Assembly: GCA_016839515.1 (NCBI GenBank)
Contig: JAEOUE010000134.1
Span: 1-39,927 of the forward strand
DNA: 39,927 nucleotides
Reading direction: 5' to 3'
Source of the DNA: Candidatus Hodarchaeum mangrovi
Lineage (GTDB): Archaea > Asgardarchaeota > Heimdallarchaeia > Hodarchaeales > Hodarchaeaceae
Part shown: positions 1 through 39,927 of the stretch, piece by piece
Numbering within the stretch: the first letter of the stretch is position 1
How the letters are laid out: each line of letters starts with the position of its first letter
Program-made: the position numbers and the translations under genes
The notes under the pieces: generated by a model
Seen by the model: only the letters and a program-made list of their open reading frames with translations
What the model was told of the DNA's origin: nothing
Databases searched by the model: none

Positions 1-1013
1 AAAAATGTGAAAAATAAAAGAGATAATGAAATAAAATTAGTCGTTTCATTTGTTGTCTCTCGAATTGTTTCAGATGGTTTTGAAATATCATTACTGCTAG
101 TAATTGTTAAAGAAGAAGTTGTCGAATGATTTTCTTCTCCAGAACGAAAATCGATTTTTATATTTTCACCTATAGTTGATACATCAATATATTTAGTTAT
201 TGATGTTGATAAGTCACCACCAGATACAGTAAGAGTAATAGTTCCATTTAGGGTGATGGGAATAGCATATCCACCAGAGCTACTAGTTAATGTCCAATAA
301 TCACCTTTATCTGGCATGATTTGTACTCCCCCTAATCCTTCCCCTATATCATAAAAATCATTTTCATTTGTATCATTATATATTACTCCTAAAAGATAAA
401 GAGTATTAGATCTCCCATATAGTATATCACAATAGTAATTTTGATAATTTCCAATTCCAATCTCATTTCCTCTAGTGTTCGATGTTACTCCTAAAATAAA
501 TTCACGATGATACGGCTCTCCAAATGTTTCCCAACCTGCATCTTCCATTAACATTCTGAAAAGTAAAACGGGATTAAAAAAGCTAGCAACTGATTCTCCA
601 AAAACAAATCCAGTATAATTAAAAAATGATGCTCTATCCTGAAAATTAGATCCATCAACGGAATGCCCAAGCATACCTAATTCATACATAATAGCAGAAT
701 AATTATCAGCAGTTTCACAAAGATTTTTCTGCATTGCTAAAGGCGGTTGAGGAGTTATATTAACTGGAATCCCATCTTGAAGATCTAATTCTAAACGGAG
801 CGCTTCAGCATTTGGATCTTTTCTTGCACGATTATGGAGCTCGAGCATATACTGTTCTTCTGCTGTTGGGTTTCCATGATCATAAAAAATAGTGGGTGTA
901 TTTTCAAATAATTTATTTGTTCTTCTAATCGAAATTGAATTAGTCTGTGGAGAATAAAATCTCAGACAGATAGAAACAACCAGAACCATACAGAAAAATA
1001 AATTTCTTTTCAT
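1..1013 (-). CDS. Secreted CAP/SCP-domain protein with a C-terminal beta-sandwich and S/T-rich stalk (3' end runs off the window; absent from the ORF track)
   Basis: Manual translation from ATG at 1013: MKRNLFFCMVLVVSICLRF (signal peptide) ... YDHGNPTAEEQYMLELHNRARKDP ... PPLAMQKNLCETADNYSAIMYELGMLGHSVDGS ... GESVA ... HREFIL ... EIGIG (CAP motifs). These are followed by GVIYNDTNENDFYDIGEGLGGV, an S/T-rich linker and the start of a hydrophobic tail. No stop before position 1. Confidence 0.8.
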   Translation of the reverse strand, partial: MKRNLFFCMVLVVSICLRFYSPQTNSISIRRTNKLFENTPTIFYDHGNPTAEEQYMLELHNRARKDPNAEALRLELDLQDGIPVNITPQPPLAMQKNLCETADNYSAIMYELGMLGHSVDGSNFQDRASFFNYTGFVFGESVASFFNPVLLFRMLMEDAGWETFGEPYHREFILGVTSNTRGNEIGIGNYQNYYCDILYGRSNTLYLLGVIYNDTNENDFYDIGEGLGGVQIMPDKGDYWTLTSSSGGYAIPITLNGTITLTVSGGDLSTSITKYIDVSTIGENIKIDFRSGEENHSTTSSLTITSSNDISKPSETIRETTNETTNFISLSLLFFTF

Positions 1014-1541
1014 TTAATCTCAACCAGAATAATTTTCATGTTTGAGGATATTCTTTGGATGTGATTCATATCCCTTAAATTAAAAAACTTTGCATATTAT
1101 TGTTGCTTTATTAAAAAAGAAGATCCTTTTATTACATTTAATTATTAAATTTATTTTATGAAGCATAAACGAATTAATTTTGTGAAACTAAATGTAAAAT
1201 CATGAATTTGGGTTCATATAATACCATGACTACTAAAAGAAATATAAAAAATGTTAAAAAGTGATAATAAATTTCAAAAAATATTCTACAAATTCAAAAT
1301 CTTTAGGAAAAGAATATGCTTTCTAGAAATCCTTCACATCAATGATATATTTTAAAAGGTAAATAAAATTACGAGTTCAATAAAATTGTGCTACTTGTCA
1401 ATAATCTATCATAATCAGTAACCTTGTTTATTATTTTGCTTGTTTTCAAGCTTACATTAAGCAAAAGATCAGCTTAACATATTTAAACAAATTTTCCAAA
1501 TTAAACAAACATCTTCTTCATAAAAAATAGGGATATTTAAT

Positions 1542-3284
1542 ATGAATTTAACTAGACAACAAAGAAGGAATCTAGGTGAATTTTATACTCCTAAATCAAT
1601 ATCCAACAAATTAACGAAAAGAACAATAATTCAATATATTCTCTCACAGTTAAATCAGACTTTATATGATTATAATAACTTAGATCAAGTGATTTATCAC
1701 ACATTAGAAGAATCACCAGAAATTATGGAAAATATAATCACAAATCTAAAGATTTTAGATTGTTCAACTGGAAATGGCAGGTTTTTGCAGAGTTCTCTTG
1801 AAATTTTAGCAGATCTATTAACACATTCCCACAAAAAATCAGTCTCTAATAAAAAAAACTTTAAGGAGTCTATTTCTTTCCAAATTTTGAAAAATAATTT
1901 GTATGGTATTGACATCAATCAAAAAGCTGTTTCTGAATGTATAATTAATCTCCTAAAAAATATTAATCAAAATTATCGGGTTGAATTAAAGAAAATATTA
2001 AGTCGTAATATTCTTATAGGTAATTTTCTAGATCTTTCTCTTCAGGATTTTGAAACTTTATATTCTGATGATAAGTTTCAAATAATTTTGGGTAATCCTC
2101 CTTGGGGAAGTAAGTTGAGTTATCAGGATAAGATTAAATATCACCAAATTTTCCCTCTTCAGAGCTCTAAACGGAATCTGAATATATTTGAACTATTTAT
2201 CTATCAAAGTACTAAATTAATTGATAGTAAAAATAGAGGAATGTTAGCTCTTCTTCTTCCTAAAAATTTTGCTAGATCAAACCAATATACTCATGTAAGG
2301 AAATTCCTCTTGGATAATTACCAAATTTTAAATATAAATTTTTATGGGCTCTTTGAAAATGTTACTCAAGAATTTATTTCTTTAACAGCTCGTTATGGAC
2401 ACAGCGTGAACCAAGAGCATAAAATTTTGGTAGATAACAAGAATAAGATTGATCAATCAATTTATTATGAAAATTATGATTATATATTTACCCAGAACTA
2501 TAATTCTAACGTTCAACAGACTTTAACTAGAATCAAAGAAAATTCCAGTCCATTGAGTAAATATATGACTATAAAGAGAGGAGAAGAGTTATCAAAACGG
2601 GGAGAAGTGATGTACTGTCCTAATTGTCAAAGCTGGGTTCAAAAATCAAGTCGAAAGAGAAGAATTATTTGTCCAGCGTGTCAGGTAGTAATAGAAGAAA
2701 AAAATCTTGAAATACAATTTCTGATAAAAAATACATTTAATGAGATCCAAAACCAACCTATTTTAACAGGTGACGACTTTGAGGCATTTTTTATTAGGAA
2801 CTCTCACTTTATTGATCCCTCTGTGCATTTTAGAAGTAAGAAAGATCCTAAGATATACTTCTCCCCAAAATTAGTTCTTCAGAAAATTAAAAGATATCCT
2901 TGTGCAGCTTTAGACATGAAAAGTGTTTGGACAACCCAAAATGTCTACATTTTACGATTGAAACCAGAATATGAGGTTAATACTGATTTGCTCTTTTATA
3001 TCCTATCAATACTTAATTCAATCCTATATAAATGGTTTTATGAGACACAATTTAACCTTGGCTCTAATTTTACAAATGCTATCTCGATTTCAAATCTAAA
3101 AAGACTTCCAATTAAGAATCCAGACCCTGAAAATAAAATATATAGATCAATAGTTTTTAAAACAAAATTATTCCTTCAAAATATTTCAGCTGATAAAAGA
3201 CACATCCTAGATGAGATAAATAAACATATCTTAGAGTATTATGACTGTAAAACTTTTCCTCCTATAGGGAATCTGCATTATTGA
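1542..3284 (+). CDS. Gamma-class N6-adenine DNA methyltransferase (Eco57I/TaqI-like) with a Zn-ribbon insertion in the target-recognition region
   Basis: Motif X GEFYTP, motif I ILDCSTGNGRFL, LYGIDIN, motif IV IILGNPPW. TaqI_C-like tail (PKLVLQKI ... LLFYILSILNS ... LKRLPI). CPNC/CPAC pair. No N-terminal nuclease domain. Confidence 0.9.
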   Translation: MNLTRQQRRNLGEFYTPKSISNKLTKRTIIQYILSQLNQTLYDYNNLDQVIYHTLEESPEIMENIITNLKILDCSTGNGRFLQSSLEILADLLTHSHKKSVSNKKNFKESISFQILKNNLYGIDINQKAVSECIINLLKNINQNYRVELKKILSRNILIGNFLDLSLQDFETLYSDDKFQIILGNPPWGSKLSYQDKIKYHQIFPLQSSKRNLNIFELFIYQSTKLIDSKNRGMLALLLPKNFARSNQYTHVRKFLLDNYQILNINFYGLFENVTQEFISLTARYGHSVNQEHKILVDNKNKIDQSIYYENYDYIFTQNYNSNVQQTLTRIKENSSPLSKYMTIKRGEELSKRGEVMYCPNCQSWVQKSSRKRRIICPACQVVIEEKNLEIQFLIKNTFNEIQNQPILTGDDFEAFFIRNSHFIDPSVHFRSKKDPKIYFSPKLVLQKIKRYPCAALDMKSVWTTQNVYILRLKPEYEVNTDLLFYILSILNSILYKWFYETQFNLGSNFTNAISISNLKRLPIKNPDPENKIYRSIVFKTKLFLQNISADKRHILDEINKHILEYYDCKTFPPIGNLHY

Positions 3285-3288
3285 CTTT

Positions 3289-3636
3289 TTATTTTCTAAT
3301 TTTGTATCGTTTCGCATCATCAAAGAAATCCATTGCCAAAACTCTTGTATGAAATTCCGCTTGGTGAATTTTACCCTCAGGAATGAAATAAGTCTCTCCC
3401 TTTGAATAATTTTTCTTTTTGCCGTCAACTGTTAATGACATTTCTCCTTCTAAAACCAAACCAAACTGTGTTGAATGACTATGTGGAGGTATCTTTCCAG
3501 TGGAATTTATTTCGAAAAATACAATTTGAAAATTCTCACCTTGGGCAACCCATCCTTTAATTCCATGAATTGGGATATCCGCCTCTGGTAATCTTGTTAT
3601 TACCTCAGGAAAATGCGTTTTATTCATATAATTCAC
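3289..3636 (-). CDS. Cupin-domain protein
   Basis: Cupin motifs PPHSHSTQFGLVLEGEM and GETYFIPEGKIH; 115 aa. Confidence 0.85.
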   Translation of the reverse strand: MNYMNKTHFPEVITRLPEADIPIHGIKGWVAQGENFQIVFFEINSTGKIPPHSHSTQFGLVLEGEMSLTVDGKKKNYSKGETYFIPEGKIHQAEFHTRVLAMDFFDDAKRYKIRK

Positions 3637-3652
3637 TTCTATTCAATATTTA

Positions 3653-4423
3653 TTATAAATAATCATCTAGAGAACTTTGATTGACCATAAATTCAATTGA
3701 TTTCCCGAATCGGGCTTTATGATGTATAATTGATACATATTCTTTCCTTATTTCAAATCCAACCACGTCTCGTCCAGCTATTCGTGCAGCTAGAATTGTT
3801 CCTCCACTTCCTGAAAAAACATCACCTATTAAATCTGATGGTTTACTTGAGGTTCTAATTAATTTGTCTAAAAGTACAATAGGAAGTTGACATGGATGTC
3901 CTTTAATTCGATGTGGATCATTCCCACGATTGTATTCAGGCCAAAAAAAAACATCTTCATCATAATGTTTTTGCTTGAAGAAGGTATATTTTTTTCTATT
4001 CTTCACTAAAAGAAGAATATGATAATGACTTGTCGTAAATCTTCGCTTTGTATAAACTCCCCATGAAAAATGCCAAATGGCATGATTTAGTAGATGAAAA
4101 TCGGTTGTTTTTATAGCATTTAGTATGAATTGTAAATTTGTCCAACCAGAGATTATATAGAGACTTCCATCATCTGTTAGAGCTTCATAACAGACATTTA
4201 TCCATTCCTTTGAAAACTGAAAATAAGATTCTGGAGTAAAATTGTCCTCATAAAGATCGTAATCAATTGATCCATATTCATGACTGGATTTATTGAAAGA
4301 AATCCCAAAGGGAGGGTCAGCAATTATAAGATTAAATCTTCTTTCTAGGGCTTTTTTGGGAAGTGTTTCTATTACATTACCAATGATTAATTCATATGAT
4401 GATTGTCTTACCATGGAAAACAC
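3653..4423 (-). CDS. Beta-class N4/N6 DNA methyltransferase (alternative ATG start at 4414)
   Basis: Catalytic IIADPPF precedes HPCQLP and SAM-binding DVFSGSGGT, the beta motif order; GFEIRKEY follows. Confidence 0.9.
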   Translation of the reverse strand: MFSMVRQSSYELIIGNVIETLPKKALERRFNLIIADPPFGISFNKSSHEYGSIDYDLYEDNFTPESYFQFSKEWINVCYEALTDDGSLYIISGWTNLQFILNAIKTTDFHLLNHAIWHFSWGVYTKRRFTTSHYHILLLVKNRKKYTFFKQKHYDEDVFFWPEYNRGNDPHRIKGHPCQLPIVLLDKLIRTSSKPSDLIGDVFSGSGGTILAARIAGRDVVGFEIRKEYVSIIHHKARFGKSIEFMVNQSSLDDYL

Positions 4424-4435
4424 GAATGGAAATTA

Positions 4436-6562
4436 TTAATTTTGGGGAATATTGTTGTAACTAATTTCCCATATTTGAGTATGGGATAAGTTTTCTCCAG
4501 AGGGAGCCTTTATAATATATTTAAACTCTAATTCCATTAAAACACCGGCAAAGATTGCCAAATAATCCAAATCTTTGATTGTTATATTTGCTTTTTCTAA
4601 CTCCTTCCTCCTTAGGATGTATAATTCTTGAAATTGTTTTATAAATTCTGAACAAGCTATCTCAGAATAGTTGTCCAAACTCTGAATTTTACATACAATA
4701 ATCAAGTCAAAGCTAATAGATTTTTTATTACGGATATTAAGTACATTCCTAGCTTCACTTGGGATTGTATGAGTTTTTATAACTCTAAAACCTGAAAGTA
4801 AGATAATATCTGCTATTTGAACCCAAAAATCACGGTCTGAGTGATGAAAAGTAAAAATAAAGAGTCCACTTGGTTTCATTAATCTTTTAACGTTATTAAA
4901 AATGTTTAAAAGCTTTTTGAAATAATTTAATTCCCTATTTTTACTTGCTATTGCTTCTTCTCCTTTTGGAGTTTCCTTCAATTTAAACCATTGATATTTA
5001 TCTGCTAAAACCAGTCTAATCCAGACATATAAAAAATCAGATAGTTCAGAATAATTTATATTGTCTACATAAGGTGGGTCTGTTATAATGAGATCAAAAG
5101 GAGCTATCTCGTCTATTCTCTCTCCAGAATCATGACAAAAGAGTTTAAGATTATTTGTGGATCTTAGAATCGATTTTTTAGGAATTTTTTCTAATTTTCC
5201 CTCTATTTTTCCAGAAAATATCTTTTTCGCAACTTTTTTTCCTTTTTTAATCTCATATCTCGAGTTATATGGAGAAATATTATATTTCTTACCTAAATAA
5301 AGTCTTTTAAGACATTTAATCCAAGTTCCTCTCCCAAATTTAGTTCCCCAGACATTATTTTCAGCAAAAGAAGAAAGAGGATGAAAATCATGGCGTGCGA
5401 ATATACCTTCAACTTTCTGACCATTCAAAGAATATCTCGTAAAAGTATTGTTATGGTTTAATAAATTAATAAATGTAGCAAGGAACATTTCTTGGATGAT
5501 ATCGTTACTGATGTCTGAAATATAACCAAGAATTTTGGATAAGGCTAGTAATTGCCTTTCATTAAAGAGATCACTCCAATAGAGATACTGGTGATTTAAT
5601 AGTACTTTAGTCACCTCACCATCTGGAATTTTTTCCTTTGGCCACGGAAGAAAAGAAGATTCTATTTTCCATTGTTCTTTTGCATGTTCATATCTAATTA
5701 AATCATCTCTATCTGTAGCTTTAAAGAATCGTAATCCTGAGGATAATTTCTTTTTATTTGAATTACTAAAACAAGAATGACAGAAACCTTCAATTGCATA
5801 CATTTCTGAAGAAATTTCAATGGAATTCGATTTAATTACTTTTAAGAGATTAAAATGGGTATTACATTGATAACATTTAACTTTTTGCCGTCCAATCCTA
5901 TTTCCCGAACGAGGATTAAATTTGTAAAAACACTTAGGACATTCAATCGTTGTTGAGGGGAGTTTTTCACTTTCAAATATAAAAGAGCATTTTGGACACA
6001 ATAAAAACCATTTCTGAAGAATTTTTCCCACAATAAAATTCCTAAAAATTGGAATTTGTGTCTTGCATCTTACACATGACACAGTTTTTATCCAATGTGC
6101 ATAAATTATATCAGCAATTCCTTGACATATTGGACATGTTGTTTGATAATAATTCTTGATTTCATCTTCAATTTGATTCACGCATTCAGAAATTGCTCTT
6201 CCTAATTCATGTATATCAACTAGTTCTGCTTCAGTTTTAGTTATAAACCATGCTATAGGATTTATATCAACTCCTACGCATTTTATTCCTAATCTTAATC
6301 CTTCTATAATAGATGTCCCACCCCCCATGAAGGGATCTAATAGGATTAGATCCTTAAAATTATGTTCAACGTAAAAACTATCCATTAAATTATCATTTGA
6401 GGATAGGACACAACCTAAGATAATAGCTCTAAACATAGATGAAGATCGACGAGCAAACCATTTAGAGATCTGATAAATTGGTTTATAACTACTTCGTTCA
6501 GGGACAGCTAATTGGCTAATTTCTTTGATAGGAAATGTCTCTTCAATTAGCTTAGGGGTCAT
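4436..6562 (-). CDS. DUF1156/COG1743-type adenine DNA methyltransferase with multiple Zn ribbons
   Basis: N-terminal LIEETFPIKEIS ... KWFARR (DUF1156-like), motif I LLDPFMGGGTS, GVDINPIAW, six CxxC motifs, LFNERQLLAL, catalytic IITDPPY, FTFHH. Confidence 0.88.
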   Translation of the reverse strand: MTPKLIEETFPIKEISQLAVPERSSYKPIYQISKWFARRSSSMFRAIILGCVLSSNDNLMDSFYVEHNFKDLILLDPFMGGGTSIIEGLRLGIKCVGVDINPIAWFITKTEAELVDIHELGRAISECVNQIEDEIKNYYQTTCPICQGIADIIYAHWIKTVSCVRCKTQIPIFRNFIVGKILQKWFLLCPKCSFIFESEKLPSTTIECPKCFYKFNPRSGNRIGRQKVKCYQCNTHFNLLKVIKSNSIEISSEMYAIEGFCHSCFSNSNKKKLSSGLRFFKATDRDDLIRYEHAKEQWKIESSFLPWPKEKIPDGEVTKVLLNHQYLYWSDLFNERQLLALSKILGYISDISNDIIQEMFLATFINLLNHNNTFTRYSLNGQKVEGIFARHDFHPLSSFAENNVWGTKFGRGTWIKCLKRLYLGKKYNISPYNSRYEIKKGKKVAKKIFSGKIEGKLEKIPKKSILRSTNNLKLFCHDSGERIDEIAPFDLIITDPPYVDNINYSELSDFLYVWIRLVLADKYQWFKLKETPKGEEAIASKNRELNYFKKLLNIFNNVKRLMKPSGLFIFTFHHSDRDFWVQIADIILLSGFRVIKTHTIPSEARNVLNIRNKKSISFDLIIVCKIQSLDNYSEIACSEFIKQFQELYILRRKELEKANITIKDLDYLAIFAGVLMELEFKYIIKAPSGENLSHTQIWEISYNNIPQN

Positions 6563-6574
6563 TTAACTATACCT

Positions 6575-7210
6575 TTATTTATTTAAGATGAATTCTAAGA
6601 AATCATTTGGATTAGAAAACAAATAATCTGGATTTGAACTTAATAATTTCTCAGATTCCACTGAACCCCATAAAGCTGCAGCGGTTTTAATACCAGCAGC
6701 TTTTCCTGCAATTATATCTAGATGACTATCTCCTAAAAACATCACTTCCTCTTTATTAAGATTTAAAATTGATATAATTTGAAATAAGGCATCTGGATAT
6801 GGTTTTGACCTTTCAACATCATTTCCAGTCATAACCAAGTGAAATAAATCAGCAAATCCAAGTTTTTCTATAGTAATTTCGTAAGTTGTTCTACTTTTAC
6901 CAGTGAATATAACTAAAAATTTTAGGTGATCTTTTAGCCTTTGAAGTTCATCACGAGAAAAAAATCCTTTTGAGGGGGAAGAAGCGCGATATTTGTTTAG
7001 AAATTTATTCCAAGCTTCGACAAATAATGAATCTGGAAAAATTTTTCTGAATATTTCATCTCCAGGAGGACCCCACAGGGATAAAACTTCAGAATCACTC
7101 ATGTTTTGTCCCAAATATTCGGATACGACATCTTGAAAGAGTTTAATGATGATCTGTGTATTTTCCACTAATGTTCCATCGACATCAAAGATAACTGTTG
7201 AGATTGGCAT
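6575..7210 (-). CDS. HAD-superfamily phosphatase (subfamily IA, PpaX/phosphoglycolate phosphatase-like)
   Basis: FDVDGTL, IFTGK, KPYPD, FLGDSHLDIIAGKAAG. Confidence 0.9.
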   Translation of the reverse strand: MPISTVIFDVDGTLVENTQIIIKLFQDVVSEYLGQNMSDSEVLSLWGPPGDEIFRKIFPDSLFVEAWNKFLNKYRASSPSKGFFSRDELQRLKDHLKFLVIFTGKSRTTYEITIEKLGFADLFHLVMTGNDVERSKPYPDALFQIISILNLNKEEVMFLGDSHLDIIAGKAAGIKTAAALWGSVESEKLLSSNPDYLFSNPNDFLEFILNK

Positions 7211-7291
7211 TGGAATTCTCCTAATTTAAATATACTCCTTATCCTTAAATATTTTTAAAAACGAAATGGTTATTTCTTTAAATGGGATAAA

Positions 7292-8092
7292 ATGAGTGAT
7301 AAAGAAACGGTTGATAAACGCAATAAGTTAAATGAATTAACAGGCCGTGAATGGATTCGTTTTACTAAATCGTGGTTTATTGCTGATGGAAAATCTACTG
7401 AAATTACCCATGAAATTGATTCACATCCCGCTTCTTTTCCTCCAACAATGATTAAAGAGTTTATTGAATTCTTCACAAAACCAGGAGAAAAAGTTCTTGA
7501 CCCCTTTGTAGGAACTGGATCAACTCTTGTTGCTTGTAACGAATGTGGTAGAGAAGGAGTAGGGATTGAACTGTATGAAAAATATGCACAAACTGCAATG
7601 AAGAGAACAAACTTACCTGTTTTAATTGGTGATATTAGAAAGGTCATAAAAACAGAATTACCTCAATTTGGTAAATTTTCACTTTGTATTACATCTCCTC
7701 CATATTGGAGGATATTAAAGAAATTTAAAGACTATAATCAACAAGAAAGATCAAAAAAAGGATTAGATTTAAAATATGGGGAAGACCCGAAGGATTTTGG
7801 AATGATTGAAACTAAAGAAAAATTTCTAGCTGAATTAGGCGATTTATTCATCAACATTATTGATCTTCTTGAAGAAAGGGGACATCTAGTTATATTCATA
7901 CAAAATATCAGAGACAAAGGAGAAACAATCCCAATTGCATATGAGCTTACAGTTCAACTACGTAAGAGATATAAGTTTCTTGGTGAACGAATCTGGTTGC
8001 AGAATCAAAAAATATTACGTCCTTATGGATATCCCTATGGTTTTGTCCCTAATATTCATCATCATTATGCTCTTATTTTTCAAAAAAAGTAA
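7292..8092 (+). CDS. Small N4-cytosine-type amino-methyltransferase (SPPY; SAM-binding motif first)
   Basis: HPASFP, VLDPFVGTGST, GIEL, then CITSPPYW; C-terminal HHHYALIF; no large TRD. Confidence 0.85.
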   Translation: MSDKETVDKRNKLNELTGREWIRFTKSWFIADGKSTEITHEIDSHPASFPPTMIKEFIEFFTKPGEKVLDPFVGTGSTLVACNECGREGVGIELYEKYAQTAMKRTNLPVLIGDIRKVIKTELPQFGKFSLCITSPPYWRILKKFKDYNQQERSKKGLDLKYGEDPKDFGMIETKEKFLAELGDLFINIIDLLEERGHLVIFIQNIRDKGETIPIAYELTVQLRKRYKFLGERIWLQNQKILRPYGYPYGFVPNIHHHYALIFQKK

Positions 8093-8134
8093 ATTATCAA
8101 CTTATCAGGAAAACAAGATTAAAAACATCATAAC

Positions 8135-9322
8135 CTAGATTATTAATCTAAAAAAATTCCCAAGACCCACAGTTATATCGATAAAATCAATAAGGCCTAT
8201 AGCAAAGGTTATTAATAATAAAATAAAGAATTTTTTTCTTTCCATTCTAGGCAATATGGTTAAACACGGAAAAAACCACATCCAATACCAAGGAAAAGCA
8301 GTTGGATATACTTTTAAGAAGCTTAGGAGTAATACGAAGGGAATCCAATAGCTATGATCAAATATTCCATTTATTTGACGGAATTTAAAGATAATCCCTT
8401 CTCTAGATATTTTCCCACCTAACCAGTAAAATATTGCGAAAATCAAAACAATTGTTGACAATATAGAAGAAATAGATAGATGTGTAATTAATAGAGGGTT
8501 TGAAATGGTCTGTCCAGAATATTCACCTAGTTTTCCGAAAAATCCAAAGTATCTTAATACAAATAATGATACTATTAAAGGAGGAATTGACAACAGGAAA
8601 ATTGATATAACTAAAACGAAGACTCCAACAATTATTGTCTTATATTCATTCCTATCTTTGCATAAAAGATAAGGAAGTATTAAGACTGATACATACTTCC
8701 AATGAAATCCGATTCCAATACTGAAATAGGATAGACCAACATTTTTTTTATGAATAATCATTGGAAGTAATAAAAAAAAGATAGTAATAGAGGTTCCCTG
8801 TCCTTCAATAGCAGAGAAGGGAATGGATGTTAACAAATAGGAAAATATAAAATATTTTTCAAATTTAGGAATGTTTAAATTCTTCTTTTGGCACTGAAGC
8901 ATTATTAAAATCATGAAATTAATGTTAATTATATCAAAAATCGATAAAACCCACTTCACAAGGATTTCAGGATATGGTAGAAGAGACATAACAGCCCAGA
9001 ACATTAATTGAATAGTAGGATAATCAAATGTAGTGTTTGGGTAAGAAAGAAGTCCTGTTAATGGATCAGTAATATTATATTCTGTTCCAGTAATATTTAT
9101 TGGTCTCATGTCATATACTTCAAATCCATATTTCCAAAATGCTTTGCCATAGAATAAATTTCTTTTAAAATCGCTGGTCAATAACGGAGGAATAAATGCT
9201 CCAAGTAAGAAGTGTAGAAGAATTAAAACAACAAATATTATCCTCCAATTTCCTAACGAACGAAAAAACTCTTTTAGAGGCTGGATCCAGTTAAAAAGAA
9301 TTTTCCCTTTATCTAGGGGCAT
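8135..9322 (-). CDS. Polytopic membrane GT-C glycosyltransferase (GT87/DUF2029-like)
   Basis: About 10 hydrophobic segments; SD ... Y loop after TM1, FDYPT, SAIEGQ, HWKY and FPWY, a pattern typical of lipid-phosphate-sugar-dependent transferases. Confidence 0.6.
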   Translation of the reverse strand: MPLDKGKILFNWIQPLKEFFRSLGNWRIIFVVLILLHFLLGAFIPPLLTSDFKRNLFYGKAFWKYGFEVYDMRPINITGTEYNITDPLTGLLSYPNTTFDYPTIQLMFWAVMSLLPYPEILVKWVLSIFDIININFMILIMLQCQKKNLNIPKFEKYFIFSYLLTSIPFSAIEGQGTSITIFFLLLPMIIHKKNVGLSYFSIGIGFHWKYVSVLILPYLLCKDRNEYKTIIVGVFVLVISIFLLSIPPLIVSLFVLRYFGFFGKLGEYSGQTISNPLLITHLSISSILSTIVLIFAIFYWLGGKISREGIIFKFRQINGIFDHSYWIPFVLLLSFLKVYPTAFPWYWMWFFPCLTILPRMERKKFFILLLITFAIGLIDFIDITVGLGNFFRLII

Positions 9323-9435
9323 TATTTATTATATCGTCCTTTTATTTAACAATTAATATAAATAATTACTTTTCTTCATTAAATTTTTTAAGAATCAGCT
9401 TTAACATTTTGGTGAGTATAGATTGGATTCTATAG

Positions 9436-9702
9436 TTCAAATATCTCATTTATTAGTTTTTTTATCCTTTTTATAATATTAGAACTACATTTTACGATTG
9501 TTATGGCTGTAAAGCCTTATTATAATCATTTAGATCAATAATTTTAATTTTTTTATTAATCAACGAAATATTTTTGTCTTATTCATTATTGAAAGAAATA
9601 TTTTCAAATTACAATCCGACATCTTGAGATATCTTCTCATATTATGTAGAACTAGAATTATGTCGGATATTTCAAATTTCAAATAATTTAAAAACTTCAA
9701 AT
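9436..9702. repeat. Short repeats in the divergent intergenic region: 9-bp inverted repeat plus five TTCAAAT copies
   Basis: ATCCGACAT (9614-9622) and ATGTCGGAT (9660-9668); TTCAAAT at 9436, 9603, 9671, 9678, 9696. Confidence 0.4.
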
Positions 9703-9735
9703 TTTTGATATCTAGTATCTAGTTGAGTTTTCTTC

Positions 9736-10962
9736 TTGAGAATAATAAAGGTTAGAATTATGCCTACTCTCTTTGATTCATTTCAAAAAGGCCAAAAGGA
9801 ATCAAAGGACTGGAAATTACAATTTGAAACAAGTCGATCATTATCTAACTTTTTTGCAGACGAATTTCTTGATAATTACCCTTCTCTATTTGTAACGACT
9901 ACAGAAGCTCTTCGATTGAGTCAACTCCTAGGGCAAATAACTGAAGCTTCAAAAAATATTAATGAAACCCCACAAATTAATGTTATTGGCCCACATAGGA
10001 GTGGTAAAACCGCAACAGTTAAAGAAATAATGAGAGAACTCAATAAAAATCAACATTCTAATTATGTGAAATATCTCAGTTATACTGATAATTTTTGGAG
10101 TCATTGGGAAGAAGAAAACTTCACATCAACTCAAATTGTCTTTTTAGATCATATTTACCCTATTTGGAATCACTTTACTCCTTACTCTCTCACAGATCTT
10201 AAAGACCGTTCTTCTAATGAACACATTATAGTTGTGGCATTATTAAGCTCATTAGAACATCATTGGCTACGAATTGCACAGAATTCCCCAATCATAAAAC
10301 TTTTCGAGAAAGAACCTTATGAATATCTTTATAAAAGGCCATTAATTCAAGAAACTGGTCAAATAATTCAAAAACGTCTTCAAAATGCAGGAAAACCAGA
10401 ATTATTATCTCAGGATGTTTTAAAAACAATATCAATTATATCTTTGGGCCTTCCTGGTCTAGCACTCTGGATTACACGAAATCTACTCTCTCAACCTGAA
10501 GAAAAAACAAAAACTCAAGAGATCAATCCAACTTACATTCATGATTTAGCTGCCTATTTAGGGTTTAAACCAGCATTAAAAATTGTATTGGAATCTAATT
10601 CCGAAATCTCAGGAGTAAATGAGGCACTTTCGAATTATAATTTCTGGCCTTTATTAGAACCTTTAAAAAAAATTCAAAAGCAAGGGTCTTCATCTCTCCT
10701 CTCTGAATTGGAAAATTTTAAACTCGCTACTAAGACTTCAAAATCTATACTAGAAGAAATCCTCATACTTGCTCGTGATAATGGAGAAATTAAAAGATCT
10801 GAACTTTTAGAAAGGACAGGGATTAAAGAATCTTCTTTAACTTATCAATGTCAAAAACTGGTTAAGGAGAGGATTGTTTCATATTCCAAAGCTGGTCGTG
10901 ACGTATATTACCATATTGAATCACCAGTTAAAGAAGCATTAGAATTAATCCTTTTAAACTAA
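9736..10962 (+). CDS. P-loop NTPase with a C-terminal ArsR-like winged helix (archaeal ATPase/STAND- or Orc1/Cdc6-like layout); likely ATG start at 9760
   Basis: Walker A GPHRSGKT, Walker B-like IVFLDH, SLGLPG (GxP motif), C-terminal IKRSELLERTGIKESSLTYQCQKLVKERIVSYSKAGRDVYYHI wHTH. Confidence 0.7.
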   Translation: MRIIKVRIMPTLFDSFQKGQKESKDWKLQFETSRSLSNFFADEFLDNYPSLFVTTTEALRLSQLLGQITEASKNINETPQINVIGPHRSGKTATVKEIMRELNKNQHSNYVKYLSYTDNFWSHWEEENFTSTQIVFLDHIYPIWNHFTPYSLTDLKDRSSNEHIIVVALLSSLEHHWLRIAQNSPIIKLFEKEPYEYLYKRPLIQETGQIIQKRLQNAGKPELLSQDVLKTISIISLGLPGLALWITRNLLSQPEEKTKTQEINPTYIHDLAAYLGFKPALKIVLESNSEISGVNEALSNYNFWPLLEPLKKIQKQGSSSLLSELENFKLATKTSKSILEEILILARDNGEIKRSELLERTGIKESSLTYQCQKLVKERIVSYSKAGRDVYYHIESPVKEALELILLN

Positions 10963-10978
10963 CGAATTTTTATGAATT

Positions 10979-11965
10979 TTAATGATTTGAATTTCCAATT
11001 TTAATAAAGTGCTTTTTATGTGCCTTAGGGATCGCATCTAAAACCCAGAGGGTTCCTTTTTCATCAAAAACAAACTCTATATCATAATTTATCTCAAAAT
11101 CTTTTCTTATCTTTTTAGCAAGCTGAACTAAAGTTGTAATATTTTCTTGAGTTAAAACGGGTTGATTTTTTCTTTCAGGAAGATTTTCAACAGTAATTGC
11201 ATATCGATGATCAGGGGGGATTTCTGCTACTTTATCTTTGAATGAAACAAAAATTTCAGTTGGTTCTCCTATCTCTGAGTTTCTGACATTAACCAGATCG
11301 CAACTTATCCCCTCAGAACTTTCAAATACCCGAGAACCCCAGTTTGCATTAATAAAGACACCCCCATCCTTTTCAGAATCAAAGGAGAATGATCCACTTA
11401 CTTTTGGAGTTATCATTTCTGCAATAATCACAGCTATACGGACTGTATCTGGAGGTAATCCAAGATTTAGTAAATCACTTAGAACATCAACGGAGAAAGC
11501 TGATGCCCAACAAAACTTTACCAAATTAATAATTTCTCTTGTTTCCTTTAGATGAAAATATGTCCCTCTTCCCCAGCAAATGTGGCGAGCGGTATCTTCT
11601 ACATGTGCTGACGTTCTTACTACAACAGTTTCTGAATTTATACGATCCCATAACTTGTAGATTTCTTCCGCTATTTGATTTGCAATAGACATCGGTAAAG
11701 GAGAATACTTGATAATTTCTTGGATTTCTTCTGCAGTCTTTTCTAGGTTACTCTTATTTAAGTGATTTATTAAATAATCGATTCTCTTTGCCCCTGGGGT
11801 CACATTTAGAAATTTTTTAAAGACCTTAGTGGAAACAACGACTCCGAATGGTACATTATATCCTTTGGATAATAATCGTGACAGAGCACATGCTCTCTCT
11901 CCAAATGTATCACTACGTGAGTAATCAACATCAGCTAATTTCAAAATAGGGTCAGCTACATACAT
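10979..11965 (-). CDS. Standalone, divergent PEP synthase/PPDK nucleotide-binding (ATP-grasp) domain protein
   Basis: GYNVPFGVVVST, VVVRTSAHVED, VKFCWASAFS, INANWG, DIEFVFD match the PPDK_N layout; the phospho-His swivel and PEP-binding domains are missing. Confidence 0.8.
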   Translation of the reverse strand: MYVADPILKLADVDYSRSDTFGERACALSRLLSKGYNVPFGVVVSTKVFKKFLNVTPGAKRIDYLINHLNKSNLEKTAEEIQEIIKYSPLPMSIANQIAEEIYKLWDRINSETVVVRTSAHVEDTARHICWGRGTYFHLKETREIINLVKFCWASAFSVDVLSDLLNLGLPPDTVRIAVIIAEMITPKVSGSFSFDSEKDGGVFINANWGSRVFESSEGISCDLVNVRNSEIGEPTEIFVSFKDKVAEIPPDHRYAITVENLPERKNQPVLTQENITTLVQLAKKIRKDFEINYDIEFVFDEKGTLWVLDAIPKAHKKHFIKIGNSNH

Positions 11966-12213
11966 CTGTGAATCATCCTATTTCTAAAAGGAGACTAACT
12001 GAAATTACTCCAGATTAATCCTTCTTCACCCAGATCTGTTAAGAAAGTTGGTTGAAAGCTTAATCTCAAAGTCAGTGTGTATCAAGATCTTCTAGCATTT
12101 TTGTAGCTTAAATTTCTATCGTTTATTTAATATTGATTTATAAATTTTCAATAAATGGAAAAAAATGCGATTAGAGTTTAGATCTATTAGTTAACGTAAA
12201 GATTCCGTTTTAT

Positions 12214-12240
12214 AAAAAAAGAGGAGGAACTCTCCTCTTT
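12214..12240 (-). terminator. Hairpin plus U-tract terminator downstream of copA
   Basis: Minus strand reads AAAGAGGAG-AGTTC-CTCCTCTTT-TTTT, beginning 7 nt after the copA stop. Confidence 0.65.
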
Positions 12241-12247
12241 ACGAATT

Positions 12248-15067
12248 TTATTTTGTAGGAGATATTTTCTGAATTTCGGGGGTATATAATCTAAGAAGAA
12301 GACTATTAGTAACTACAGAAACTGAACTAAAAGCCATTGCTAGCGCTGCAATCTCAGGTACTAATGTGATGCCGAAAGGAATAAAAAGGATGCCAGCAGC
12401 TATAGGTATTCCAATTACATTATAAAAGAATGCCCAAAATAAATTTTGTTTAATCTTACTGAGTGTTTTTCTGCTCAACTGAATCGCTGCAACTACATCT
12501 TTAAGATCTTCTCTAATCAATACAATATCTCCAGTCTCGATAGCAATGTCAGTTCCACTTCCAATTGCAAATCCTACATTTGCTTGAGCAAGAGCAGGAG
12601 CATCATTAATCCCATCACCAACCATAGCTACAAAATTACCTTTTGCTTGAAGATTTTCAATGACTTGAGCTTTATCTTGAGGAAGGACTTCAGCAATCAC
12701 TTCAGTAATACCTACTTGAGCTGCTACTGCTTCGGCAGTTCTTTTATTATCACCTGTTACAAGTATAGTTTGAATTTTTAGATCATTTAATTGTTTTATC
12801 GTTTCACGACTGAATTTTTTCAACGGATCAGATATAGCAAGTATTCCGATTAATTTTTTATTCCTTGCTGCAATGACTGCTGTTTTACCTTGGTTTTCCA
12901 ACTCAACAATTTGATTTTCAAATGCTTGAATAGAAATATCTTCTTTTATAAAGAGCTGTCTATTCCCAACAAAAATAATATCTCCATTAATTCTTGCGCG
13001 AATTCCCTTTCCTGGAATTGCTTCAAAATCTTTAGGATCATTTAAAGCTATTCCTTTGTTCTTTGCTGATTCGATTATTGCATATGCTAAGGGATGTTCA
13101 GATCCTTTCTCTGCAGAGGCAACTACTTGTAAGAGAGTGTCAGGGTCTTCATTTGAGATACTTTTGATATCTGTAACAAGTGGCTTCCCTTGAGTTAGCG
13201 TTCCTGTTTTATCAAACACTATTGTATTAATTTTATGCGCTGCTTCTAATGCCTCAGCACTTTTAATGAGAATACCTCTTTCTGCTCCTTTTCCAGTACC
13301 CACCATTATAGCTGTTGGAGTGGCTAATCCTAGAGCACAAGGACAAGCAATCACTAAGACAGCAATCATCAATTTAAATGAGAAAGTAAAGGAACTAAGA
13401 TTTGGTGAGTTTATCAAAGACGGAGGAAAAATTTTAAATGTAAATCCTCCATACCAGATAATAAATGTAAGTAATGCTATTATAATTACAGTAGGAACGA
13501 ATTTGGCTGAAACTAAATCAGCAAATCGTTGTATTGGGGCCTTAGACCCTTGTGCTTCTTCTACTAATTTAATGATTTGAGCTAAGGCTGTATCAGATCC
13601 TACCTTAGTTGCTTTAATCTTTAATAATCCATTTTTGTTGATTGTTGCCCCGATGACATTATCATTAACCTTCTTTTTAACTGGCATAGATTCTCCAGTG
13701 ATCATCGATTCATCAACATAAGACTTCCCTTCAATTACATAACCATCAACAGGTATCTTTATTCCTGGTCGTACCATTACCTCCATACCCACTTGAACCT
13801 CTTCAACAGGAATGTTCATTTCTTTTCCATTTATAAGAACAATTGCCTCCTTTGCCTGTAATTCAACAAGTTTACGGATTGCTTGGGATGTCTGTCCTTT
13901 TGCACGTGCTTCTAAATACTTTCCTAGTAACAGAAAAGTGATTAGAAGAGCTGCAGTTTCAAAAAAAACAACTCCTTCACGAATAATAAATAAAGTTAAA
14001 ACAGAATACCAAAATGCAGCATTAGTTCCCATGAAGATTAAAACATCCATATTAAATTTTCCATGCCTTAGTGCCTTAACCGCACCTTTATGAAATTGCC
14101 ATCCTGAATATAGCATAACTGGAATAGTTAAAACCATTATAATAATTTCTTTTGCATTGTAACCAAAAATTGTCTCTTCAGAAATAGGTAAAGGTATTTC
14201 TAATCCTATTGCTTGTCCCATGCTATACAAAATTATTGGGATACTAAGTAAAATAGCTGTAATTAACCTAAACTTTAATGTACGTTGTTCTGAAGCACGT
14301 TCTCGCTTTTCACGATCATCCCGATTTTGAAGAGAGCTAATACGATAACCATCATATCCAACACCCTTGATTACGTTAATTATCTCCTTACTATTAATCA
14401 AAGTAGGATTATATTCAATTTGAGCTTTTTCAGTAGCAAGATTTACTGAAACATTAGCAATTCCTTGTTTTTTCTGAAGCGCGCTTTCAATTGTATTAAC
14501 ACAGCTAGCACATGTCATACCTGAGATTTTAAAGGTTGCATTTATCAATTCTGATTTGTCTTCGATCTGAAATGCATCGTAGCCTGATTCCCGTACACTT
14601 TCTATTAATTGTTGAATTGATGTTTGAGAGGTATCATATTCCACTGATGCTTTTTCTGTTATTAGATTAACTGTAACATTCTGAACTCCATTGACTTTTC
14701 TAAGTGAATTTTCTACTGAAACAGAACAAGATGCACAAGTCATTCCTTTTATTCCTAGTGTCATCTTAGTAGAGTCTCCCAAAAGTTTTGGTTCAGATTG
14801 GTTTTTATCCTCAATGATATTTAATGCCTGATCTTCATTATTACTTTTTTCTACAGGATTAATAGTGGTCGAACTTTCTGTAGGATTAAGTATTAGTTCC
14901 ATACTAAGATTATGATGTATAGGTATCTCTTTAACTCCACATTCCGGCCCCATCCAGCAGACTAACATTTCTTTTCCTTCAACATGTTCCAAATGCATTG
15001 GTTGTTTACAATGATTAGGAACTGGTTGCGTATAATCGCATATTCTACACTTTAACAATGAATTCAA
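12248..15067 (-). CDS. copA: Cu(I)-exporting P1B-1 ATPase with two HMA domains and an extra N-terminal Cys/His domain
   Basis: GMTCASC x2, [41 protein letters not shown] and MAFSS transmembrane ligands. Confidence 0.96.
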
Positions 15068-15113
15068 CTTTTTTCACTATAAACTTCTAATTATTCATTA
15101 CCTTAGTAGATTT

Positions 15114-15169
15114 GTACTTAAAAATTAAAGAAAAATATTAGCTGGGATTCCGTACTTTAAAAGTAAAGA
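15114..15169. promoter_or_regulatory. Candidate CopR operator: two 18-bp direct repeats in the copA/copR divergent promoter
   Basis: GTACTTAAAAATTAAAGA (15114-15131) and GTACTTTAAAAGTAAAGA (15152-15169), 16/18 identical; the second contains the palindrome TACTTT-A-AAAGTA. Confidence 0.5.
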
Positions 15170-15427
15170 GAATAAGAAAAACTATAAAACTATTTTTTCA
15201 GCATAAATAATCTTTATTTTAACTTTTTTTAAAAAAAAACAATTATTAGAATTTTATTTGAATTAATGAAAAGAATTTAGTCTTAAATTCCAAAATTTAA
15301 TCCCGAGGATTTATTAAGTTGTTAATAATAGCAATAAAAGACTATAATTTTAATAATAAGCAAAATTGTCCTAAAATCGAACCTTTAAATTTTTAAATTT
15401 TTACACAAAACATCGTAATAAACGAAA

Positions 15428-15433
15428 AGGTGA
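15428..15433 (+). promoter_or_regulatory. Shine-Dalgarno site of copR
   Basis: AGGTGA 4 nt before the TTG start at 15438. Confidence 0.6.
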
Positions 15434-15437
15434 TAAA

Positions 15438-16046
15438 TTGAGTATTGAACTAGATGAAATCGATATAACACTTCTTACACGATTAAATGAAGATGGAAGA
15501 GCAACTTATTCGAGTTTATCAGCTGAATTGGGAATAACAGTTCCAACTGTAAAATCTAGAATTGATAAATTATTGAAGATAGGAGTTATAGATCATATTG
15601 GTATCTATTTAAATCCTCACTCGCTTACTCAAGAAAGTTCAGCAGTTATTATGGTAAGAGTGAATAAAAAGAATATGTCTATCTTCTTGGAGTATATCAA
15701 AAATATTGAAGAAATCAAAGATGTATATGAAGTATTGGATGAATATAATATCTTGATTATAACACAACACCTTCCATTAAATATTCAACGAATGGTTTTT
15801 GAAGATTTAAGAGACCAAGAAATAGTAGAAAAGTCCCAAATTAAGGTTTTAACCAAAGAGATCCAATCTCACCCTCATATTGTACCCAAACACAGTATTT
15901 TACTAAATATTAGATGTGAATATTGTGGAAAAACCTTGTCAGAGAGTTATGAAACTGAAAAACTTGCAGATGTTCGACATTTCTTTTGTTGTCGAAGTTG
16001 TCTAACAAATTATAAAAAATGGTGGGAAAAACAGTTAAACATCTAA
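15438..16046 (+). CDS. copR: Lrp/AsnC-type HTH regulator with a C-terminal TRASH domain (archaeal copper regulator CopR/CopT)
   Basis: LDEIDITLLTRLNEDGRATYSSLSAELGITVPTVKSRIDKL HTH; CEYCGK ... HFFCCRSC TRASH; divergent from copA. Confidence 0.88.
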   Translation: MSIELDEIDITLLTRLNEDGRATYSSLSAELGITVPTVKSRIDKLLKIGVIDHIGIYLNPHSLTQESSAVIMVRVNKKNMSIFLEYIKNIEEIKDVYEVLDEYNILIITQHLPLNIQRMVFEDLRDQEIVEKSQIKVLTKEIQSHPHIVPKHSILLNIRCEYCGKTLSESYETEKLADVRHFFCCRSCLTNYKKWWEKQLNI

Positions 16047-16050
16047 ATAC

Positions 16051-17214
16051 TTAAATTCCTGCGTCTTCACGAAGAATAGCAGCCATATCAGTCTTTTCCC
16101 ATGTAAAGTCAGGATCATCTCTACCAAAATGACCATAAGCAGCTGTTTTTCTATAAATAGGTCGTTTTAAATTTAATCGAGTAATGATATTACCAGGCCT
16201 GAAATCAAAGTGTTTCTTTATTAAATGTACAATATCTATCTCTGGTATTTTATTCGTGTTCATCGTATCTAAATTTATACAAAGTGGTTTTGAAACTCCG
16301 ATAGCATAAGCAATTTGCAACTCACATTCATCAGCCAATCCTGCTGCAACAACATTTTTCGCTACCCACCGTGCAGCATAAGATCCAGATCGATCCACTT
16401 TAGAAGGATCTTTACCAGAAAAACAACCCCCTCCATGAGATCCCACTCCTCCATATGTATCAACAATAATTTTTCTTCCAGTTAACCCGGTATCTCCATG
16501 AGGTCCTCCAATAACAAAACGTCCAGTTTCATTAATAAAGTATTCCGTTTCTTCAACGATAAGCTCCTCTGGAATTGTTTTTAAGATGACTTTCTCAATT
16601 AACTCCTCCTTAATTTCTTTGTGTGTTACATCTTCTGTATGCTGTGCTGCGAGTACAACAGTAGCTACACGAGTTGGAATCCCATTATCATAATCGACAG
16701 TTACTTGTGATTTCCCATCAGGACGTAACCAAGTAATCTCATTTGATTTTCTTACTTGAGCTAATTTCATTGTTAATCCGTGAGCAAGAACAATTGGAAG
16801 AGGCATCAGAGATGGGGTCTCAGTGGTCGCATATCCAAACATAATACCTTGATCTCCTGCTCCTTGATCCTCTATTCGCTCCCGTTCAACACCTTGTGCG
16901 ATATCTGTACTTTGTTCATGAATGGTATTCAATACAGCCACGGATTGATAATCAAAACCCATCTTTGAATTCGTATAGCCGATTTCTTTTATAGTTTTTC
17001 GAACAATATCTTGAATATCTACATAGGTATTTGTAGTAATTTCTCCCCCGACTAGAACCATTCCTGTGGTAAGATAGGTTTCACACGCTACATGAGAATT
17101 AGGATCCTTCTCAAGAATAGCATCTAAAATCGCATCTGAAATTTGATCGGCCATCTTATCTGGATGACCTTCGGTTACAGATTCAGAGGTAAATAAGTGT
17201 CTAGCTGTTACCAT
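16051..17214 (-). CDS. metK: S-adenosylmethionine synthetase, bacterial/eukaryotic type
   Basis: [67 protein letters not shown]. Confidence 0.97.
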
Positions 17215-17340
17215 TCTCTTAATTCCGTCCTTTGAGGATTCATTTAATCAATATTATTGACTGTTTTAAGTGACTTTTTCTTTCAAAACATGAATATATT
17301 TATGGATTAAAAAATAAATCTTGAAAGAATTTCCCATTAT

Positions 17341-18144
17341 CTAATTTTTAATATGCCTAGCACAGTTACAGCCATGTTCAACTGGTAAATTCTTTATTAT
17401 ATCAAAAAATAAGATTTTTAATTCTTTCAATCGAGAATTAAAAATGTCTAGTACCTCTTGATGACTCAATTCTTTTTGTAGACCTGCAGCATAATTAGTA
17501 ACGACAGCTATGGTGGCATAGCAGATCCCCAATTCACGAGATAAAATTGCTTCAGATGGATTTGTCATTCCAACTACATCAGCACCCCATCGCTTTATAG
17601 CTAAAATTTCTGCTTTAGTTTCAAATCGAGGCCCCATAGTTCTAGCATAAGAACCATTTGGATGACTATTTTTTGTTTCAATTGTTTTTAGTATTGAATT
17701 TCTAACTTCAGGGCAATAAGGTTCACTCATATCTAAATGAATTACCCCTGAAAGTTTTTTACCAGAATTAAAGGTTATTTCAAATCCATCCTCAAAAAAT
17801 GTTATTGGAAAGGCAAAATCAATAAAATCATTTAAAATTACATAATCACCAGGTTTCATTGCTTCATTGAGACTACCAACTGCATTAGTTGATAAAACTC
17901 TTTTAACACCTAATTTATAGAGGGCAAAAATATTAGCTTTGTAATTTATTTTATGTGGAGGGATGGAATGTTTACCTCCATGCCTTGGAAGAAAAAAAAT
18001 TCTCCTTCCATTGATATCCTGCTCTAGAACATGTACTGGAATTTTATCAAAAGGAGTTGTTACCATAACTTCTTTTGGTGAGGGTAAAAGGTCATAAAAA
18101 CCGGAACCACCTATAACACAAACCTTATCAAGAGGTTGATTCAA
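17341..18144 (-). CDS. MTAP/PNP-family nucleoside phosphorylase, probably 6-oxopurine specific (methylthioinosine phosphorylase)
   Basis: IGGSG, PRHG ... H, NAVGSL, GPRFETKAE, VGMT; specificity segment VTNYAAG rather than the VTDYD of adenine-specific MTAP. Confidence 0.88.
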   Translation of the reverse strand: MNQPLDKVCVIGGSGFYDLLPSPKEVMVTTPFDKIPVHVLEQDINGRRIFFLPRHGGKHSIPPHKINYKANIFALYKLGVKRVLSTNAVGSLNEAMKPGDYVILNDFIDFAFPITFFEDGFEITFNSGKKLSGVIHLDMSEPYCPEVRNSILKTIETKNSHPNGSYARTMGPRFETKAEILAIKRWGADVVGMTNPSEAILSRELGICYATIAVVTNYAAGLQKELSHQEVLDIFNSRLKELKILFFDIIKNLPVEHGCNCARHIKN

Positions 18145-18148
18145 GTAG

Positions 18149-19327
18149 TCACTTCCGTCTCTTTCTAGTAAATATATTTAAAGTTATAATACAGAATATA
18201 GCGGAAAACAAGGGAAGTACTTCAAATCCAGAAGTATTTTTTGCATAAATCAATGCTGTTGGGATAAGGATACCTTTTTCGACAATATCAATATAGAGAT
18301 CTGTAAGAGTTTCATTAATAATATTTTCATCAGATAACCAATCAGTGATCTCGTAGACGTCATCCGCAAATCTATATGTATAATAACCTGCGGGAAAATC
18401 GGATGATTTATTGATTGTTTGAAAAACTGAAAATAATGTCATGGAATTATTTTTATAAACGTTTCTTATCCTACTTGAGTCAGTACCAATAATCATATGT
18501 CCTGGAAGTCCACTTATAACGCCTTTTGTTTGATTATTTTGAAGAGCTGTAAAAATCATTCCATAATCTGCTGTTGAATAAGAAGCTGCAAGATTTTTTG
18601 CCAAAGTATAATTTCCAAGATGTTCCCAAAATGAATCAATATAATCTATTGTAATAAGAACATCAGGTTGGTTCCGTAAAATTGCACTTTGAAATCCAGC
18701 AATTAAATTTTGAGTTCTAGGATCACGCCATGTTCCTTCTGGGGTTTGATAATGGTATGTTCCGATCATTAAAACCTTTTGAGGAAACGGAGAAATAGTA
18801 GCGACTGCAAGAGTCCCAGCTATAAATCCAATTTCGTTTTCTCCAAAACTGACAATAATAACATTGTTGGGTATTTTGTCAAAACTTGATATTGTCTCCG
18901 GAAGATCGCCTGCAAGATCATAATATAGGAACTTTGTATTAGGATAATTATTTGGATCAAATTCTCCACGACGTAATTCATAACCAATAAAAGCAACCAT
19001 ATCATAATTATTGACTAATGATTTGGCAAGTGTTGTATGATTAGTTAAAGAGTTATTGAATGTATAGGTTGCATTATATGGATATAGCCGTGTTGTTCTA
19101 TAATTCTCCAATTGATAAATATCATAATTAATACCGTATGTATTATTTATCATTTCAAGACCTTTTAGGATATCATCATAAGATTGCTCATCATAGAACT
19201 CAGCAGCGTCAATTATTACGGCTACACTTTGAATTATCTCATTCGGTTTTCCTGTACTAATTTCAGATGAACTTAAACTTAAAAAAATCAAGATCAAGAT
19301 TAAATATTTATAGAATGAAGATTTCAC
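18149..19327 (-). CDS. BMP/PnrA-like substrate-binding protein with a C-terminal GF-TM-basic anchor
   Basis: Signal peptide; FYDEQSYDDILKGL, PNTKFLYYD, SFGENEIGFIAGTLA, IIGTDS resemble BMP family segments; tail SGFEVLPLFSAIFCIITLNIFTRKRRK. Confidence 0.7.
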   Translation of the reverse strand: MKSSFYKYLILILIFLSLSSSEISTGKPNEIIQSVAVIIDAAEFYDEQSYDDILKGLEMINNTYGINYDIYQLENYRTTRLYPYNATYTFNNSLTNHTTLAKSLVNNYDMVAFIGYELRRGEFDPNNYPNTKFLYYDLAGDLPETISSFDKIPNNVIIVSFGENEIGFIAGTLAVATISPFPQKVLMIGTYHYQTPEGTWRDPRTQNLIAGFQSAILRNQPDVLITIDYIDSFWEHLGNYTLAKNLAASYSTADYGMIFTALQNNQTKGVISGLPGHMIIGTDSSRIRNVYKNNSMTLFSVFQTINKSSDFPAGYYTYRFADDVYEITDWLSDENIINETLTDLYIDIVEKGILIPTALIYAKNTSGFEVLPLFSAIFCIITLNIFTRKRRK

Positions 19328-19391
19328 ATTAATACCCCAGATTTAAATAATTATATTTGGATTATACTTTCTTTTGATATAAATATCATTT

Positions 19392-20681
19392 CTAATTATT
19401 CTTATGCAAAATATTTATCACTATTTGCTTTGCCCCATAAGCAACTCCTTCCGTCATTATCCATCCAGCTTTCCCTTTAAAACCGTCACCTACAAAATAG
19501 AGATTGGATATCTCAGTTGAATGATTAGGTAAATCGTGTCCTTGAACCGCAAAATTTACAGGCCATGTTTTATGAAAGGTATGGATACAAATTTCATTTT
19601 TTTCTTCTAGATCGGGAAAAGCCTGAAATATTTCTTCACGAGCTTTCTGTGTTTCCTTAACTATATTATCAGTATGAAAAACTTGATGGGTAATAAACAT
19701 TGTCTTTCCATTAGGGGCTAGTCCTGAAGAATTTAATGTTGGTTCAACAGCTCCTTTCACGTAATCAAGAGTGGGAAATTGAGCAACTGTTGATCTTTTG
19801 AGCAAAGAGGCATCTGTCTGAAATATAAATCCTCCTCCGCGAGCAACAGGAGTACTGGGTAATCGAAAAGGAAGGTTACTCCTTTCTAATATTTTGTTAA
19901 TTTGAGGATGTCCTAAATTAAGAATATATTGTTTTGCACAAAAATCAAATTCCTCGCCATTTCTTCGATCCACACATGCTACAGAAGAAATCTCCGAACC
20001 ATCTATCTCTAACTTTATAAGTTCAGTATTGAGATTTAGATTTACATTATTTTTTTCACTATATTGAACTAAAGCATTTATAACTGTTTTACATCCACCT
20101 TGAGGTACCCCAGGTCTTCCTCGCTCATATAACCGCTTTAAGAACCTAAACATTTCTGCTGTAGGTATCTCACTAATATCCAGACTCAAAGCAAATCCTG
20201 TGATTGCATTAAAAAATTGGAAGATTTCAGGATCAGCATTATTTTCCTCTAAAAATTCATGAAAGGTGTTGGAAAACTGATCGGATTTTCGAGCTTTGAG
20301 AAGAAGCTTACGTATAACAAAGTAATATTGCTGAAATCTTGTTAAGGCTCTAAAAATCCCCCAAAAATGCTTATGCTTAATTAAATCTTTCTTCGGAGGC
20401 CAATACCAAGTTGTAAAGTATTCATTTTCAATGATAGGAACAGGGAGATTGAGCTCTCTTAAAAGTATTTGACCTAGGGGACCTTTCTTTCCATGAGGGA
20501 TCATATGAACAGCCCCTGTAGGGATTTGAAAACCTTCATAATCCATCGCAGTAAAACGCCCTCCGAAGAAAGGTAGTCGTTCGGCAAGAAAGATTGATTT
20601 TTTTTCTTTAGAAAGAAGAGTGGAACACAAAAGTCCTCCTAAACCACCTCCAGCAATGAATAGATCATATTCCTTTGTCAA
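19392..20681 (-). CDS. FAD-dependent oxidoreductase (phytoene dehydrogenase-like, COG1233 type)
   Basis: YDLFIAGGGLGGL, ERLPFFGGR, TGAVHM, PQGGCK, LAPNGK, NLYFVGD, TEGVA. Confidence 0.85.
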   Translation of the reverse strand: MTKEYDLFIAGGGLGGLLCSTLLSKEKKSIFLAERLPFFGGRFTAMDYEGFQIPTGAVHMIPHGKKGPLGQILLRELNLPVPIIENEYFTTWYWPPKKDLIKHKHFWGIFRALTRFQQYYFVIRKLLLKARKSDQFSNTFHEFLEENNADPEIFQFFNAITGFALSLDISEIPTAEMFRFLKRLYERGRPGVPQGGCKTVINALVQYSEKNNVNLNLNTELIKLEIDGSEISSVACVDRRNGEEFDFCAKQYILNLGHPQINKILERSNLPFRLPSTPVARGGGFIFQTDASLLKRSTVAQFPTLDYVKGAVEPTLNSSGLAPNGKTMFITHQVFHTDNIVKETQKAREEIFQAFPDLEEKNEICIHTFHKTWPVNFAVQGHDLPNHSTEISNLYFVGDGFKGKAGWIMTEGVAYGAKQIVINILHKNN

Positions 20682-20684
20682 TTG

Positions 20685-20870
20685 CTATTCCTCCCAATTA
20701 GATTTAATTGCGGATACGGGACAACTTCTGATACACTTTTTACATTTTATACACACATTTCGTGTGTATTTTGATACAGTTTCTACTATAAAGCAATTTA
20801 CTGGGCAAAGCATTTCACAATAAGCACATCCAACACAAATATTTTCCATAATCTCTATAATTGCAAACAC
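20685..20870 (-). CDS. 2x[4Fe-4S] ferredoxin
   Basis: CVGCAYCEMLCP and CIKCKKCIRSCPVSAI; its stop lies 3 nt before the oxidoreductase start. Confidence 0.9.
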   Translation of the reverse strand: MFAIIEIMENICVGCAYCEMLCPVNCFIVETVSKYTRNVCIKCKKCIRSCPVSAIKSNWEE

Positions 20871-21034
20871 CTACTTACTTGGGAATATTTTTCACCTTTT
20901 GGAACAGCATATAAGTAAATTATTTTCTTTCTAGTTCTGATAATCGAAATCTTTAAGAGACCATTAAAAGATAATCATATGAAATTGCAATAACATTCCC
21001 TATTAGAATTGAGATTTCCTATAGAATAAGATAT

Positions 21035-21874
21035 TTGGGTTTAAAAATGGCACCAAGAGCTTTAGTGATCGGAATTCCATTATTGTTAATCGGAATTACC
21101 TTATTTGGTCTTTTTGCGGTAGCAGGAATTGATATTACACCATTTAGTGGTACGACTGGGACTTTTCCTGAGATGGGTGTTCTGGGTCAGGTAAATGCTT
21201 TCGATACTAGTGATTTATTGATATTGAGTAACCCACCAACTCATCCATTTTATGTAGCAGTAAAAGTTCAATTTATTATTGATCCTGTCTCTACAATAGA
21301 TTGTGATGTTTCCCTTTATTATCAGTCTTCAGGCGACACTCTGTATTTCATCCCAGGATCCCTAGAAACAATTATTTCTGAGACCTCTGGGGCATTAACC
21401 AAAGGTGTGATAACAACACAGATTCCCCCCTCTTCTGCAGCAAAGGGATATAAACTTTATTTACGAGTTAATAACAAAGAAGCTGGGGCAATAACAATAA
21501 CACAAGCTCGACTCGACCTGCAATTCACACTCTTTTCACATGTCATACCTGTTCTTTTAACTCTTATTGGTGGAATAGTGAGTATTTTAGCTTTTATACG
21601 GGGTAAAAAAGGTCCAAGAAAAGCTGAAAGACCAGTCGCTACTGGTTGGGAACCAACACTACAATGGGGGACAGCAAGTGGAACAACAAAAGTGAAATCA
21701 AGTGCAAATAAACCAAAATTAGCTGTAAAATCAACAAAAATACCCAAAACAGAAAAGAAAGTTGTTAAAAAGACTGTACCAGCTGGAGGAGCCCAAACAG
21801 CTTGTAAATTCTGTGGAAAACAGGTTTCAGCAAGTGCATTCTTTTGTCCCCATTGTTATGGAAAATTACGATAA
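21035..21874 (+). CDS. Two-TM membrane protein with a Lys-rich linker and C-terminal zinc ribbon (likely ATG start at 21047)
   Basis: N-terminal TM, beta-rich ectodomain, second TM (VIPVLLTLIGGIVSILAFI), K-rich tail, CKFCGK ... FCPHCY. Confidence 0.75.
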   Translation: MGLKMAPRALVIGIPLLLIGITLFGLFAVAGIDITPFSGTTGTFPEMGVLGQVNAFDTSDLLILSNPPTHPFYVAVKVQFIIDPVSTIDCDVSLYYQSSGDTLYFIPGSLETIISETSGALTKGVITTQIPPSSAAKGYKLYLRVNNKEAGAITITQARLDLQFTLFSHVIPVLLTLIGGIVSILAFIRGKKGPRKAERPVATGWEPTLQWGTASGTTKVKSSANKPKLAVKSTKIPKTEKKVVKKTVPAGGAQTACKFCGKQVSASAFFCPHCYGKLR

Positions 21875-22020
21875 TAGAACAATATGAGGAGGGTAAAATT
21901 ATACTTTTTGTTTCGTCTTACCTGAAATTTAACTTATGCTATGGTTGAGGTCACACTTTTTTATTCACCTGTAAAAAGGAATGTTGTTTAGAAACAGAGG
22001 TAATCATGGTTATAATTAAA

Positions 22021-22026
22021 AGGTGA
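22021..22026 (+). promoter_or_regulatory. Shine-Dalgarno site of the PFK gene
   Basis: AGGTGA 6 nt before the ATG at 22033. Confidence 0.6.
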
Positions 22027-22032
22027 AAGTCA

Positions 22033-23211
22033 ATGGGTATAAGAATAGGTGTTCTTACAGGTGGTGGTGATTGTCCTGGTCTTAATAGCGTTTTATATGG
22101 AATTTTATTGATGGCAAACGAAAAAACTGAAATAGCAGAAATCATTGGGATTGAGAAGGGATGGACTGGGTTTTTAACAAATAAGACAAGGAAGCTGGAC
22201 ATTTCATCTTTGGATGATCTCCATACAATTGGAGGTACTCTTCTCTACACTTCAAGAACAAATCCCTTTAAAGACATCATGAAGGAAAAAAATTTAGAAG
22301 AAAGAGAAAAAAAAATAAAAAAGATCGCTGAGGAGATGAGTCTTCAATTTGAAACACTTGGTATTGATGTATTAATTGCAATTGGAGGAGATGATACATT
22401 AGGCGTAGCTGAAGCTATGTATAAATATACAAAAGCAAAAGTCATAGGTGTACCCAAGACAATTGACAATGATCTTGCAAGCACAGATTATACTTTCGGA
22501 TTCTGGTCTGCAGTTCAACTTGCTTCAAATTCTATGGATAATATAACTACAACTGCTCGATCTCATCAAAGAATTTTTGTGATTCAAGTCATGGGTAGAG
22601 ATGCAGGATGGTTAACCCTTGTTAGTGGCATTTCAACTGGTGCAGATATAATTCTTATCCCTGAAAGACCATTCGACTTTGAAAATGAGATTATTAATGT
22701 TCTTAAAGAACGAGTAAAAGCTGGAAGAAAATACCACATTATTGCCTGTAGTGAAGGTGCTATTCCAACATTTGAATCCCTTAAAAGAGATTTTAAAACA
22801 CTAACCCAAGATTCAATAGAAAAATTACCAAAAGATGATTTCGGAAATCCTCTTTTGTCAAAACTGAACATGTCACAAATTATTGTTGAAGAATTAAACC
22901 TTAGAAAAGATTTAAAGGAATTTTTTAATTCAAACGATGTAGAATATGATATTCGTGATGTTATTTTAGGCCATACGATGAGAGCTGGAACCCCCAATTC
23001 ATTCGATCGTATTCTTGGACTTAGATTAGGTGTTCATGCTGTTAAACTCGCTATTGAAGGAAAATTTGGATTTATGACATGCCTTCATGGAGATAAGATT
23101 GATATAGTTCCACTTTCTAAAGGAACACAAAAGAAAATTGTTCCAAAAGATTCAGATCTAATTGAACTTTGTGATCTTATAACTCGTGTAAAATACCACA
23201 AGAACCATTAA
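22033..23211 (+). CDS. pfp: PfkA-family phosphofructokinase, predicted pyrophosphate dependent
   Basis: LTGGGDCPGLN, GGTLLYTSR, IGGDDT, PKTIDND, MGRDAGW, LGHTMRAG; the GGDD plus PKTID combination is the PPi signature. Confidence 0.88.
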   Translation: MGIRIGVLTGGGDCPGLNSVLYGILLMANEKTEIAEIIGIEKGWTGFLTNKTRKLDISSLDDLHTIGGTLLYTSRTNPFKDIMKEKNLEEREKKIKKIAEEMSLQFETLGIDVLIAIGGDDTLGVAEAMYKYTKAKVIGVPKTIDNDLASTDYTFGFWSAVQLASNSMDNITTTARSHQRIFVIQVMGRDAGWLTLVSGISTGADIILIPERPFDFENEIINVLKERVKAGRKYHIIACSEGAIPTFESLKRDFKTLTQDSIEKLPKDDFGNPLLSKLNMSQIIVEELNLRKDLKEFFNSNDVEYDIRDVILGHTMRAGTPNSFDRILGLRLGVHAVKLAIEGKFGFMTCLHGDKIDIVPLSKGTQKKIVPKDSDLIELCDLITRVKYHKNH

Positions 23212-23244
23212 CATCAAAACTGGAGGGATAGTTCCTAATGTTAC

Positions 23245-24405
23245 TTAGGTTAATTTCTCTTTATCAGCTTTTCTTAGCTTAAAAACCGAAATAATTACTA
23301 TAGTTAATACTAATGTTGGAGAATCATAAATAATAAATTTAACTTGAGTCGTGGTTTGGGTAGAAAAAGTAGTGGTTGAGATGTTATAATTAGTATATGG
23401 AACTTCTTCTAACGCCTTACAAGCATTCAACAGACCATAACCAAAAATTGGATCCTTTCCCACTTCTCCTAAGTCAGTAGAAGTATTATGTAGTATTTCT
23501 CTTATTTTATCAGTTGATAAATCTTTGTTTAAAGATTTCATTAATCCAATAGTTCCAGAAACTAAAGGAGCAGCAAATGAGGTTCCTGACCCTATTCTAA
23601 GAGACAAAGTGCCTGGTTCAATAGAATAAACATCAGCTCCTGGAGCACAAATTTCATTTTGATCACCAGGTGAGGAAAATGAGGCAATGGATTGAGATTG
23701 AGTCGTTGCTGATACTGCAATGACTTCAGAATAATTTCCTGGATAAGTAACATGATCTTGATTATTTCCTGTTACACTTACTATTGTTACCCCTTGCTCA
23801 TAGGCTGATTTAAGAGAATTATAAAAATCAGAAGGTGGAATGCCATTTGCTTGAATAGACATATGAATGATGTCAGCTCCATTCTCTACAGCATAATTTA
23901 CTGCTTCAGTAAACATTCCCCAGTCAGATCCTGAAAATGAGTTTGAATCATCTAAAAAGCGGATGTTCATAATTTTTATCCCAGGAGCTATTCCAACCAT
24001 TAAATGACCATCATCATCTGCAACTATCAATCCTGCAACAAATGTGCCATGTTCATGACCTGGAGACGGATCATTATCTCCATCACGGAAATCCCAACCT
24101 GAAACATCATCTATATATCCATTACTATCATCGTCCTTACCATTTCCCGAGAGCTCATCCTTATTAATCCAACTTTGGTTGACTAAATCAGGATGAGTGA
24201 AATCTATTCCACTATCGATTATTGCAATCGTAATATCAGAGGTTCCTTGTGTAAAATTCCAAGCCTCTTCAGTATTAACGTTTATTAAATTCCATTGTGT
24301 AGAAGGATTAATAAATCCATTAACAATTAAATATGGTCTTTTCAACGAAAAAAAAATTACTAGGAAGAAAAAACAGAAGAATAATTTCCCGAAAAATCGT
24401 TTCAA
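23245..24405 (-). CDS. Membrane-anchored S8 subtilisin-like serine protease
   Basis: Catalytic triad IAIIDSG, HGTFVAG, GTSFAAP; Ca-binding insert NGKDDDSNGYIDDVSGWDF; signal peptide, T-rich linker and C-terminal TM. Confidence 0.93.
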   Translation of the reverse strand: MKRFFGKLFFCFFFLVIFFSLKRPYLIVNGFINPSTQWNLINVNTEEAWNFTQGTSDITIAIIDSGIDFTHPDLVNQSWINKDELSGNGKDDDSNGYIDDVSGWDFRDGDNDPSPGHEHGTFVAGLIVADDDGHLMVGIAPGIKIMNIRFLDDSNSFSGSDWGMFTEAVNYAVENGADIIHMSIQANGIPPSDFYNSLKSAYEQGVTIVSVTGNNQDHVTYPGNYSEVIAVSATTQSQSIASFSSPGDQNEICAPGADVYSIEPGTLSLRIGSGTSFAAPLVSGTIGLMKSLNKDLSTDKIREILHNTSTDLGEVGKDPIFGYGLLNACKALEEVPYTNYNISTTTFSTQTTTQVKFIIYDSPTLVLTIVIISVFKLRKADKEKLT

Positions 24406-25740
24406 TCAAATTACTTCCAAGTTTATTTCAATATTTAATAAGGAGGCTTCACGTTTAAGCACTTCCAATCCGATTTTGGGTTGTCTTAAATAAAATTCAA
24501 TTTGCCAATAATTATTATGAAATATTTCATCAGTAATCGACGTAAAATTATAAAAAAAAGCTCGAAATTTTGAATTTGGAGGATATTTACAACGATACTT
24601 GATTTGAGGCTTGAATTCGTTAAACACTTCAAATAATGGATTTATGTTCGTTAATGCCGATATTGGAATTGTTCTTAATTCTGGAAACTTTTCTGTTAAC
24701 GCAGTTACTCTTAAATCAACCTCATACTTATCTAATAAATCAATTTTGTTTAAAATAATCAGCTGATGATTTTGAAGATTCAAGTTACTGATTGTTTGAA
24801 CAGTTATCTCTGCTTTTTGGAGCACTAAGGGTAAAGGATCACTAGCATCGATAATCAAAAGAACAATATCAGCAGCGACGCTTTCTTCCAAAGTTGAACG
24901 AAATGAATCGATTAAAAATGTTGGTAAATCTTCAATAAATCCCACTGTATCTGTTACAAAGACTTTCATGTCATCAAGCTGAAAACTTCTGACTTTTGTA
25001 TCCAAAGTTTCAAATAATCTGGAGCTTACTTGGGAAGCTTCTTGTTGGATTAATGTATTCAATAAAGTAGACTTTCCAGCTGAAGTGTAACCAACAAGAC
25101 TAATGTATAAACTTTCATGATAACGTCTTTTCCGGAAAGATCGTTTATAATCTCGCTGCTTTTTAATTTTATTTAACTTTTCGCGAATTCTGGACTCATT
25201 TTTTGTCATAATTGCTTCTAAAACGTTTAAAGGAGTCTCTCCTGTTCCCCAAAATCCTGAACGTTCCGTATGCCATGCACCCTCGATCCCAAGTTGGTGT
25301 AGTAACCGTACTTTTTCACGGGGTTGTTGGTACATTAATTGTGCTAGTTTTATCTGAAGCTGAGATTCCTCAGTCATAGCACGAGATTGAAATATTTCTA
25401 AAACCAACTCGAATTTATCAATAATTTCCCTATTAAAAAAATTTTCAAGATTAATGTGTTGTTTAGCTGATAAATGTCCCCCAATAATTACTGGTATGGA
25501 TTCTGGATAGTTAGCTAATATAACTCTGACTTCTTCAAGATAAGATCTGTTAAAAAAGAGATTTGATTCATTAGAAGGGAGTTTAAAATCTTTGGAAACT
25601 AAATACTTCGCTGAATGTATTAATTGTTTCATTTCTTCATTCAAGAATCTTTGGCGATTCCCTTCACCACTTAGAAATATAGCAATACATTCTCGTGATG
25701 TTACCAATGTGTGATCTGTCGCTAATTCATGCACAATCAA
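24406..25740 (-). CDS. hflX: Ribosome-associated GTPase HflX
   Basis: LEIFQSRA ... LAQLMY, GTGET, G1 GYTSAGKST, G2 LFETLD, G3 DTVGF, G4 NKID, G5 ISA. Confidence 0.92.
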   Translation of the reverse strand: MIVHELATDHTLVTSRECIAIFLSGEGNRQRFLNEEMKQLIHSAKYLVSKDFKLPSNESNLFFNRSYLEEVRVILANYPESIPVIIGGHLSAKQHINLENFFNREIIDKFELVLEIFQSRAMTEESQLQIKLAQLMYQQPREKVRLLHQLGIEGAWHTERSGFWGTGETPLNVLEAIMTKNESRIREKLNKIKKQRDYKRSFRKRRYHESLYISLVGYTSAGKSTLLNTLIQQEASQVSSRLFETLDTKVRSFQLDDMKVFVTDTVGFIEDLPTFLIDSFRSTLEESVAADIVLLIIDASDPLPLVLQKAEITVQTISNLNLQNHQLIILNKIDLLDKYEVDLRVTALTEKFPELRTIPISALTNINPLFEVFNEFKPQIKYRCKYPPNSKFRAFFYNFTSITDEIFHNNYWQIEFYLRQPKIGLEVLKREASLLNIEINLEVI

Positions 25741-25971
25741 ACCTCAACATTAGATAATCGAATCTTCTGCTTACTAGTGCTACTCTTTATTTTCTTTTTA
25801 AAAATTTGGAAATTAACGTAAGAGCATGAAATATTGAACCATCATATATTATGTACGATTTAAAATTCGTTAATGTCATTATATATGCCAAAAAACACCG
25901 TATCTCGAAAAAGAATGTTTAAATAAAGCCATAACTATTGTGAAGATGGCAAGAGAATGGGTTAAAGAACA

Positions 25972-26379
25972 ATGAGCGCCTCTGAAGAGAAGAATCCAAG
26001 ACGTAAGAAATTAATTCAACCACAAGAAGTAATAGTTTGGTATATTTTGCCTGCAATCAGACGAGAAATTACAAATATTCTTATTAATGAATATCAAATG
26101 GCTCAAAAGGACATTGCAAAACGTTTTGGTCTTACTGAACCAGCAATTACTCAATATAAATACAGTAAACGAGGTGCAATTGATTTTAATCCAAAAGTTC
26201 AAGAAAAAATTAAAGAGGCTGCGTTGAAAGTTAAAAATGCTGATCCTGATGATGAGAGTTTTGCACCAAGAGAAGTTCAACGAATCCTGAAATTTATACA
26301 GAATGGGGGCTATCTCTGTGAATTTCACAAAAAGTATGGTCTTGTTCATGAAAATTGTGGAATTTGTAATGCTAAATAA
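25972..26379 (+). CDS. Archaeal XRE-like HTH transcriptional regulator with a C-terminal Cys/His motif (COG2522-like)
   Basis: PQEVIVWYILPAIRRE, QKDIAKRFGLTEPAITQY ... KRG, LCEFH ... CGIC. Confidence 0.8.
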   Translation: MSASEEKNPRRKKLIQPQEVIVWYILPAIRREITNILINEYQMAQKDIAKRFGLTEPAITQYKYSKRGAIDFNPKVQEKIKEAALKVKNADPDDESFAPREVQRILKFIQNGGYLCEFHKKYGLVHENCGICNAK

Positions 26380-26518
26380 ATGGAGAAAATTTCGTTTCTA
26401 ATCCTATATTCCTATAATTCTCTATTTTTAAACTAGTGTATAATAGACAGCATAAAATTTTTTGAAGTAGATTCTAAATTCCATTAATCTGTAGCCTTGA
26501 TCTAGTCTAGCAAATAAG

Positions 26519-29344
26519 GTGAATTTAATGGATGATAAAATCTCACAGAGCCAAGTGATTGTAGTACCTCATACACACTGGGATAGAGAATGGTACTTGC
26601 CTTTTCAAGTTTTTAGAAACCGTATTGTCCACCTGGTTGACTATCTTTTGAAGATACTTGAGACTCAACCTGAATATTACTTTATGCTTGATGGCCAAAC
26701 TATAATAATAAAAGATTATTTAGAATTGAGGCCGAAAAATTCCGAAAAATTATTTAGCTTAATTAAATCTGGTCAAATTGATGTTGGTCCCCTATTTATT
26801 CTTCCAGATGAATGGTTAGTCTCTGGTGAAAGTATTATACGAAATTATGAGTATAGCTTTCAATTAGGAAAGAAATATAATATTCCAATCATGTCGATAG
26901 CTTATTTGCCTGATATGTTTGGTCATTCACAAGCAATTCCACAAATTCTTTATGATACTACTAATATTAGAACAGCAGTTCTATGGAGAGGTGTTGGAGC
27001 TGAAATTTCTATGGTACCATTCATATGGAAAACAAGTTCAGAGAGTCAGGCATCTATTTTCACCATATATCTACCTCAGGGATATGGAAATGCATCACGA
27101 CTTCCTGAAGACAAAGAAAATCTAAAAAAAGCGATTCAAGAAAAACTATTACTACTAAAACCGTATTCTCCAGTTCCAATTTATCTTCTCATGAATGGTA
27201 CAGACCATACTTTTCCCCAACCTAAACTTCAAAAATTATTGAATGAATTGTCTGATAATTTTCAAGTAATCAAGATTGGTACGATAGCTGAATTTATTGA
27301 GCTTCTCAGAAAAGGACTTGTCGAAGAAGATATACAAATATATCATTATTTTGGAGAATTTAGATCATCACTCCGAGCACCTCTCTTACAAGATACATAT
27401 AGTAGTAGAATGTGGATAAAACAATTATCACAAAAGATTAATGATTTATTAGTTCATTATGCAGAACCCCTAAATACCTATCTTAATGAATTAACCCAAG
27501 ATTATCCCTCAGATACTTTTTTAACAGCTTGGAAGTGGTATTTAGAGAACCAACCACATGATTCAATCTGCGGATGTTCAATAGATCAGGTTCACAAGGA
27601 GATGAAAACACGGTTCGATTGGAGTAAACAAATTGGAGAGAATCTGATTGAGGACTTCTATGACAAATTGAATGTATTTGTTCAAAAAAATGATAATAGA
27701 ACTCAATTAACTCATGGGAATACTTTAATCGTATTTAATCCAACAAATATGAGAGATGAGATGATAATAGAAACTTCTTTTCCTAAAGATTTCGCTGTTA
27801 CTTATGTTGAAGCTCAAAATGGCAATAAATATCCAGTTCAACAAGTTTTTGAGCAAGAAGACATTCTATTTCAATCTAATGTTAATACTATAATTTTTAA
27901 ATCATTATTATCGAAAGTAAGTAGTGGGAAAGTCTATAATTACTATATAAATGATGTGGCTACCTTTACCAAGGATCCTCAAACTTTACAGATAATAGTC
28001 AAGTGTAGCGAAGTGAAATTATATAATAATCTAGAAGAAAAGTATGGATTTATCAAAGATATATTAAAAGAGAATCAATATAAGAGATTTCACATTTTAG
28101 TAATAAAAGGAGGGGCTAATAAGCTAATTTTTACCGCACCCTTGAAACCATGGGCATTTACAGTATTTACTGCAATGTCCTTTAAGGAGAAATTAAATAA
28201 TTCTTCAGAGTTTATTGTGACGAATAAGAACGTTGAAAATAAATTCTATAAATTAGAAATCAAGAAAAATGGATCATTTGATTTATATGACAAACAAACA
28301 GAAATTTTATTCCAAAATCTTCATCAATTTGAAGATTGGGGGGATAAAGGTGATGAATATACATTTGGAAGAATAGGTCCAGTAATAAATACAATATCTA
28401 TTGAAAAGAAAAGCATCACACAAACAGGTAATGTGTTTGCTGAAATTTTATTATCAGGATCAATGTTACTTCCTAAAGAGCTCTCTAAAACTAGGGATAA
28501 AAGACAAGATAAAGTAAAAATACCTCTCAAAATTGTATTAAGAATTTATAAGAATTTACCAAGAATTGATTTCGAAACTACCCTAACAAATGTTGCTAAA
28601 GATCATAGACTTAGAATAAACTTTCTTTTACCATTCAAATCTGATAATACATTAACAAGTACTCATTTTGGCGTAGTTAAGAGAAAAACGATACTCCCTG
28701 ATTCAAAAGAATATATTGAGAAGCCTTCTGGTATACAACCTCAAAAGAGATTTATTAGAATTGAAAACCTGTATGGTAAAGAAGCTTTGACATTAGTCAA
28801 TGATGGTTTACCTGAAGTTGAATTAATTGACCAAAAAATACTTTCTCTAACTTTACTACGAGCAATTGGCTATCTTTCAAGAGATGATTTTGAAGAGAGA
28901 CCTCTACATGCAGGACCTTTTCTGGAAACAAAAGAGGCCCAAGAACAAAAAACATATACCTTTCAATACTCTTTAATCGTACACCCAAAAACATTCCCAC
29001 TTTCTTGGAGTGCTGATCAAGCAGAAAGTGCTACATTAGCTCCTTGGGTGCGATCTGTTAATTCGGCTGTCCAAAGCATTGAAAAATTAAATCCTCTTTG
29101 TGAAATTCATGATAATGATATTCGGTTCTCTTCAATTAGAGTGAGGAATAAAACACCCTTAATTACTCTGTTTAACTTAACAAATGAAAAAAAATCAGTA
29201 AAAGCAATTTTTCCAATGTATTATAAAAATCTAATCCAAACAACGGTTGAAGAAGTTCAAAAAGAGAAATTTAAGCTTGAATCTGGTCAAATAACCTTAG
29301 AATTTTTTCCACATGAAATAAAAATGCTTGAACTCTTAAAATAA
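26519..29344 (+). CDS. GH38 alpha-mannosidase (MngB-like)
   Basis: PHTHWDREWY, LDGQT, PDEWLVSGES, PDMFGH, NGTDH, NQPHDSICGCS, GDEY, KDHRLR, LTLLR. Confidence 0.93.
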   Translation: MNLMDDKISQSQVIVVPHTHWDREWYLPFQVFRNRIVHLVDYLLKILETQPEYYFMLDGQTIIIKDYLELRPKNSEKLFSLIKSGQIDVGPLFILPDEWLVSGESIIRNYEYSFQLGKKYNIPIMSIAYLPDMFGHSQAIPQILYDTTNIRTAVLWRGVGAEISMVPFIWKTSSESQASIFTIYLPQGYGNASRLPEDKENLKKAIQEKLLLLKPYSPVPIYLLMNGTDHTFPQPKLQKLLNELSDNFQVIKIGTIAEFIELLRKGLVEEDIQIYHYFGEFRSSLRAPLLQDTYSSRMWIKQLSQKINDLLVHYAEPLNTYLNELTQDYPSDTFLTAWKWYLENQPHDSICGCSIDQVHKEMKTRFDWSKQIGENLIEDFYDKLNVFVQKNDNRTQLTHGNTLIVFNPTNMRDEMIIETSFPKDFAVTYVEAQNGNKYPVQQVFEQEDILFQSNVNTIIFKSLLSKVSSGKVYNYYINDVATFTKDPQTLQIIVKCSEVKLYNNLEEKYGFIKDILKENQYKRFHILVIKGGANKLIFTAPLKPWAFTVFTAMSFKEKLNNSSEFIVTNKNVENKFYKLEIKKNGSFDLYDKQTEILFQNLHQFEDWGDKGDEYTFGRIGPVINTISIEKKSITQTGNVFAEILLSGSMLLPKELSKTRDKRQDKVKIPLKIVLRIYKNLPRIDFETTLTNVAKDHRLRINFLLPFKSDNTLTSTHFGVVKRKTILPDSKEYIEKPSGIQPQKRFIRIENLYGKEALTLVNDGLPEVELIDQKILSLTLLRAIGYLSRDDFEERPLHAGPFLETKEAQEQKTYTFQYSLIVHPKTFPLSWSADQAESATLAPWVRSVNSAVQSIEKLNPLCEIHDNDIRFSSIRVRNKTPLITLFNLTNEKKSVKAIFPMYYKNLIQTTVEEVQKEKFKLESGQITLEFFPHEIKMLELLK

Positions 29345-29505
29345 TACCCTTTTCATTTTTCCTTTAACAAAGGATAATTTTTTTTATTAGTAATTATATT
29401 TAAGCAAGATTTGAATTAAGAATTGGTAATAAGAGTTTATTATATTTTTATTTATATACCTAAATAATACCTATATATTTTACATATATCTAGATAATGT
29501 GTTCT

Positions 29506-29554
29506 GAAAAAGATTTATAAATATTCAAGTTTTGGTTAGTTTTAACTTTATAAA
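29506..29554 (+). promoter_or_regulatory. Candidate BRE/TATA promoter(s) of tfb
   Basis: Purine-rich GAAAAAGA followed by TTTATAAA (29514-29521); second TTTATAAA at 29547-29554; GGAG at 29591 before the ATG at 29604. Confidence 0.5.
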
Positions 29555-29603
29555 ATTAAAACCCTGGACTACTTACAATGAAAATTTAGTGGAGAGACAT
29601 TAA

Positions 29604-30593
29604 ATGCTTAGTGAGAAATGTAGTGAATGTGGTAGCAATTCTATACTGTACGATGATATGAGAGGAGAGCTAATATGTGAAGATTGTGGTTTAGTAGCTA
29701 ATAGCATAATTTTCAGTCGTGAACCAGAGTGGCGAGCCTATAACGCAGAGGAAGAAAAGTCAAAGATTCGAGTAGGTTTACCTGTAACTGCATTAAATAA
29801 TCGTGAAATGAGAACTGTGATCGGAGGAAATACAAAAGACTCTTATGGTAAAACATTGGATAATACTACTCAGGCGAAATTTGCTCGTTTATCGCAGATG
29901 GATGAACGGATTCAAGATAGAACCACACGGAATCTAAAAAGTGCTTTAGTTGAACTGAAAAGGATAAAATCTCACCTAAATATTGCTGATGATGTTGCTG
30001 AAACAGCTGTTTTATTTTATAAGAAGGCATTAAAACAAGATCTAATAAAAGGACGTTCTGTCATTGGAATGATGAGTGCAGCAACATATCTTGCATGCCG
30101 AAAAAAAGGCACATCAATCACACTGAAAGATACTGCTGAAGTAGCAAATATTAGCTCAAAAGAACTCGGGAGATGTATAAGAATTTATCTTCAGAATGTG
30201 AATATGAATAAAGAAACATCTCCAGATCCAACTACACTAATAAATCGTCTCGGAGAAAATCTTGGATTAACTATGTACACACAGAAAATCGCTATTGACA
30301 TTCTCATAGAGGCTAAAGAGAAAAAGTTAACAATTGGAAAGATACCAATGTCTTTAGCAGCTGCAGCAATCTATATTGCATCCATACAAACTGGAGAAAG
30401 AAGAACACAGCAACAAATTGCTGAACCAGCAAAAACAACACCAGTCACAATTCGTAACCGATTTAAGGAGCTTGCCAAAGGATTAGGCTTAAAAAATTTT
30501 GAAGTAAAACGTGGAGCAGCAGCAAAGCCAGTAATAATTGAAAATCCAACCCAATGGGTTAGAAAAAAACGAAAAGCTGCTAGAAATGATTAG
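29604..30593 (+). CDS. tfb: Transcription initiation factor IIB (TFB)
   Basis: Zn ribbon CSECG ... GELICEDCGLV, B-reader EPEWRAY, two cyclin repeats (KGRS ... AATYLACR; GKIPMSLAAAAIYIAS ... VTIRNRFKEL). Confidence 0.96.
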   Translation: MLSEKCSECGSNSILYDDMRGELICEDCGLVANSIIFSREPEWRAYNAEEEKSKIRVGLPVTALNNREMRTVIGGNTKDSYGKTLDNTTQAKFARLSQMDERIQDRTTRNLKSALVELKRIKSHLNIADDVAETAVLFYKKALKQDLIKGRSVIGMMSAATYLACRKKGTSITLKDTAEVANISSKELGRCIRIYLQNVNMNKETSPDPTTLINRLGENLGLTMYTQKIAIDILIEAKEKKLTIGKIPMSLAAAAIYIASIQTGERRTQQQIAEPAKTTPVTIRNRFKELAKGLGLKNFEVKRGAAAKPVIIENPTQWVRKKRKAARND

Positions 30594-31035
30594 ATCCTTT
30601 CTTCTTTTTTATCAATTCTTGTATGTCTTGTATGAAAAACTGTGCATCATTAATAAAATCCTTTATATTAATAATTAAAAGCGAACGTAAGCCAAAATGA
30701 CCATAAGCTATCTTAAGTGTGTCAATTGCTCTTCTTAAGCGTCTAGAACACTCAAAAGCAGGATTTATTTTGAACGTTTCCTCTAAAAAAATTAAATCAT
30801 TCACTCGTTGTTCATAAGCTTCTATCGGAAGGAAGAAACTCGATTCTTCAATATAACCTTGGAATCTTGCTTCAGGGAAATCTCTATAGTGTGTTAATAA
30901 GTTATCAGTTGCAATTATCATACTAATGACAATAGTTTTTAATGCAAACAGCTTATGCATCGTGTTTGTAGCATTGACATATGTACGAATAGATAAGTTG
31001 AGATAATCCCAAGCATCATCAACAATATCTACCAA
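30580..31035 (-). CDS. Hypothetical all-helical protein (weak HEPN-like appearance)
   Basis: 151-aa ORF co-oriented with yjbQ; amphipathic helices; 14-nt convergent overlap with tfb. Confidence 0.6.
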   Translation of the reverse strand: MVDIVDDAWDYLNLSIRTYVNATNTMHKLFALKTIVISMIIATDNLLTHYRDFPEARFQGYIEESSFFLPIEAYEQRVNDLIFLEETFKINPAFECSRRLRRAIDTLKIAYGHFGLRSLLIINIKDFINDAQFFIQDIQELIKKKKGSNHF

Positions 31036-31125
31036 TAGTAAAATCCCAGATCGATCTTTTTCTGTGTAGGTAATTTGTATGAATTTAGTTTTTAAGGATG
31101 TTCAAAACTTTATCTTTCTAGAAAC

Positions 31126-31545
31126 TTATTCTCCTAAAATTGTAACCATGAGATTTCTATTTCGAGATTTTATATCTAGTTCGATAAATGCTATTTGTTG
31201 CCATGTTCCATGAACGATCCGTCCATTTTCAATAGGAAGAGTTAAGGAAGGACCAAGTAAAGAAGCTCTAACATGTGAATGTCCATTTTTATCATGCCAC
31301 GTCTGTTCATGAGCATAATTAATTTTTTTAGGTATAATTCGCTCCAAAAAGTTAGGAATATCCTTTAAAAGTCCAGGTTCATATTCTAATGTTATAATCG
31401 ATCCTGTTGATCCGGCATTGAATACATTTAAGATTCCTGTTGATATGCCAGATTCCATCACGAGTTTTTCCAAATTTGGAGTAATATTGATGATATCATT
31501 TTCGTTTGTCTTTAGTAAAGGCAATTTTGTCTGTATAACACTCAT
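31126..31545 (-). CDS. yjbQ: YjbQ/UPF0047 family protein (secondary thiamine-phosphate synthase-like)
   Basis: IINITP, GSTGSI ... EYEPGL, YAHE, NGHSHVRASLLGPS, GTWQQI ... ELD. Confidence 0.92.
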   Translation of the reverse strand: MSVIQTKLPLLKTNENDIINITPNLEKLVMESGISTGILNVFNAGSTGSIITLEYEPGLLKDIPNFLERIIPKKINYAHEQTWHDKNGHSHVRASLLGPSLTLPIENGRIVHGTWQQIAFIELDIKSRNRNLMVTILGE

Positions 31546-31606
31546 TTTTCCATCAAATTATATGGATTTTAATAAAGTCTTAATTTTTACTAATTAAAAA
31601 AATCTC

Positions 31607-34057
31607 CTAACGAGCTAAATGGACTAAGATTTGACCTTTTAGTATATTTCCTATTACATCTACAATCATAAAAGTAATCAGATATTTGTCTAAGGTGTGA
31701 TATTTATGATGTGATTTTAATTTAGGGACTTGAATTATCTTTTTACCTCTGAATTCCCGCCAAGATAAAAAAGAATAATCATTAAACTTATTTTTTGAAT
31801 ACCAGTCGACACTCCAGTAATCAACTAATGAATTAAATTCTAAATTTGGTTGAATATCATTATCCAACAGATTTAGCTGAAAGTCCTTTAAAGTAAGATT
31901 AACCTCTGTTGTTTTGATTTCTACATAGAAAATTGCCTTTATGTGAACAGGTTTCCTATTATACTCTCCCTCAAAAGAAAATTCAATAGAATCAGAAGGT
32001 AGAACTACTTTAGAACATTTTAATGGTGTTTTGACATCATTCTTATTTGTTAAATACAATAAATTAAACGGGGAAAAATTAGAATTTTTAAAAATTCGCT
32101 TTTTGATTTCTTGAATTGAATACGAACTTATATCAGCTCCTATCCACCCTCTTTTCATCTTTTCTGCTACTGCAAGAGTTGTTCCTGATCCTGCAAAAAA
32201 ATCTCCTATAAAATCCTTTTCAGAGGTTGAAATTTCTAGAATCCTTCTTAATAACACTTCAGAGTTTTCTGTAGGGTACCACGTTTTCTTTACTTTTTCA
32301 TAACCTGCAATATCAACCCAAATATTATCATTTGGGTATTCAATCTCAGCAAAATCTTGGAATTTACGTTTTTTCTTATTAATTTTAATTAAATTTAATT
32401 TCGAATCCTTTGAAACACGATAAACATAAATACTATCTGAATGAACAATTAAATGCTTTTGATGATATGCCTGTTTGTTTGAAAGATTCTTCTTCATCCG
32501 ACGGACAATTAATTCGACAACGAAATTTTTTTGGCCAAAAACCATATCCAATAATTCTTGCGCATAATGACCAAAATGATAATCAAATCTTACGAAAATA
32601 AATCCATCATCACAAAGAAGATGTTTCATTATTCTAATCCGAAAATAAAACCAATTTCGAAAAAAATCTATCGCATTAAATGATGGAGGAGTATTTTTGT
32701 AAGCTATTTCTTCAAAGAATTGTTCTGAATGATTCTTAGATCCCTTAAGTGGAATTATTATTTTTTCTGGAACTCCGGTAAAGAAAGGAGGATCAATATA
32801 AATCGCTTTTAACCGTTTTTCCCATTCTTTACGGAGTAAATGACATGAATGGAGATTATCACCACTGATTAAGAAATTTTCAATAGTATTATTGAAAATA
32901 AAACGTGAATCAGGAGAGAATCTTTCAGTATGAACCAATTTATATTCAGGATCGTGAATTGAATCTTTTTTTTGTTTAAAAAAAGAAAGAGATGATCTAA
33001 AAGGGATTTTTCGCTCGCAAAAATTCTTATCAGATACTTTAAAGTATTTTAATGCTGAACTCTGAGGAAAAATTGATATCAAATGCCCTATTCTTTCATT
33101 AGAAGGTTGAATTCCAATCCAAATTAACCTATGAGAGTTGCATATATCTTGATATAACGAAGGGTTTGGTGAAATTAAAATGAACTGATCTTGAGCTTCA
33201 TTATACATCTCAATTAACCGATTTAAGACCTTTTTTGAGAGGACCAATGATCCATTAGAGAATGAATAACTTTCCAGGTCTAACCAATTTGTATCAATAA
33301 TTTGTCCTTTTTTCTCTGTAACCCAGTATTCAGGTGATCCTTTACTATTCAATCTAATTTTTTTCTCTTTACATAATTCTAAAATCCTTTTTTGATTTAA
33401 TTTCCAATGCGTTCCTGTAGGAGGAGTTAAAATCATATGTTTCCCAGCAATTATGAAAGATTTTGGTTTTCCCTGCCCCTTAGAAACGAAAGAATGCCAA
33501 TAGCCTCCACTACTTTTTGTATTATATATCGGCTTTAAAGGATAAGGGAATTCCTTTGAATAAAGAAGAATATAATTAGTTCGTTCGAAAATTTCTGTAG
33601 TAGATCCATAAAAAACCTTAAATGGACTATCAATTATAATTTCGTTGATAAAATTTTCAATTCCAAAGATTTCATCTAAAAGAATTTTTATTTTTGATTT
33701 AACACTGCCATTAAGAGCAATAGCAAGGATTCCTTTATCAGATAGCAATTCGTATGTACTTTTAAATGATAAGTATATTTCATCCATGAACCCTTGAAAC
33801 TTTTTTGATTCTAATTTTATTAAAAATTGTTTAACATCTCTTAAACTTAAATTAGAATATTTTTCACGTAAAATGGGATTAGCTCTAAAGAAATAAAACG
33901 AAATATCTTGAAAAATATAATTAAATCTCTTTTTACTTGAAATTAACTGATTTAATACCTCTTCACGATTTCCTATTAGGATTGTTTGAGTTTCAATATT
34001 AGATAGTGATCCCTTATATTCACGGAGCTCATCAAACGTTCCAGTTGACTTTTCCAT
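31607..34057 (-). CDS. Type III Mod-like beta-class adenine methyltransferase with an internally duplicated MTase domain (N copy degenerate, C copy intact)
   Basis: C copy: SGDNL, IYIDPPFF (aa ~422), YPTENSEVLLRRIL, GDFFAGSGTT (aa ~621). N copy: IGNRE, YIFQDISF, LLDEIFGIENFINEII, PPTGTHWK TRD. C-terminal VDYWSVDW ... VDVIGN domain. Confidence 0.88.
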   Translation of the reverse strand: MEKSTGTFDELREYKGSLSNIETQTILIGNREEVLNQLISSKKRFNYIFQDISFYFFRANPILREKYSNLSLRDVKQFLIKLESKKFQGFMDEIYLSFKSTYELLSDKGILAIALNGSVKSKIKILLDEIFGIENFINEIIIDSPFKVFYGSTTEIFERTNYILLYSKEFPYPLKPIYNTKSSGGYWHSFVSKGQGKPKSFIIAGKHMILTPPTGTHWKLNQKRILELCKEKKIRLNSKGSPEYWVTEKKGQIIDTNWLDLESYSFSNGSLVLSKKVLNRLIEMYNEAQDQFILISPNPSLYQDICNSHRLIWIGIQPSNERIGHLISIFPQSSALKYFKVSDKNFCERKIPFRSSLSFFKQKKDSIHDPEYKLVHTERFSPDSRFIFNNTIENFLISGDNLHSCHLLRKEWEKRLKAIYIDPPFFTGVPEKIIIPLKGSKNHSEQFFEEIAYKNTPPSFNAIDFFRNWFYFRIRIMKHLLCDDGFIFVRFDYHFGHYAQELLDMVFGQKNFVVELIVRRMKKNLSNKQAYHQKHLIVHSDSIYVYRVSKDSKLNLIKINKKKRKFQDFAEIEYPNDNIWVDIAGYEKVKKTWYPTENSEVLLRRILEISTSEKDFIGDFFAGSGTTLAVAEKMKRGWIGADISSYSIQEIKKRIFKNSNFSPFNLLYLTNKNDVKTPLKCSKVVLPSDSIEFSFEGEYNRKPVHIKAIFYVEIKTTEVNLTLKDFQLNLLDNDIQPNLEFNSLVDYWSVDWYSKNKFNDYSFLSWREFRGKKIIQVPKLKSHHKYHTLDKYLITFMIVDVIGNILKGQILVHLAR

Positions 34058-34113
34058 TGGAATTAACCCATTATATAAGTATCCATTTTCAATTACATAT
34101 AGGAATCTTAATT

Positions 34114-35121
34114 TTATCCCTTAAATGACAAAGCAACCCAGAAATTAAATAATAAGCGGAGATTTCCAGAAGAACGAAAAAGATACTCAAGATCTTTTGG
34201 AGAGATTTTGTCTTGATTCTTACGTAATTTATCTAATAATTCACCAATAGTAGGCAATTTCATCTCATAGTCAGCTTCAATTGCTTTAACAGACTTACTA
34301 GGATTTAAATTGTTGTCTAGTAACTCTAAACCATTAGAATTTTGATCTATCATCAATAATGTTCTTATAATACCTTCTTTTTCTTCACCTTCGGAAATTC
34401 GATTATGGGTTCCTCTCCATTTAGTTTTTTTCCCAACACCTCTTTCACCACCTCCTGGTAATAAAATCATATTTGATCCTGTTATTCTCCACCTAGCGGA
34501 ATCGCATCCATCAACTAAATATTGAAGATCTTGCATTAAGCTTGGAGCTCCAACGCCTAAAGCCCAAATTTTGGTATTTTTTAAATTTTTTTCGGAGAAA
34601 AAATCTCTAATTTCTTCAATAATGGGAAAAAGCTTATTTCCATGTCCACCACCACTTCGCATTAAAGATACTAATCTTCCGATAAAAATCCACTTTAAAT
34701 TTGATTCAATATCAGTTATTGAATTAATTAAATCTAATTGATTATAAGGAAGGACTGGATATACTTCTAATGAGTGTAGTTTGTTATAATTCGATATTAT
34801 TTTATCATCAGGATAATCTAATGTGATTTTGAATATGTTTGGATCTTGATTATTTAGTTCAATATATAAATCTTTTAAATCTTCTAATTCTATTGTGATT
34901 TTATTTTTCCGATTTAACGCGGAAAAAGCTCCAGAATCACAAATTAATAATCCATCCCAATCTAGAATTTCTCTAATTCCCTTTTTTTCTAATTGTTTAA
35001 ACGCACGAGGACTAGTTAAGAAGTCAATAGCAGAAACCATAAGGGCATCTGGCTTTATAGTCCAGTCAAAAATCCATGGTTTAAACCGTGAAAAAATTGG
35101 TGTTCCCATAGCAAAAATCAA
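34114..35121 (-). CDS. TGT/DpdA-like guanine transglycosylase-fold protein A
   Basis: TIM-barrel motif order: MIFAMG, LICDSGAFS, ITLDYP, WIFIG, IWALGVG, DGCDSARW, C-terminal RLLFNF; no Zn cluster or PUA domain. Confidence 0.72.
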   Translation of the reverse strand: MIFAMGTPIFSRFKPWIFDWTIKPDALMVSAIDFLTSPRAFKQLEKKGIREILDWDGLLICDSGAFSALNRKNKITIELEDLKDLYIELNNQDPNIFKITLDYPDDKIISNYNKLHSLEVYPVLPYNQLDLINSITDIESNLKWIFIGRLVSLMRSGGGHGNKLFPIIEEIRDFFSEKNLKNTKIWALGVGAPSLMQDLQYLVDGCDSARWRITGSNMILLPGGGERGVGKKTKWRGTHNRISEGEEKEGIIRTLLMIDQNSNGLELLDNNLNPSKSVKAIEADYEMKLPTIGELLDKLRKNQDKISPKDLEYLFRSSGNLRLLFNFWVALSFKG

Positions 35122-35621
35122 TTGAATTCCCTTAATACCATTTGATACCTTTTAGGATTTTTGAAATATTTTTCTAAAAATCTTACTAACTTTTGTTGTC
35201 CAACTCCTAGTCCACCCATTGAATCTATTTCAATAGTGGTCGGAATGAAGTCTTGAATCCCCTCAACACTCAATAAATATACTTTTCCCATGAGAATATA
35301 AATCAAATCAAAATATTCTTTCTTATTCCACTCTTGAACGGATGAAATGACACTTAAACGATGTTTCTGTGCAATTTTGGGTGTCATTTTTAAATCATAA
35401 TATTCAATTAAATCAAAACTATGAAGAAATCCATATTTTGCTGATATTATTCCCAGAAATAGATTTTCAGGCCAGTATGGTAATCTTTTTCGTAAGACCT
35501 GATACATTGGTCCTAAATAAGCATCAATCGCTTTCACGGGTTTAACTTTGAGATCTGGGTTCTTTTTCTTACCACAAGACAATATTAAGAGAATTTTTGA
35601 GTCTTTCAAAGTATGTATCAA
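35118..35621 (-). CDS. DUF6884-like (YaaA/DUF5591-related) small protein
   Basis: LILSCGKKK, KAIDAYLGPMY, IISAKYGF, IEYYDLKM, LMGKVY, GGLGVGQQ; TTGA stop/start overlap with TGT-like A. Confidence 0.75.
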   Translation of the reverse strand: MIHTLKDSKILLILSCGKKKNPDLKVKPVKAIDAYLGPMYQVLRKRLPYWPENLFLGIISAKYGFLHSFDLIEYYDLKMTPKIAQKHRLSVISSVQEWNKKEYFDLIYILMGKVYLLSVEGIQDFIPTTIEIDSMGGLGVGQQKLVRFLEKYFKNPKRYQMVLREFN

Positions 35622-35678
35622 CTCTTAAAAACAACTAAAAAGGATGAAATATTACTCTGTATAATTGGATTCTTTATC

Positions 35679-36626
35679 ATGATTTTATATTTAGGGATTG
35701 TGCCTGGTTTCTTCCCTCACATTGAAGAGGCATTGATCTTAAAAAAGATGAAAGAAATAAACGCAGGATTGATGTTTTCTTATTGGACATTTCGAAAATT
35801 CATACCTAAGATTATATCTAAAGGAATACATGATTTTTTTTCATATGAAGGACCGATCATGATTGACTCAGGAGCTTACAGTGCTTTCAATATGGGCATT
35901 TCTATTTCCTGTGAGGATTATGCAAATTTTCTAAAGAAAATTGACTTAAAATTAAAAGATAAAATTGTTAATCTTGACCTGATAGGAGATTATCAAAAAT
36001 CATTTTCCAATTGGAAATATCTTTCCAAAATGATAGATACTTCTATCATCCCAGTCATTCATTTTCCAGAAATAAATTCTAATTATCCGAATTGTAAAAT
36101 TATTGGATTAGGAGGTATGGTTCCATCCTTAAAAATAAATCAACCTGGAAGTATTTATAATGTAGGAAAATGGGTCGTATTAATTAGCTCCAAAAATCCT
36201 GGTAAAGAATATCATGGATTTGGAATAGGAAGTCCATTTAATCAAATCATTTTTTGGAATTATTTATCCTCTTTAGATTGGATTGGTTGGCGAAGAAATG
36301 CTGCAGTATGTGAATGTTATACCCCTGAAGGGTCAAAAACTGTAACAGAGGCAAGAAAAAAACCAACCAAAAGATCTTCATTAAGTCAATCCTTATTCGA
36401 TCAATATAAACCACCTTTTATTGAAAGCTTCAATTTACTTAGCTTACCAGGAACAAAAGGGTGGAAATACAGAGCATTATGGAATGTTTGGTGGTTTTTA
36501 AATTGTCAGAATTGGCAAGTAGTAATAGATCAGTCCAAATATGTAAGAAGCATGAAAGAAAGAATGAGAAAGATAATTTCTAATACAAATAATAAATTTT
36601 TAAGGAATACACAAAATTATTCCTAG
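35679..36626 (+). CDS. TGT/DpdA-like guanine transglycosylase-fold protein B (start reassigned from 35613 to ATG 35679)
   Basis: MILYLG, LMFSY, IMIDSGAYS, VNLDLIGD, IIPVIH, IGLGGMVP, YHGFGIG, SSLDWIGW, C-terminal RALWNV. Confidence 0.75.
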   Translation: MILYLGIVPGFFPHIEEALILKKMKEINAGLMFSYWTFRKFIPKIISKGIHDFFSYEGPIMIDSGAYSAFNMGISISCEDYANFLKKIDLKLKDKIVNLDLIGDYQKSFSNWKYLSKMIDTSIIPVIHFPEINSNYPNCKIIGLGGMVPSLKINQPGSIYNVGKWVVLISSKNPGKEYHGFGIGSPFNQIIFWNYLSSLDWIGWRRNAAVCECYTPEGSKTVTEARKKPTKRSSLSQSLFDQYKPPFIESFNLLSLPGTKGWKYRALWNVWWFLNCQNWQVVIDQSKYVRSMKERMRKIISNTNNKFLRNTQNYS

Positions 36627-36648
36627 TGTTTATTTTGGAGAAAGAAAA

Positions 36649-37401
36649 TTGGAAATTCTAGATCAAATTGTTGAAATAATAAAAAAGTCTAAATATCTAG
36701 TCATTTTCACAGGAGCGGGTATTTCAACTGAATCAGGATTACCAGATTATAGAGGTCCAGAAGGGGTATGGACATTACGAGCTAAAGGATTAAAGCCAAA
36801 AATGCCCGATAAGCCATATTCAGCGATTAATCCTAACGTGGGGCATTATGTTTTAGTTCGTTTATACAAGCATGGGTTTCTAAAATATTTGATTTCTCAA
36901 AATGTTGACAACCTGCATATAAAATCAGGTATTCCAGAAAAAATTATTGCAGAACTTCATGGAAATTCTAATAAGATGAAGTGTTTAATCTGTGATAAAG
37001 GATTCACAAAGAATGAAATTGGGTGGAATGATGCGATCCACGGGAGGGGTTATCGCACACAAAAACCGTTAGAAAATCAACCAAAATGCTCTTCTTGCTC
37101 TGGTAGATTAATTTCGTCAGTTGTGAACTTTAATGACCCAATGCCTGAAAAAGAAATGGCTGAAGCGGAAATAAATTCTAAACGTGCAGATGTTATGATT
37201 GTAATAGGATCTACTTTAAGTGTTTTCCCAGCAGCTAATTTTCCAATCATTGCTAAAAATAATGGAGCAACTTTAATTATCATTAATTTGGGACCAACAG
37301 AATTAGATCATCTCGCAGATTTTCGAGTTTCTGGAAAATCTGGTGAAGTCTTATCTAATATATTAAAGAGATTAGAACAGCAATTAGACCTTGAAAGCTA
37401 G
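36649..37401 (+). CDS. NAD-dependent sirtuin deacylase with class IV (SIRT6/7)-like signatures
   Basis: [46 protein letters not shown]/CSSC Zn module, [17 protein letters not shown]. Confidence 0.92.
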   Translation: [250 protein letters not shown]

Positions 37402-37491
37402 TATAAATATTTCGGAAGACTCATTCATTTAATGTACAAATTAAAAAAGGGTTTAAGAAACATCTATTTGAGTTAAAAATTATTTGAAATG

Positions 37492-39927
37492 CTAAATAAT
37501 TGGGTAATCAAAAAAATAATCCTCTATTAACGATTGAATTATAAAATCAGTCAAGACTTTTTTATATACCTCTAAAATTCTTGAATAATTGAACTTTCGA
37601 AGGCTAGAATATTTCTTTAGATTAATTTCATTTCCGATTTTAAAATTATAATACATCTTTTCCCATTCATCAAATTGAATTGGTTTTATCAATAATCTTA
37701 ATTTATCAGATAGAAATACAGATCTGTTTTTTCCTTTTATTTGATATAATTCATTGATCAGAGCACCAATTAATTTTTCCTCGAAATATGTTTGAATGGG
37801 AATTCCTAATTCTAAGGCGGACTTTTCCTCTGTAAGGAATATTAGATATTCAGCGAGTTGTGCGAAAAGGATACTGTACTTTAGAAAATCTTTGTGAATA
37901 GGAAAGAACTCAAGAGGTTCCCCAAAAAATTCGAGTTGATTTCCCTTTTTTTTACCCATCCAATAAAACCAAAAATAGGCCAACTGGGAGTTAAGAATTA
38001 ATGATAACCCTTTAAGTAATCTTGAACCTTCAGATAAACTCATTGATGATATAAAATAAACGTCCTGAGCAGCAAACCATGGATATGAATTATACGCAAA
38101 TGAATTAATCATCCTTCTCTGAGGTGTAATAATTTTTGGGGATAAAAAAATATCAATTTTTCGAGGTCTATTGAGATAAGGAAATTTATCTAAAGAGCGT
38201 TGAAGGACAGATTCAAAGGTGTCCAAATGTCTTTTTATATTAGGAAGTGATTCAATATCAGATATATTCTTATCAAGATATATTATCATTTTATTCGTTG
38301 AAATAGAGGAGTGAAATCTTGAAATATCTGAACTTTTGTAAAAAAATTTTACAAGCTCTACTTCTTGAAGAAGGAATGTCATTAAAAGGTTTTTATCTCT
38401 AGGGTGATTTAGATTCAGTATAAAGACTCCTGAATTTATGTGTTTTTCATCAATTTTATATTTATTCACTTGAATCCTAGAAATCTTATTCATTCCTGTT
38501 ATAATTCCCTCTCTTACCTTAAATCCTGATAAACGTAACTGTTTAGAAGATGAGATTATCTTTTTGACTAATTCTGAAACATTTTGAGGAATAAAATGAA
38601 AGTATGGAGTAAAACCATTAAAACGAATTTGGCCTTTTGGAATATTATAATGAGTTTGAAGATCTATCTTCTTAACTAAATCAGTACCTACAGGATATTT
38701 TTTCGTAAATTGAGTACATTTAATAAGAATATCTTCTTTTTGAGTCTTTTTAAGAGTAAAGGAATTTACATGGATTCCAAGTGCTGAATTAAAGACTGAA
38801 TTATCTCCAAAATTAATATATTTATCAATTTCTGTTTCTCTAAAGATTCTTTCTCTAAGGGTTTTTCCTCCTGAAGCTGTTATCCAATAATTTGAAGTTA
38901 AAAAGGTCATATACCCATTTTCTTGAAGTAGGTCTATCGCACGGTGAACAAAAAGATACCATAAATCCATCTTACCTTCATAATAATTAGGAAAAACTCG
39001 CGAGAGAACTCTGAAAAATTCTTTATTACCACTTTCTCCCTTATAAGGAGGATTACATAGAATAACACTAAATCCTTTAGAAAAATTAAGAATAAGAGGA
39101 TATCTTAAGGGCCAATGAAATAATTGCCTAAAATAATAATCTGGAACATCTTTTGAATTATTATACAAGGAAGTGAAAGAATCTGATATTCTTGTATTTA
39201 AAGAATCTAAAAGATGATCTAATTCTCTAAAAACCAGATTTTTTCCAGAAAGAAGCCAAATTTTTTTAAGAATGTTTGATAATGTGTATAATTCCTTAAA
39301 ATTCCTTAAAATAATTAATTTATCGGAACTTTTAAGCTTCTGTATTAAATGACAATTATTACTTGGGATAATATGTTCTACGGATTGAATGGCATGAAGG
39401 AGATAAACTTGAAGGGATTTACTAATTTGAATATTCTCCTCAAGAGGAAATAGATGCTTTTTTTCACTTATTTGATCTAAAATTTTAAAATTAAAGACAT
39501 TAGAAACTAATCCTAAAATCGAATTTCCCTCTTTTATGTTATCAAATATAATATCAAAATTATAAGCATCAAAGTCGAATTCTTTCTCAATAGTGTTAAT
39601 CGCTGATAGGAATAATCTTAATTTAATGATTTTAACTGCAATTGGATCTAATTCGACACCAAAAAGATTGTTCGGACAAATAAGCTTTGTTATTATTTTA
39701 AATTTGAAATGGTTTAAAGAGGTCGATCCATCAAGGATTTTTTGTTTTAAATCACCATACTCGTCAAGTTCATAATAATAGAAAATAGGAACATTAGCGG
39801 AGTTGATTGCAGCAATTTTCCTCCTCAAAGACAAATAAATTTCAATTAGAAATATTAAGCTTGATTCTAAAAAATTTCCTGTTCCTGCTGTTGGATCTAG
39901 AACTTTTAAATGCTGTAGAATATCAAA
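37492..39927 (-). CDS. Gamma-class (Eco57I-like) N6-adenine DNA methyltransferase, 5' end outside the window
   Basis: The frame stays open upstream of the track start at 39834 and reads FDILQHLKVLDPTAGTGNFL (motif I). It continues LFGVELD, GNSI, FHWPLRYP, LCNPPY, DLWYLF and a TaqI_C-like tail (PKIITPQR ... LILNSQL). Confidence 0.9.
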   Translation of the reverse strand, partial: FDILQHLKVLDPTAGTGNFLESSLIFLIEIYLSLRRKIAAINSANVPIFYYYELDEYGDLKQKILDGSTSLNHFKFKIITKLICPNNLFGVELDPIAVKIIKLRLFLSAINTIEKEFDFDAYNFDIIFDNIKEGNSILGLVSNVFNFKILDQISEKKHLFPLEENIQISKSLQVYLLHAIQSVEHIIPSNNCHLIQKLKSSDKLIILRNFKELYTLSNILKKIWLLSGKNLVFRELDHLLDSLNTRISDSFTSLYNNSKDVPDYYFRQLFHWPLRYPLILNFSKGFSVILCNPPYKGESGNKEFFRVLSRVFPNYYEGKMDLWYLFVHRAIDLLQENGYMTFLTSNYWITASGGKTLRERIFRETEIDKYINFGDNSVFNSALGIHVNSFTLKKTQKEDILIKCTQFTKKYPVGTDLVKKIDLQTHYNIPKGQIRFNGFTPYFHFIPQNVSELVKKIISSSKQLRLSGFKVREGIITGMNKISRIQVNKYKIDEKHINSGVFILNLNHPRDKNLLMTFLLQEVELVKFFYKSSDISRFHSSISTNKMIIYLDKNISDIESLPNIKRHLDTFESVLQRSLDKFPYLNRPRKIDIFLSPKIITPQRRMINSFAYNSYPWFAAQDVYFISSMSLSEGSRLLKGLSLILNSQLAYFWFYWMGKKKGNQLEFFGEPLEFFPIHKDFLKYSILFAQLAEYLIFLTEEKSALELGIPIQTYFEEKLIGALINELYQIKGKNRSVFLSDKLRLLIKPIQFDEWEKMYYNFKIGNEINLKKYSSLRKFNYSRILEVYKKVLTDFIIQSLIEDYFFDYPII

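What the first reader, a model, noticed from the sequence alone, without database searches (positions are those of the whole stretch)
31607..34057. Single-chain pseudo-heterodimeric methyltransferase: inactive TRD-bearing half fused to an active TRD-poor half
Seen: the 816-aa protein has two collinear beta-MTase units. Paired segments, N copy then C copy: TILIGNREEVL/FLISGDNLHSC; YIFQDISF/IYIDPPFF; ELLSDKGILAI/HLLCDDGFIFV; LLDEIFGIENFINEII/LLDMVFGQKNFVVELI; TNYILLY/SDSIYVY; IDTNWLDL/NDNIWVDI; FILISPNPS/FIGDFFAGSG; LIWIGIQ/RGWIGAD. The N copy has lost both the catalytic and SAM-binding motifs but keeps an ~85-aa TRD (PPTGTHWK ... PEYW). The C copy has both motifs but only ~27 aa at the TRD position. 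Established: in the EcoP15I Mod2 dimer one subunit recognises DNA and the other methylates, and METTL3-METTL14 is an active/inactive beta-class pair. Inference: that division of labour has been fixed here by duplication and reciprocal loss. No Res helicase-nuclease lies next to it.
Basis: partly seen in the sequence, partly recalled or inferred. Interest (0 to 1): 0.8.

Follow-up and report, generated by a model that had tools for sequence, protein, structure and literature searches.

The report
Fused dead-reader plus live-writer DNA methylase
One gene of an Asgard archaeon joins a chemically dead copy of a restriction-system DNA methylase that keeps the DNA-reading insert to a live copy that has lost it, so a job normally shared by two identical subunits appears to be built into a single protein.

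Summary
Window 31607-34057 (minus strand) is one intact 816-aa ORF with two collinear beta-class N6/N4 methyltransferase units.

- **N unit:** it passes Pfam's cut-off on its own and folds like Type III Mod subunits. It lacks motif IV (DPPY) and motif I (FxGxG), yet carries a Mod-type TRD that is the best-conserved part of the protein.
- **C unit:** it keeps DPPF and FxGSG but has only about 28 residues where the TRD should be.
- **Packing:** the two units are predicted to pack through equivalent elements (ipSAE 0.83 against a best control of 0.20).
- **Relatives:** single-unit archaeal Mods carry both the motifs and the same TRD. One Asgard genome has reader-like Mod, Res and writer-like Mod as three adjacent genes.
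- **Res:** that Res type was found in 0 of 22 genomes of the window's genus.

Best reading: an orphan single-chain reader-writer DNA adenine methylase, derived from a heterodimeric Type III system.

This scan noted the same architecture six times before in other genomes. No paper describing it turned up. New here: trees of the two units, conservation by region, the Res census, contig support, and a neighbouring TGT/DpdA-like module.

The parts
31607..34057 (-). Whole gene: 816-aa tandem beta-class methyltransferase, stop codon included
   Evidence: ORF list and translation. Pfam PF01555 scores 127.3 bits with 2 stretches. PADLOC's best hit is MTase_III, E 1.9e-52.
33053..34000 (-). N unit (residues 20-335): catalytically degenerate MTase fold, the predicted reader
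   Evidence: Pfam PF01555 33.4 bits on its own. The AF2 model of the N half has pLDDT 79.8 and pTM 0.75. Its top Foldseek hits are EcoP15I Mod 4zcf_A (E 1.6e-14), then 6k0w and 7dsu.
33896..33919 (-). Eroded motif IV of the N unit (residues 47-54; D-I-S where the live copy has D-P-P)
   Evidence: It aligns column for column with the DPPF of the C unit. DPP[YF] is present in 0 of 32 N units.
33278..33532 (-). TRD of the N unit (residues 176-260)
   Evidence: Mean pairwise identity is 74.5%, with 34 of 85 columns invariant, against 30-38% for the N scaffold. It aligns to the TRD region of HP Mod 6k0w and to the TRD of single-unit P0059.
33158..33184 (-). Eroded motif I of the N unit (residues 292-300)
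   Evidence: It aligns with the FxGSG of the C unit. FxGxG is present in 0 of 33 N units.
32897..33052 (-). Linker between the units (residues 336-387)
   Evidence: Mean pairwise identity 17.7% with 0 of 52 columns invariant. pLDDT is 54-65 over most of it. Contigs of 4 of 4 runs bridge it.
32054..32896 (-). C unit (residues 388-668): active-looking MTase, the predicted writer
   Evidence: Pfam PF01555 108.2 bits. Mean pairwise identity 61-67%. Sequence hits to 6k0w and 4zcf.
32783..32794 (-). Motif IV, DPPF (residues 422-425)
   Evidence: D422, P423 and P424 are invariant in 33 of 33. DPPF in 32 and DPPH in 1 of 33.
32333..32416 (-). TRD remnant of the C unit (residues 548-575, about 28 aa)
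   Evidence: The gaps of the BLASTP alignment to P0059 fall here. The G244 writer-like Mod and the f33 tandem share the same short state.
32264..32278 (-). Conserved YPTEN loop before motif I (residues 594-598)
   Evidence: Y594, P595, T596, E597 and N598 are invariant. Present in P0059 and lost in the N unit.
32177..32200 (-). Motif I, F-x-G-S-G-T-T (residues 620-627), the SAM-binding loop
   Evidence: F620, G623, S624, G625 and T626 are invariant. Present in 33 of 33.
31610..32053 (-). C-terminal all-beta domain (residues 669-816), PKD/Ig-like
   Evidence: The AF2 model has only strands over 681-813, with pLDDT mostly 84-93. It is homologous to the C-terminus of P0059-type Mods, which give weak PKD_4 hits.

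Best explanation
The gene encodes an orphan, single-chain pseudo-heterodimeric beta-class DNA methyltransferase.

[quoted passage not shown] The C unit has lost the TRD. It binds SAM through FxGSG, flips out the target base and methylates it through DPPF, most likely at adenine N6. The two units pack against each other through equivalent helix and strand elements, like the two subunits of a Type III Mod2 dimer. A poorly conserved linker of about 50 residues joins them.

The protein descends from a heterodimeric Type III restriction system (reader Mod, Res, writer Mod) that lost its Res when or after the two Mod genes fused.

**Shown:** the two folds, the motif states, the conservation pattern, the relatives and the absence of the cognate Res.

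**Inferred:** division of labour, DNA and adenine as substrate, and orphan (non-restriction) use.
For: **Two folds.**
- Pfam PF01555 passes on each half separately.
- The N-half model's best structural matches are EcoP15I Mod (E 1.6e-14), HP Mod and Mbo45V Mod.
- The full-length model has pLDDT 80.7 and pTM 0.84, with the same Mods on top.

**Motif states, 33 sequences.**
- The C unit always has DPP[F/H] and FxGSGT.
- The N unit never has either.

**Selection pattern.**
- TRD 74.5% mean pairwise identity, 34 of 85 columns invariant.
- N scaffold 30-38%.
- C MTase 61-67%.
- Linker 18%.
- N-unit branches are several times longer than C-unit branches once the TRD columns are removed.

**Packing.**
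- ipSAE 0.83, best of 3 controls 0.20. This mark was reached by 58 of 80 solved complexes and 2 of 110 mismatched pairs.
- The runs agree in at least 89% of contacts, and partner pLDDT is at least 79.
- The contacts are reciprocal between equivalent elements: C577-578 touches N157-160, and C536-539 touches N255-256.

**Ancestry.**
- Single-unit P0059 has all the motifs plus the same TRD.
- G244 has a 599-aa reader-like Mod, an 872-aa Res (ResIII plus endonuclease domain) and a 611-aa writer-like Mod in a row.
- Trees place the G244 reader with the N units (100/100) and the G244 writer with the C units (98/94).
- Other relatives are also followed by a Res: the Odin 621-aa Mod and the G036 791-aa Mod.

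**Orphan state.**
- No ResIII frame lies on the contig.
- The G244-type Res was found in 0 of 22 genomes of the genus, while the same query matched G244 itself and G001 at 35% identity.

**Conservation in the genus.**
- Tandem-sized frames occur in the own genome and in 18 of 21 other genomes of genus g1.

**Mechanism by analogy.**
- In EcoP15I one Mod reads the site and the other methylates (PMC4490356, passages read).
- Beta-class MTases are argued to need a dimer, because a subunit's catalytic site and its DNA-binding surface face away from each other (PMC7544214, passages read).
Against: - No activity, substrate or target sequence was measured.
- The packing score comes from models that have seen Mod2-like dimers, so it may reflect likeness to solved structures. 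I had no coordinates, so the model was not superposed on 4zcf.
- The N unit keeps the aspartate of motif IV (D51 in at least 90% of sequences), so a residual or altered function of that pocket is not excluded.
- The C-terminal beta domain, or the C unit itself, could contribute to or even determine recognition. TRD-poor single-unit relatives with Res exist, such as the Odin 621-aa Mod.
- The genome holds 16 ResIII-domain frames elsewhere, and it is 91% complete.
- The sister relation of the N and C clades is weak (69/15).
Confidence: 0.72

Rival explanations
1. The protein still belongs to a Type III restriction system whose Res is encoded elsewhere in the genome. The fused Mod both protects host DNA and recruits that Res.
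For: The family descends from Mods with an adjacent Res. The genome has 16 frames with a ResIII domain on other contigs. The assembly is 91% complete in 348 contigs.
Against: The cognate Res type was found in 0 of 22 genomes of the genus, including a one-contig genome rated 96% complete. The same query did match G244 and G001. ResIII is a generic helicase domain that matched in all 14 control genomes. The fused N unit lacks the roughly 250-residue C-terminal extension of the G244 reader Mod. In EcoP15I the reader subunit's CTD contacts Res (PMC4490356, passage read).
Confidence: 0.07
2. The N unit is a decaying remnant with no role. Recognition is done by the C unit together with the C-terminal beta domain.
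For: TRD-poor single-unit relatives with a C-terminal beta domain exist and sit beside a Res. The N scaffold evolves fast.
Against: The TRD of the N unit is the most conserved segment of the whole protein (74.5% against 61-67% for the live MTase). The N unit is kept intact in every tandem-sized frame seen. Dead reader-like proteins also persist as separate genes.
Confidence: 0.06
3. The substrate is RNA or single-stranded nucleic acid rather than duplex DNA, as for METTL3-METTL14. The conserved TRD would then read a fixed cellular RNA.
For: An invariant TRD and single-copy conservation in a genus fit a housekeeping target. Beta-class enzymes can act on ssDNA or RNA (PMC7544214, passages read).
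Against: The closest relatives are Mods of Type III systems with Res. All best structural and sequence matches are DNA MTases. METTL3-14 and MTA1 match about ten orders of magnitude worse (about 4e-5 to 6e-5 against 1e-14 to 1e-15). No MT-A70 Pfam hit appeared at E up to 10.
Confidence: 0.07
4. The methylase works as one component of a larger DNA-modification module together with the neighbouring TGT/DpdA-like and DUF6884 genes.
For: The genes for DUF6884, a TGT-like protein, the MTase, UPF0047 and a 151-aa protein run in the same direction in 11 of 11 loci of the genus examined. The TGT-like genes match a phage 'queuine tRNA-ribosyltransferase' family at E 2.4e-17 and 6.6e-6.
Against: All 11 loci are from one genus, in which the whole 18-kb region is syntenic, TFIIB and HflX included. 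An MFS transporter, and in one genome a further 533-aa frame, sit between the TGT-like gene and the MTase in four loci. Neither the f33 tandem nor the seven single-unit relatives examined have such neighbours.
Confidence: 0.08

Closest known systems
EcoP15I Mod2 and other Type III Mod homodimers (PDB 4zcf, 6k0w, 7dsu)
   Same: Beta-class fold with the TRD inserted after motif VIII. These are the best sequence and structure matches for both units. In EcoP15I one subunit reads and the other methylates (PMC4490356, passages read). Relatives of this gene sit beside a Res.
   Different: Here the two roles are hard-wired in one chain. No Res is adjacent or detectable in the genus. The TRD is invariant rather than variable.
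METTL3-METTL14 and ciliate MTA1-MTA9 (MT-A70 heterodimers)
   Same: A beta-class active subunit paired with a partner whose motif IV is eroded (PMC7544214, passages read). Both appear as weak structural matches.
   Different: They are two separate polypeptides of the MT-A70 family. There is no Pfam MT-A70 hit here, and the structural matches are far weaker than those to the Mods. In those complexes recognition relies on other domains or subunits, not on a TRD kept in the dead subunit.
Three-gene reader Mod - Res - writer Mod system of genome G244 (locus L048), not described in any paper I found
   Same: A reader-like Mod with the same TRD (37% identity to the N half) and a TRD-poor writer-like Mod (48% identity to the C half). 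They group with the N and C units in the trees.
   Different: The genes are separate, with a ResIII-endonuclease gene between them.
PRMT7 (protein arginine methyltransferase with two tandem modules; recalled, not tested here)
   Same: A single chain forming an intramolecular pseudo-dimer in which only one module is catalytic. This is recalled; the listing only showed reviews that contain the phrase 'tandem methyltransferase domains'.
   Different: An unrelated substrate (protein arginine) and MTase class, with no TRD exchange between modules.
CcrM (orphan beta-class cell-cycle DNA adenine MTase)
   Same: An orphan beta-class enzyme that works as a dimer. It is a structural match (6pbd).
   Different: CcrM is a homodimer of identical active subunits. 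The NCBIfam CcrM model scores 47.4 bits against a cut-off of 830.

Membership tests
Beta-class amino (N6A/N4C) DNA methyltransferases, Pfam PF01555 | The profile match reaches Pfam's gathering score | tested here: met
   Whole protein 127.3 bits, N half alone 33.4, C half alone 108.2, against a cut-off of 26.7.
Beta-class amino (N6A/N4C) DNA methyltransferases, Pfam PF01555 | Motif order IV (DPPY/F), then TRD, then motif I (FxGxG), with both motifs intact | tested here: met
   Met by the C unit (DPPF at 422-425, FxGSG at 620-625, invariant) but with only about 28 residues at the TRD position. The N unit keeps the order and the TRD but neither motif.
Beta-class amino (N6A/N4C) DNA methyltransferases, Pfam PF01555 | Rossmann-type MTase fold matching solved members | tested here: met
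   Foldseek E 1e-15 to 1e-9 against 6k0w, 4zcf, 7dsu, 6pbd, 1g60, 1eg2 and 1boo, for the full model and for the N half alone.
Type III restriction-modification Mod subunit | An adjacent Res gene (SF2 helicase plus endonuclease) | tested here: not met
   No ResIII frame on the contig. The cognate Res type was found in 0 of 22 genomes of the genus, with positive controls. The feature is met in relatives G244, G001 and G036.
Type III restriction-modification Mod subunit | Closest to Type III Mods by sequence profile | tested here: met
   PADLOC's best hit is MTase_III at E 1.9e-52. The top PDB sequence hits are Mods.
Type III restriction-modification Mod subunit | Acts as a homodimer of identical subunits | tested here: not met
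   Two non-identical units lie in one chain and are predicted to pack on each other (ipSAE 0.83 against control 0.20). The oligomeric state of the whole protein was not tested.
Type III restriction-modification Mod subunit | Methylates adenine N6 on one strand of a short asymmetric site | not testable with these tools
   A DPPF-type motif IV fits N6-adenine enzymes (from general knowledge). No methylome or assay is available.
MT-A70 family (METTL3/METTL14, MTA1/MTA9) | Match to the MT-A70 profile, or closest structural similarity to its members | tested here: not met
   No MT-A70 hit at E up to 10 on either half. Foldseek E is about 4e-5 to 6e-5, against 1e-15 for the Mods.
CcrM-type orphan MTase (NCBIfam NF050803) | Score above the equivalog cut-off | tested here: not met
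   47.4 bits against a cut-off of 830.

The most novel reading that the evidence does not exclude
In this genus, labelled Hodarchaeales in public records, a former restriction methylase has become a housekeeping, sequence-specific m6A writer with no restriction role. Its reader and writer are fixed in one chain. This would be an independent prokaryotic run of the same path (active subunit plus eroded partner) that gave eukaryotes METTL3-METTL14 and MTA1-MTA9. It happened in archaea of the Asgard group, and the split three-gene intermediate still exists in a sister lineage. The fusion may have happened twice: once in the window's genus and once in family f33.
Probability: 0.3. Interest if true: 0.75.

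Novelty: new variant of a known kind. Interest (0 to 1): 0.6.

Why it matters
Beta-class DNA and RNA amino-methyltransferases are thought to need a dimer in which one subunit reads and the other writes. Direct evidence for this rests on a few structures.

This family is a natural experiment. The idea therefore becomes testable with one polypeptide and simple mutants.

The three forms found here document an evolutionary path from homodimer to obligate heterodimer to single chain. They are complete single-unit Mods, the split reader Mod - Res - writer Mod operon, and the fused Res-less gene. The path parallels the origin of the eukaryotic m6A writers.

The operon also points to an undescribed heterodimeric form of Type III restriction systems. 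A compact single-chain reader-writer could serve as a scaffold for engineered site-specific methylases.

Tried and rejected
- translated the C half one base out of frame. Corrected.
- **Link to 7-deazaguanine methylation:** the phage dPreQ1 methylase DpdM is a DUF3109 protein unrelated to PF01555 (PMC10516641, passages read), so I dropped the idea that this MTase is a DpdM analogue.
- **TGT-like or DUF6884 neighbours elsewhere:** none beside seven single-unit relatives in other Asgard families (BLASTP E < 1e-3), and none beside the f33 tandem.
- **The search for homologous proteins with the N half:** it returned only 9 proteins, mostly fragments, because of its word filter. The profile search was needed to see the stand-alone reader-like proteins.
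- **Model coordinates:** none are laid in the script box, so no superposition on 4zcf was possible.
- **RNA evidence:** no RNA holder was listed among the 24 runs.
- **Earlier notes:** searches by place and by words gave nothing. The search by sequence gave six notes.
- **Literature:** searches for a described single-chain beta-class pseudo-dimer gave 0 papers or only unrelated and PRMT papers. An Asgard/R-M search listed three papers, which I did not read beyond the listing.
- **DUF6884:** a search found only the Pfam paper and one genome-mining preprint.
- **Supplementary files:** none were opened.
Full report
**1. Observation**

Window 31607-34057 holds one uninterrupted 816-aa ORF on the minus strand. 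I call the first 370 residues the N half and the rest the C half.

Each half passes Pfam's N6_N4_Mtase gathering score of 26.7 bits on its own:
- N half: 33.4 bits, residues 83-287.
- C half: 108.2 bits.

BLASTP of one half against the other gives 28% identity over 53 residues, E 7e-5. The N half alone finds solved Type III Mod subunits by sequence: Mbo45V 7dsu at 1.2e-5, H. pylori Mod 6k0w at 5e-4 (that alignment runs into the TRD), and EcoP15I Mod 4zcf at 0.05.

**2. Family and motif states**

A word-indexed search returned 1753 proteins with E <= 0.001 among 8000 scored candidates; the best 120 were listed. The first 50 rows are 662-867 aa long and cover 82-100% of the query at 37-100% identity. 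Every one of those rows that carries an organism name is labelled as an Asgard archaeon: Hod-, Heimdall-, Prometh-, Thor- or Hermod-archaeota.

I aligned 33 of these and scored the motifs:
- C unit: DPPF in 32 and DPPH in 1; F/Y-x-G-S-G-T in 33 of 33; an invariant YPTEN loop.
- N unit: DPP[YF] in 0 of 32 (one row is truncated there); FxGxG in 0 of 33.

Conservation is strikingly uneven:

| Region | Mean pairwise identity | Invariant columns |
|---|---|---|
| N-unit TRD (176-260) | 74.5% | 34 of 85 |
| N scaffold | 30-38% | 7 of 228 |
| Linker | 17.7% | 0 of 52 |
| C-unit MTase | 61-67% | 68 of 253 |
| C-terminal domain | 31.8% | 5 of 148 |

The part that varies most in ordinary restriction methylases is therefore the most constrained part here. 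The dead catalytic scaffold around it drifts.

**3. Structure**

- The full-length AF2 model (33-row alignment) has mean pLDDT 80.7 and pTM 0.84. Its best PDB matches are H. pylori Mod, CcrM, EcoP15I Mod and Mbo45V Mod, at E 1.7e-15 to 5e-12.
- The N half modelled alone has pLDDT 79.8 and pTM 0.75. It matches EcoP15I Mod best (4zcf_A, 1.6e-14), then 6k0w and 7dsu. The proposed refutation 'the N half is not an MTase fold' therefore fails.
- METTL3-METTL14 and MTA1 complexes appear only at about 4e-5 to 6e-5.

I folded the N unit (1-345) and the C part (372-816) as two chains:
- ipSAE 0.83, best of three controls 0.20. The mark was reached by 58 of 80 solved complexes and by 2 of 110 mismatched pairs.
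- The runs agree in at least 89% of contacts, and partner pLDDT is at least 79.
- The interface uses equivalent elements of both units: N 117-160 and 253-260 against C 493-540 and 574-581.
- Contacts are reciprocal. C577-578 touches N157-160, and C536-539 touches N255-256.

That is what a pseudo-two-fold dimer should show. The pass may reflect likeness to solved Mod2-type dimers. It shows that likeness, not binding. I had no coordinates, so the model was not superposed on 4zcf.

**4. Relatives and origin**

*Complete single-unit relatives.* A 620-aa Thermoplasma-type protein, P0059, is a complete single unit. It has DPPF, the same TRD, YPTEN, FxGSG and a PKD-like C-terminus. The N half aligns to it at 38% over 200 aa including the TRD. 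The C half aligns at 35% over 378 aa, with the gaps at the TRD. This shows reciprocal loss directly.

*These relatives are Type III Mods.* A ResIII-domain gene follows the Mod in the Odin-like genome G001 (621-aa Mod, 845-aa Res) and in G036 (791-aa Mod, 969-aa Res).

*A split three-gene form.* Earlier notes of this scan said that relatives carry the two copies as separate genes around a Res. I tested this. In G244 (family f31), three co-directional, abutting genes encode:
- a 599-aa reader-like Mod, with the TRD, D-L-P-Y at motif IV and FxGSG still present;
- an 872-aa Res, with ResIII and endonuclease domains;
- a 611-aa writer-like Mod, with DPPF, the short TRD remnant, YPTEN, FxGSG and the beta C-terminus, 48% identical to the C half.

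*Tree.* I built a careful tree of 61 MTase units with the TRD columns removed (quick versions). I kept 14 of the 33 tandem proteins to limit run time. It shows:
- The N units form one clade with the two stand-alone reader-like proteins (100/100).
- The C units form one clade with the G244 writer (98/94).
- Rooted on the window's own small MTase, both clades lie inside the TRD-bearing P0059-type group, away from the TRD-poor Asgard single units (branch 100/98).
- The N and C clades are sisters in the best tree, but weakly (69/15).
- Inside both clades the G244 genes pair with the units of the f33 tandem (100/93 and 93/84), apart from the genus g1 tandems. This implies either two fusions or one fission.

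*Profile search.* An N-unit profile search of 1.84 billion cluster representatives gave 49 proteins at E <= 1e-30. I read motifs in 20 of the 150 listed:
- Four further tandem representatives, of 763-857 aa.
- Stand-alone reader-like proteins of 582-599 aa without either motif (4 of 4 checked).
- Proteins of 289-342 aa with partial motifs.
- More distant proteins of 331-337 aa with both motifs.

**5. Distribution and the missing Res**

Searching 201 Asgard genomes with the full-length profile gave matches spanning the whole profile only in the window's genus g1. That was 10 genomes, the own one included, plus one cut by a contig end; 64 further matches were not listed.

Searching 400 genomes with the stand-alone reader P0128 gave tandem-sized frames in the own genome and in 18 of the 21 other g1 genomes. 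The three exceptions were:
- G219, 70% complete, with only a weak partial match;
- G220, 71% complete;
- G062, where one search found the C half at a contig start.

A tandem also occurs in G356 of family f33 (778 aa).

The window is its whole contig, and no ResIII frame lies on it. The G244-type Res was found in 0 of 22 g1 genomes, and in neither G356 nor G036. It did match G244 itself and G001 at 35% identity. Sixteen other ResIII-domain frames exist in the genome, but that domain is generic: it matched in 14 of 14 control genomes.

**6. Not an assembly artefact**

Twenty runs from 8 studies hold at least half of the sampled words of the gene. I laid 4 of them, from 4 studies. In all 4, contigs bridge the junction between the units:
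- X1: 31400-34047
- X3: 31962-34300
- X2: 32591-33157
- X10: 32787-33228

There were no insertions, deletions or joints. One of the runs may be the source sample.

**7. Mechanism**

In the EcoP15I structure, ModA's TRD makes most of the base-specific contacts, while the target adenine enters ModB's DPPY pocket (PMC4490356, passages read). A review argues that in beta-class enzymes the catalytic site and the DNA-binding surface of one subunit face away from each other, so that a dimer is required (PMC7544214, passages read). That review's text has no match for 'fused' or 'single polypeptide'.

Mapped onto this protein, the N unit corresponds to ModA (reader) and the C unit to ModB (writer). The DPPF-type motif and the Type III ancestry point to N6-adenine in DNA. 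These steps are inferred.

An invariant TRD, single-copy conservation in a genus and the loss of Res together suggest a fixed target and a non-restriction role. What that role is remains unknown.

**8. Context**

In 11 of 11 g1 loci examined, the gene lies in a co-directional run of DUF6884, a TGT-like gene, the MTase, UPF0047 and a 151-aa ORF. In four loci an MFS transporter is inserted after the TGT-like gene. A second TGT-like paralogue is transcribed divergently.

The evidence for what these neighbours are:
- **TGT-like proteins:** they carry a D-S-G-A-F motif at the position of the TGT catalytic motif, and 13 of 14 give weak Pfam TGT hits. Their profile hits archaeosine TGT 1iq8 at 4.3e-4. 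They match a phage 'queuine tRNA-ribosyltransferase' PHROG at 2.4e-17 and 6.6e-6.
- **DUF6884 protein:** it is YaaA-like, and gives a weak PADLOC DpdC hit at 0.0072.

In bacteria DpdA inserts preQ0 into DNA and DpdC converts it to ADG (PMC10164549, passages read). This looks like a candidate Dpd-like module.

All 11 loci are from one genus with general synteny, and the f33 tandem lacks these neighbours. I therefore treat the link to the methylase as unproven.

**9. Novelty**

Dimeric division of labour and heterodimers with a dead partner are known. I found no paper describing a single-chain fusion with reciprocal loss, or the split reader Mod - Res - writer Mod operon. Those searches cover only the held library.

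This scan had already noted the same architecture in six windows of four other genomes. My results agree with those notes and confirm their lead on the split system.

My rating is a new variant of a known kind, of solid interest to methyltransferase and restriction-modification specialists.

Noticed in passing
window 34114-35121 (-), 35118-35621 (-), 35613-36626 (+): Two TGT-superfamily paralogues of about 335 aa flank a 167-aa DUF6884/YaaA-like gene. The TGT-like proteins carry a D-S-G-A-F motif, match a phage 'queuine tRNA-ribosyltransferase' PHROG at 6.6e-6 and 2.4e-17, and as a profile match ArcTGT 1iq8 at 4.3e-4. The DUF6884 protein gives PADLOC hits to PDC-M57A at 2e-6 and, weakly, to DpdC at 0.0072. 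Together they are a candidate Dpd-like 7-deazaguanine DNA-modification module on an Asgard chromosome, conserved in 11 of 11 loci of the genus.
   Followed up: partly
window 37492-39834 (-): A 780-aa Eco57I-type gamma-class methylase. Its PADLOC Type IIG match (3.5e-26) covers only positions 589-1235 of a 1247-position model, so the nuclease part is not evident. Homologues of 929-1072 aa lie near the tandem gene in 6 of 9 loci.
   Followed up: no
L048 6271-12519 (-) (genome G244): A three-gene operon of reader-like Mod (599 aa), Res (872 aa) and writer-like TRD-poor Mod (611 aa). It is apparently a Type III system with a heterodimeric Mod, which I did not find described in the papers searched.
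   Followed up: partly
L040 1456-8250 (genome G356, family f33): A second lineage of tandem dead-plus-live methylase (778 aa; DPPY and FxGSG in the C unit only). It sits among a 349-aa MTase with an SPPY motif, a dCTP-deaminase-like gene (214 aa) and a 733-aa protein with MTase domains, which looks like a DNA-modification island.
   Followed up: no
proteins P0136, P0137, P0140, P0141: Stand-alone reader-like proteins of 582-599 aa with the TRD but with no recognisable motif IV or motif I (4 of 4 checked). They look like dead reader subunits kept as separate genes. Their gene neighbourhoods could not be looked up.
   Followed up: partly
trees: The N-unit and C-unit subtrees have the same shape. 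In both, the split G244 genes pair with the f33 tandem, apart from the genus g1 tandems. So either the fusion happened twice or G244 underwent a fission.
   Followed up: partly
window 3653-4423 (-): A 256-aa frame with a weak match to the C unit (E 3.2e-6, 30% identity over query residues 534-657). It appears to be a second, small beta-class methylase on the same contig, and I used it as the outgroup.
   Followed up: no
window 30580-31035 (-) and 31126-31545 (-): A 139-aa UPF0047 gene and a 151-aa ORF with no family hit follow the methylase in the same direction in all loci of the genus examined. Their function is unknown.
   Followed up: no
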